A stretch of DNA of 64,000 bases from assembly GCA_958296135.2 (NCBI GenBank), contig CATQHZ020000001.1:2368001-2432000 (forward strand), in the 5' to 3' direction. Made by a program: the position numbers and the translations under genes. This document shows, one piece after another, positions 1 to 64,000 of this stretch; positions within the stretch are counted from its first letter, which is position 1; every line of letters starts with the position of its first letter. Origin of the DNA: an uncultured Poribacteria bacterium. Its GTDB lineage: Bacteria; Poribacteria; WGA-4E; WGA-3G. The notes below the pieces were generated by a model, which was given only the letters and a program-made list of their open reading frames with translations, made no database searches and was not told where the DNA came from.

Positions 1-1799
1 AAGAACGCGCCCTGTTAACAGGACACACCGCCTTAGTCAGCAGCGTCTGTTTTAGCCCGGATGGGCGTGTCCTCGCGAGTGGCAGTCTGGATGGTACCAT
101 CCGGCTGTGGGATGTCGCCACCGGCACACCTCAACGAGCCCTCACCTCCACCTCATTTGATTATGTCACTGGCGTGCGTTTCAGTCCGGACGGCGGCACG
201 CTCGCCTGTGCGGGGCATGTCGTAGAAATGGGGTCTTGGATTGAACTGTGGGATGTGGCCACCGGAACCTTGCGCCGGAGTCTCCCGGACTTCCTCGGCG
301 AGGTCTTGAGCCTGGATTTCAGTCCGGACGGGCAGACGCTCGCCAGTGGCTATGAGGCTGATAAGGTTCTTCTGTGGGATGTGGCCACCGGGGCCCTTCG
401 ACAGACGTTTATCGCACACCCTGGCGCGCGTATTAATAGCGTGCGTTTCAGCGCGGATGGGGAAACGTTAGTGAGTGCAAGTCAGGAGAAGACGTTTCAA
501 AATAAGAACAAGGCATACACGATAGGGATGTGGGATGTGGCGAGCAGAGAACCCTTGAAAAGACTCACTGTCCCCATCGATGCTGTCTCTAGCCTATGTT
601 GGAGTCCGGATAGACAGACGTGGGCGAGTGGGAACTTGGATGGCACGATTCGGCTGTGGGATGTGGCGAGCAGCGAAGCCTTGAAAAGGCTCACCGGCCA
701 CACCGACGCTGTCTCTAACATGGGTTGGAGTCCGGATGGACAGACCCTAGCCAGTGCGAGTTGGGATGGCACGATTCGGCTGTGGGATGTGGCTACCGGT
801 CTCCCTCGCCACACGTTTACTGGACATACCTCGCATGTCTCAAATATGTATTGGCGTGCAGATGGGCAGACGCTCGTCTGTGGCTACAAAGACGGCAAGG
901 TGCAGCTGTGGGATGACAACGGCAAGGTTCGTCTGTGGGATGTAGTTACCGGTGTCCTTCGCCGCACGTATTTTGGTGGATACACTGTGTATGACAGCAG
1001 TTTGAGTCTCAGTGCGGATGGGCGGATGTTGGCGAGTGCGAGTGAAGAAGACAAAACGATTAGGTTGTGGGACGTGGCTACCGGCACCCTTCGCTACACA
1101 TTGCCCGGGCATACTCGGCTTGTATCAAGTCTGTGTTTCAGTGCGGATGGGCAGATGTTGGCGAGTGGGAGCTGGGGCCAAACGATTCGGGTGTGGGATG
1201 TCGCCACTAGCACATCCCTGAAAACGCTTGGCACACCGCCTGGTAATACCGAGTATGTCAGTAGCCTGGATTTCAGCCCGGATGGGCAGACGCTCGCCAG
1301 TGGGGAGGGGTCAAAGAATCAGGACTACGTGATTCGGCTGTGGGACGTAACCACCGGCACCCTTCACCACACGCTCACCGGCCATACCGGTGAAATCTTA
1401 AGCGTCTGTTTCAGTCCAGATGGACAGACACTGGCAAGTGGGAATGGTCAAAATCCATGGACCGAGGTGGGAATGGCAGACTACACGATTCAGTTGTGGG
1501 ATGTGGCTACCGGCGAACTCCGAAAAACCCTTATTGGACACTTCGGTTCTGTCTCCAGCCTGTGTTGGAGTCCGGATGGGCAGACGCTGGCGAGTGGGGG
1601 TGGATATTCACACGGCGAAGCGGGACGGCCGGACTACAAGGTTCGAGTGTGGGATGTGGCTACCGGCGAACTCCGAAGGACTCTCATTGGGCACACCGGT
1701 GAAATCTTGAGCGTCCGTTTCAGTGCGGCCGGGCAGACGTTAGCGAGTGGGAGTGCGGATGGCACAGTCCTCCTGTGGCAGATGAACCCAGAAAAATAG
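1..1799 (+). CDS. WD40-repeat protein, 5' end outside the window
   Basis: The frame is open from position 3 (ERALLTGHTALVSSVCFSPDG...) into ORF 174..1799; many GH-x-FSPDG-x-LASG-x-WD repeats. Confidence 0.93.
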   Translation, partial: ERALLTGHTALVSSVCFSPDGRVLASGSLDGTIRLWDVATGTPQRALTSTSFDYVTGVRFSPDGGTLACAGHVVEMGSWIELWDVATGTLRRSLPDFLGEVLSLDFSPDGQTLASGYEADKVLLWDVATGALRQTFIAHPGARINSVRFSADGETLVSASQEKTFQNKNKAYTIGMWDVASREPLKRLTVPIDAVSSLCWSPDRQTWASGNLDGTIRLWDVASSEALKRLTGHTDAVSNMGWSPDGQTLASASWDGTIRLWDVATGLPRHTFTGHTSHVSNMYWRADGQTLVCGYKDGKVQLWDDNGKVRLWDVVTGVLRRTYFGGYTVYDSSLSLSADGRMLASASEEDKTIRLWDVATGTLRYTLPGHTRLVSSLCFSADGQMLASGSWGQTIRVWDVATSTSLKTLGTPPGNTEYVSSLDFSPDGQTLASGEGSKNQDYVIRLWDVTTGTLHHTLTGHTGEILSVCFSPDGQTLASGNGQNPWTEVGMADYTIQLWDVATGELRKTLIGHFGSVSSLCWSPDGQTLASGGGYSHGEAGRPDYKVRVWDVATGELRRTLIGHTGEILSVRFSAAGQTLASGSADGTVLLWQMNPEK

Positions 1800-1811
1800 A
1801 GAGGAGAAAAA

Positions 1812-2246
1812 ATGGAATCACTACAAAAATCAGTGCAAACGGTCATTAAGTCGGGACGAATCGGCAGCCCGGTGTTTCTGCGATGCGTCTGTCAAATCGC
1901 GACGGAGAAGTCTCTCCTACAGCCAGCAGCGGCGGTGATGGCTCTCGCAAACGAATGGATGCCCGCAGAACCGGAGCGCATCTACGCGCAAAGCGACGCG
2001 GAGGCAACGCAACTCACGCTCATGGTGCAATACGCCGGCGGACAATCCGCGGTCTTGAGCGTCAATCGCACGCGTGCAGAACCCGAATGCGATGTCATGC
2101 TGGTAGGCAACAAAGGGGTTATCTATCATGAAACGCCAATAGGGCGGCACCATCTAAGTGCGACACCGCTTGAAATGGGCGAATCAGCGGAATTGACCCC
2201 TGTTATCGCGCAGGCACTTGAAAGCGGACAACCAACACCGTTGTAG
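1812..2246 (+). CDS. Small protein resembling the C-terminal domain of Gfo/Idh/MocA oxidoreductases
   Basis: RBS GAGGAG; SGRIGSPVFLR resembles the 'G.IG.' start of the Gfo C-terminal domain; lies upstream of a full-length Gfo/Idh/MocA gene. Confidence 0.6.
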   Translation: MESLQKSVQTVIKSGRIGSPVFLRCVCQIATEKSLLQPAAAVMALANEWMPAEPERIYAQSDAEATQLTLMVQYAGGQSAVLSVNRTRAEPECDVMLVGNKGVIYHETPIGRHHLSATPLEMGESAELTPVIAQALESGQPTPL

Positions 2247-2350
2247 GCGCGACCTCCCGCGTCTCGATACCTCTTGTAGGCGCGACCTCCTGGTCTCGAT
2301 GCATCCCGGTAGGAGAGACCTCCCGGTCTCGATGCATCCCGCGTCTCGAT
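2243..2350 (+). repeat. Tandem REP-like cluster (GTAGG(C/A)G(C/A)GACCTCC...GTCTCGAT family), 3 copies plus a partial
   Basis: Direct repeats of a GTAG-headed imperfect palindrome; the family recurs near 3517, 20212, 34735, 36075, 37180 and 40862. Confidence 0.85.
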
Positions 2351-2377
2351 AGGAAAATTCATTTTGGAGGGATAACC

Positions 2378-3520
2378 ATGGAAAAATACGGTATACTATT
2401 ACTCGGCGGCCATCGCACGCACCAAGAAAACTACGCGCCGAATTTCGCGCAAGACGCTCGCTGCCAACTCATCGCATTCGCCGATGAACGGGATGCACCG
2501 GCGGAACGCATCGCATTAGGAAAATCGCTCGCCGAAGAACTGAACCTGCCGTTCATCCCAGATTTGGACGAGGCACTCGCGCGCGACGATGTGCATGTCG
2601 TGAGTCTCTGCACGGAAGTGGAGCGGCGCGGGCGCGTCGGCGCGAAGTGCGCGGAAGCAGGCAAGCACGTTTACCTCGACAAGCCGATGGCACTTAACCC
2701 CGACGATGCAAACCAGATTGTCGCCGCCGTGAAGCGCAGCGGTGTCCGAACGCAGATGTTCAGCAACATCCACAGCCCCTGGGCGCGAAGCGTGAAAGGG
2801 GGATTGGAAAACGGCGAAATCGGCGAACTGCGCGCGATTCACTGCGATGTCCTTTTCTCCAAGGGGCACCCGGGGAGCGCGCCTGTCGGCAAGAAACGAA
2901 TCGAGAAACCGACGGTGGAACGCTATAGTTTCGTTGAAGCAAAGCGCGAGATGTTTGATGTCGGCGTTTACGCGGTATCAATGGTGAATTGGCTCACACA
3001 GAAACCCGTTCAGAACGTCTTCGGTGCAACGGCGAACTACTTTTTCAAGGAGCATCACGATTGCGGCGTTGAAGATTTCGGCGCGCTGATGCTGACGCTA
3101 GAAGGCGGCATCACCGCAACAATCATCGGTGGACGCTACGGGTGGCAGAGTCATGCACGCGGCGGCGTGCAGAAAGTGCATCTCGTCGGCACAGAGAAGA
3201 CGTTGACGTTCGATGCCGCGGCGAACCGTTTGGCGGTATTTGCTGCTGAACCGGCGTTTGAACCGCCGCCACCGCACCCCCTCGATCCGATGGGGATGTG
3301 GAGCAGCACGCAATCTGAAGTTGGGATGCGTCCAAAGCAGGCGTGGATGGATATCGGGAGCGGTGACGACAGCGCGCGGGAATTCAGCGCGTTTATTGAT
3401 TGCATTGAGAACGGCGTGGAGAGTGAGATGAACGCCGAATTTGCGGCGCAATCGATTGAAATTATCACAGCAGGGTATCGTTCCGCGGCGAGTGGGGAAG
3501 TAATCGAAATTCCTCAGTAG
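2378..3520 (+). CDS. Gfo/Idh/MocA family oxidoreductase
   Basis: AGKHVYLDKPMA motif, Rossmann-like N-terminus and GEIGEL linker. Confidence 0.9.
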   Translation: MEKYGILLLGGHRTHQENYAPNFAQDARCQLIAFADERDAPAERIALGKSLAEELNLPFIPDLDEALARDDVHVVSLCTEVERRGRVGAKCAEAGKHVYLDKPMALNPDDANQIVAAVKRSGVRTQMFSNIHSPWARSVKGGLENGEIGELRAIHCDVLFSKGHPGSAPVGKKRIEKPTVERYSFVEAKREMFDVGVYAVSMVNWLTQKPVQNVFGATANYFFKEHHDCGVEDFGALMLTLEGGITATIIGGRYGWQSHARGGVQKVHLVGTEKTLTFDAAANRLAVFAAEPAFEPPPPHPLDPMGMWSSTQSEVGMRPKQAWMDIGSGDDSAREFSAFIDCIENGVESEMNAEFAAQSIEIITAGYRSAASGEVIEIPQ

Positions 3521-3609
3521 GTGCGCCCTCTTGTCTCAACTCTCCCCGGTAGGCGCGCCCTCCCGCGTCTCGATGCCCTCAGTAGGAGAGACCTCCCGCG
3601 TCTCGATGC
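3517..3609 (+). repeat. REP-like cluster between convergent genes
   Basis: Three GTAGG...TCTCGAT-type units. Confidence 0.8.
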
Positions 3610-3637
3610 GTGCACTATCAAAACCAGGCGGTCCCTC

Positions 3638-5473
3638 CTACCCGGTTACTCCTATCGCTTCCAACTCCGCAATCTGTCTCAGCCACGATTCCCGGATTTC
3701 GGGGGAGTAATCACCCGGTAGCAACGATTTTCGGGTGCAATTGACAAACGCCTGCAGAATCTGATACTTCCGAATCGGGCCGATGTTAGGGAGAATCCTG
3801 TCAGAGACGACATCAACGATGTCATCAACAGTCAAGTCGTCTCTCAGATTCTTGGCTGCCTCGAGGTCTGCCCGGAGGGAGGCGAAACTGGCGGCGGAAT
3901 AGCCATCGGTATGTTCTAGCAGCAGTTGCAATGCCGCATCTGGGATAGTTTGATTGAAAACGTTGCGGAGTGTCCAGCGGAGAAACGCCTCCCGGTCTTC
4001 CCCACTCGGGTCAAGCACAGGGATGACGATGTCCCCGACGCGGCCCTCTCGGCGCAAGTCTGGGGAGAGATTATAGATGCGCGCTGTCATCAGCAGCCAC
4101 GTGATGTTGCCGCGCAGCTGCGGATCGGACATCATCGCCTGAATCTTTCCGGTGAGTCGGCGCTCCGTGCTGTGCGCATCTCTACCGACATCACCGAACT
4201 GCGTATCCGCCTCATCAACGAAGATCAGCACCTTTACGAGTGCCATGAGCAACCGCCGCAGCCGTTCAAAAATGACATCTGTCTGTCCAAACCACATGCT
4301 CCGAATGTTTTTCAGCACGAGGACAGGGATATCCAATTCGCCTGCGAGCCCCTCAAAAATAAACGTCTTTCCGCTTCCGATGGGCCCGCAGACGCTGAGC
4401 CCGGAGATGGCATCCGGCCCGGTAGAGGTAATGCGCGGAATAAGGCGCGTCTTGAGAAATTCGACCAGGTTCCGGTTCCCCACGATATCCTTCAGCGTGT
4501 GCTCTGGCTTTTTAAACTCCACCACATCTTCGCCTAACTGCGCTTGGATAAATTCGGAGACCTTCTCAATAACGTGCCCCGGGCGAAGTTTCCCGCCAGA
4601 ATAGCACGCAGCGGCCAGCAGCTGGCGCAACGCTTGTAGCGACAAACCTGCCGTCAGCATGGCAAGTTGCGACTGGGTGCCCCAGAGGTTTAAGGTCTGC
4701 CCCGCGGGTTTTTGCGTTCTATTGAACCACGAGATGAAATGCCGACGCACCTCCAGCTGCGGCGAGGGAATCTCTACACCGATGACCTGGGGGAGCCGCG
4801 TAATTCGCGAATTAACCAGGCTTTTAGACTCCGCAACGAAGACAACCGTATCGCTGGCTTTCATGAACTCTGAATCCGAAATCCAATCCTGAACGATGCT
4901 GACGCGGTGTCTATCCGCCTGACTCAAACTCCGAATCTCGCCCTCGGGCAGCAACATATCGGTTGCCTCGATGATGATGAGCAGCGTCTCCGCTAGCAGC
5001 TTCTCGCCGCGGAGGTTCGTCGTCCGAGAAATCATGCAGAATTGCCGCAGGAGTTCCAAGGCCAGCGTGGGGCTGCCGATCGCATCGTCAAGATAGCGTT
5101 CAAACGTGTCCTCACTGGGGTGGGCATCGAGTGGATATGACTTCTCATAACCGGGGTGGGCATCACGTTCCGGCGCGGCGGCTTGCCGCCATACATTAAA
5201 AGCGGCCTGCAGCTTCTCTCTATCGCTGGCGCGGAGGAAGCGGAGCGGGCCGTTGAGTTCATAGACTATCAGGATAAACCCCGGAATATCCCAACTGCGG
5301 GTAAGGAATTTCACGAGGGGGATATAATCTCCCTGCGCGGCATCGTCAACAAAGAAAAGATCGTGGATATTCCCTGAGAGGACGAGGCTGCGCGAAGTGC
5401 CGGAGTTAATGAGCATGCCTGCCTCGGTCCGGAATTGGTAGTGTGGATTTTTAATCGCCATGATGTTGCTCAC
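3638..5473 (-). CDS. AAA family ATPase (degenerate N-terminal AAA-like domain plus an intact classical AAA domain)
   Basis: Walker A GPIGSGKT, pore loop SMWFGQTD, Walker B IFVDEAD, Arg finger LRREGR. Confidence 0.9.
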   Translation of the reverse strand: MSNIMAIKNPHYQFRTEAGMLINSGTSRSLVLSGNIHDLFFVDDAAQGDYIPLVKFLTRSWDIPGFILIVYELNGPLRFLRASDREKLQAAFNVWRQAAAPERDAHPGYEKSYPLDAHPSEDTFERYLDDAIGSPTLALELLRQFCMISRTTNLRGEKLLAETLLIIIEATDMLLPEGEIRSLSQADRHRVSIVQDWISDSEFMKASDTVVFVAESKSLVNSRITRLPQVIGVEIPSPQLEVRRHFISWFNRTQKPAGQTLNLWGTQSQLAMLTAGLSLQALRQLLAAACYSGGKLRPGHVIEKVSEFIQAQLGEDVVEFKKPEHTLKDIVGNRNLVEFLKTRLIPRITSTGPDAISGLSVCGPIGSGKTFIFEGLAGELDIPVLVLKNIRSMWFGQTDVIFERLRRLLMALVKVLIFVDEADTQFGDVGRDAHSTERRLTGKIQAMMSDPQLRGNITWLLMTARIYNLSPDLRREGRVGDIVIPVLDPSGEDREAFLRWTLRNVFNQTIPDAALQLLLEHTDGYSAASFASLRADLEAAKNLRDDLTVDDIVDVVSDRILPNIGPIRKYQILQAFVNCTRKSLLPGDYSPEIRESWLRQIAELEAIGVTG

Positions 5474-5479
5474 CGTATC

Positions 5480-7168
5480 CTACGCAAAACATTTTTCCCA
5501 GCGCGGGAGGAACCCCTCCGTCAAAAAACTGTCGAGCCGCCAGAGATGCTTTTGCGGTTCCTTCTGAAAAAAGGTACCCATTGCCAATACCAGCGTGTCG
5601 CTGAAAGCGTGCTGGGTTTCCATCTGTCCAAGCGTCTCGTATGTGTGCAGGAGTGCAACGTGGATGCGGAGGAAGTTCAACGCGGCAAGACTGAAGGCGT
5701 TGAGTTTCAGGTGCCCATCAGCAGTCTTCTCCCAAGCCCATTCGGGTTGATAGTGCCGGGCTAGTTGCGTTTTACAGTGCTGCACGGCTTCTTCGATGAC
5801 CGCGCTTGCAACACGCCTTTGCAACTGACATGCCAAATCTTGCTTTAAACGGTGCCGAGCCTCTTCAGAAACCACCCACGTATGAAATACCTCGGCGGCG
5901 CGCGCGAAGCATTTGCGAAGATCGGCGAGCGTCAAGTCCAACTTACTCGGAAAATTCTTGAGCAGCGAAGAACTCGGCAGCAGATGCGCCTGCTCCGGAT
6001 GCAGCATCAAGAACTTATACTCCACAGCATCCGCTAAGAGCTCCGCGACAATCGGCGTGAAGGCAATGATAGAACGTTCATAAAACTCGGCATCTATGAA
6101 TTGCCGGAGTTTCGTCGGGTTGAGACAGACTTCTCCTGAATCGGTGATAACAAACGCCCCAGCAAATGTTGTGGGCTCGCCTAAAACGGAAGCACCCTCC
6201 GTTAACGAGAACGGCCGATGAAAGTCAGCCAGTTTCCGATAAGGCTCTTCAAAATCGAGCAAACTCTCCTGCCACTGATGCCCCCATGTATCGTGAATGA
6301 GAAACTGGTCCAGTTCATCTAACGGCAGGAAGCCTATCATCCGGGTCAGCATCGCGGTAGTCAATTCAATCGAGAGCCCTGTATCTGCCGCAATTTGCTG
6401 CCGCAAGGCGAAATCCACTTTCTCGGCATCAAAGGTGCTGAACACGGGAAAGTGCGCGAACGGTTCCACCTGCCAAATTCTTTGGAGAAATAGGGTGCCT
6501 GCAGACGGTTGGCACGCTTCCTTCACCGTGGGCAGACAGAAATAGAGCGCGGAGGCAGTTTTGACTAACTTTACCTCGCCTGTCTTAAAAGGCGCATCAG
6601 GATAGAGGCACCGAAAAAAGCGCAAGACAGCAGCATCTAAATCGGGGGCATGGGATACCAGCTCGAACCGCGTCTCTAAACTCTGCATAATCTGATGCCG
6701 ATAGGCAAGCGGCGCGGTGCGGCTAGCAAGCTGCCACTCCAACGCCTTTCTCGCCTCAGCATCAATACTAAATCCCTGTTGGATGCGGTGCATCAACTTT
6801 TCTCTCTCGGCCGGATGCGCCGGCGCATCCGGTGCAAAGCGCGTGAAGATTTTAGAACCTGCCGTATCAAGGTTCTCAATCTCTCGATGATGGACAAGTG
6901 CAGGATACCGTTCAAGAGACAGCCAGACAGACTCGATGAAAGCAGCATCGACAGCAGGGCTGTCAACGCACTGTTTGACATCACGGCGCGTGGCTTTGGA
7001 GGTGACAGACACCAATTCATCATGCAGCGCGTAGAAGGTTTCAAGCGCGTCCGTTTCCTTCTCCTTGCTGAGTTGCTGCGCGCATCCTTCAAACGCCTGC
7101 AACCGCTCCAAGACAGCTTCCCAATGGCAGGAGATATGATGCGTGCGCGAAGTGTAGGGGGTGTTCAT
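5480..7168 (-). CDS. Hypothetical protein, possible metal-binding HDxxGH motif
   Basis: Long ORF; start moved to ATG 7168 (MNTPYT) after a GGAGG RBS; contains IHDTWGHQWQE and AELLAD. Confidence 0.75.
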   Translation of the reverse strand: MNTPYTSRTHHISCHWEAVLERLQAFEGCAQQLSKEKETDALETFYALHDELVSVTSKATRRDVKQCVDSPAVDAAFIESVWLSLERYPALVHHREIENLDTAGSKIFTRFAPDAPAHPAEREKLMHRIQQGFSIDAEARKALEWQLASRTAPLAYRHQIMQSLETRFELVSHAPDLDAAVLRFFRCLYPDAPFKTGEVKLVKTASALYFCLPTVKEACQPSAGTLFLQRIWQVEPFAHFPVFSTFDAEKVDFALRQQIAADTGLSIELTTAMLTRMIGFLPLDELDQFLIHDTWGHQWQESLLDFEEPYRKLADFHRPFSLTEGASVLGEPTTFAGAFVITDSGEVCLNPTKLRQFIDAEFYERSIIAFTPIVAELLADAVEYKFLMLHPEQAHLLPSSSLLKNFPSKLDLTLADLRKCFARAAEVFHTWVVSEEARHRLKQDLACQLQRRVASAVIEEAVQHCKTQLARHYQPEWAWEKTADGHLKLNAFSLAALNFLRIHVALLHTYETLGQMETQHAFSDTLVLAMGTFFQKEPQKHLWRLDSFLTEGFLPRWEKCFA

Positions 7169-7235
7169 GAATTCCTCCAGAGCCCAGTGAGCGCGATGGG
7201 CGAGCGCGCCGGACCGCCCGCCCAGGACATTCGTT

Positions 7236-8078
7236 TCACAGCGGCAGCTCCGAATCGGCACTCGCCGGCTGCTTTTGGGGCTCGGATTTCTGCGCCGTGG
7301 CGGTGTCAGTCTGCTGTGCACCGAAGATGAGGGAGTCAAATTCATCCGAGGTAGCCGTGGTGCGCGCAGCGGTGAGAAATTCTTCCTCTTCGGTACGCGA
7401 ATCGGTGCCAGCCAGCTCCTGCGCGACTTTCGAGCGTCCCTTCGCCTTCTCTCGAATCTCGCGCATCCGTGCCAATTCCGCGGAGGTGCCGTCCATACTG
7501 ATGCCGGAGAGCATATCGGCGATATCCTCTTGCTCGCGGGCCGTAATCAGATCGGCGACAGCTTCGGACTGCTCCTCTTTAATCTTGCTCAGGTCGCGGT
7601 GGAGCGTGGTTATTTGAAGTTTATGTGCTTCAATATCCTGCTGGGCACGCTCAATATCCGCCTCAAGTTCGGTGACACGCGCGTTTTTCTCCTCCAGCGT
7701 GGAGTGAAAATCGTTGTAGGCAGTGACACAGCGGACGTACTCCGCATGCTCCTTGATTTCGTCGGGAGTCATCCCAGAATTCTGCAGGCCGGTGGCGGTG
7801 CTTTTCGCCTTAGCAATCGCGCCCGACTTCAACTCCTCCAGCCGGCCAATGTCAGCAGTCAGGCTTTTTACCAAACCTTTCTTCTGTTCGACAAGTGCCA
7901 TGAGTTGCCCTATCGCTGCCTTGTAGCGTTGGATGTTCCCCATCTTGTCGTTGATGATGTCTTCATAAGCACCACGCACCGCTTCGGGGTTCTCCATCAT
8001 CCTATCGGCCGACTCGTGCGCGCGGCCGGTAAGCGTATACCAAATCGCTTTGAAAAAACGGCTGATTCCGTTTGCCAT
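7236..8078 (-). CDS. PspA/IM30 (Vipp1-like) family protein
   Basis: Amphipathic N-terminus MANGISRFFKAIWYTL, 'ADRMMENPEAV' matching the PspA D..EDP motif, long coiled coils, 280 aa, GGAGG RBS. Confidence 0.75.
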   Translation of the reverse strand: MANGISRFFKAIWYTLTGRAHESADRMMENPEAVRGAYEDIINDKMGNIQRYKAAIGQLMALVEQKKGLVKSLTADIGRLEELKSGAIAKAKSTATGLQNSGMTPDEIKEHAEYVRCVTAYNDFHSTLEEKNARVTELEADIERAQQDIEAHKLQITTLHRDLSKIKEEQSEAVADLITAREQEDIADMLSGISMDGTSAELARMREIREKAKGRSKVAQELAGTDSRTEEEEFLTAARTTATSDEFDSLIFGAQQTDTATAQKSEPQKQPASADSELPL

Positions 8079-8106
8079 TGTCGTTGTTCCTCCTGTTTTT
8101 CCCCCG

Positions 8107-8168
8107 GTAGGCGCGCGTTCTAAGCGCGCCCGCTCCTCCCTTGGAACACGGTTTCAAAACGCGCCTAC
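8107..8168. repeat. Inverted REP pair (GTAGGCGCG...family)
   Basis: gtaggcgcgcgttctaagcgcgcc followed by an oppositely oriented ...gtttcaaaacgcgcctac. Confidence 0.7.
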
Positions 8169-8174
8169 CGAATA

Positions 8175-8981
8175 TTACTCAAAAGAGTTTTGTTCACTAT
8201 CACCTTGTTCTGGGGTTAACGCACGTAGCTGCGCCTCAACCTTCTTTGCGAAAGCAAGACTCTTATCAAGCTCCGCGCGGAGCCGCGAGAGCTCCGTATC
8301 ACTACTTTCAGGGCCAAGCGTCAACACCCGCGCATAGAGTTCGGAGAGCTGCACAATCGTCTGTTGAACATCCGCTATTTGCTGTTCCCGATGACGCACC
8401 AACACGCTTTTGACGGTGGCCCCCAACTGCGCATCTCTCGCCTTCTCGTGCATCTTCAGCGTATCTTTCAGGCATTGCACCGCCTGTGTAAAAAGCTGAG
8501 AGACTTTATCAGTAATTTCTGCGGAAACGGTGAGCGGTAGCATGCCCATCCAAGCACCGTTGCGTGCCTCCTCCTGAAAGGACTGATGCAAGGCGCGAAG
8601 TTCTTGGAGCATCGTCTCCGTGCGGGCATCCCCATCCGCCGCCAACTGCTGATGTAAGGCGTTAAGTTCCGCCTCCTGCTTCAGATTCACCTCGTTGAGG
8701 AGTTCCTCATGCACCTGCCTAGCGATAGCATCGGTGCCGGTTGTCCACTTGGTAATTATCGCACCCAACGGCACGAAGATACCGAGCACCACGCTAGCGA
8801 AGAGATAGAGAATCCCCGGCTCTAAATTGAGCACCCAAGCGGCAAAAGCAACCGATACTCCCGCAGCAAACGGGAAGATGACGTAAGAATTGCCGATAAG
8901 GTGGAGTAGGAATTTCTTCCGAAACAGTTTCCGATCGAGCACCTTTTTCACCGAGCCCCAGATTTTTAACAGGAATCGCAC
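8175..8981 (-). CDS. Membrane protein with two N-terminal TM helices and a coiled-coil C-terminus
   Basis: Hydrophobic segments YVIFPFAAGVSVAFAAWVL and ILYLFASVVLGIFVPLGAII, then a Q/E/L-rich helical region; first gene of the pspA-like operon. Confidence 0.75.
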   Translation of the reverse strand: MRFLLKIWGSVKKVLDRKLFRKKFLLHLIGNSYVIFPFAAGVSVAFAAWVLNLEPGILYLFASVVLGIFVPLGAIITKWTTGTDAIARQVHEELLNEVNLKQEAELNALHQQLAADGDARTETMLQELRALHQSFQEEARNGAWMGMLPLTVSAEITDKVSQLFTQAVQCLKDTLKMHEKARDAQLGATVKSVLVRHREQQIADVQQTIVQLSELYARVLTLGPESSDTELSRLRAELDKSLAFAKKVEAQLRALTPEQGDSEQNSFE

Positions 8982-9279
8982 AGAATAAACCCGGTAGACG
9001 CGGTTTGCAACCGTGCGCTTTCGTCGTTTGCGCGCGATGCTATGAAGATTAAGGAAATAACCGGGCCATTTCTGGCACTAGATACGGACAGGTAGAGACA
9101 TCCGCCCTTACAAAGCACGCCTACCGAAAGTGCAGCAAATCCTATTAATTTCCTTTCTGCAGCAACTAGCAAACCTATTGTGACAAATTATAGCATATTG
9201 TTTAGAAATTTGCAAGGAAAAAAATTTACAAAAAACGACTTGACAAGCATCCGAATTTCTGATTAAATAGTTATAGCAA

Positions 9280-11625
9280 ATGCAACAAAGAAGAAACCCG
9301 ATGATGATATATAAAACTTTTACTTATTGGCTATGGCTGATCGGATTCAGCGTGTTGGCACTTATTCTAGCGAACGTGCCGCTCTTTAATCTGCTCGCTT
9401 TTGAGTTCTGCGCCGTTATGGCACTCGGCATCGCAGGCGCAGGCGCGTTTATTGCGATAACAGTGCTACAGCAGATGAAACGGCACCCGGACGCGCTGAC
9501 CGGTTCGCCCGCACAGATTGTGATACGCTGTTTCTGGCACGCCCTGGCGGCGAACATCGTTGTCCTGATGGCACCCCTCGGCATCATGCTGCTGAACGCG
9601 CTCCGGGTGCAGAACTGCAATATCGGCGAAGGATTCCTCTTTTTCGGACTATTGCCCGGGGTCAGCTGCATTTACGCCACTGCCGCAGGCGTATTTTTCG
9701 GGACGTGGCGGCACACACGATGGAAGGCGTTCACCGCTTACATCGGCTACCTTGTCCTCACCTACATCCCATTAGTGATTAACCTCGTGTGGCATCCGCC
9801 GGTGTTTGCGTACCACGCGACGTTCGGGTATTTTCCAGGGCCGATTTACGATGAACGGATTGTGATAACTGGAACGCTGCTCATCGCGCGAACTTGCACC
9901 TTGCTAGGCGCGATGTTATTCTTAAGTATCGCCGCAAACGCTTGTACCGTCAACAGAGAGACAGGATGGGTACCACAACTCAAGTGGCGCGCTTTGTTAC
10001 AATTTCGTTCGATGAAACAATTTCCCATCTATTTCCTCGTCATCATCGTCTTCGGGATGTATCTCTACGCCAGCGAACTGGGGATTCGCCCCACACGGGA
10101 GGCTATTGCACGGAAACTGGGAGGCTTTCGGGAAACGGAGCATTTTGAAATCTACTACGCCACATCGCTAGGAGAGGAAATCGAACTGATTGCACAGGAC
10201 TGCGAATTTCAATACGCGGAATTAGCCGACTACTTGCGGACAGAAACGCCGCAGAAAGTGCGCGCCTACATTTATGCATCGCCTGAACAGAAGAAACGGT
10301 TAATTGGCGCGGGCGGCACTTCGGTGGAAGACCCGGTTGGACACGGCTTCCACATCCACGCGCAAGGTTTTCCGCATCCAGTGCTAAAACACGAACTGGC
10401 ACATGTCTTTACCGTGCCCTGGTCGCCCGTGAAAGTGAGTCTTAAAATTGGGCTGCACGAAGGCAGCGCCGTCGCTGCCGACTGGGACGAAGGGAGGTTG
10501 ACACCGCATCAATGGGCAAAGGCGATGCGACAACTTCAACTCGCGCCATCGCTCGCGGACATCATGGGCATCGGGTTTTGGGGACAGGCAGGTTCGCGGA
10601 GTTATCTGCTCGCGGGCTCGTTCGTGCGGTTCCTCGTGGATACGGACGGCATAGAAAAATTCACGCGTGTCTTTCCAACGGGTAATTTTGAGAAACATTA
10701 CGGAAAAGGGTTGCACGTGTTGGAAGCGGAGTGGGCAACATTTTTAGAAGGCGTTCCGTTGTCGGAATCGGCCATCGCCTACGCGAAAACCCGTTTACAG
10801 CCGGGAAGTATCTTTGAAAAGGTTTGCGCACACGAGATTGCGGATTTGCGGCACACCGCGTGGCTGGCATACCGCCGAAGAGATTTTGCTACCGCCGCGA
10901 AAACGTTTGAACAAATGCTCGCCTTTGAACCCCATAACGTGAGAAGCATGCGCGGGTTGATGTTCAGCACCTATCGAATGAAAGATTACGAACGCGCGCT
11001 ATCCCTCGCAAAGCTCCTCGCCGCTGACCCGGGCTCTGGAAACGTCGGGCGAGGGACAGGCCCCCGCCATGTAGGAAGTGCCCAGAGAGCCGAAGCACAA
11101 CTGTTAATCGGCGATATCCACTGGCTGAAGGATGAACACCCAGCGGCAATGAAAGCATACCTCGCTGTGAAAACGGCGGATGAGCGGAGGCAACTCAGCC
11201 TCTTCAAGCGGCTTGCCGCGCTGTCGGATGAAAACGGGACAGAACATCTCCGCAGCGTGCTGCTATCGCAGAAAAGTAACGCAGAAAAGATGGCGCGTTT
11301 ATCAACTCGCAAGGAGAGCCCTTTGGCACATTTCCTCGCCGGGGAACTGCTCCATAGAGAAGGCGCATGGGAGATGAGCAACCAACACCTCAAACAGGCA
11401 GTGGATATCGGCGAGAACCTGACAGCGCGTTCTCCCCAACTGCTGTTGGAAACCAGAAGATTGACCGGGCTTAATGCCTATCGTTTAGCAGATTATGAAA
11501 CTGCCGAAAATGCCTTCTCAGTGATAGCAAAAGACGCAACCTTGCCGCTAGGAACCGTATTGAACGCGCAAACGTGGATCCGCAGATGCCAGTGGGCGCG
11601 TCAAAATCAAAGGAAATCACCATGA
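9280..11625 (+). CDS. Polytopic membrane protein with a gluzincin-like peptidase domain and TPR repeats
   Basis: Several N-terminal TM helices; HELAH motif with downstream HEG; TPR-like C-terminal helices. The start may be ATG 9301. Confidence 0.8.
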   Translation: MQQRRNPMMIYKTFTYWLWLIGFSVLALILANVPLFNLLAFEFCAVMALGIAGAGAFIAITVLQQMKRHPDALTGSPAQIVIRCFWHALAANIVVLMAPLGIMLLNALRVQNCNIGEGFLFFGLLPGVSCIYATAAGVFFGTWRHTRWKAFTAYIGYLVLTYIPLVINLVWHPPVFAYHATFGYFPGPIYDERIVITGTLLIARTCTLLGAMLFLSIAANACTVNRETGWVPQLKWRALLQFRSMKQFPIYFLVIIVFGMYLYASELGIRPTREAIARKLGGFRETEHFEIYYATSLGEEIELIAQDCEFQYAELADYLRTETPQKVRAYIYASPEQKKRLIGAGGTSVEDPVGHGFHIHAQGFPHPVLKHELAHVFTVPWSPVKVSLKIGLHEGSAVAADWDEGRLTPHQWAKAMRQLQLAPSLADIMGIGFWGQAGSRSYLLAGSFVRFLVDTDGIEKFTRVFPTGNFEKHYGKGLHVLEAEWATFLEGVPLSESAIAYAKTRLQPGSIFEKVCAHEIADLRHTAWLAYRRRDFATAAKTFEQMLAFEPHNVRSMRGLMFSTYRMKDYERALSLAKLLAADPGSGNVGRGTGPRHVGSAQRAEAQLLIGDIHWLKDEHPAAMKAYLAVKTADERRQLSLFKRLAALSDENGTEHLRSVLLSQKSNAEKMARLSTRKESPLAHFLAGELLHREGAWEMSNQHLKQAVDIGENLTARSPQLLLETRRLTGLNAYRLADYETAENAFSVIAKDATLPLGTVLNAQTWIRRCQWARQNQRKSP

Positions 11626-13559
11626 AACTTTTTGTCCCGGGGCGAATCTGCCTCTTCGGCGAACACAGCGACTGGGCAGGCGGACATCGCCGAAGTAACG
11701 CACAACTTGAAAAAGGTTACACCCTCATTACTAGCACTAACCAGGGTGTCTACGCCGAAGTCCAGCCGCACCCGACATGCCTCACGCTGAAAACGAGTCT
11801 GAGCGATGGCACACGCCAAGGGCCTTATACCTTGCCGATGGAGCAAGACGCGCTCCTCGCCGAAGCGGAAAAAGGCGGCTTCTTTAGTTACGCAGCCGGC
11901 GTGGCATACCAAATCTTAACCAATTACCGCGTGCAAGGCCTGGAAATCGACAATTACCTCACCGATCTGCCGGTTAAGAAAGGGCTCTCCTCCAGTGCCG
12001 CCATCTGTGTCCTCGTCGCACGCGCGTTTAATCGCATCTATGATCTGAAAATGACAACGCGCGGCGAAATGGAATACGCCTATAGAGGCGAAACGACGAC
12101 ACCATCACGATGCGGTAGGATGGACCAGGGCTGTGCCTACACGCATCCTATCCTCATGACGTTTGACGGCGACCGGGTGGATGTCCGAGAAGTCAGTGTC
12201 CCCGAAGATATGTACCTCGTCATCGTTGACCTGGGCGCGGGGAAAGATACACGCCTGATTCTGAATCAACTCAACCACTGCTACCCGTTCGCCGAAACGC
12301 AGTTGGACCGGGATGTGCAGCACTACCTCGGGCCACTGAGTGCCGAAATAACGCAGACCGCCTATCAGGCGCTGCACCAAGGCGATGCAGCGGCAGTCGG
12401 TGGTTTAATGCTTCGGGCCCAACGAGAGTTTGACAAACACCTCATCCCGGCTTGTCCCACTGAATTGCGGGCTCCTGTCCTCCATCAGGTGCTTAATTAT
12501 GAGCCGATTCAGTCTTATATCTGGGGCGGCAAAGGTGTCGGCTCACAAGGCGACGGGTCCGCGCAATTCATCGCCAAAGACGAAGAAAGCCAACGGAAGC
12601 TTATTGAAATTATTGAACGCGATTTGGGGATGTCGTGCCTCAAGCTAGTCATCAAAGCGGGACGGCATATCCGCAAAGCAGTTATTCCGGCCGCGGGATT
12701 TGGCACGCGGCTCTTCCCTGCCTCCAAAGCACTCAAAAAGGAGTTATTCCCTGTCGTCGATAGCTCAGGGCGCGCGAAACCCGCAATTATGGCCATCGTC
12801 GAGGAAGCAGTCAACGCCGGCATTGAGGCGGTCTGCCTCATCGTCCAGAAAGGCGATACCGAACTCTTTGAATCCTTCTTCAAGACACCGCCGCGCATCG
12901 AGCACTTTAACAAACTCAGCAAGGAAAATCAGGCATACTGTGACTATGTGCTGGAACTTGGCCGGCGCGTGACACTCGTCACACAAGACGTTCAGGAGGG
13001 GTTCGGGCACGCCGTCTTCTGCGCACGAGACTGGGTAGGCAATGAACCCTTCCTGCTGATGCTTGGAGACCATCTTTACGGCTCCGATGAGGAGAACTCT
13101 TGTGCAAAGCAGGTTTTGGACGCGTACACACGCGTCCACCACAGCGTCGTCGGGTTAAAAGTTACCCCGATTGAAGAGTTGTCTAACTTCGGATGCGTTA
13201 CCGGGAAGTGGCAGGAAGAAAAGGGGCATCCGGAGCAACAGTCCCTGCTACAAGTGACAGAGTTTTACGAGAAGCCCGATGCAGAATACGCCCGCGAGTA
13301 TCTGCACGTTGATAGCATGGCACCCGATGAATTCCTGTCCGTTTTCGGCATCTACGCGCTCACGCCGCAGATATTTGCCTTCCTCGAACAGAACATCACG
13401 CACAACCACCGCGAGCACGGCGAATTTCAACTCACTTCTTGTTTAGATGAACTGCGCAAAGCGGAAGGGTTTTCGGGCTATCTTGTCAAGGGGAGACGCT
13501 TTGACATCGGGCTTCCGGAGGAATACCGGCAGACGGTTATCGATTTTCGGAATGCCTAA
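11622..13559 (+). CDS. Fusion of a GHMP sugar kinase and a GalU-like nucleotidyltransferase
   Basis: PGRICLFGEHSD and PVKKGLSSSAA (GHMP); KAVIPAAGFGTRLFPASK..KEL and QEGFGHAV (UTP-G1P uridylyltransferase-like); ATGA overlap with the upstream stop. Confidence 0.9.
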   Translation: MKLFVPGRICLFGEHSDWAGGHRRSNAQLEKGYTLITSTNQGVYAEVQPHPTCLTLKTSLSDGTRQGPYTLPMEQDALLAEAEKGGFFSYAAGVAYQILTNYRVQGLEIDNYLTDLPVKKGLSSSAAICVLVARAFNRIYDLKMTTRGEMEYAYRGETTTPSRCGRMDQGCAYTHPILMTFDGDRVDVREVSVPEDMYLVIVDLGAGKDTRLILNQLNHCYPFAETQLDRDVQHYLGPLSAEITQTAYQALHQGDAAAVGGLMLRAQREFDKHLIPACPTELRAPVLHQVLNYEPIQSYIWGGKGVGSQGDGSAQFIAKDEESQRKLIEIIERDLGMSCLKLVIKAGRHIRKAVIPAAGFGTRLFPASKALKKELFPVVDSSGRAKPAIMAIVEEAVNAGIEAVCLIVQKGDTELFESFFKTPPRIEHFNKLSKENQAYCDYVLELGRRVTLVTQDVQEGFGHAVFCARDWVGNEPFLLMLGDHLYGSDEENSCAKQVLDAYTRVHHSVVGLKVTPIEELSNFGCVTGKWQEEKGHPEQQSLLQVTEFYEKPDAEYAREYLHVDSMAPDEFLSVFGIYALTPQIFAFLEQNITHNHREHGEFQLTSCLDELRKAEGFSGYLVKGRRFDIGLPEEYRQTVIDFRNA

Positions 13560-13745
13560 GGGGGCCTGATGCGTCTTCCACGGCATAGCGAGGGAGAGGG
13601 ACAGGCAGCTGGCCTACCTTTCTCCTTTCGGAGCGCGGGGGGCTGTCCCCCCGAAACTTTGTCATCTCTGCAGCCTCGCTGCAGAGATGTCCACTGTCCC
13701 CCGCGATCGCTCAACATCAGAGAATTTCAGCCCTATTCAAGTGGA

Positions 13746-13813
13746 CATCTGTGCAGGAAGATGGACGCTCAGGTTTCCCTGAGCGTCTTGACAGGCGTGC
13801 CCCTGCACAGATG
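13746..13813. terminator. Long nested stem-loop between convergent genes, inside a REP-rich spacer
   Basis: catctgtgcagg...cctgcacagatg outer stem (12 bp) and gacgctcagg-tttc-cctgagcgtc inner stem (10 bp). Confidence 0.5.
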
Positions 13814-13868
13814 ACAGCGTTTCGGCGTAACGGCCCTCGCCCGACAGGGATGCTAATAGTCTTCGGAA

Positions 13869-16800
13869 CTATTCAGCATTCGCGCGCTTAATTACCACCA
13901 ACGTTAAATCGTCATACTGCTCCGTTTCGCCCACAAATTCGTGGACATCTTCAACGATGCGGTTAATCACCTGCTCCGCCGTGTAGTCTGCCGGCATATC
14001 GGAGACGAGTTCTATTAACCGCTCCGTGCCATACATTTCGTCCTCGGCATCGAGTGCCTCAATGATGCCATCGGTATGGAAGATGAAGGTATCTCCTTCT
14101 TCCAAAGTCAAGGTAACGGCATCGTAACGTGCCCTGCGCATGCTGCCGAGGGGCAGATCGCTGCTCTCTATTTCCATCGTCTCTGCGCCCCGTTTCAGCA
14201 GCGGATAAGGCTGGCCGCCGTTGGCGTAGTCTATCTGTCCATTTGCCGCATCCAAGACGACGATGTTCAAAGCGATGAAACTCGGTCCGTAGAGGCGCGG
14301 TGCCAAACCGATATTCAGTTCACTCAGAATGACATCCGCCTCGGATCGGAAGCGTGTGACTTCATACAGCATGCCGTTCGTCAGCACTGCACTCATCGCG
14401 CCGCGCAACCCTTTGCCCGCTGCATCGGCGACAGCGATGGCGGTTTGTCCGTTGGCAACCGTCAGATAATCAAAGAAGTCGCCGCCTACCTGTCGCGCGG
14501 GGACAGACATCCCGGCGACATCGAACCCTGGGATATCGGGTGCTTCGGTAGGTAGCAACGCCGTTTGGATGGTTTCTGCTTCAGCGAGTTCAGAGCGGAT
14601 ACGCGCGATGTCGGCTTCTTCCTGTTGCCGCATTTCGGCGCGCAGTTGTAGTGTCTGACGACGGTTGATGTAGAGGCGGACTAGCAGTGTCACGACAGCT
14701 GTGACGAAGATAAACGTCGGCAGATAACTGCGCCACCGCGTCCAGAAAGGCTGCGAGATGGTAACATTTAACGCCGCCGGGCGCTGCGTATACGGCGTGC
14801 CGCCACGCACCGCTTTAATAAGAAACGTATAAGTGCCAGACTTAAGCCCGTCATACCGGACTTGCAGTGCACCGGACGCGCTTTGCAACTGCTGCGTAAT
14901 CCCACCGTAAGACACAGGTTCATGCGTTTGCACGGAAGATACCGCTGTCTCATTAGCAGAATGTGTCAACATGGAGACAGCCTCCGCCGAAATGTTTGTC
15001 CACGCACTCGTGTCTAATCCGACTAACTTAAATTGATAGCCGAGTGCCTCCCGCAACGGGCTGATACCGTTGAAATCAATGGTAATAGTACCAGCACTCG
15101 CAGGAAGTGTTACGCCGGAAATCTCGCCCACATCGCCGTAACCCGAAGGTTTGAGGTGACTCGCGAACCTAGGCCTGCCTGAGAGCGGATAGACCCGGTC
15201 CGCCTCAATTGACGTGAGACGACAGAAAGGAAGCCCACCGTGCTCAGGCGCGTAGCGTGTAGCACCTCCCTCCGTTGCGAACCACATCGCTTTATCTTTC
15301 GATTCGTAGACATGAGAAACGTTGTTGTGCCGGAGGCCATCCTTGGTAGTGATGACGTAAAAGGTCTCGCCATCGTAGCGCACGACACCGCCGCCCCACG
15401 TGGCGAACCAGACATTGCCCCAACTATCCTCCTTGACATCGCGCACATCGTTAACAAGAAAACCATCTCTCGCCGTGGCATAAGTCATAACGTTTTTGCC
15501 ATCGTACTTGACGGCACCGCGCTCCGTCGCTAGCCACAAATCGCCAGACTTCGCGGCCAGTCGCGCGCGAGCAGGGACAACGTCAATGTCCCTGTCGCTG
15601 ATAGCCGCGGTTTCGTCATCGCTGACCTGGTAAGTCGTGAGTCGCTTTTCAAAGAGGAACGTTACTTCTTGGGATACCTCCAAAGGGGGCACCCCTTTGC
15701 TCAAGTTCCGGGTTTGCCAGACTGCAACTGGGAGAGAACGAGCCGAATGCTCTGTTTCCACCCACCGTTCCCCATCTCTTTCTGTCCACATCCAACGTGT
15801 CAACTTCCCGGTAGCACTGCTGAAAAACCATTTGATTTCAAAATCGGATGCAAAAGTTCTCCCTAACGTTTCGGGACTGCTGGTATGCACCAGCACCGCG
15901 GCATCCAACGGCAGAATTTCTGGGCGCAGTGCCGCAGCTGGCGATGCAGGATAACGCTTCACCTGGCCGTTGTCAAAGTGACACCAGAGCCGGCCCAACT
16001 TATCCTTGTGAAGAGACGTAATCGCCGAGGGTGCATGGCGCATCTCGCGCGTCTGCCGAAACAGAATCCTGATGAACCCGGCCTCCGGCGAGAGCCACTG
16101 CAACCCGGTGGCATCCGGTTTGAAGAGCCATCCGCCTAAAGCAAGCCACGGCCCCCCATCTCCAACGCCCCCTTCCGCCAGTAGCACCCCAATGTTACGC
16201 GTGTTGAGCCTTTCGCCGCCGGGACCGATTTCTGCCGCAAGGTAGAGAGAAACCTGATCAAATTTGCCGTTGGCGTATCGGAAGAAGGTGTACCGCGTCG
16301 CATCCCTTCCGGGTGCCGGGCGGTTGACAAACCAGACATGCTCATCAACTTCAAAGATCTTGATAATCTCCGTGCGTCTTCTAAAGCTGCTGATACCTTC
16401 CGTGCGTCTTCTTCCGACTGCACTCGCAGGGCCCCTCCTTCTTGGTTCACTAGATGTCTCTATCCGCAATCGATGCGGCGATAGCACCGGTATTCCTTCT
16501 TCAGCGAGTTCTGCTTCTCCCTGGCCCGCCGCGTCGTAAAGCGCGACACCCCCGGGGATGCTGAACCACAGCCGACTGCGACTATCCTCATACACGAGGC
16601 GGACGCTTTCACCACCGATGCCAGCGCGGGTTGAATAATTCATCATCGCCGGCCTCGGATTATAGGTTGTCACGCCGTTATCGTGCCCGAACCACAGGGT
16701 GCCATCTATCGCCTCAAAAATGGTGAGAATCCGGTCGCTGCCGAGTCCATCATCGGTATAGTAGGCGGTTTGGACGAGAGATGCATCGTATTGATGCGCA

Positions 16801-17978
16801 CCGCGCTGGCTGGAAAACCAGAGATTCCCCATCCAGTCTTCCATCGCGAGGAACCCTCGTAGATATTGACGTGCTCCTAACTCACCATTCGCGAGAACTT
16901 TGAGAGGCCTGAGGGTTGTCCCGTCCCACTGCCTGAGGTTCCCCCGGTCGCTAAACCAGATTCTACCTGTCGTGTCACTCTGAAGTGAAACGCGTCTCTC
17001 TGGCGGCCCCGGTGTCTGAGGTGCCCCTTCTCCTCGCTGTCCCCTCGGTGGGCCGGGCGCACCGCCGCGCCGATTGCCGCGCCTGGGGCCTGTCCACGGT
17101 TTGGGAAGAATCCGGTCAAAGGTTTCGCCTTCAAGTCGGATGAGAAAATTTTCGCCACCAAACCAGAGTGTGCCTGCTGCATCCTGTGCTATTGCGTGAA
17201 CTGCCGCGCCATACTGAAGATTCGGCGCACTCACGCTGTCAAAAGCACGCGTCTCACCCGTATCCGGATGGACGCGCAGCACTACCGCATTTTCGCCATC
17301 GCTCCCGCCGAGCCACAAGTGTCCATCCGTGCTTTCAAAAAGCACATTTATCTCAAGCGGATTCTGCCACGAGGGCCGGTCAGGCCGAACCTCATTCGCG
17401 ACCGGAAAACTGCGCGGCTGCGGTGCCTGCTGAACGCCTGGGGTGGTATACTTCATCAGTTTGACACCTTCGCCACCAGCCACCCAGACATCGCCGCGCC
17501 GGTCGGCGATAAGCGCGCTCCCAGTGGTAATAGGTTCAAACAGATTGCCATCAAACCGGGTTACACGTCCCACCGCCTCTGTTGGAACACGGGACAGGAA
17601 CCAGATATGCCCCCATTTATCTTCAACAATATGTTGCGTCCAGCCGAGCAACGCCCCCGGCGCGACCGCGGGCCTGTCTGTCTGGCCATCAGAAATCCAA
17701 TGGAAATAGAGTTCATCAGACTGTGCCTCTGTCGCGGTTCCCTCCCGAACGCCAGCATAGCCCGCGAAAGTGCTGCCATCAAACTGGGTTACGCCGCCGC
17801 GGTTAGAACCGAACCAAAGTATCCCCCGGCTATCTTGAAAAATAACGGGGACAACAGGCGCGACAAGCCCATCTGCAACGGTGTAGGTTTGCATCTGCTC
17901 CGCACGGATTGCAGTCCCCGTTGCGAGCAGGACGAGACAGATTAACCAATTTGTAGCCACAATTAACGAACGTTTCAT
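13869..17978 (-). CDS. SpoIIE/PP2C phosphatase with extracytoplasmic two-component-regulator beta-propeller and Y_Y_Y domains
   Basis: Signal peptide; repeated DxxGxxWFxT-GG blades; GTYTFLIKA; TM helix; PP2C motifs VGGDFFD, VADAAGKG, HTDG and DDLT. Confidence 0.92.
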   Translation of the reverse strand: MKRSLIVATNWLICLVLLATGTAIRAEQMQTYTVADGLVAPVVPVIFQDSRGILWFGSNRGGVTQFDGSTFAGYAGVREGTATEAQSDELYFHWISDGQTDRPAVAPGALLGWTQHIVEDKWGHIWFLSRVPTEAVGRVTRFDGNLFEPITTGSALIADRRGDVWVAGGEGVKLMKYTTPGVQQAPQPRSFPVANEVRPDRPSWQNPLEINVLFESTDGHLWLGGSDGENAVVLRVHPDTGETRAFDSVSAPNLQYGAAVHAIAQDAAGTLWFGGENFLIRLEGETFDRILPKPWTGPRRGNRRGGAPGPPRGQRGEGAPQTPGPPERRVSLQSDTTGRIWFSDRGNLRQWDGTTLRPLKVLANGELGARQYLRGFLAMEDWMGNLWFSSQRGAHQYDASLVQTAYYTDDGLGSDRILTIFEAIDGTLWFGHDNGVTTYNPRPAMMNYSTRAGIGGESVRLVYEDSRSRLWFSIPGGVALYDAAGQGEAELAEEGIPVLSPHRLRIETSSEPRRRGPASAVGRRRTEGISSFRRRTEIIKIFEVDEHVWFVNRPAPGRDATRYTFFRYANGKFDQVSLYLAAEIGPGGERLNTRNIGVLLAEGGVGDGGPWLALGGWLFKPDATGLQWLSPEAGFIRILFRQTREMRHAPSAITSLHKDKLGRLWCHFDNGQVKRYPASPAAALRPEILPLDAAVLVHTSSPETLGRTFASDFEIKWFFSSATGKLTRWMWTERDGERWVETEHSARSLPVAVWQTRNLSKGVPPLEVSQEVTFLFEKRLTTYQVSDDETAAISDRDIDVVPARARLAAKSGDLWLATERGAVKYDGKNVMTYATARDGFLVNDVRDVKEDSWGNVWFATWGGGVVRYDGETFYVITTKDGLRHNNVSHVYESKDKAMWFATEGGATRYAPEHGGLPFCRLTSIEADRVYPLSGRPRFASHLKPSGYGDVGEISGVTLPASAGTITIDFNGISPLREALGYQFKLVGLDTSAWTNISAEAVSMLTHSANETAVSSVQTHEPVSYGGITQQLQSASGALQVRYDGLKSGTYTFLIKAVRGGTPYTQRPAALNVTISQPFWTRWRSYLPTFIFVTAVVTLLVRLYINRRQTLQLRAEMRQQEEADIARIRSELAEAETIQTALLPTEAPDIPGFDVAGMSVPARQVGGDFFDYLTVANGQTAIAVADAAGKGLRGAMSAVLTNGMLYEVTRFRSEADVILSELNIGLAPRLYGPSFIALNIVVLDAANGQIDYANGGQPYPLLKRGAETMEIESSDLPLGSMRRARYDAVTLTLEEGDTFIFHTDGIIEALDAEDEMYGTERLIELVSDMPADYTAEQVINRIVEDVHEFVGETEQYDDLTLVVIKRANAE

Positions 17979-18214
17979 AGGTATGTATCCTCGCTCCCTG
18001 TAAGGGCGGATGTCTCTATCTCCGCCCGCCCGGCGAGTCAGACCGGGAACATTTCTGGTTCAGACCGGGGCATGCCGAGAGACAGCCCCTTGCCCTACGG
18101 CGGCCCTTCAACTTCGCGCATCGCAAGGGACGGTGGACATCGCTGCAGAAAAACCAGCAGAGATGATAACGTCTCGGCGTGACGGCCCTCGCGCTACCGT
18201 GTCTGTTTGATCCA

Positions 18215-19384
18215 CTATAAACTGGAAATTCGCGATATCGCCTCCGAAATCACAGCATCCGGATAGGTGAGGGAAATGCGGAAATATCCCTCGCTCCACT
18301 GCCCATAGCCGAGCCCAGGCGTGACGACAACGCCGGCTTCATCCAAAAGCGTCGTCGCGAAGACGCGACTCGAACCGTTAAAATGAGTGGGAACCGGTGC
18401 CCACACATACATCGTCGCCCTCGGTTTTTCAACGTCCCATCCGCTCTCCCGCAGTCCATCTACGACAATATCGCGACGTTTTTGGTAGACAGCATTCAGG
18501 GCCGGCGTGATTTCATCCGCCAATGAGAGTGCTTTCGCGCCCGCGAATTGAAGCGCGCGGAGACAACCGTTATCGATATTGTCTTTCACCAATTTCACCG
18601 CCTCAACCGCGGTCTGGTTACCGGCGACGAACCCTAACCGCCAGCCTGTCATATTAAACGCCTTGCTCAACGAGAAGAATTCTACCGCGACTTCGTCTGC
18701 TCCATCCACTTGTAAGATGCTTGGGGAGCGGTAGCCATCGTAGGTATTTTCGCTATAGGCGTTGTCGTGCGCGATGAGGATGTCGTTTTGCCTTCCGAAT
18801 TCAACGGCACGCGCGAAAAAATCCAGACCGGCGGTAGCTGTCGTCGGGTTATTCGGATAGTTCAGCCATAATACCCTCGCGAGGCGTTTCACCTCATCAG
18901 GGATTGCGTCAAAATCAACGTAGAAATTGTTCTCTCGCAGTATCGGCGCGTAGTAAGTCGTCGCGCTCGCGAAAACATGGCCGATGTTATAGGTAGGATA
19001 ACCCGGACTCGCGGCGATGCCGATGTCGCCGGGGTTGAGGATCCCCAACGCCATTTTGACGATAGCATCTTTGCTACCGAGCGTCGTGACTACCTGTGCT
19101 TCGGATAACGAAACACCGAAACGGTGCTGATAAAAATCGCGGACCGCCCGCGGAAAATCCGCAACCGGACTGTCGCACCCGTAGCGGTGCCTGTCTGCAT
19201 CGGTGACATCTTGGACAGCACTGCAGAGTGCCGCCACAACCGGGTCGGGTGTCGGCATATCCGGGTCGCCGATGCCGAGGCTGATGACATCAACGCCGCG
19301 TGCTTTTGCCGCCGCCATTTTCTGCCGCAAATCCACGAAGAGATAGGGTGGAAGTTTTCGTAAACGTTCTGCAAATGTTACCAA
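18215..19384 (-). CDS. dapL: LL-diaminopimelate aminotransferase
   Basis: LPPYLF, SLGIGDPD, NYPNNPT, HDNAYSE, SLSKAFNMTGWRLG; dapB lies upstream on the same strand. Confidence 0.82.
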   Translation of the reverse strand: MVTFAERLRKLPPYLFVDLRQKMAAAKARGVDVISLGIGDPDMPTPDPVVAALCSAVQDVTDADRHRYGCDSPVADFPRAVRDFYQHRFGVSLSEAQVVTTLGSKDAIVKMALGILNPGDIGIAASPGYPTYNIGHVFASATTYYAPILRENNFYVDFDAIPDEVKRLARVLWLNYPNNPTTATAGLDFFARAVEFGRQNDILIAHDNAYSENTYDGYRSPSILQVDGADEVAVEFFSLSKAFNMTGWRLGFVAGNQTAVEAVKLVKDNIDNGCLRALQFAGAKALSLADEITPALNAVYQKRRDIVVDGLRESGWDVEKPRATMYVWAPVPTHFNGSSRVFATTLLDEAGVVVTPGLGYGQWSEGYFRISLTYPDAVISEAISRISSL

Positions 19385-19443
19385 ATTTTTTGTCCTCGTT
19401 CATTGAGTGTTGTCAATTCCGTAGGCGCAGTTTCTAACCGCGC

Positions 19444-20187
19444 TCACTTCAACTGAAGAATCGCCTGCTGCGACGCGCTAAGGCCAGCCATCACGCTGGG
19501 ACTAAAATGCAAACCCTGGCCGCCCCAATCCGGCATATAGCCGATGCTATAGCAATAATAGAGCGTTCGGCGCGGTTTACCGGAAACGTTGATGACGGAG
19601 CCGTGCGTGAGTGCTTCCGTGAAGATGATGGCATCACCGGCCTCCGCTGGAATCGGCGTAAGCACCGGATTTTCGCCCGGATAGCTTCCCCAGGGTTTGG
19701 GAAAATTGCTCTTATGCGCGCCGGGAATCGCGGCGAAGCATCCATCCTCCACATCGCAATCCAGCATCGGAAAAACGGCCTTCGTCAGCGTGGAAACCAT
19801 CTCGCCGTTCCTGCAGTGATACTGGCACTTCGGAATAATCGGCGTGCCGTGCATGTGCAAGCCTGTATAGCCGCCGCCCCACCGATAAATCGTGTAGGTA
19901 TGATTGAGCCGATACGGCCCGCCGGTTACGCCTTCAACGACATCTAGCACTGCTGGCATGTCAATCAGCGCGTTAAAGACGCTGTCCGCCTCCAAGATGT
20001 TGGAGATATAGAGCTCCTTCTCCGTGCGCGGTGTGCCGAGGCACAGCGGCGGCGGATAGTCTGCAGGCGGCATTTCCTCAAACGTGTCAAGAACGCGGTT
20101 GCACGCGTCAATCACTGCAGGCGGTATGACACGTTTTAGCACAATATAGCCTTGCAAGTCAAATAAATATTTTTGTTCGTCTGTCAT
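19444..20187 (-). CDS. Phytanoyl-CoA dioxygenase (PhyH) family protein
   Basis: KYLFDLQGY, IPGAHKS, AGDAIIFTEALTHGS and RRTL motifs. Confidence 0.88.
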   Translation of the reverse strand: MTDEQKYLFDLQGYIVLKRVIPPAVIDACNRVLDTFEEMPPADYPPPLCLGTPRTEKELYISNILEADSVFNALIDMPAVLDVVEGVTGGPYRLNHTYTIYRWGGGYTGLHMHGTPIIPKCQYHCRNGEMVSTLTKAVFPMLDCDVEDGCFAAIPGAHKSNFPKPWGSYPGENPVLTPIPAEAGDAIIFTEALTHGSVINVSGKPRRTLYYCYSIGYMPDWGGQGLHFSPSVMAGLSASQQAILQLK

Positions 20188-20211
20188 TTGCTAATGTCTC
20201 CGTTTTTCACG

Positions 20212-20309
20212 GTAGGAGAGCCCTCCCGCGTCTCGATTTCCGACGTGTCGGGACCAGGAGGGCCCTCCTACCGGCAAATCGTACGGGACCAGGAGGGCCC
20301 TCCTACCGG
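20212..20309. repeat. REP-like cluster
   Basis: gtaggagagccctcccgcgtctcgat, then two copies of cgggaccaggagggccctcctaccgg. Confidence 0.75.
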
Positions 20310-20320
20310 AAGAGCCTCGG

Positions 20321-21943
20321 CTATAAATCCAAAAGCGTTTGCGCTGTCCGATCTTTGTAAGGATCTACCAACGGCGGCAGATGTGGCCGCGTGCCGTGCG
20401 CATAGAATTCTTGGATGGACCAGAACTGCAAGCGCGGATACGTCGTATTCCCGATAGTAATCGTGCCGAGCCTCCCTGCTGTTGCATGGACGCTGCTCCG
20501 TTTTCCGATGGGCCGAAGCGTGATGAACACGCCACACGCCGCGTTCCTTTCAATGAGCGTATAACAGAACCGCTCCACATCGGCGACGTAACTCCGCGGT
20601 TTTCCACCCTTCACCTGCGCCAGCGTGAGTGCGGTGTATCCCTCTTCCGGCGCAGCCACCAAGACACCTTGTCCATCAACGCCGCTGTCACCGGTTTGCC
20701 GGACATTCGGCATCATGCCGGTTTGCCAGACGGCCCACTTCTCAAACTGAAATGGATTCGTCTGTGCAAGCCGTTCGGCGGATTCAAAATCGGTAGGGAT
20801 GCCTTTTATCGGCAGTGCTGGATACTTCCCCGCGAACCGCACGGTGTTGATGAGGTCCAACGCGAACATCGAGACATCTATGCCGACAACCTGCCTGCCG
20901 AGTTTCAAACCCGCTTCCATCGTCGTGCCGCAGCCACAAAACGGGTCGAGGATAAGTTCCCCTTCGTTTGAGGATGCCTTCACAATGCGTTCAAGTAACG
21001 CCAGCGGTTTCTGTGTCGGGTAACCGAGGCGTTCTTTGCTCCTTCCCCCCAAGGGACTAATATCCGTCCAGACATTATCAAGGAGTATCCCTCTGTCCTC
21101 ATCCATATAACGGATGCGGTAAGGTGTCCCCTTTGCGCTGAAGTAGACGCGACCCTGTTGATAGAGTTGCTCAAGATGCTCCTTTGTCACGCGCCATCCA
21201 CTGGGGTACGGATTGGTATAGCCTCGCCACTCGTAGCAGAGGCTAGGGCGCGGGCCCATACTCCGACCGCGCCAGAGAGGCGTTAACGCGAACCGTCTCC
21301 CGTTATCATCAACCTTGGGATAACGTTCAGCGACATCCGGATCCGGAACATAAATCCCGTTGAATCGCTGTTTCGGCATACTGTAAAACAGAATGTAATC
21401 GGTACTCCTTCCGAACCTCCTCGGCGCGTATTGATTGCCCTTTGCCGAACCGCCAGTCCGGTGCCACACAATACCGCACTGGAAATTCTCAGGACCGAAA
21501 ATCGTATCCATGAGCACTTTAAGGTGGTAGCCCGCTGTTTCGTCGCAGTGGAGATAGATGGCCCCTGTCGGTTTGAGGATTCGCTTCATTTCGGTGAGCC
21601 GCTCCGCCATATAGATGAGGTACGCGGCCATTCCGGAACGTTCCGGGACAGCGCGGATAGCCCGCAGCGCGGGATGTTTATACCTCGTCAGGTGTCTGAG
21701 TCGTTGTTCTGCTTCGGCACCCCACGTCCACATATCGGTGAATGCGTCCAGCTGCGCCTTCTGTTTTCCGGCATCGTCGCCCCACAAAATGGAGTAAGTC
21801 GCCTTGGAATTGAACGGCGGATCTCCGTAGACGGTATCCACGGATTCATCTGGCCAGTGCTGCATCACCTCAAGGCAGTCGCCGTAATAGAGATGATTCG
21901 GCGCGAGTGCTAAGTCTAATGTAAGTGGTGTGTTAAAGTGCAT
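20321..21943 (-). CDS. Beta-class N4/N6 DNA methyltransferase with a C-terminal Mrr-like nuclease domain
   Basis: DPPF precedes YPTQKP and LDPFCGCGTT; C-terminal FEKW...DSGVDG...QVK...GVFIT resembles Mrr_cat. Confidence 0.88.
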   Translation of the reverse strand: MHFNTPLTLDLALAPNHLYYGDCLEVMQHWPDESVDTVYGDPPFNSKATYSILWGDDAGKQKAQLDAFTDMWTWGAEAEQRLRHLTRYKHPALRAIRAVPERSGMAAYLIYMAERLTEMKRILKPTGAIYLHCDETAGYHLKVLMDTIFGPENFQCGIVWHRTGGSAKGNQYAPRRFGRSTDYILFYSMPKQRFNGIYVPDPDVAERYPKVDDNGRRFALTPLWRGRSMGPRPSLCYEWRGYTNPYPSGWRVTKEHLEQLYQQGRVYFSAKGTPYRIRYMDEDRGILLDNVWTDISPLGGRSKERLGYPTQKPLALLERIVKASSNEGELILDPFCGCGTTMEAGLKLGRQVVGIDVSMFALDLINTVRFAGKYPALPIKGIPTDFESAERLAQTNPFQFEKWAVWQTGMMPNVRQTGDSGVDGQGVLVAAPEEGYTALTLAQVKGGKPRSYVADVERFCYTLIERNAACGVFITLRPIGKRSSVHATAGRLGTITIGNTTYPRLQFWSIQEFYAHGTRPHLPPLVDPYKDRTAQTLLDL

Positions 21944-21994
21944 CCGTGCTCCTTTTAAGCATCCGGGTTAAACGGACGCAAAACGCATGGCGAC

Positions 21995-24037
21995 TTACCG
22001 AATTCGCGCCCGTTGTGTATAACTAAGAATAGTCCCATATTGCCCAACCACCCATCCGCTCTCTGCGCTGCTCATGTAAATAGCTTTCAGATCGGTGCGG
22101 GTATCGGTGCGTTGAGGCCTCCAATTCTCGCCGCCATCTCTCGTACGCAGCACGAGCCCCGCCTTGCCGACACACCATCCCTCGGTTTCGGAAATGAAAA
22201 AGACATCGTCCAGATTGTTTTGTGTGTGCCCTTCTTGGCGGCTCCACGTCTTGCCGCCATTTTTTGTGTGCAAAATTAATCCATCAACCCCGACAACCCA
22301 ACCGATAGTGTCGGAGACGAAGTAGACTGCATCGAACCATGCCTGACTGTAGCGGGTATCCTTGTGCTTGGCGATGCGTTCGTCAAGGTGCCACTGTTTT
22401 CCGCCATCGCGCGTGTAAAGCATCGTGCCGAGCATGCCGACTGCCCATCCTCGCAGTTTGGAGGTGAAGTGAACGTCAAAAAGGTTTGCGGTAGTCCCGC
22501 TTTTTTGGGTTCGCCACGTTTTTCCGCCGTTATCTGTATGGATAATCTCGCCGCCACTTCCAACGCACCATCCTATCTTTTCGTTCACAAAGAAAACAGC
22601 GAGGAGCTCTTGCTGGGTATCAGCGGGCTGCCGTTGCCAGAGGCTGCCGCCGTTGGTGGTATGCAAAATCACGCCGGCTTCGGCGACTGCCCACCCCTTC
22701 TGAGGAGAGACAAAGTGCGTCGCGCCGAAGCATTCTGTCGTGCGGCTATCTTGCGCTCGCCATCCGGCCTTTGCGGTGCCCGGGTCGAAATGCAGAATTG
22801 CACCTCTGTCGCCGACAACGTATGCTTTATTACCGGAAACGGCGTAAACGTCAATGAGGAGGTGACTTGGGCTCGATTGCGCTTCCCATGTCACGCCGCC
22901 GTTGCGGGTGTGCAAAATCGTGCCGTTTTCGCCCACTGCCCACCCGAGTTGCGCGGAGACGAAGTCAACGCCGAGTAAGAGCGCGTCCGCGCTGTTATGA
23001 AAGCGAGGCCCACCGCGCTGATGCTTCCAATTTTTCCCATCGGTGTGGAGAATCACCCCCAGGTCGCCGACAATCCAGCCGTGCGCGGATGTGCGGTTAG
23101 AAACTGCGCCTACAGCATTCGCATCAGCGTTGACGAAATCCACATCGTAGAGTGAGAAGGTGTGCAACTGTTCGTTGCCGAGGTAGGCCGGCTGCCCGTA
23201 ACGCTGTTTGTGGCGTTGGTTGCTGCCAGCTGTCACGAATTCCCACGTTTTGCCGCCATCGATTGTTGCAAAGAGACTGCGCCGGTCGCCGACAATCCAG
23301 CCTCTCGCCCTGTCTACGAAATGCAGACTGAACAACGCTTGCTCGGTTGCAAACTGCTCTATCCATGTCTGCCCGCCATTCGTCGTGGCATAGATGTATC
23401 CGGCATTCTCAGCAATCCTGCCTGGGGCCGTTTCTAGCCCACTATAGGCGATTACCCATCCGTGGGTATCGTCAACAAAATGGATGCCGCGGAGGGCTCT
23501 CTTTCGGAACCAGGAGGGCGCGCCTACATCTGTAAACGTCCTCCCTCCATCCGTGGATTTCAGCAGTGTCCCCCAATCGCCGACAACCCACCCTGTATCT
23601 CCGACAATGGAAACATCGTGCAGGTTATTTTGCGTGCCGGTTTCAAGCGGCTGCCAGGTTTGTCCGCTGTCGGTTGTGTAGATGAGGGTGCCGCCATCGC
23701 CGACACACCAGCCCTCGGATGCATCGCGGAAATAAACCTTTCGCAACGGTTTCCCGAAGACACGGCTGTATTGTCGGTGCCAGTTTTTTCCGCCATCATC
23801 GGTAGAGATGATAAGACTCTCCGCGCCTTCCGTTTCACTGAGGACATCGCCGTGCCGGGGCGGTTCAAAATTTCCCACTGCCCAACCTTGGTTTTCGGAG
23901 ACGAAGTGGACATCGTAGAGGTGCGCGCTCCAATCGCCTTTGACGACAGTGCGCCACTCAAAATGCTTCGGCGGCGCATCTGCACACCCGAAAATAGCAC
24001 AGAGCAGCACAAGTTGCAACAGGCATATCCTGCGCAA
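21995..24037 (-). CDS. YCF48/BNR-repeat beta-propeller lipoprotein
   Basis: Many DVxFVxxxxGWxVGxxGxIxxTxDGGxxW repeats; lipobox-like LLCAIFGC. The start is inferred at TTG 24037 because the longer ORF overlaps dapB and a REP. Confidence 0.85.
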   Translation of the reverse strand: MRRICLLQLVLLCAIFGCADAPPKHFEWRTVVKGDWSAHLYDVHFVSENQGWAVGNFEPPRHGDVLSETEGAESLIISTDDGGKNWHRQYSRVFGKPLRKVYFRDASEGWCVGDGGTLIYTTDSGQTWQPLETGTQNNLHDVSIVGDTGWVVGDWGTLLKSTDGGRTFTDVGAPSWFRKRALRGIHFVDDTHGWVIAYSGLETAPGRIAENAGYIYATTNGGQTWIEQFATEQALFSLHFVDRARGWIVGDRRSLFATIDGGKTWEFVTAGSNQRHKQRYGQPAYLGNEQLHTFSLYDVDFVNADANAVGAVSNRTSAHGWIVGDLGVILHTDGKNWKHQRGGPRFHNSADALLLGVDFVSAQLGWAVGENGTILHTRNGGVTWEAQSSPSHLLIDVYAVSGNKAYVVGDRGAILHFDPGTAKAGWRAQDSRTTECFGATHFVSPQKGWAVAEAGVILHTTNGGSLWQRQPADTQQELLAVFFVNEKIGWCVGSGGEIIHTDNGGKTWRTQKSGTTANLFDVHFTSKLRGWAVGMLGTMLYTRDGGKQWHLDERIAKHKDTRYSQAWFDAVYFVSDTIGWVVGVDGLILHTKNGGKTWSRQEGHTQNNLDDVFFISETEGWCVGKAGLVLRTRDGGENWRPQRTDTRTDLKAIYMSSAESGWVVGQYGTILSYTQRARIR

Positions 24038-24068
24038 TTCTCGGCACGGCGAGGGACAGGCCCTCGCC

Positions 24069-24881
24069 CTACGGTATCGGGGGTGCAAACAGAACTTCGC
24101 TGACATCGTGGCATCCTTTGGGAGCATCCAGCACCCATCTCGCCGCACGAATCGCGCCTTTCGCGAACGCCTCCGGACTTTGCGCGCGATGGACAACGCT
24201 GAGCTGCTCACCTTCGGTTGCGAATAGGACGGTGTGCTCTCCTGCAATATCGCCCCCGCGCACTGCGTGAATGCCAATCTCCTTCTGGCTCCGCGGGCCG
24301 ACGATACCGTGGCGGCCGTAAACGCCTACCTCAGCCAAATCGCGCCCAAGTGCAGCAGCAACAGTCTCCGCTAACCGGAGCGCAGTGCCACTCGGCGAGT
24401 CTGCCTTGTGGTTATGGTGCGCCTCGATTACCTCAACGTTGTAGTCATCGCCGAGTGCCTTGGCAATTAACGCCAATGCCTGTATCATCACGTTCACGCC
24501 GAGGCTCATGTTCGGTGCCATGACGCAGCGGATTTTCCCCGCGAGTTCAACCACGGTTGCGAGCACCTCTGGACTAAACCCAGTCGTAGCGATTACCATC
24601 GCCTTATCAGCATCGACAACCTGTCGTAAGTGTTGCAACGTCGCTTCGGGTTGTGAGAATTCAATGACAACGTCGCCGCTATCAAGCACGCCGCCGAGCT
24701 CCCCTGTAATTAAGACACCAAGCTCACCAATGCCCGCGACTACGCCGACATCACTCCCGATTTGTGGGTGCGTCGGATATTCAATCGCACCGACGACTTC
24801 CATATCTGTTTGTTGGGCAACGCCTTGGGTGATAAGTCGTCCCATGCGGCCGCATGCCCCGTTAATTATTACACCAATCAT
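24069..24881 (-). CDS. dapB: 4-hydroxy-tetrahydrodipicolinate reductase
   Basis: GACGRMG, ATTG, APNMSLG, EAHHNHKADSPSGTA. Confidence 0.97.
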   Translation of the reverse strand: MIGVIINGACGRMGRLITQGVAQQTDMEVVGAIEYPTHPQIGSDVGVVAGIGELGVLITGELGGVLDSGDVVIEFSQPEATLQHLRQVVDADKAMVIATTGFSPEVLATVVELAGKIRCVMAPNMSLGVNVMIQALALIAKALGDDYNVEVIEAHHNHKADSPSGTALRLAETVAAALGRDLAEVGVYGRHGIVGPRSQKEIGIHAVRGGDIAGEHTVLFATEGEQLSVVHRAQSPEAFAKGAIRAARWVLDAPKGCHDVSEVLFAPPIP

Positions 24882-24953
24882 CGTATTCCCCTAGACAATC
24901 GCGGTGGAAAACCGGTAACGACTGCCGTTGCGCGCGTGAAATAAGTCAAAATT

Positions 24954-25196
24954 TCATTTCAAAGTGAGCAAATACGCTAAAAGGACATGTAGTTGCTGCA
25001 CTGAAAGGGTAGCTGCAAAGTTTTCAGGATTTCCACCGTTGTCATAGAGGTGCCGCTTCCTGCCCGTAATCTCCTTTCCATCTTTGGTGACGATGGGCAT
25101 GTCTCATACCGCAGGGCAATGGTTGAGGATAGACACCACGATGAAGCGTCGGGCGCGGGTGCGGGCAATCCGCCCAATGTCTTTAAGCAGCAGGAG
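24954..25196 (-). pseudogene. Frameshifted remnant of a putative heme-binding (cytochrome c-type) domain gene
   Basis: Fragments across frames: DIGRIARTRARRFIVVSILN / IALRYET / IVTKDGKEITG...PENFAATLSVQQLHVLLAYLLTLK*. Confidence 0.5.
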
Positions 25197-26120
25197 TTAA
25201 ACAACAGACTCGTTTTGCCCTAACAGGGCCTGTTCACCTGCATGATAAGAGCTTCGCACCAACGGCCCCGATTCCACATGCCGAAACCCCATTTCCACCC
25301 CTGCGTCCCTGAGTTCGTCAAATTCTGCCGGCGTGTAGTAACGTTGGACCGGCAGATGGCGCGGTGAAGGTGAAAGATACTGGCCTATCGTCAAAATATC
25401 GCACTCGGTATCGCGGATGTCCTGCATCGTCTCTAAAAGTTCGGTGACAGTCTCGCCCAAGCCTACCATGAGCCCCGATTTCGTCAGGATACGCGCGTCA
25501 AATTGTTTGCCCATTCGGAGCAGAGTGAGCGTCTGGCTGTAATTTGCATAAGGACGAACCCGGCGATACAGCCGCGGTACCGTCTCCGTGTTATGATTCA
25601 GCACCTCCGGTCCCGCTTGGACGATGACCTGAAGCGCGCCCCAGTTTCCCTCGAGGTCTGGGATAAGCACCTCCACTGTGCAGTCCGGGCGATGTTTACG
25701 CGCTTCTTCGATGCAGGCAGCGAAAATGCTCGCGCCGCCATCTGACAAATCGTCGCGGTTAACAGAAGTAATCACAACATGCTTGAGATGCAAATACCCC
25801 ACAGCCTCTCCAAGCCGCCGCGGTTCATCGGCATCGACATACGTAGGGTTCCCTTTTTTCACTGCACAAAACATACATCGGCGCGTGCAAACATCACCCA
25901 GTATCATGAACGTAGCAGTTCGGTTGTTCCAACATTCACCGATGTTCGGGCATCGTGCTTCTTCACAGACGGTGTGGAGTTCCAAGTTCCGCATTAACTT
26001 TTTAAGTTCAGCGTAGTGGCCGCCGCCCGGAATGCGTGCTTTAATCCACGCAGGGTGTCTGCGTTGTGTAGGTGCTGAGTCAAATATCGGAAGCGGTTTG
26101 AGCATTATTTTTATATTCAT
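25197..26120 (-). CDS. lipA: Lipoyl synthase
   Basis: CEEARCPNIGEC, CTRRCMFC and RSSY motifs. Confidence 0.97.
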   Translation of the reverse strand: MNIKIMLKPLPIFDSAPTQRRHPAWIKARIPGGGHYAELKKLMRNLELHTVCEEARCPNIGECWNNRTATFMILGDVCTRRCMFCAVKKGNPTYVDADEPRRLGEAVGYLHLKHVVITSVNRDDLSDGGASIFAACIEEARKHRPDCTVEVLIPDLEGNWGALQVIVQAGPEVLNHNTETVPRLYRRVRPYANYSQTLTLLRMGKQFDARILTKSGLMVGLGETVTELLETMQDIRDTECDILTIGQYLSPSPRHLPVQRYYTPAEFDELRDAGVEMGFRHVESGPLVRSSYHAGEQALLGQNESVV

Positions 26121-26170
26121 GCCAAGCGTTCAATAGAGGGAGCCTTGGCGGGGTGTGCTACAAATAAAGA

Positions 26171-26264
26171 TGGCGGGAGAGGGTGGGAGTCGAACCCACC
26201 TATCCACTTGCATGGACAAGCCGGTTTTGAAGACCGGTAGGGCCACCGGACCCTATCCTCCCCC
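26171..26264 (-). tRNA. selC: tRNA-Sec (anticodon UCA)
   Basis: 94 nt; 8-bp acceptor stem GGGGGAGG/CCUCUCCC; anticodon loop CUUCAAA; long variable arm; GUUCGA T-loop; encoded CCA; directly downstream of selB. Confidence 0.95.
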
Positions 26265-26288
26265 ATAATGATACTACGCCTACCGATG

Positions 26289-28244
26289 CTACTTTTGCAA
26301 GCGCGGATGTAACCGGCGGACGTTGTCATCCCGAATCGTGATGTTATTGCCATCACACGCCTCTAAAAAAGGCACGGCATATTTTCGCGAGGTGTGTGCC
26401 AACTCGCGGAATTCTGCAACCGTGATGACATCGTGCCGACGAAGATAGTCTGTTAATAATCGGACCGTCTCGTCAAAAACGGTTTTGTGGACGAAGAAAT
26501 TATCGGCGATTTTCACGAACTGCCCCAACTTCACCAACGCAAAAAAGGTGGATTCAATGACGCGAGGTGTCCAATCCGGCAGTTGCAGGACGACTTCCTT
26601 TAGCGCGGGCGTATTGATACCAGCATCAAAAAATAACTGTTCTAACGTTTCCCGCGCTGTCTCTTCTTCTTCAGAAAACTGAATTTCATGCGATGCCAGC
26701 CGAAGCAGGTTACCCTCTTTCACGAGGTGTGCCTCGGCAATGAGCACTGCTGTCAGTTTCTCAAAGCCGACTTCGTCAAGCGCAAGTTGGCGGCGCAGTT
26801 GCGAGGCATTCTGACCGGCGAGAAGGGGCTGCGCCTCGTGAAATGCCGCTAATGCATCTCTTATGCACTGTTTCGCTTCAACTGTGCGCGCCGCATCTGA
26901 GACAAGCGGAATCCGACTCGATACATCCCAGCGAACGATTTTCCCCTCACGCGCTAACGTCGTCAAGATGGCCGTTACCTCCCGCTGTGATTGCGGCAGA
27001 TAGTAGTGGAGAAACGACTCTGGCACGCACAGCGTCGGTATCTGTGCCAACACGGCGTTCACCACCTGTGCATCGTCTGCTTCTTCCCACGCTGCCAACG
27101 TGGCGATAGTTTCTTCCGTGAACCGCTTATGCTTCGGCGCGAACGGGTTGATAACCACACCGCCGCCTACCGTATGTTGCCCAGAAAAATCGCGTAGAAT
27201 CAGTCTATCGCCCCGAAACGTCAAGATAGAACGTTCTAAACGGAGCTGCACCTGAACGGCATCGCCGGGCAGGAGTGCCTCATCAACAAGGAGAATAAGC
27301 CTGCAAAAGACTTCGCATGTGCCGAGGTAAGCGCGAAGCCGCGTCCAATGCTCCAGAATGCGGGGAAAGGACGATAACACCTGCAGGGAAATGTCAATGT
27401 TGTCTGTCACCTGAGAAAACGCCAGCGGGCAGAGGACATCCCCACGCTGAATATCTTGTGCCGAGGTGCCAGACAGATTCAACGCCGTCCGTTGGCCGGC
27501 TGCCGCGGCCGTGGCAGGTTCATTATGCACCTGAATGCCGCGCACCCGCACCGTGTCACCGCGCGGGAGCAACACCAGCCGTTGCTCACGGTTCATCGCC
27601 CCGCCGATAAGCGTGCCAGTGACGACAACACCGAACCCTTGTATCGTAAAGACTCTATCGACATACAGACGAGGAATCCCATCCCCGCTTCCACCCATCC
27701 GGGCATAACCGCGCTCGCGCTTCAAGGAAACCTGATTCACGATAGTCTGCTTCAGCAACGCAATACCCGCTCCCGTGATGGCGGAAACGCTCACCGTGGG
27801 AATGCCCTCAAGCGTCGTCCCGACGAACATCTCCTGCGTCATTTCTGTTGCTTCCGCCAACTCGCTCGGTGTCGCCAAATCGGATTTCGTCATGACGAGA
27901 ATACCGTTTGAAATGCCCAGTAAATCTAGAATAGCGAGATGCTCCAGCGTCTGTTCCTGAACGCCTTCCTTCGCATCGACGACAAACAGCACCAAATCCA
28001 TACCGTAGGCACCGGAAAGCATATTCCTGATGAATTTCTCGTGCCCGGGCACATCAACGATGCCCGCGCGCGAACCGTCCGGCAAGTCAAAGTAGGCGAA
28101 GCCTAATTCAATCGAAAGGCCGCGTTCGCGCTCCTCTTTGAGCCGGTCTGTCTCCATACCAGTAAGCGTGCCGACAAGCGCGGTCTTCCCGTGGTCCACG
28201 TGCCCCGCCGTCCCGATGATGAGGTGTTGTCTGTCTGGATGCAT
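26289..28244 (-). CDS. selB: Selenocysteine-specific elongation factor
   Basis: GTAGHVDHGKT, RGLSIELGF, DVPGHEKF and C-terminal winged-helix SRKYAVPFLE. Confidence 0.96.
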   Translation of the reverse strand: MHPDRQHLIIGTAGHVDHGKTALVGTLTGMETDRLKEERERGLSIELGFAYFDLPDGSRAGIVDVPGHEKFIRNMLSGAYGMDLVLFVVDAKEGVQEQTLEHLAILDLLGISNGILVMTKSDLATPSELAEATEMTQEMFVGTTLEGIPTVSVSAITGAGIALLKQTIVNQVSLKRERGYARMGGSGDGIPRLYVDRVFTIQGFGVVVTGTLIGGAMNREQRLVLLPRGDTVRVRGIQVHNEPATAAAAGQRTALNLSGTSAQDIQRGDVLCPLAFSQVTDNIDISLQVLSSFPRILEHWTRLRAYLGTCEVFCRLILLVDEALLPGDAVQVQLRLERSILTFRGDRLILRDFSGQHTVGGGVVINPFAPKHKRFTEETIATLAAWEEADDAQVVNAVLAQIPTLCVPESFLHYYLPQSQREVTAILTTLAREGKIVRWDVSSRIPLVSDAARTVEAKQCIRDALAAFHEAQPLLAGQNASQLRRQLALDEVGFEKLTAVLIAEAHLVKEGNLLRLASHEIQFSEEEETARETLEQLFFDAGINTPALKEVVLQLPDWTPRVIESTFFALVKLGQFVKIADNFFVHKTVFDETVRLLTDYLRRHDVITVAEFRELAHTSRKYAVPFLEACDGNNITIRDDNVRRLHPRLQK

Positions 28245-28312
28245 AGGGTTTCATAATCCGTTCGGTAAGCGCGCTTTCAAAGCGCGCCTACGAGGTTTGC
28301 CGCGGAAGCCTA

Positions 28313-29098
28313 TCACTCAACCCCGCCATCTTCCGCGCGGATGAGTTTGCCAATGCGCCCGAAACGCACGTTGCCTACTATCTTCCACACTTCCCACGGC
28401 TTCGCCGGACGATTCGCGAAGGACCAGTATACCATGAACGCCTGCCCTTTGATATCCTCCACGTCCACTGGCCCCCACGTCCGGCTATCGCTACTCTGAT
28501 CTCGGTTATCACCCATGGCGAACACTCTCCCTGCCGGCACGATGAACGGTTTCCCATCAGGAAACTTCCGCCGAAACTGACTCGTTGTCAAGGTGTAGTC
28601 CGCAAACGCCTCGTCATCGGGTAGATACGCAGGCTGCCGGAACGGCGGGAAATCGGAGCCGCGCCTGAAATGGGGATGGAACGCCACATGCTTTGCATAC
28701 CCACTATCGTCAATCGGATTACCGTTGACATAGAGCGTTTCGCCGCGCGTCTCCACCGTATCACCCGCAACGGCAACGATGCGCTTGATGAAATTGCGTT
28801 CCCTATCGTGCGGCGGGATGAAGACGAAAACATCGCCGCGCGCCGGCTCGTGGAAATCAAACACCTTGATGTCTGTCCCCGGAATCTTAACTCCGTAGAT
28901 AAACTTGCACACCAAAATCCGGTCGCCGATGAGCAGCGTGTCCTCCATCGAACCCGATGGAATCTTAAACGCCTCCACGACAAATGGACGGATAAAGCCG
29001 AAAACGAGGATAAGTGCAACAACGATGACCTGGGTGTATTCCCAGATGACGGTTTGGCGGAATTTCTGCCACGGTGATAACTGTGTATCGGTATTCAT
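28313..29098 (-). CDS. lepB: Signal peptidase I (paralog 2)
   Basis: IPSGSM, FIKRI and GDNRDQSSDSR motifs. Confidence 0.95.
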   Translation of the reverse strand: MNTDTQLSPWQKFRQTVIWEYTQVIVVALILVFGFIRPFVVEAFKIPSGSMEDTLLIGDRILVCKFIYGVKIPGTDIKVFDFHEPARGDVFVFIPPHDRERNFIKRIVAVAGDTVETRGETLYVNGNPIDDSGYAKHVAFHPHFRRGSDFPPFRQPAYLPDDEAFADYTLTTSQFRRKFPDGKPFIVPAGRVFAMGDNRDQSSDSRTWGPVDVEDIKGQAFMVYWSFANRPAKPWEVWKIVGNVRFGRIGKLIRAEDGGVE

Positions 29099-29129
29099 TC
29101 AATATGCCTCTCTGTCTCAATCAGTTTTC

Positions 29130-29897
29130 TCAGCGGATTAACTTGCCGACGCGGTCGAACCGGACGGTGCCTACCCATTTCCAGACTTCCCAGAGATGCG
29201 CCGGGTGTCGTGCCGAAAACACCACCATAAACGCTTGTCCCTTGATGTCTTCAACTGCCACCGGCCCCCAAAAACGACTATCGCTACTCATATCCCGATT
29301 ATCGCCCATGGCGAACACCATCCCTGCCGGCACAGTGAATGCGTTTCCCGCCGGAAATTTTCGCCGAAATTGACTCGCCGTCAACGTGTAGTCGGAAAAT
29401 GTCTCGTCATCGGGCAAATATGCAGGGCGACAGAACGGTGGAAAATCCGCAACGCTAAAACGTGAACCCCGCGCAACGTGCTTCGTATAGTCGCTATCGT
29501 CAACCGCCTCACCGTTGACATAGAGCGTTTCGCCGCGCGTCTCCACCGTATCACCCGCGACAGCGACGATACGCTTAATGAAATGATGCGCCCTATCGTG
29601 CGGCGGCAGAAAAACGAAAACATCACCGCGCGCCGGCTCGTGGAAATCAAACACCTTGATGTCTGTCCCCGGAATCTTAACACCGTAGATAAACTTGCAC
29701 ACCAAAACCTGGTCGCCGATGAGCAGCGTGTCTTCCATCGAACCCGATGAAATCCGATACGCCTCCACGACAAACGGACGAATTAAGCCGAAGACCAGGA
29801 TAAGCGAAACGACGATATGCTTGGTGTGTTCCCACGCAAAAATGTGGCGAATTCTCCGCGATAGTGATAAGTGCATGTTTGTATCCATGAATTTCAT
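29130..29897 (-). CDS. lepB: Signal peptidase I (paralog 1)
   Basis: ISSGSM, FIKRI and GDNRDMSSDSR; follows lepA. Confidence 0.93.
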   Translation of the reverse strand: MKFMDTNMHLSLSRRIRHIFAWEHTKHIVVSLILVFGLIRPFVVEAYRISSGSMEDTLLIGDQVLVCKFIYGVKIPGTDIKVFDFHEPARGDVFVFLPPHDRAHHFIKRIVAVAGDTVETRGETLYVNGEAVDDSDYTKHVARGSRFSVADFPPFCRPAYLPDDETFSDYTLTASQFRRKFPAGNAFTVPAGMVFAMGDNRDMSSDSRFWGPVAVEDIKGQAFMVVFSARHPAHLWEVWKWVGTVRFDRVGKLIR

Positions 29898-30110
29898 GCT
29901 CCTTCAGGCGGCAAGAAAAACGAGATGCCCGCGCCCATTGTAAAATTTACCCGAATTCCTTTTTAACTTCAAGAGAAAAATTGCAGAACGATTCAGTTCC
30001 CGGATGAACCACATCTGTCCGTTCACATCCAGGGGCAGGAGGAGAAACACCCGCCCTTACCATTAAACGAACGAAAAGTGAAAACGAAATGCCGCTGGAA
30101 AAATTGGCGA

Positions 30111-31913
30111 CTATTCGTCCATCTCCAACATCGCCGTGAACGCCTCTTGCGGGATATCAACGCTGCCGATCTGCTTCATCCGTTTTTTGCCCTCTTTCTG
30201 CCGTTCCAACAACTTGCGCTTGCGTGTAATATCGCCACCATAACACTTCGCCGTGACGTTTTTTCGCAGCGGACGCACCGTCTCACGCGCGACAATCTTG
30301 TTACCAATCGCCGCTTGAATCGGCACCTCAAACATCTGCCGCGGAATCAAGGCTTTCAATTTGCTCACTAAGGCTTTCCCGCGGGCATCTGCCACCTCGC
30401 GCGGCAAAATGGTAGAGAACGCATCGACAGGGTTGCCGTTGAGTAGCACATCAAGTTTCACGAGATTCGCCGGTTTGTAATCACCGATGTCATACTCTAA
30501 TGAACCGTAGCCGCGCGTAAGTGACTTGAGTTTCGGATAGAAATCTGTCAACATCTCGCCGAGCGGCAGCTCATAGAGCAGCTGAACCCGTTGGGCATCC
30601 AACTGATTCATCCGTTTATAGACACCGCGCCGTTTTTGGCACAATTCCATCGCATTGCCGATATATTCGCGCGGCACGATGATGTCAATATTGACATGCG
30701 GCTCCTCAATGCGTTCAATGTGATGCAGTTCCGGGAGATGCGCCGGATTGTCAACCCCGATAAACTCGCCAGATTTTAGAGAGACGCGATACATGACACT
30801 CGGCGCAGTACGCACAAGAACCAGTCCAAATTCACGCTCAAGCCGCTCATGGATAATCTCCATGTGCAGCAGCCCCAAGAACCCACACCGAAACCCGAAC
30901 CCGAGCGCAATCGAGGTTTCCGGTTCAAAGTTGAACGAGGCATCGTTGAGACGCAACTTCTCCAATGCCTCCCGCAGCGCATGGAATTGATGCGTGTCAG
31001 CAGGATAGAGGCCGCTAAACACGAGCGGCTTCATCTCGCGGTATCCGGGGAGCGGTATCGGTGTCGGTGTCGCGTGATGCGTAATCGTATCGCCGATTTT
31101 CGCCTTGTCAATCTCTCGTATCCCCGCAATGATGTAGCCAACGGAACCGGTGTGCAGTGCAGCAACCGGTTGCAGCTGGGGCGTGAAGATGCCTACCTCT
31201 TCCACTTCATAGGCGCGCTGCGTCTCCATAAGTTGAATTTTCTGCCCCGGCTCCACGCTCCCATCAAAAACGCGGGTATACATGATAACCCCGCGATAGT
31301 TGTCATAAACAGAATCAAGGACGAGTGCCTTCAGCGGCGCATCGGTTTCTCCCTGCGGCGGCGGAATGCGATTAACGATAGCGGCTAAGATAGCAGGAAT
31401 GCCAATCCCAACCTTCGCGCTGACGAGCAGTGCCTCGTCGCCGGGGATGCCGACGACTTCCTCGATTTGCCGTCTGACTTCATCAGGGCGCGCAGTAGGC
31501 AAATCGATTTTGTTGATAACGGGGACAATCTCCAAGTCATTATCAATTGCGAGGTAGGCGTTCGCCAAAGTTTGCGCCTCCACGCCTTGCGCCGCGTCCA
31601 CGATTAAAATCGCGCCTTCGCACGCGGCGAGACTTCGAGATACCTCATAGGTAAAATCGACGTGCCCGGGCGTATCAATCAAGTTGAGCTCGTAGGACTG
31701 TCCACCCGTGGTGTAGTCGAGTTTGGCGGCGGTAGCTTTAATAGTAATGCCGCGCTCGCGTTCCAATTCCATCAGATCGAGCACCTGAGCGCGCATCTCG
31801 CGCTCAGCGAGAGTGTTGGTGTGTTCAAGGAGCCGGTCGCTCAGAGTGCTTTTACCGTGGTCGATGTGCCCTAAGATACAGAAGTTTCGGATGTTTTTAA
31901 GCGGTTTTGACAT
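30111..31913 (-). CDS. lepA: Translation factor EF-4
   Basis: [30 protein letters not shown] and [14 protein letters not shown]. Confidence 0.98.
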
Positions 31914-31968
31914 AGTTCAGATAGTTTAACACAATTTGGTAGGATTTTCCACAAAAAACGTAAAAACA

Positions 31969-32130
31969 TTAATCTATTTCCCCAGCCTGCCGCAAAGCAT
32001 CATTAATGACAGCGTCTCCGAGATACATCCCGTTAGCCCGCAGTTCCATCAAAAGGGGTTCAATGACATCAATCAACCCTTTTTGTTCGCCTTCACCAAA
32101 ACTCCCATTGTCCCCGTATCTGTGATGAGC
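31969..32130 (-). pseudogene. DUF3368 (PIN-associated) C-terminal remnant with a frameshift
   Basis: TGTMGVLVKA in one frame continues as QKGLIDVIEPLLMELRANGMYLGDAVINDALRQAGE in another (1-nt loss at gcgaacaaaaa); the N-terminal part is absent. Confidence 0.65.
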
Positions 32131-32349
32131 CGTTGGATGAGCCGTCGGCTGGCGATGACGGGACATTTGCAATTCCGCACGGTGATGCAGGTCCCTTTGC
32201 GCGTCTGTTCTCGGGCCAAATTGGTTGGAAGGCGTGTCTGACTTGGATCTTTCTGAAGTGGCGGTCTGACTGGAAAACAGGGAGAACCTATCCGTGCCGC
32301 TTTCCATAAAAACTTATTTTGAGGCCATCTGGGACAATGTCCTAGATAA

Positions 32350-32571
32350 CTATTTCCGTTGTCGGTTTAATTTTTGGCTGCAGTCGATGGGTTTGTCGGC
32401 TCGGCGAATTGATTCTTCAAGCGAGATGTTTCCGGCATTGTAATCCTCGGAGATCTGGTTCCACGCCGCGGTCATTTTGTTTGGCGGCGGGCATGGTGGT
32501 TCGGTTAAGATGGCGAGCGTGATGAGCGCGAGGATTGCGCCGATGAGGCATGCGATGAGGATGCGGTTCAT
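32350..32571 (-). CDS. Small membrane-anchored hypothetical protein (73 aa)
   Basis: MNRILIACLIGAILALITLAIL anchor or signal; last gene of cassette unit 1. Confidence 0.55.
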   Translation of the reverse strand: MNRILIACLIGAILALITLAILTEPPCPPPNKMTAAWNQISEDYNAGNISLEESIRRADKPIDCSQKLNRQRK

Positions 32572-32657
32572 GGTAGGGAAAGTAATGAAAGGGAGACCCT
32601 GCTGCGGGCAGAATCTCCGCGGCGGGGTTTGGGTGTTGCGCGTGCGGGACGCGCGGG

Positions 32658-33803
32658 TTAGCTGTGATAGGTGTAGATTCTGCGGTTGTGGCGACAAGGA
32701 CCCCAATTTCCGCATCGGGTATACCGTCTGTTACAGCGCGAGCAGGTTCGCAAGACGTGCTTGGCTCGCTCGCCACTGATGCAGGAATAGAAATAGTGGT
32801 TGCATCCTGAGTTGATGCGCGTTCTGTGCGCGTTGGTGGAACTGACGCGGCCGCCTCGTCTACAACTGCTGCCGGCGGGACAGGCGACCGAGGTGTCGGA
32901 GCCGCCGCCGCCACCACCACCACCGTTATTGCTGACAGTGTTGCCGCCGCCGCCGCCGCCGTTAGTGGGGGTGCAGGTATGAGGCGATGCATTGCTACAG
33001 GTCCAGACCTCTGCATTACAAGTGGAACACCTGTCACGATGTGTGCCCTGTCCACTTCTCGCGCAGTGCCACTCGTTTTGCCTGCATCGGCTACAATCCA
33101 CTTGCCAGTGTAGCCCGTTGTTATCTTGCCACCCATCTGTTTCTCCGTAGGAGTTGGCGGCTATTAGTTTTCTGGCGGTACAAGTCCAGATGGTGCTGCC
33201 GCAGCCGGAGCAGGTCTTCGAGTGCTGGGTGAAGTAGCTGACCTCTTTTTTGCAGGAGGGACAGAGGGTGACGGTTTTGACCTCCCAGCTCCAAGTTTTC
33301 GGAACTGCGGTGTCAAAGGCACTGCCCGGATTGTGCATGGAGTCAAGACTACCGCTTGGGGAAAGGATTGTTCTTGACCCTATTGCTGTGACCCGACCTG
33401 AGGCATTTGCAGAGTAGTTTCCATCACTCTTATTGAAGAGGACTTCTGCTTCCACTTTAATCCTTCCTATCCAGGTGCCAAACGGAGTTATTCCGAGCCG
33501 AGCCTCTTTTTGTCGGTTGAAGGGTGTGCCGTCAATGGTTGCAGTCAGATGTGCGTAAACCCATCCGTTGCCTCTGGCGGTACCATGGAGTGTCACCTTG
33601 GCTTTATGCGGTGGCGTGCCGGGCAGAAACGTGGAGAGCACTCTCGGATTCTGGTCTCTCGCCTTTTTATAGACGTTCCCATCGTAAATGTTCGGGACAA
33701 GATAGACGTTGGTTACCGACATCGCGCGGCCCCATGCTTGCCCCAGTCCTGTGAGGCAGAAGAGTGCAAGGAGCACGGTGGTGGTTATCGATTTGAAGAA
33801 CAT
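32658..33803 (-). CDS. Secreted Cys/His-rich protein (cassette unit 1, gene B; 381 aa)
   Basis: AAAGGAGG RBS before ATG 33803; signal peptide MFFKSITTTVLLALFCLTGLGQAWG; several CxxC pairs; poly-Gly linker. Confidence 0.8.
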   Translation of the reverse strand: MFFKSITTTVLLALFCLTGLGQAWGRAMSVTNVYLVPNIYDGNVYKKARDQNPRVLSTFLPGTPPHKAKVTLHGTARGNGWVYAHLTATIDGTPFNRQKEARLGITPFGTWIGRIKVEAEVLFNKSDGNYSANASGRVTAIGSRTILSPSGSLDSMHNPGSAFDTAVPKTWSWEVKTVTLCPSCKKEVSYFTQHSKTCSGCGSTIWTCTARKLIAANSYGETDGWQDNNGLHWQVDCSRCRQNEWHCARSGQGTHRDRCSTCNAEVWTCSNASPHTCTPTNGGGGGGNTVSNNGGGGGGGGSDTSVACPAGSSCRRGGRVSSTNAHRTRINSGCNHYFYSCISGERAKHVLRTCSRCNRRYTRCGNWGPCRHNRRIYTYHS

Positions 33804-33819
33804 AAGGGTTAACCTCCTT

Positions 33820-34578
33820 TTAGGGTATGTGTGGCAGGAGATGGCCGAGGCCGAGCTCCTGATACGCCTTTTTACGGGCCTCATTAACGTATCTCTGATT
33901 GATGGCCTCGATTTCTGCCTCAGACATCTCCACGGGGTACATTCCCCATGCAGAAATGATAGGGAGTCTGCCTTGTGAGGCGCTTTCGAGTTCGTTGAAT
34001 TCATCTTCAAGCCTTCTTACCAGGCTTGTGTCGCCGTTGGCTCTGGCATCGGCGAGTTGTCCCCAAAGTTGGAGATGTCGTTCCCATTGCTCCAGCGTTG
34101 GGGCGAATCCGGTTTGGTATTCAATCTCTATGAAGGGTTGGCCGATTTCAAAGAGAATGGGGTTACCGGATTCATCGCGCATTAGCTCCTCTTCGTCTTC
34201 AAACCGGTACTCGTATCCGTCGGGTGGAGGTTCGACACCGATGCTTTTATAGAACTCGTTGAGAATTCTCAGCCCTTTCCCTGAATAGGGAGAGAGCACG
34301 TTTTCTGCATTCTTTGCAGAAGGTGTGCCTTGTTCGCGTCTAGCTTCCTTATGTTCTGCTGCGTGTGCGACGACTTGTACCTCATGCGGATCGGCGTGCC
34401 ATTCTCCGTTGTGCCAGTGGCCGGCGGTATCGGTTTCCGCTCGGGTCTGCTGTTGCACGACGGGTGGTTTCGGTAGCGATGCATCGAACTTCTGCTTCTG
34501 CCATTCTCCCCAAAAGTAGAGGCCGGTGCAGAAAGCGACAAGGAGTATCGCGCCGGTGGTGAGTTGTCTCAGAGACAT
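33820..34578 (-). CDS. Membrane-anchored GHWH-motif protein (cassette unit 1, gene A)
   Basis: Constant N-terminus MSLRQLTTGAILLVAFCTGLYFWGEWQK...GHWHNGEWH, unique C-terminus, GGAG RBS. Confidence 0.85.
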   Translation of the reverse strand: MSLRQLTTGAILLVAFCTGLYFWGEWQKQKFDASLPKPPVVQQQTRAETDTAGHWHNGEWHADPHEVQVVAHAAEHKEARREQGTPSAKNAENVLSPYSGKGLRILNEFYKSIGVEPPPDGYEYRFEDEEELMRDESGNPILFEIGQPFIEIEYQTGFAPTLEQWERHLQLWGQLADARANGDTSLVRRLEDEFNELESASQGRLPIISAWGMYPVEMSEAEIEAINQRYVNEARKKAYQELGLGHLLPHIP

Positions 34579-34877
34579 GAGGGTTCTCCTTTTGCGCGCT
34601 TGTGGCGCGCGGTTGGTAAACGTTATCTAATCTGATTTTATTGGAAGACGCTTTTTTTTGTCAAGTTTTTTTAAGACAGTTTCGTGTGAGTGTCTTAAAA
34701 ACACTTTCGCAACTGCATATCAAACTTTCAGGGTGCATCGAGACCGGGAGGTCTCTCCTACCGACGTTGTTGAGGTAACTGCGTCAAATTGCGCAGTTAA
34801 AAACAGCGAAAGAACATAGCACGCAACAACGGCGCATGCGGGGCTCTGGCGATAAGCGTCCCTGCCCAGACCACGGT
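34366..34877 (-). repeat. Cassette constant region, copy 1 (leader plus 5' coding part)
   Basis: Near-identical to 35714-36113 and 36830-37325. Confidence 0.9.
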
Positions 34878-35267
34878 TTTCCTGCCGAGGGTCCAGTGAG
34901 GATATAGCCCGACGGTAAGCCAGTTGCCGAGGCGTTCCCCTCTTTTGGACTTCGGGACACTGGTGCCGCCAGATCCGTTAACCAGGCCTACCGTTCCGGA
35001 TACGAGTTTGATAGAGGCTTTCCCCAGTCCTTCGGCGGTGGTGGACGCATGGATGGTAGCGGAACTTGGCTTGTTGGGCGACCAGGTGGTGCTGCCATCT
35101 TGGTGCAGCTCGCGGGTAAAGGTGCCACTGAGGCTGCAACTGATAGAGGTGTTGCTGAATGTCACATCGACTTTTATTCGGCTATATGCGACAAGAGCGA
35201 CGGAAGTAAGGAGGATACAAACGAGGCAGGTAATGAGAATGCCTCGAATGGGTTTGTTTAAAAGCAT
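34797..35267 (-). pseudogene. Secreted protein gene (unit 2, gene B), apparently truncated by the next leader
   Basis: TAATG overlap with gene A; signal peptide; its last codons (TVVWAGTL...RCF*) are read from the repeated leader. Confidence 0.65.
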
Positions 35268-35926
35268 TAGAGTCCTCCTTTACGAGAGCTGCGAGTCCGG
35301 ATGGCGGATTGTGAGACCTTTTTTCCTGTTTTCCTGTCCCGCAATAAGGGTTCGCCGTTTTCGTCCAAGTTCAGGATGCCTTTGCTCGCGTCTTTGAAAC
35401 TGTAGCGGTATCCTTCGGGTGGTAGTTCGAGCCCAAATTGTGCGTAAAACTCTCTATCGAGTTCCTCGATGAATTGCTGTCGCTGTTTGGGCGGCAACAT
35501 ATCCAGGTTAATCCCAACGACGCTTAGATAGTCTAGTTGTCGTTGTGAGAGTTTTTCGGGGTGGAATCCGTCTCTCTTCAGCGTCTGGTTGAGTTCCTCG
35601 ATTTCGCTATCGGTGAGGCGCTCGGAGATATCCACATCGGTGGTTGTGATTCCTGTGGACATATCGCCACTGGTGAGCCATTCGTCACCGTTTGAGGTGT
35701 TGCTTTCGTCTTGTGCGACGACTTGTACCTCATGCGGATCGGCGTGCCATTCTCCGTTGTGCCAGTGGCCGGCGGTATCGGTTTCCGCTCGGGTCTGCTG
35801 TTGCACGGCGGGTGGTTTCGGTAGCGATGCATCGAACTTGCGTTTCTGCCATTCTCCCCAAAAGTAGAGGCCGGTGCAGAAAGCGACAAGGAGTATCGCG
35901 CCGGTGGCCATTTGTCTCAGAGACAT
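35267..35926 (-). CDS. Membrane-anchored GHWH-motif protein (unit 2, gene A)
   Basis: Same ~70-aa N-terminus as 33820..34578, different C-terminus. Confidence 0.85.
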   Translation of the reverse strand: MSLRQMATGAILLVAFCTGLYFWGEWQKRKFDASLPKPPAVQQQTRAETDTAGHWHNGEWHADPHEVQVVAQDESNTSNGDEWLTSGDMSTGITTTDVDISERLTDSEIEELNQTLKRDGFHPEKLSQRQLDYLSVVGINLDMLPPKQRQQFIEELDREFYAQFGLELPPEGYRYSFKDASKGILNLDENGEPLLRDRKTGKKVSQSAIRTRSSRKGGL

Positions 35927-36113
35927 GAGTTCTCCTTGTGCGCGCTCGTGGCGCGCGGTTGGTAAACGTTATCTAATCTGATTTTATTAGCACACGCTTT
36001 TTTGTCAAGTTTTTTAAGACAGTTTCGTGTGAGTCTTAAAAACACTTTCGCAACTGCATATCAAACTTTCAGGGTGCATCGAGACGCGGGAGGTCTCTCC
36101 TACCGACGTTGTT
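35714..36113 (-). repeat. Cassette constant region, copy 2 (leader about 110 bp shorter)
   Basis: Identity with the other copies ends at ...ctaccgacgttgtt, just beyond the REP. Confidence 0.9.
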
Positions 36114-36361
36114 CAGGTAGCGCAGGTAACACTCGTGCTACCGCTTGCTGAGACCAGGAAGTGGTCTAACCAAAAATGAGCACTCTGCGTTTTTTTTGCA
36201 ACATCTAAAGCTGTCTCCGCTCGAGTTAATTGCGGTTCCGTAGTACGGAGCGTAGTCTGGAGCGTAGTGTGTTGCGAATCACAAGGCGCGGTGAATGCGT
36301 CACCGGTTGCAAGCGCGAGGAGCGCGAGAATGAAGATGGGGAGATACAAGGTGTTTTTCAT
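36113..36361 (-). pseudogene. Secreted protein gene (unit 3, gene B), short or truncated
   Basis: ATGA overlap with gene A; signal peptide MKNTLYLPIFILALLALATGDAFTA; the stop falls at the junction with leader copy 2. Confidence 0.6.
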
Positions 36362-37029
36362 TGTTCCTCCCACCTGACTTCGTCCTGTGGTGGGCCTGGG
36401 TATGCTTTCCAGTGTGCTTTTCTCCTTTCATCCCAATCTTCCCGCTTTTGCATGTGTGCCTTTAGTATTTCAGCGGCGGCTAGCCGTTCTTCGTGCGTCA
36501 TGTTGGCGATGCGTTGGTTCCTCTCTGCGATTTGCTTTTTCATCGCTTCGATACCGTATTCATCGCTTATCAGCGGATATGGATCCTCTTGGTCCATTAA
36601 CTCCTCTTCGGCTTCAAGCCTGCATTTTTTTTCGGCCCATGCGCCGTATTTTGGCGCGTGGCGCGCGATGCTTCGGATGACCCGCAACCGTTCGACGTAT
36701 TCCGGTGTTGCGAGGAGTTCCTCTATGGCTGCATCGGTTATTGGCTCAAAGAGTCTCGGCCCGCGCAGCATGGCGAAGTGAACGCCTTCGTCGAGGCCTG
36801 CATTGGCGGGTTGGTGCGTTTCGGTGTGCCATTCGTCACCGTGCCAGTGGCCGGCGGCGGTATCCTCGGTGACATCGCCGGCGGTATCGGTGTCCTGCTG
36901 TTGTTCAACAGCGGGTGGTTTCGGTAGCGATGCATCGAACTTGCGCTTCTGCCATTCTCCCCAAAAGTAGAGGCCGGTGCAGAAAGCGACAAGGAGTATC
37001 GCGCCGGTGGTGAGTTGTCTCAGAGACAT
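36358..37029 (-). CDS. Membrane-anchored GHWH-motif protein (unit 3, gene A)
   Basis: Same N-terminus with a short insertion, GHWHGDEWH, and an unrelated helical C-terminus. Confidence 0.85.
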   Translation of the reverse strand: MSLRQLTTGAILLVAFCTGLYFWGEWQKRKFDASLPKPPAVEQQQDTDTAGDVTEDTAAGHWHGDEWHTETHQPANAGLDEGVHFAMLRGPRLFEPITDAAIEELLATPEYVERLRVIRSIARHAPKYGAWAEKKCRLEAEEELMDQEDPYPLISDEYGIEAMKKQIAERNQRIANMTHEERLAAAEILKAHMQKREDWDERRKAHWKAYPGPPQDEVRWEEQ

Positions 37030-37325
37030 GAGTTCTCCTTGTGCGCGCTTGTGGCGCGCGGTTGGTAAACGTTATCTAATCTGATTTTATTGGAAGACGC
37101 TTTTTTGTCAAGTTTTTTTAAGACAGTTTCGTGTGAGTGTCTTAAAAACACTTTCGCAACTGCATATCAAACTTTCAGGGTGCATCGAGACCGGGAGGTC
37201 TCTCCTACCGACGTTGTTGAGGTAACTGCGTCAAATTGCGCAGTTAAAAACAGCGAAAGAACATAGCACACAACAACGGTGCATGCGGGGTTACGGCGAT
37301 AAGCGTCCCTGCCCAGACCACGGTT
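36830..37325 (-). repeat. Cassette constant region, copy 3
   Basis: Matches copy 1 out to ...cccagaccacggtt. Confidence 0.9.
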
Positions 37326-38193
37326 AGCGAACGCTTTGCGCCAGGACAAAAAACTTGATGCGAGTGAGTGCCTTAAAAGCAGCGATGGCCCGTTCCGTCT
37401 CGCCGAATTCGCCAGCAATCTGACCAATGTATATAAAATCGGAACTTGACATTCCCGCGAGTCGTGCCGAAAGCCCAGTGCTGAGCTCGCAGGTGTCGTA
37501 GGCTTTCAACGCCAATTTCAGACGGAGCTCCCGCTGCTGTTTCCTAAAAGCGACATTTAACCGGCTATGCTCTGTGCAACATGCGGTGCTTGTCAATTGT
37601 GCATGAAAGAGGCAGTGCAGTTCTTCGCCGGAGATACCATTGCTCCTGATGCCCTCGAGTGCCTTTTCGGGGTCCAACATCGCGACGATGTGTGCCGGCA
37701 TCTGGATTCCCACCATTTGCTCAAAATCGGCGATGCTTTCATATCGGGTATGAAACAACGCACGGATGTCCACTCGCAAGAGTGTCGCAACAGTCCAATC
37801 GGCTTTGACTTTCGTCCAATGTCCGAGCTCACACCACGCAACACCACACTGCCCATACGCCAATCCTGCATCTGCATCCAGTTGAATCGCTGCGTAGAAA
37901 TCTTGGGTAGCCTTGTGAACTTCACCTTGGGCGAGGTAAGTACTGCCCCGCTCGGTGTAAACCTCCGCTAGGGCGGGACTTGAACCTAATGCAGGCTGAT
38001 AGTCTTGGAGAGTGTAAATGTCCTCGCCGCGCTGCCGATAAACGGTGCCACGGCGGTAATGCTCCCCGACATAATTCGGTGCCAACCGGAGCACTCTCTG
38101 AGCGTCTTCAAGTGCCTGCTCGTAGTTATCCTTGACGTAGTAATGGTGACTGCGGTGGTAATATGCATCGGCACCATAGGTAGCGAGGGACAT
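37324..38193 (-). CDS. TPR protein with a C-terminal UPF0175-like segment, possibly degraded
   Basis: TPR-like repeats; LKLALKAYDTCELSTGLSARLAGMSSSDFI resembles the UPF0175 HTH. Confidence 0.7.
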   Translation of the reverse strand: MSLATYGADAYYHRSHHYYVKDNYEQALEDAQRVLRLAPNYVGEHYRRGTVYRQRGEDIYTLQDYQPALGSSPALAEVYTERGSTYLAQGEVHKATQDFYAAIQLDADAGLAYGQCGVAWCELGHWTKVKADWTVATLLRVDIRALFHTRYESIADFEQMVGIQMPAHIVAMLDPEKALEGIRSNGISGEELHCLFHAQLTSTACCTEHSRLNVAFRKQQRELRLKLALKAYDTCELSTGLSARLAGMSSSDFIYIGQIAGEFGETERAIAAFKALTRIKFFVLAQSVR

Positions 38194-38224
38194 GTTTCCC
38201 CTCGCCCCACGCGTAGTGCTACGG

Positions 38225-38833
38225 CTAAAGCGGCTTCACCTTAATATGCCGGCACCAAATCTTCCCACCGTGGTCTTGGATACCGATATGTCCACGCCGT
38301 GGGAAATCCTTGAGTGCAATACCGAATTTGTTGCGGCTGCCATCAGGATTCTGGTGCGGCGTGTCCCACAACTCCAAGTCCGCGCGCACAATCTCCTCGC
38401 CGTTTAGCGCCACCGCGACGATGCTGCCATCACATGTGATAGTCATCGCGTTCCACTCGCCTGCCGGTTTGCAGGTATTCCGCGTCGGGCCAAGCGCATC
38501 GTAGAGCGCACCGCAATCGTGGTTACTCGTCGGCGACTTGCCGTGCGTGTCCAAAATCTGGAGTTCAAGCCCTGACTGAACCGCATCCTCCAAATCTGCC
38601 CATCGGACGAAGATGCCGCTATTCACATTCGGCCCGGTCTTGAAATCCAAAGTCAAGACGAAATTATCAAACTGTTCCTCCGTATAGAGGTACTTTCCGC
38701 CTTGGACGGTGCAAAGGATGCAGCCATCCTCAACCACCCAGCCATCGGCATCGCCGGTGGTTCCCCAGCCGGTTAACGTTTCCCCATCAAATAGGGATAT
38801 CCATCCATCAGTCTGTTCTTTTGCTGTAGCCAT
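38225..38833 (-). CDS. DUF1080 (3-keto-disaccharide hydrolase-like) protein
   Basis: WISLFDGETLTGW, NSGIFVR, ELQILD, GEWN and GHIGIQDHG. Confidence 0.9.
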   Translation of the reverse strand: MATAKEQTDGWISLFDGETLTGWGTTGDADGWVVEDGCILCTVQGGKYLYTEEQFDNFVLTLDFKTGPNVNSGIFVRWADLEDAVQSGLELQILDTHGKSPTSNHDCGALYDALGPTRNTCKPAGEWNAMTITCDGSIVAVALNGEEIVRADLELWDTPHQNPDGSRNKFGIALKDFPRRGHIGIQDHGGKIWCRHIKVKPL

Positions 38834-38889
38834 CTTTTCTCCTTAAGTTGCCGGTAGGCACGGTTTGAAACCGCGCTGTGCGGGCGCGC

Positions 38890-40020
38890 CTACGGTGCTG
38901 TCAAGGGGAGACTCGCTAAAAAAAGCCGCCCAACATCAACGTTATATTCAAAATCTGCTGCCGCCCAAGGGCTGTTATAGCCGATGACCGGCACGTAACT
39001 TTCGTGGCGTGAGCCGTGTGAGCGCACAGAAACGGACTCCTCCGCCACGTCCAATTCGCCGAAGACGGTATCTCTATCCGCCAACACAAAGATGTCACCG
39101 ATGCGTTCAGGATGAAGCCGGAACTCGCGCGCCGCCTCTTCAACAGGATAGACTTCTTCAACGCCGTTCGCTTGCAGCAGCATCTGCACGGCGCGTTCGG
39201 TATCCGTGCGGTTTTCCAGAAAAACGTAGGCTGCACCTCCCAAATTGCCGTGGTGCGCAACATACCTGTCCTTAATAATCGGAATGGAACTCGCGGGAAT
39301 TCCCTGTTGCGTTAACCAACGGCCCGGGTCTAGCGCAGCGGTTTTCGGCAACATACCGTGGTCTGCCGTGATATAAATCTCGCGTGCCGGGTTATCATCA
39401 ACAATATCACCGATGATGCGGTCCAACCCGGCGAAATGCCGTTGAGATAACTCCGCTTCGGGTGGATAGGTGTGTTGCACCCAATCGGTTGTCGTGCAGT
39501 AGACTAAGTCTGCATCGTGCTGCCGCAGTGTGTGGCGCACGGCACGGAGCAACCACCAATTGATTTCAACCGAGTAGATAGGTTCAACGGGGCCAGCGAC
39601 TTCAATGAACGCAGGCGGCGGTGCCTCAGCGGCAACAGCGATATCTGCCCCAGCACAAAGCATCCGCAACAATTTTCTCTTCGTTACAAAGAGTGCCGTT
39701 TTCTCGGCGAAACCGGCGGCTTTGGCAACCTCAAACAGCGTCGGCGCAAGCAGAAAACGCCCATCTCTGCATAAGTCCTCAATAAACGTCCCGATACCGG
39801 TGTCCCTATCCACGTGGTAATTCGTGGTAATGCCGTGGGTCTCGGGAAACGTCCCCGTCGCAATGCTCACGTTATTGACGTTCGTGACAGACGGGACCAC
39901 GGCAGCAGCGTGCCGATAGAAGCCGGCTGCCCCCAACTTTCGGATATTGGGGATGTCGCTCGCAGCCAAATAGTCATGACTCCCCGCATCAATACAAAGA
40001 ATGAGAATTTTCCGTTTCAT
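38890..40020 (-). CDS. Alkaline phosphatase superfamily enzyme, phosphonoacetate hydrolase-like
   Basis: PSVTNVNNVSIATG, TTDWVQH, TADHGM, IGD and RSHG motifs, as in PhnA. Confidence 0.8.
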   Translation of the reverse strand: MKRKILILCIDAGSHDYLAASDIPNIRKLGAAGFYRHAAAVVPSVTNVNNVSIATGTFPETHGITTNYHVDRDTGIGTFIEDLCRDGRFLLAPTLFEVAKAAGFAEKTALFVTKRKLLRMLCAGADIAVAAEAPPPAFIEVAGPVEPIYSVEINWWLLRAVRHTLRQHDADLVYCTTTDWVQHTYPPEAELSQRHFAGLDRIIGDIVDDNPAREIYITADHGMLPKTAALDPGRWLTQQGIPASSIPIIKDRYVAHHGNLGGAAYVFLENRTDTERAVQMLLQANGVEEVYPVEEAAREFRLHPERIGDIFVLADRDTVFGELDVAEESVSVRSHGSRHESYVPVIGYNSPWAAADFEYNVDVGRLFLASLPLTAP

Positions 40021-40121
40021 GTTGTGTGTTCACCTATCGATTCTCTCTGCAAAAATTATAGCATATTTCTATTTCCGTTGCCAGAATATTTTAAGTTGTT
40101 CCCAGTGCAATTCAGTTCGCC

Positions 40122-41155
40122 CCGTAGGGCGCGGGCCTGTGCCGCGCCCTGCCGCGGTGAAAAGGCCCTTAGTCCGTAGGGCGTGGTCCTGTGTCGCGCC
40201 ATGCATCGGTCTATCAAGGGGCTTCGCGAGGGGAACCCTCGGCGATTCGCGATCGCCGGGTTTTCCCTCGCGCTACGGTGAAAAGGGGCCTCTTTCGCGC
40301 TACGGTGAAATGCTCCCTCGTCCGTAGGGCGCGGTCCTGTGCCGCGCCGTGCATCGGTCTGTAGAGAAGAGTGCCGCAGTCCTGGGGTTTCGGGTGTTTT
40401 TGGTTCGGTCGGGAGATCGCGAGGGACAGGCCCTCGCGCTACGGTGAAAGGGGCCTCTTTCGCGCGATAGTGAAAAGGGCCCCTTAGTCCGTAGGGCGCG
40501 GTCCTGTGCCGCGCCATGCTGCGGTCTATCAAGAGGGCTCGCGAGGGACAGGCCCTCGCGCTACGGTAGAAGGGGCCTTTCTTGTCGCGTGAACGATCGC
40601 GAGGCACAAGACCTCGCGCTACGGTAGAAGGGGCCCCTTAGTCCGTAGGGCGCGGTCCTGTGCCGCGCCGTGCATCGGTCTGTAGAGAAGAGTGCCGCAG
40701 TCCTGGGGTTTCGGGTGTTTTTGGTTCGGTCGGGAGATCGCGAGGGACAGGCCCTCGCGCTACGGTGAAAAGGGGCCTCTTTCGCGCTACGGTGAAATGC
40801 TCCCTCGTCCGTAGGGCGAGTCCTGTGCCGCGCCGTACGGCGGTCTGTAGAGAAGTCCCGAACATCGAGACCGGGAGGTCTCTCCTACCGGGGGACAGGT
40901 TTTCGCACGACGGTAGAAGGGGTCCTTCGTCCGTAGGGCGCGGGCCTGTGCCGCGCCGTGCATCGGTCTATCAAGGGGCTTCGCGAGGGACAGGCCCTCG
41001 CGCTACGGTGAAAGGGGCCTTTCTTGTCGCGTGGAAGATCGCGAGGGACAGGCCCTCGCGCTACGGTGAAAGGGGCCGTTTTGAGGGATCGGGGCTTCGC
41101 GAGGGACAGGCCCTCGTGCTACGGTAAAACAAGCAGTATCACCGTAGCGCGGGGG
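40122..41155. repeat. About 1 kb mosaic REP/BIME-like array
   Basis: Alternating gtagggcgcggtcctgtgccgcgcc and gcgagggacaggccctcgcgctac units; a ~125-bp block is duplicated at 40321-40448 and 40642-40769. Confidence 0.92.
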
Positions 41156-41223
41156 ATTGAGAAATAAATTAGATTTATTTCGTGGGATGTGGTATCATGT
41201 TTATAGCGTCATAGTATTTTCGC

Positions 41224-42183
41224 ATGAAACGAATGCGTCTCTATTTTATCGCAAAAATTTGGATTGGAACCGATGAAGATATCTGGAGGAATTCACAGAG
41301 TAGCATGGACAGAACAGCCGAAGTGCTGATAGAAGCACTCCCTTATATCCGCCGGTTTTATGGCAAGAAAATCGTGATTAAATACGGCGGAGCGGCGATG
41401 GAGGAAGACGCGCTCATCCACTCCGTGATGGAAGATATCGTGCTGATGAAATATGTCGGTATGCGCCCGATTGTCGTGCATGGCGGCGGACCGCGCATCA
41501 GCACATGGATGGAGAAAATGGGCAAAAAGGCACAATTTGTGCAAGGATTGCGCGTCACCGATGCCGAAACCATTGAAATCGCCGAGATGGTCCTCGCGGG
41601 TTCCATTAACAAAAGTATCGTCGCCCGGCTTAACCAACACGGCGGAAAAGCCATCGGACTCTCCGGAAAAGACGCAAACCTCGTCGTAGCCGAAAAACAG
41701 CAGATGCACGTCACCGACGAAGAGGGAAACCAGACCGCGCTAGACCTAGGCTTCGTCGGAAAGATTATCGGTATCAACACCGAGCCGATCATCACGCTGG
41801 ACACAGCCGGATACATCCCTGTCATCGCGCCAAACGGTGTTGGCGTTGACGGGCAAACCTATAACATTAACGCCGATACCATGGCCGGCGAAATCGCATC
41901 CGCACTCCAAGCCGAGAAACTCATCATGCTGACAGACACGCGCGGCATCTTGCGCAATGTGGAGGATACCGCATCCCTGATCCCCACTATCCATCTCAAG
42001 CAACTCGATGCCTTAATTGACGAAGGGCTCATCGCCGGGGGGATGCTCCCCAAGGTAGAAGCATGCGCCACCGCCCTCATCGGCGGCGTGTATAAGACAC
42101 ACATTATTGACGGTAGGATGCCGCATTCGCTCTTGCTGGAAGTCTTCACGGAAGGCGGCATCGGCACCGAAATCGTGAGGTAA
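41224..42183 (+). CDS. argB: Acetylglutamate kinase (true start probably near 41305)
   Basis: EALPYI, IKYGG, VHGGGP, GLRVTD, NINAD and GGMLPK. Confidence 0.96.
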   Translation: MKRMRLYFIAKIWIGTDEDIWRNSQSSMDRTAEVLIEALPYIRRFYGKKIVIKYGGAAMEEDALIHSVMEDIVLMKYVGMRPIVVHGGGPRISTWMEKMGKKAQFVQGLRVTDAETIEIAEMVLAGSINKSIVARLNQHGGKAIGLSGKDANLVVAEKQQMHVTDEEGNQTALDLGFVGKIIGINTEPIITLDTAGYIPVIAPNGVGVDGQTYNINADTMAGEIASALQAEKLIMLTDTRGILRNVEDTASLIPTIHLKQLDALIDEGLIAGGMLPKVEACATALIGGVYKTHIIDGRMPHSLLLEVFTEGGIGTEIVR

Positions 42184-42241
42184 GACAAACCGACCTGGGT
42201 AGACGCGGTTTGATCCGGAGACCCTCTCAAGAGGACAACAC

Positions 42242-43408
42242 ATGGCAACCCTAAAGAAAATCGCTGCAATCATCACAACCTATTTTCCACACTCGCACGC
42301 CGACGTGATTGCCACGAAATATATGAAAGGTTTCCCTACAGATGCAGGCCACCAGATGCCGCGCGTGGCACTAGCTTCTATCTATCTAGATCAGGTAGAT
42401 TCGCGAGATATTGGTGTCGGCATGGCGGCAGCGCATAACGTCCCCATCTACCCAAGCATTCGGCAGGCGTTGACACTCGGCGGCGACGAACTCGCGGTAG
42501 ACGGTATCCTACTCATCGGCGAACACGGCGATTACCCACATAACGAACTCGGGCAGCATCTCTATCCGCGCCGCTACATGTTCGAGCAAATCTGCGGCGT
42601 GTTTGCCTCAAGCGGACGCGCAGTACCTGTCTTCTGTGACAAACACCTCTCCTATAATTGGGACGATGCAAAGTGGATGTATCAACGCGCCACCGCGCTG
42701 AACGTCCCCTTCATGGCAGGTTCTTCGTTGCCGCTTTGCTGGCGGAAGCCGTTCCTTGAACATCCTTTGAATACACCTTTGGAAGCCGCCCTCAGCATCG
42801 GTTACGGCGGCATAGAGTCTTACGGTTTCCACGCGCTTGAGACAGTGCAGTGCATGAGCGAACGCCGACGAGGCGGGGAATCCGGGGTTGTTGCAGTGCA
42901 ATGCTTAGAAGGCACCGCAGTCTGGGAGGCAGAACATCCAGCCCTAGCCTTAGCCGCAACAGCCTGCGCGCAAATTGAAAACATCCCCGATAGCACCATG
43001 CAAGACAGTTGTCCCAACCCCGCGGCGTTTCTCTTATCGCACCGCGACGGGCTCCAGTCAGCCGTGCTGATGCTCAACGGCTACGTCACCGATTTCGCTT
43101 ACGCCGGAAAAACCGCCGATAAAATCTACGCCACCGAATTCTACCTGCAAAAAGGAACGCCGCATGCCCATTTCAGTTATCTCAGTCTCAACATTGAAGA
43201 GATGTTTGTCACAGGCGAACCCCAATATCCCGTGGAACGCACGTTGCTCACCACAGGCGTTTTAGATGCCGTGATGCGCTCGCGGCACGAGGGACATATC
43301 AGACTTGAAACGCCGCACTTGGCAGACATTGCGTATCGTTCCCACGAAAAACCGCTCATTCGGCCGACGGCCCCGCGTCCGGAAGGCGCGACATTAACCA
43401 CGTCGTAA
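42242..43408 (+). CDS. Conserved hypothetical protein, Gfo/Idh/MocA-like fold
   Basis: IGEHGDYP, VFCDKHLS, MAGSSLP and YGFHALE motifs. Confidence 0.75.
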   Translation: MATLKKIAAIITTYFPHSHADVIATKYMKGFPTDAGHQMPRVALASIYLDQVDSRDIGVGMAAAHNVPIYPSIRQALTLGGDELAVDGILLIGEHGDYPHNELGQHLYPRRYMFEQICGVFASSGRAVPVFCDKHLSYNWDDAKWMYQRATALNVPFMAGSSLPLCWRKPFLEHPLNTPLEAALSIGYGGIESYGFHALETVQCMSERRRGGESGVVAVQCLEGTAVWEAEHPALALAATACAQIENIPDSTMQDSCPNPAAFLLSHRDGLQSAVLMLNGYVTDFAYAGKTADKIYATEFYLQKGTPHAHFSYLSLNIEEMFVTGEPQYPVERTLLTTGVLDAVMRSRHEGHIRLETPHLADIAYRSHEKPLIRPTAPRPEGATLTTS

Positions 43409-43447
43409 ACATCCGGCCCGTAGGCGCGGTTTCAAACCGCGCACGCG

Positions 43448-43939
43448 CTACCTTTTCTCTGCAAACGCCCGCGCCAGTTTCGCCTGCGTCGCGCCCGGGT
43501 CTTCGATGATAATCCGCGCACCGCCAATAACGTCAACGAACCCCAACTCGCGCGGATAACGAGGAACGACATGCACGTGCAAATGCGCGATGCTCGCACC
43601 AGATGCCTCGCCCATATTATACCCGACGTTATAGCCGCGCGGTTGATATACCCCATCAAGCACCTCAACGCTGAGGCACTGCAGTTCGTGAAGCGCGGTT
43701 ACCTCTGCCGCCTTCAATTCGCGCACATCAAGCACATGCCGATTCGGGAAGATTAAGAGGTGCCCCGGACTATACGGATAGAGATTGAGCGAGATTGTCC
43801 AGAGGGCAGCGCGATGCACCTCAAGCCGCTCAACTTTCTCATCGTTTTGGACAATTGCACAGAGAATACATGGGACATCCGGGCGGTTCTTTCCTCTGGC
43901 ATAGCCCATTTTGTTCGGAACAAACAGGTTTTGTCGCAT
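43448..43939 (-). CDS. HIT family hydrolase (Ap4A phosphorylase-like)
   Basis: CILC, NLYPYSPGHL and HLHVHVVPR; start placed at ATG 43939. Confidence 0.9.
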   Translation of the reverse strand: MRQNLFVPNKMGYARGKNRPDVPCILCAIVQNDEKVERLEVHRAALWTISLNLYPYSPGHLLIFPNRHVLDVRELKAAEVTALHELQCLSVEVLDGVYQPRGYNVGYNMGEASGASIAHLHVHVVPRYPRELGFVDVIGGARIIIEDPGATQAKLARAFAEKR

Positions 43940-44227
43940 AACCAGGTCCTTTCTAAACAACACTTACTTACGCAAAATCCACACGTCCCGTAGGCGCGGT
44001 CTCAAACCGCGTCTACGGGGACGTTCTGTGGAAGTCCTATAAAAATATTTTGATTTTCGCTAGGAATATGATATACTATTTCCTGCGGATTTGCAAGCAT
44101 CCATTACGTAGAACCCAGAGCGATTCAGTTTTCCCCATCTGTAGTTCGGGCTCGTCCTGCTTTGCAGGAACTCGAACGGGCAGGCTCAGGGCCCGTTGTG
44201 GGTTTTCACTGTGGCCATCAAACACCT

Positions 44228-46114
44228 ATGAAGCAAAACCAAAAACTAGCACCTACAACAGACTTAACCACATGGGCATTACCGGAAGGCGCGCTCGCCC
44301 GGTTAGGACGCGGCGATATAGGCGGGATGGCATTATCGCCAGATGAGAAGTATCTAGCCGTCTCAACCCGCTGGACAGGAGTGTGCTGGCTGTATGAACT
44401 CCCAACGCTAGCCCCCATCGCGTTTTGGAAAGCAAGTGGCGGTGGCACTTTTTCACCGAATGGCCGATTATGGCTGAGGAACGCCGGAAATTGGGAGATA
44501 TGGGACGTGCAACAACGCGTTTGCATTGCCTCAATCGAAAACGTCCCGCGCGGCACCTTTTCTCCAGACGGCCAACGGATAGTGACAGACGATGACACAA
44601 AAATCTCCGTCTGGTGCGTGCAGAACGGCAAGCTGCTTCGCGAAACGAAACTGCATCCAACGAACTTAATCCGTCCCGGTAGCGTCTTCTCCCCAGACCT
44701 CGGGCTCTTAGCACGTAAGGATTACGACATTGAACGTCTGAGGGATACCTCCTTTTCAGTCTACGATGTTGAAACGGGGAACCGACTTGTCTGCATTACA
44801 GAAGTTCCCCAGACTATCATGCACTTCAACTTTTCGCCGTGTGGAAAGTTTCTCGCTGTTGGCGGGACGAAGGGCACACTTCAGGTGTGGGAGTGGGAAA
44901 GCGAACGCCTACACCTGACTACCGAATATGGAAATGGACATATCTACCCCTATTATCCGCCGACCGGGGAACTGCTTGTAGCGGCTTTATCCTGGTCCCG
45001 GCGGACAGTCGAAGTGTGGCATGTAGAGACAAACGAGCAGATTGACACGTTTGCATGCCGCGGGAAAGGCCACGCGGTTTTCTCTGAAAGCGGGGCACTC
45101 TTGGTAGTTGAGAACCCCGGTGAGCTCTACGTCTGGAGGAAAGGCGACGCGGAGGCGCACACGCTCTCAACCCTTCACGGGCATCTTTCTACCGTGGATT
45201 CGTTAGCCTTTTCATCGGACGGGATGACTTTAGCATCCGCGATTTGGGGTGGTAACGTTCTCTTATGGAATGTTTCCAGCAGGCGTTCGCAACGGCCAAA
45301 GGCAGCAGAAATTCCCGGAAGGAATCAGATTGTGCATCCATCTGCCACCGGCAAAATCCTTGTGACTGCTAGAGATGGCGAAAATGTCAAAATATGGGAA
45401 CTCGGTAAGAGTGAGCCGATTGCACAGTTTGCCGAACCGGATATCGGTTTGCACAAATCGCGCTACCGCAGACTGCGCGACGAAGCCTTATCGCCTAGCG
45501 GACAACAATTTGCCATGGGCGATAGCGAGGGCAACTTCCATGTGTGGGACTGGGCCCCACACCAAACGCCAAAACACACCCTATTCAAAGGGCCCGGAAA
45601 GGACGGCGCGTACGCGTTAGCCTTTAGTCCAGATGGAAAACGCCTCGCAAGTATAGCACACGACTGGACCGGGCGTTTGTGGGATGTTGACGCAGAGACA
45701 GAGGTAGCCAAATTGCCTTTCACGTTACCCTCAAAACCGGGAGTATTGGGCATGGCCTTTTCGCCGCGCGGAGATGTGATTGCCGGCGCACAGTGGGGCG
45801 AAATCGTCTTGTGGGATGCCACAGATGGTAAAACGCTCAGGACACTCCCCCAACGCGATGGGAATCAAAAGCAGCCGACACTCTGTTTCTCTCCATGCGG
45901 ACGCTACTTAGTGTCAGGTTCGTGGTGGCAAGAAGGGCTAAAACAGATGCCCATCCGTTTATGGGACGTTGCAAGCGGCGCGAATATCGCCACCTTCTAC
46001 GGGCATACTACCGATGTGCAGTGCATCGCCTTTTCACCCGATGGCACGTTGATGGCGACAGGTGGGCATGATGGCATTATCTTGCTCTGGGACTTGAGTC
46101 CCTATATTCAATAG
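44228..46114 (+). CDS. WD40-repeat protein
   Basis: TTWALPEGALARLGRG N-terminus and WD40 repeats; start placed at ATG 44228. Confidence 0.9.
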   Translation: MKQNQKLAPTTDLTTWALPEGALARLGRGDIGGMALSPDEKYLAVSTRWTGVCWLYELPTLAPIAFWKASGGGTFSPNGRLWLRNAGNWEIWDVQQRVCIASIENVPRGTFSPDGQRIVTDDDTKISVWCVQNGKLLRETKLHPTNLIRPGSVFSPDLGLLARKDYDIERLRDTSFSVYDVETGNRLVCITEVPQTIMHFNFSPCGKFLAVGGTKGTLQVWEWESERLHLTTEYGNGHIYPYYPPTGELLVAALSWSRRTVEVWHVETNEQIDTFACRGKGHAVFSESGALLVVENPGELYVWRKGDAEAHTLSTLHGHLSTVDSLAFSSDGMTLASAIWGGNVLLWNVSSRRSQRPKAAEIPGRNQIVHPSATGKILVTARDGENVKIWELGKSEPIAQFAEPDIGLHKSRYRRLRDEALSPSGQQFAMGDSEGNFHVWDWAPHQTPKHTLFKGPGKDGAYALAFSPDGKRLASIAHDWTGRLWDVDAETEVAKLPFTLPSKPGVLGMAFSPRGDVIAGAQWGEIVLWDATDGKTLRTLPQRDGNQKQPTLCFSPCGRYLVSGSWWQEGLKQMPIRLWDVASGANIATFYGHTTDVQCIAFSPDGTLMATGGHDGIILLWDLSPYIQ

Positions 46115-46125
46115 GAGTTCGCAAA

Positions 46126-48159
46126 ATGAACAGCGACACGACTACGTGGGCATTACCGGAAGACGCGCTCGCCCGGTTGGGCCGCGGTGACGCGTCAGCC
46201 CTCGCTTTTTCTCCAGACAGAACACATCTCGCTGTCGGAAGCGGGCTCGGGCTCTGGTTGTATGAACTGTCAACGCAGGAGCCTATCGCGCTTTGGGATA
46301 CGGAACGCGGACTGAGCCGCGATATAGCCTTTTCATCCGACAGAAAATGGATTGCAACTCGCAATTGGGATGATGTCATCAACGTCTGGGATATTCAGCG
46401 AGGTGAGTGCGTAACACGCCTAAAACTAGAGGACAGGATTTCAAATATCGTTTTTTCGCCGGATAGCCAAGGACTCGCCATCGCTTATTATCGCCAGTCG
46501 ATAGTCGAAATCCGCCATCCGGAAACCGGCGAATTGCGCGCAAAATTCTCGGATGAAACTGAAGAGATTGGCTACTCTTGTATCACCTTTGCACCTGATG
46601 CTCGCCTCTTAGCTACTACGAGAAAAACCAACAAGGACAGCGATACTGAGCTCATAGAGCTCTGGGATATGGCACGCCTGCAAAAAATTGCCTGCCTCAC
46701 CGGACACGCAAGCGGCGTGCGAGGAATCTCCTTTTCGCCGTGCAGTCGGTTCCTAGCCTCCGGCGGTAATAGAGATGGCACGGTGAAAGTGTGGGATGTA
46801 GAAAGTGGACAGCCAAGCCAGACATACGCCGATTACGGCCCCGGTTCAATGCTACCGTCCTACTCGTCGGAGGGTGTCCTCCGCGTTGTCGTAGATGCTA
46901 CCAATGCCGCGTCCATGAACCCGTGGGATGCTGCCACCGTCACTGTGTGGGATGTAGAAAGTGGAGAAAAACGCTGGACTTCAAGGTGCGCACAAAACGG
47001 TGCCATCACGTTTTCAAACGGTTCGCATCTGGCTTATGAGGGCGGCCGCGAATCTATTGATGTCTGGCACTTAGGAAAAACTCACACATGCGCCACCATC
47101 CTTTCGCATTTCCCGTTTCCGAATTCGGTGCGGTTTTCGGCCGATGGGAAGACCTTGGCGGCTGAACATCGCGCGGACGGTAGAATGTACACGCACGGCA
47201 ACGTCCTTTTATGGGATATCGCTACTCACCGCGCCCGAAAGGCAGTTGCAGCGGCGTGGACAATCCAGTACCTGCACGCGACGCTTGACGGAAAACGCTA
47301 TGTTTCAAGCATGGACAGAAACACCATTGCACTCTGGGAGGTTAGCGATGGAGAATCGAAGCACGTGATGGCATCAACCGGACACGAGAAAAATTGGGTT
47401 TGTGCGGTACTAGCACCGACAGGCACACGGCTGGCATGCGCCGATGAAGAAGGCGGACTAACCGTCTGGGACGTTCAAAGTCAGGATATCCGATGCCAAT
47501 TCGCACATCCACGCGAGTATTTGATTGACGAACATCAAATTCGGACATTGGCATATAGCCCAGATGGAAGAATCCTTTTGAGTGAAGCGGATATCTGGCC
47601 AAGTGCCCGGCTCTGGGATGTAGAACACGGAGAAGCGGTAGATGCGTTTCCCGGCAATGAAATGGATGGGACCGGCGGGTTTTCGCCGTGCGGCCGATAC
47701 CTGGTTGGCTGTTGCAGAGGACGGACAGAAATTATGGTGTGGAATATCAATCGTCGTGAAGCCCTCACGAAGATTCCTTTTCTGCGAGCACGTCGGTTCG
47801 CCTATTCGCCGTGTGGACAGTATATCGCCTGCGGCGGTGATGAAGGCGAGGCCGCTGTCCTCTTGTGGGACAGTGAACGTTGCGAAACCTACATGCGGCT
47901 GCCGCTCCCCCATGAAGGAGATTGGACACACGCACTAGCGTTCTCTCTATGCGGGAAGTATCTCGCCTGGGGCAGCGGATGGAATCGTAAAACGAAGCAG
48001 GTTACCATACAGTTATGGGAAGTTGTAACCGGTAAGAACTTCGCCACTTTCAGAGGGCATACTAGCGACATTCAGGGGCTCGCCTTTTCGCCCGATAGCA
48101 CGCTTTTAGCAAGTGCCAGTTTTGACAGCACCATTCTGCTGTGGAACACCGGCCTGTAA
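46126..48159 (+). CDS. WD40-repeat protein (paralog of the upstream gene)
   Basis: TTWALPEDALARLGRG, FSPCG repeats and terminal GHTSD...FSPD...ILLW. Confidence 0.9.
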   Translation: MNSDTTTWALPEDALARLGRGDASALAFSPDRTHLAVGSGLGLWLYELSTQEPIALWDTERGLSRDIAFSSDRKWIATRNWDDVINVWDIQRGECVTRLKLEDRISNIVFSPDSQGLAIAYYRQSIVEIRHPETGELRAKFSDETEEIGYSCITFAPDARLLATTRKTNKDSDTELIELWDMARLQKIACLTGHASGVRGISFSPCSRFLASGGNRDGTVKVWDVESGQPSQTYADYGPGSMLPSYSSEGVLRVVVDATNAASMNPWDAATVTVWDVESGEKRWTSRCAQNGAITFSNGSHLAYEGGRESIDVWHLGKTHTCATILSHFPFPNSVRFSADGKTLAAEHRADGRMYTHGNVLLWDIATHRARKAVAAAWTIQYLHATLDGKRYVSSMDRNTIALWEVSDGESKHVMASTGHEKNWVCAVLAPTGTRLACADEEGGLTVWDVQSQDIRCQFAHPREYLIDEHQIRTLAYSPDGRILLSEADIWPSARLWDVEHGEAVDAFPGNEMDGTGGFSPCGRYLVGCCRGRTEIMVWNINRREALTKIPFLRARRFAYSPCGQYIACGGDEGEAAVLLWDSERCETYMRLPLPHEGDWTHALAFSLCGKYLAWGSGWNRKTKQVTIQLWEVVTGKNFATFRGHTSDIQGLAFSPDSTLLASASFDSTILLWNTGL

Positions 48160-48345
48160 GCACAGATTTCTATAGCTGCCCGTTTTCGCCAAGGGAAAGG
48201 TTAGATATCTGCACGAATCCACCATTACCAACGAATTGTGGAAAACCGAATGCCTCGCGGGGGAAAAAGCAATAAAAAACGTGACTTTTTTGCAATTTTG
48301 TTATATACTATTCTAAAATACCGAGCGAAGCAGGAGAAAAACGCG

Positions 48346-49158
48346 ATGCCCGCACAAAATGCGCTGCTGGAAATTGCGCAAATTGACACCGATATCGCAT
48401 CTTATCTCGCCAGCATTGGCAAGATAACCCATCTGTTTCCACCGCATGACTCCGGATGCCAGTCGTTTGGCGTAACAATAGGCGGACAGCAGTGGTTCGT
48501 CAAATATAGCGACGTTCCCCAGGCAATCACGTGGCTCAAACAAGCAGTGCGTTTCCACGCAGCAATACAGCACGAAGCACTCCCTCGGTTGCATAACGTC
48601 TTCTCCACCCTTGACGGCCTCACCCTCGTCTACGACTGGGTAGATGGCGAAACGCTTCGGCCCGAACGTGAACTGAAACCCGGTGAGATGCACCCACGCG
48701 ACCGGTTTTGTGCATTGCCAACCCACGAAATCGTCGCCGCAATCAATGTCATCTATGACATGCATCTCATCGTCGAAGAAAAAGGCTTCATCGCCGAAGA
48801 CTTTTACGATGGATGCATCATCTACAACTTCAAGGAGAAGCGAATACACCTGTTCGACTTCGATCACTATCATCCGCAGCCCTTCATCAACCAGCGGGGG
48901 CGGTTATACGGCTCAACCCGCTTTATGGCACCCGAAGAATTCCAGAAAGGTGAGCGCATTGATGAGACGACGAACGTCTTCATGCTCGGACGAACAGCGT
49001 TCGTGCTGCTTGCCAACAGCAGTAACTCACCGCAGGATTGGAAAGGCACCGAAGCTACACGGCAGGTAGCCAAGAAAGCGACAAACCCCGACAGACACCT
49101 GCGGTACCCATCCGTGAGAGCTCTCGTCACCGCATGGCACACCGCACTGCAAAAGTAG
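48346..49158 (+). CDS. Ser/Thr protein kinase-like protein
   Basis: WFVK, DFYDG, DFD, GSTRFMAPEE and NVFMLG; AGGAG RBS before ATG 48346. Confidence 0.8.
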   Translation: MPAQNALLEIAQIDTDIASYLASIGKITHLFPPHDSGCQSFGVTIGGQQWFVKYSDVPQAITWLKQAVRFHAAIQHEALPRLHNVFSTLDGLTLVYDWVDGETLRPERELKPGEMHPRDRFCALPTHEIVAAINVIYDMHLIVEEKGFIAEDFYDGCIIYNFKEKRIHLFDFDHYHPQPFINQRGRLYGSTRFMAPEEFQKGERIDETTNVFMLGRTAFVLLANSSNSPQDWKGTEATRQVAKKATNPDRHLRYPSVRALVTAWHTALQK

Positions 49159-49173
49159 GAAACCAATATCACA

Positions 49174-64000: not shown

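Follow-up and report, generated by a model that had tools for sequence, protein, structure and literature searches.

Three tandem members of a many-copy Poribacteria gene family with near-identical 5′ blocks and divergent payloads

The window, a 64,000-nucleotide stretch of the genome of an uncultured Poribacteria bacterium, contains three head-to-tail units on its minus strand (37325-36114, 36113-34878 and 34877-32350). These adjacent units belong to a gene family that has many copies in this sponge-symbiont bacterium and had not been described before. The explanation that we favor, and consider fairly likely, is that they are three tandem members of a 25-copy family restricted to Poribacteria, whose 5′ block has been homogenised by general homologous recombination. 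Each unit would form a separate small operon, in which a near-consensus sigma-70 promoter is followed by a structured 5′ UTR, a ribosome-binding site (RBS), gene A and a coupled gene B for a secreted protein. An earlier note on this sequence had proposed a candidate diversification system. The units do not form a distinct, self-contained system: they proved to belong to a dispersed Poribacteria family, in which they are 3 of 25 members, with no dedicated enzyme found beside them.

Layout of the array

Every unit opens with a block of 355-459 bp that is 93-95% identical between units, followed on its 3′ side by a divergent A payload and a coupled signal-peptide B gene. A repeat search and self-BLASTN bear out the earlier description of near-identical 5′ blocks. 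The segment 34420-34878 matches 36877-37325 (459 bp, 94.3%), 34364-34777 matches 35712-36119 (415 bp, 94.9%), and 35768-36119 matches 36877-37224 (355 bp, 92.7%), all with E-values of 0 to 1e-148, far past chance. In the alignment, the 5′ end of the unit 2 block is ~100 nt shorter than in the other units. The features are as follows.

37225..37325, minus: leader 1 upstream extension; intergenic, directly after the TPR gene stop
36815..37224, minus: constant block of unit 1, from the REP-like element to the first ~72 codons of A1
37178-37212, minus: REP-like element of unit 1, in the constant block
37118-37145, minus: palindrome of unit 1, in the constant block
37111-37084, minus: putative sigma-70-like promoter of unit 1 (motif match)
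37077-37030, minus: 5′ UTR hairpin and RBS of unit 1
36358..37029, minus: A1 (223 aa); signal-anchor, FDASLPKPP, acidic linker, GHWHGDEWH, helical payload
36113..36361, minus: B1 (82 aa, signal-peptide-like N-terminus); orphan ORF whose start overlaps the A1 stop
35712..36125, minus: constant block of unit 2; begins at the REP element, without the 100-nt extension
36008-35981, minus: promoter-like site of unit 2
35267..35926, minus: A2 (219 aa); N-module common to the family
34797..35267, minus: B2 (156 aa); truncated B-family gene
34364..34878, minus: constant block of unit 3; A1-type leader including the 100-nt extension, codons 41-72 A2-type
34839-34819, minus: terminator-like hairpin in the unit 3 extension
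34664-34635, minus: promoter-like site of unit 3; A8 spacer tract, spacer 18
33820..34578, minus: A3 (252 aa); canonical member, for which other Poribacteria have relatives of full length
32658..33803, minus: B3 (381 aa); full-length B-family member
32350..32571, minus: tail gene (73 aa, N-terminal TM helix)

The leader 1 extension contains a terminator-like hairpin (37286-37266) and recurs in unit 3 at 95% identity. The REP-like element has 276 copies across the genome. The palindrome TTAAGACA-N12-TGTCTTAA is exact in units 1 and 3 and was matched in 0 of 100 shuffles. All three units carry, at the same place, a promoter-like TTGACA-N16/18-TAAAAT site (11 of 12 positions; spacers of 16, 16 and 18 nt in units 1, 2 and 3), which points to putative promoter activity. 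The length of the poly(A) tract in this spacer varies: units 1 and 2 and A2′ have A6, A1′ and the copy at 2266 have A7, and unit 3 has A8 (A1′ and A2′ are the counterparts of A1 and A2 at 538 kb). A GC hairpin in the 5′ UTR, with fold z-scores of -2.6 to -3.3, is followed by AAGGAGA and ATG. Since every unit has its own promoter-like site and start codon, none is a silent cassette.

A1, A2 and A3 are near-identical at positions 1-39, and all contain GHWH(N/G)(G/D)EWH; similarity between A2 and A3 extends through codon 72. Members of the A family are predicted to be bitopic, with a signal-anchor helix, a conserved EWQKxxFDASLPxPP juxtamembrane motif, an acidic or His-rich linker containing GHWHxxEWH, and a variable domain that would face the periplasm. 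The surface-anchored variants envisaged earlier do not fit this N-terminus, which is a signal-anchor and not a lipoprotein or outer-surface signal; it has no lipobox, and the Cys is missing in the relative P0003. In A3, the predicted layout is a TM helix (3-34), a disordered linker (39-96) and a folded alpha/beta domain (~100-250), for which no match was found among solved structures.

The A1 payload occurs in three copies, found only in this genome. The A2 payload has 84% nucleotide identity to A2′, with the last ~29 codons replaced. The payloads had been described as largely unrelated; they are divergent, but not all unrelated, as that of A2 shows weak similarity (E 1.5e-4) to the first half of the A3-type domain. 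Payload dN/dS is 0.62-0.70, and tests for internal tandem repeats in the payloads gave none of note.

As read from the sequence, all three A/B pairs are translationally coupled, A1/B1 and A2/B2 through ATGA and TAATG overlaps and A3/B3 across a 16-nt spacer with AAGGAGG. B1 ends just inside leader 2, with its stop among the opening bases. B1 has a single paralog (C1:538671-538916), from which it differs by 10.5 non-synonymous and 0.5 synonymous changes, and no relatives were found beyond this genome; it may be fast-evolving, or else not a real gene. Residues 38-132 of B2 share 60% identity with residues 37-134 of a 359-aa homolog (P0158), and from codon ~130 (34878) its frame enters the leader 3 extension. 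The comparison with P0158 supports the earlier view that the unit 2 B gene ends at the next leader. The earlier note had suggested looking for full-length donors of the truncated B genes; for B2 a longer homolog, P0158, was obtained. B3 has a signal peptide and a beta-rich N-domain, which a Gly-rich linker joins to a C-terminal region rich in Cys (CxxC). No family in Pfam, NCBIfam or PADLOC scored above threshold for A, B or the tail gene. The function of A and B is probably envelope-related, and they may act in it jointly.

Distribution of the family and the genomic site

A hidden Markov model of the N-module detected 25 ORFs in the genome; five tandem clusters account for 15 of these. Many members have no B gene: 10 of the 25 are tandem A genes without B, including a five-gene array at 4932-4937 kb. 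Units 1-2 have a copy with 88% identity at ~538 kb. There, 35355-37218 aligns to C1:537907-539757 (A1′-B1′-A2′) with 88.4% identity over 1878 aligned bases, and the tail gene has an 88.6% match.

Related loci among genome contigs all come from Candidatus Poribacteria MAGs (9 of 9). Searched with a profile, 1.84 billion cluster representatives yielded 272 matches at E<=1e-3, many of them to the N-module alone or the C-domain alone; TPR C-termini are present on some N-module proteins. An A-family ORF lies 8-20 nt upstream of a B-family ORF at six loci in five other genomes (G001, G002, G004, G007 and G008, with two loci in G008), a count that excludes a seventh B match at a contig end. The A3-B3 orthologous pair is kept across genera at 30-45% identity. 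One such locus (L038) has the order ECF sigma factor, A3 ortholog (42% identity), B3 ortholog and tail ortholog. Besides this pair, relatives of the tail gene follow A2′ (at 537353-537553) and an A2-like gene (at 1113918-1114013). A3-B3-tail is an ordinary conserved operon.

The gene order in the same-genus genome G002 is PDE, DUF1080, TPR, a REP-rich spacer of ~660 nt, and lepA, with no A or B matches between TPR and lepA; similarity between this genome and the window is lost at 32055 and 37433. In G004, DUF1080 directly adjoins lepA and there is no array, and in G001 an Eco57I-type gene occupies the site. The array is absent from the syntenic site in the relatives examined (G001, G002 and G004), and the region would be a lineage-specific 5.3-kb insertion between the TPR gene and lepA. 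As noted earlier, no integrase, transposase or reverse transcriptase adjoins it: none of these families was found among the 14 flanking ORFs scanned (25197-46114), and no recombinase, transposase or reverse transcriptase family within ~7 kb of the array.

Recombination in the constant block

Comparison with the 538-kb locus shows a sharp change within the units. Across codons 1-40, no synonymous difference is seen at the 29 synonymous sites of A1/A1′ or the 28 of A2/A2′, while payload dS is 0.54 and 0.30, respectively. The non-coding leaders of A1 and A3 are identical at 217 of 218 nt, and those of A2 and A2′ at 216 of 219. In a 60-nt sliding window, identity between the two loci is 93-100% in leader 1 and the A1 N-terminus. 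It drops to 27-87% within the A1 payload and is 88-100% over B1 and leader 2 and through two thirds of A2.

Different parts of the same gene have different closest relatives. A3 has an A1-type leader with the same 100-nt upstream extension, yet its codons 41-72 are A2-type, and the 1113-kb copy joins an A1-type linker to an A2-type payload. Over 114 shared columns, the A1 payload is closer to the 4932-kb copy (60.5%) than to its positional counterpart A1′ (46.5%). In a second subfamily, upstream, N-terminus and payload identities are 50, 93 and 98% between 4934013 and 3567, and 96, 97 and 68% between 4934013 and 4934961. Diagnostic variants of the leader form a mosaic across five copies.

These conflicting relationships of leader, N-terminus and payload indicate gene conversion or unequal recombination as the likely origin, with no dedicated machine. 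The zero dS over 40 codons, set against divergent payloads, is a strong argument for conversion, although constraint on the nucleotides around the start codon may also play a part. Selection for a regulatory or export signal common to the copies may likewise help to conserve the block. The earlier proposal that units were built or reshuffled by recombination in the constant block is thus upheld, by the contrast in dS and by the mosaic A3.

In the proposed mechanism, the block would stay constant through repeated copying among family members by general homologous recombination, comprising gene conversion and unequal crossing-over and presumably following a RecA-type route. The constant block itself, bordered on the 5′ side by the REP element, would provide the homology, and a dedicated machine would be unneeded. 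The payloads would be older than the block, with payload patches also exchanged. Unit 3 (A3-B3-tail) would represent the ancestral conserved module, the B gene of unit 2 would have been cut off as an A1-type leader was laid down before A3, and B1 of unit 1 would be a young orphan ORF.

Excerpts of two papers on the concerted evolution of bacterial multigene families by gene conversion describe paralogs, or parts of them, that resemble each other more than the divergence seen elsewhere in the gene predicts, with sharp edges to the homogenised tracts (PMC8223754, PMC6053082). The array resembles this description in its block dS of 0 versus payload values of 0.30-0.54. It differs in that homogenisation is confined to the 5′ module with the regulatory signals and the anchor while payloads are divergent and exchange patches, so that the outcome is shuffling plus homogenisation.

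Alternative explanations and comparable systems

It is unlikely that the array is a programmed system of envelope or surface variation, with a portable leader, ON/OFF switching by poly(A) slippage, and payload exchange with dispersed twins, of the Mycoplasma vlp/vsp or pilE/pilS type. According to excerpts of one source, a highly conserved 5′ UTR and N-terminal coding region precede unrelated coding sequence in the clustered paralogs of vsp (M. bovis) and vpma (M. agalactiae), and indels in the -35/-10 spacer switch the expression of vlp (M. hyorhinis) (PMC2268961). Like the families so described, the array shares promoter, 5′ UTR and 40-72 codons, and its promoter-spacer poly(A) varies from 6 to 8 between otherwise near-identical leaders. 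Each member of the 4933-4937 kb array has a payload twin (95-98%) behind a different upstream region, and mosaic recombination is demonstrated. However, A6-A8 is short for efficient slippage, and the promoters and start codons in all units leave no silent-versus-expressed layout. Unlike the Mycoplasma families, the array has a promoter per unit together with a coupled secreted partner gene, and no site-specific recombinase was found nearby. Mycoplasma lipoproteins differ from the signal-anchored array proteins, whose payloads in a diderm cell would be periplasmic rather than surface-exposed. Vsp and Vlp proteins typically carry internal tandem repeats, unlike the payloads in the window. The Mycoplasma families switch, whereas the array is known from assembled sequence, in which contigs collapse within-population length or structural variants.

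Another comparable family is the Borrelia “upstream homology box” (UHB) ospE/ospF/erp family, reportedly described by Marconi (1996) and Sung (2000). In that family, as in the array, divergent paralogs lie behind a conserved upstream box that they have in common, and mutation and recombination create variants. The UHB genes encode lipoproteins and lie on cp32 prophage plasmids of a pathogen; the array, in contrast, is chromosomal in an uncultivated sponge symbiont, encodes signal-anchored proteins and has a block bounded by a REP element.

Old duplications, with the block kept solely by purifying selection on regulatory and anchoring functions and no gene conversion, would be a very improbable explanation. 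The block does carry a functional-looking promoter, an operator-like palindrome, a structured 5′ UTR and a TM anchor, and the protein motif of the N-module is conserved across Poribacteria. Selection at the protein level, however, cannot yield 0 synonymous changes over 28-29 sites against a payload pS of 0.25-0.39, and it does not account for the five-copy leader mosaic. The non-coding leader, the REP element aside, has no match in either same-genus genome, suggesting that it is young and not anciently constrained.

We give even less credence to polymorphic effector-immunity or bacteriocin-like modules, with A as a membrane-delivered effector, B as secreted immunity and truncated B genes as leftovers. 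Toxin/immunity arrays such as CDI, Rhs and Maf combine a constant N-terminus, a variable C-terminus and a small linked downstream gene, in tandem arrays with truncated remnants. The present array likewise has a constant N-part and variable C-part, a tightly coupled downstream signal-peptide gene, tandem units, one truncated downstream gene and fast payload evolution. On the other side, A and B match no toxin, immunity or defence family, and the N-terminus is one TM helix with no toxin or secretion-system trafficking domain. B3, Cys-rich, exceeds its A partner in size, and 10 of 25 members have no B. Each unit is complete and has a promoter and a start codon, in contrast to orphan toxin/immunity cassettes, and the truncated gene is the downstream one. 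The A3-B3 pair is orthologous across genera, not swapped between strains. The effector/immunity, adhesin and antigenic-variation roles suggested earlier find no positive evidence here.

An assembly artefact, in which dispersed paralogs were collapsed or chained at the repeat, is extremely improbable. Public runs holding the stretch (four runs of one sample) yield only short-read contigs, all of which break at the constant blocks, so that the unit order rests on the long assembly itself; many ambiguous joins run through REP and leader, each anchored by 20-33 nt. Nevertheless, the window lies within a 5.01-Mb contig of a 4-contig assembly, and every unique payload segment has the word depth of the single-copy flanks (run X1: ~40-47 for both). 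Contigs bridge B3-A3 (32635-34393) and the B2/A2 junction (34849-35536), and the paralogous 538-kb locus keeps the A1-B1-A2 order.

Organization of the array and its constant block

Read from 37325, the array consists of three head-to-tail units, all of whose genes lie on the minus strand. Each unit opens with a near-identical constant block, comprising a leader and the first codons of a membrane-anchor gene (A), and continues with a variable remainder of A (the payload) and a coupled gene (B).

Genes of the array (window positions)
36358-37029, minus strand: A1, 223 aa, unit 1, behind the leader
36113-36361, minus strand: B1, 82 aa, unit 1
35267-35926, minus strand: A2, 219 aa, unit 2, behind the leader
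34797-35267, minus strand: B2, 156 aa, unit 2
33820-34578, minus strand: A3, 252 aa, unit 3, behind the leader
32658-33803, minus strand: B3, 381 aa, unit 3
32350-32571, minus strand: tail gene, 73 aa with an N-terminal TM helix, after B3

A1 and B1 overlap at ATGA and A2 and B2 at TAATG, and a 16-nt spacer containing AAGGAGG separates A3 from B3. The description in the earlier note of three repeat-led units with divergent A ends and coupled B genes was thus confirmed by self-comparison, alignment and reading of the sequence. In a three-way alignment, the blocks of units 1 and 3 begin with ~100 nt that are missing from unit 2.

Repeat pairs found by self-comparison of the window
34420-34878 and 36877-37325: 459 bp, 94.3% identity
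34364-34777 and 35712-36119: 415 bp, 94.9% identity
35768-36119 and 36877-37224: 355 bp, 92.7% identity

Every unit combines a coupled ORF with a full set of expression signals of its own (a promoter-like site matching 11/12 positions, an RBS and an ATG). The promoter-like sequence TTGACA-N16/16/18-TAAAAT occupies the same place in units 1/2/3, and transcription would be expected to start at these three sigma-70-like promoters. Between –35 and –10 the leaders, otherwise near-identical, carry poly(A) tracts of different length (A6, A6 and A8, with A7 in two other copies). Further components of the block are an 8-N12-8 palindrome, which units 1 and 3 carry without mismatch and which was matched in 0/100 shuffles, and a 5′UTR fold in which a GC hairpin lies within a longer helix reaching the Shine-Dalgarno region (z-scores –3.3, –2.6 and –2.7); AAGGAGA and then ATG follow downstream of this hairpin. 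A permissive E-value search of 32000-37600 against Rfam gave 0 matches.

Elements of the three leaders (window positions)
37178-37212, ~36085-36119 and 34731-34765: REP-like element
37090-37106, 35987-36003 and 34641-34659: poly(A) tract in the promoter spacer, with spacers of 16, 16 and 18 nt across units

The REP-like element has a 28-nt core present in 276 copies in the genome (≤4 mismatches; 134 plus, 142 minus), and it forms the exact 5′ edge of the constant block in 3/5 close copies. The core forms a GAGACC/GGTCTC hairpin, copies often occur in small clusters, and further REP-like elements start in the window at 2275 and 2308 (plus) and 40862 (minus). A separate dispersed repeat spans 37225-37360, covering the last ~35 nt of the upstream TPR gene and a ~100-nt terminator-bearing spacer. 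It recurs at 82-84% identity in three other places on C1, the main contig of the genome (11659-11766, 8019-8116 and 3794-3870), one copy lying again just 5′ of a family member (ATG at C1:3567).

The stretch is represented in four public runs, all short-read contigs from one sample and study and none of them RNA. These contigs break at each constant block and no record spans a whole unit boundary; they bridge B3-A3 and B2-A2, and unique segments of the array have the same depth as the flanks. Contig joints that could be taken for rearrangements have a short side of only 20-33 nt and run through REP or leader repeats, and were dismissed as repeat ambiguity.

The A proteins, their B partners and an ECF link

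A1-A3 are nearly identical at residues 1-39, the likeness of A2 to A3 extending to residue 72, and all contain GHWH(N/G)(G/D)EWH. Their N-module consists of a TM helix followed by (Y/W)xEWQKxxFDA(S/A)LPxPP, and an HMM built on it gives A1, A2 and A3 scores of 93-97 bits. With tblastn and an HMM covering residues 1-45 (E ≤ 1e-2), the module was found in 25 ORFs of the genome (5.19 Mb in 4 contigs; the window is C1:2368001-2432000), a grouping made in this analysis and here called the N-anchor family. Five tandem clusters account for 15 of these 25: the window (3), 537.8-539.6 kb (2), 4932.5-4936.9 kb (5), 4950.0-4952.7 kb (3) and 2.1-3.6 kb (2). No B genes lie between the members of the five-gene array.

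A second subfamily, of ~275 aa, has GHGKPDGDWKP in place of GHWHxxEWH in many members and forms the arrays of five and three genes without B (C1:4932508-4936866 and 4950033-4952747). Members of these arrays have payload twins that are 95-98% identical at dispersed loci (C1:3567, 4919173 and 3558054) with different upstream sequence.

In a species-level genome collection, A3 relatives occur at nine loci in three records, all Candidatus Poribacteria MAGs. An A3-type profile matched 272 of 1.84 billion cluster representatives at E ≤ 1e-3, of which 167 reach E ≤ 1e-10 and 36 reach E ≤ 1e-30. In many cases the match is confined to profile positions 1-75 or to 100-246, so the N-module and the C-domain are separable; in some N-module proteins, TPR repeats replace the C-domain. 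A, B, tail and leader fall outside every family in Pfam, NCBIfam, PADLOC and Rfam, with only sub-threshold noise for A, B and tail, and a literature search on Poribacteria and gene-family expansion returned nothing relevant. This is a new gene family, unnamed in the sense of being absent from Pfam and NCBIfam; it is restricted to Poribacteria and unannotated, with 25 copies here and the 272 representatives in public data. Outside this genome, the A1 payload was found in 0/30 relatives, and the A2 payload has weak relatives in 6/30, overlapping the PPxGYxY...NGxP part of the A3-type domain.

An AlphaFold2 model of A3 (7-sequence alignment, mean pLDDT 73.9) consists of a helix at 3-34, disorder at 39-96 and a confident alpha/beta domain at ~100-250. 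A Foldseek search of the model against the PDB gave 0 matches at E ≤ 0.001. In a wide VIA-align search the best Z, 7.6, came from just 46 residues in a helical hairpin and fell inside the tool's stated background, and no fold was assigned; the best look-alikes in the ESM Atlas (score 0.78) are unnamed Verrucomicrobiota clusters below the useful range. We read the N-terminus of A as a putative signal-anchor, with 3-4 residues before the helix, no lipobox, and no Cys in the related protein P0003. The A proteins are probably located in the inner membrane, with the variable C-domain in the periplasm. A lipoprotein reading was dropped because the V-A-F or L-A-L preceding the Cys, judged by eye against the lipobox consensus, is not a lipobox, and the Cys is absent in P0003. 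A TonB-like reading, based on the N-anchor and a Pro-rich/KP-EP linker, was dropped for want of a TonB_C match.

Proteins of the B3 family are secreted; their N-domain is beta-rich, a Gly-rich linker joins it to a Cys-rich C-terminal region, and the family has seven database relatives, the window's own protein among them. An AlphaFold2 model of B3 (8 sequences) had a mean pLDDT of 38.3, unusable for fold search. Complex prediction for the A3 C-domain and the B3 N-domain scored 0.01, a 'no answer' that counts neither way on binding.

The A-B adjacency is complete in unit 3, and in unit 2 B is truncated, as the earlier note had noticed: B2 is a fragment of a B-family gene, whose residues 38-132 are 60% identical (E 5e-36) to residues 37-134 of the full-length relative P0158 (359 aa). 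The match ends where the leader-3 extension starts (34878, codon ~130), and the last 26 residues of the B2 ORF are translated leader sequence, so the event that placed an A1-type leader before A3 removed the rest of B2. B1 falls outside the B family by profile; it has a single paralog (C1:538671-538916) and matched 0/30 relatives. Its 82 codons differ from the paralog by 10.5 non-synonymous and 0.5 synonymous changes, by rough estimate too few for significance, and B1 is either a very fast-evolving ORF or no real gene.

The B profile matched in 6/30 relatives. At all loci with upstream DNA, an A-profile ORF ends 8-20 nt 5′ of the B ORF, giving six distinct A-B loci in five genomes (G001, G002, G004, G007 and, with two, G008). 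Loci L060 and L061 duplicate L038 and L045, respectively, and each pair was counted once; a match in G014 at a contig start was left out of the count. The A proteins of more distant genomes keep the C-domain but differ in their TM anchor. Judged by gene order, the pairing of A with B is old, and membrane-anchored A with secreted Cys-rich B defines a conserved two-gene module that is nameless in databases. A3-type proteins probably act with the secreted B protein, and perhaps also with the small tail protein. In G004, of another genus, L062 carries a tandem A-B-A′ (691-1479, 1495-2073 and 2648-3418) whose two A genes have near-identical N-termini of a type unlike that of the window.

At L038 (PYJE01000068.1), an ECF sigma factor gene is followed by orthologs of A3 (42% identity), B3 and tail, in that order; the sigma factor (L038:1885-2493) is intact, with 69 bits against TIGR02937 (cut-off 42.9). 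The window has no ECF sigma gene. Sigma remnants lie 5′ of A-family genes at C1:463551-463649 and L045:4688-4831, and two distant A-like genes, at 2025 kb and 2503 kb (C1:2024359-2026419 and 2502434-2504721), each follow an intact sigma gene. This distribution suggests that the family was ancestrally linked to ECF signalling, and the ancestral module may have been under an ECF sigma factor. A itself has no cytoplasmic anti-sigma domain before the TM helix: the helix starts at residue ~3-5, leaving no room for one, and there is no Pfam match. At both distant A-like loci, a small secreted Cys-rich protein is encoded between the sigma factor and the A-like gene.

Recombination within the family and its known analogues

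The segment 35355-37218 (leader 1, A1, B1, leader 2 and most of A2) matches C1:537907-539757 with 88.4% identity over 1878 aligned bases. The tail gene is also matched there (88.6%), and the order at this ~538-kb locus is A1′-B1′-A2′-tail′. Relative to it, the window has ~2.7 kb extra (~32665-35354), comprising a new A2 3′ end, B2, leader 3, A3 and B3. The two loci were compared by identity in 60-nt steps and by Nei-Gojobori counts of divergence, and both measures vary by segment.

Identity of the array to the 538-kb locus (window positions)
37219-36862: leader 1 and A1 N-terminus, 93-100%
36861-36385: A1 payload, 27-87%
36384-35488: A1 end, B1, leader 2 and two thirds of A2, 88-100%
below 35487: remainder of A2, declining

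Synonymous divergence between window genes and their paralogs
A1/A1′, codons 1-40: 0 synonymous differences at 29 sites
A2/A2′, codons 1-40: 0 synonymous differences at 28 sites
A1/A1′, payload: dS 0.54, dN/dS 0.70
A2/A2′, payload: dS 0.30, dN/dS 0.62

At the payload pS of 0.25-0.39, it is very unlikely that chance would leave ~29 sites without a change (estimated at ≤2e-4). The homogenised 5′ module includes the non-coding leader, identical at 217/218 positions between units 1 and 3 and at 216/219 between unit 2 and A2′.

The copies are also mosaics. By diagnostic variants among five close copies, the leader of A3, including the 100-nt extension, is A1-type, and A3 codons 41-72 are A2-type, with one non-synonymous and no synonymous difference. 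In the copy at 1113 kb, the linker is A1-type and the payload A2-type, and over 114 shared columns the A1 payload is 60.5% identical to the 4932-kb copy and only 46.5% to its positional counterpart A1′. Within the ~275-aa subfamily, identities for the upstream 150 nt, codons 1-45 and payload are 50/93/98 for 4934013 vs. 3567 and 96/97/68 for 4934013 vs. 4934961, which are conflicting relationships.

The non-coding leader has no match in two same-genus genomes except REP copies, indicating that it is young and not anciently constrained. A search of 30 relatives with the whole-array DNA matched N-anchor and tail coding parts over 75-187 nt outside the genome itself (longest 187 nt at 67%; top-scoring 186 nt at 80%, in G001). 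Both same-genus genomes contain a single match to the 100-nt upstream extension (87 nt and 96 nt, 77%), the rest being REP copies.

Taken together, the comparisons indicate that members of the family have repeatedly undergone gene conversion or unequal recombination, with the constant block as the common homology. Both the region-limited zero divergence and the mosaic segments that mark concerted evolution by gene conversion were found, and the mechanism fits that process as defined in the literature. The best explanation for the diversification is that the general homologous recombination of the cell would act on a multi-copy family. Recombination at the constant block, proposed in the earlier note, is thus borne out by a dS of 0 in codons 1-40 vs. 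0.30-0.54 in the payloads and by the mosaics; the separate diversification system proposed with it is not, A1-A3 being three of 25 N-module ORFs in the genome and the module not private to the array. As things stand, the family is new, but the evolutionary mechanism is an ordinary one and the system not of a new kind. It provides a clean case, from an uncultivated sponge symbiont, of recombination on a 5′ module that combines regulatory and anchor parts, with the homogenised module and the shuffled payloads both seen in a single genome. If the envelope proteins act in host or phage interaction, the family would be a candidate for variability of the symbiont surface or periplasm.

The Borrelia upstream-homology-box family is a multigene family with a conserved 5′ region. 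Mycoplasma vsp, vpma and vlp genes likewise have a conserved 5′ region, and indels in the promoter spacer switch vlp genes (PMC2268961). These families are the closest analogues, by virtue of a common 5′UTR and N-terminal coding region. Like the Mycoplasma genes, the units of the array have a conserved 5′UTR and N-terminal region before unrelated coding sequence, and their promoter spacer even holds a poly(A) of 6-8. Unlike the Mycoplasma proteins, the A proteins have no lipobox, and their payloads have no internal repeats of note. It is conceivable, though improbable, that the REP-bounded promoter/5′UTR/anchor block is a recombinase-independent expression adaptor which, together with ON/OFF slippage in the poly(A), yields a combinatorial repertoire of envelope proteins. 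Homologous recombination would then put the block before different payloads, and payloads behind the block, and slippage of the promoter-spacer poly(A) would switch single units. Such a repertoire of envelope proteins and secreted Cys-rich partners would be heritable and could serve, for example, against phage or host recognition, as a free-standing analogue of Mycoplasma-type variable-protein systems in an uncultivated diderm phylum. As for a switching device of the Mycoplasma type, the flanking ORFs include no recombinase family, and the poly(A) length of 6-8 differs between paralogs of one genome.

Polymorphic toxin-immunity arrays resemble the array in outline only. No recognised toxin or trafficking domain scored above threshold in A1-A3 in Pfam, NCBIfam or PADLOC, and, unlike promoter- and start-less orphan modules, the units keep their own promoter-like site, RBS and ATG. 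Nothing was found in support of the effector/immunity or antigenic-variation role once suggested for the pairs, the defining toxin domains having been sought without success. A diversity-generating retroelement was rejected, since the copies differ by indels and whole-segment replacement and no RT is present among the ORFs of 25197-46114; the same ORFs include no integrase with attC sites, as in integron cassettes.

The insertion site upstream of lepA

Flanking genes (window positions)
37324-38193: TPR protein gene, upstream side of the array
30111-31913: lepA, downstream side of the array
28313-29098 and 29130-29897: signal peptidase I pair
26289-28244: selB

The surroundings of the array consist of housekeeping genes; other upstream neighbours include a 3-keto-disaccharide hydrolase and a phosphodiesterase, and the downstream side also carries a lipoyl synthase gene. 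The ORFs between 25197 and 46114 include no recombinase, transposase or RT families, in agreement with the earlier note, which had seen no integrase, transposase or RT adjacent to the array.

In the same-genus genome G002, the order is phosphodiesterase, hydrolase, TPR, a ~660-nt REP-rich spacer and lepA, with no A, B or tail match at the site; homology with the window breaks at 32055 and picks up again at 37433. In G004 (L072), the hydrolase adjoins lepA with nothing between, and in G001 the site is occupied by a restriction-modification gene of Eco57I type (PF07669, 121.7 bits; L070:4249-7989). Because the contents differ among these three genomes, the spot between the hydrolase gene and lepA can be called a variable islet. 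The array is specific to its own lineage among the genomes searched.

The last ~36 codons of the TPR gene differ from the G002 ortholog, and the C-terminal stretch of the protein matches UPF0175 below threshold (25.1 bits vs. the Pfam cut-off of 27.9). The signal peptidase I (S26) genes are tandem paralogs directly 3′ of lepA, and next to them comes the gene for a SelB-type selenocysteine elongation factor. A REP-like element is present in the array-free G002 site (L071:336-362).
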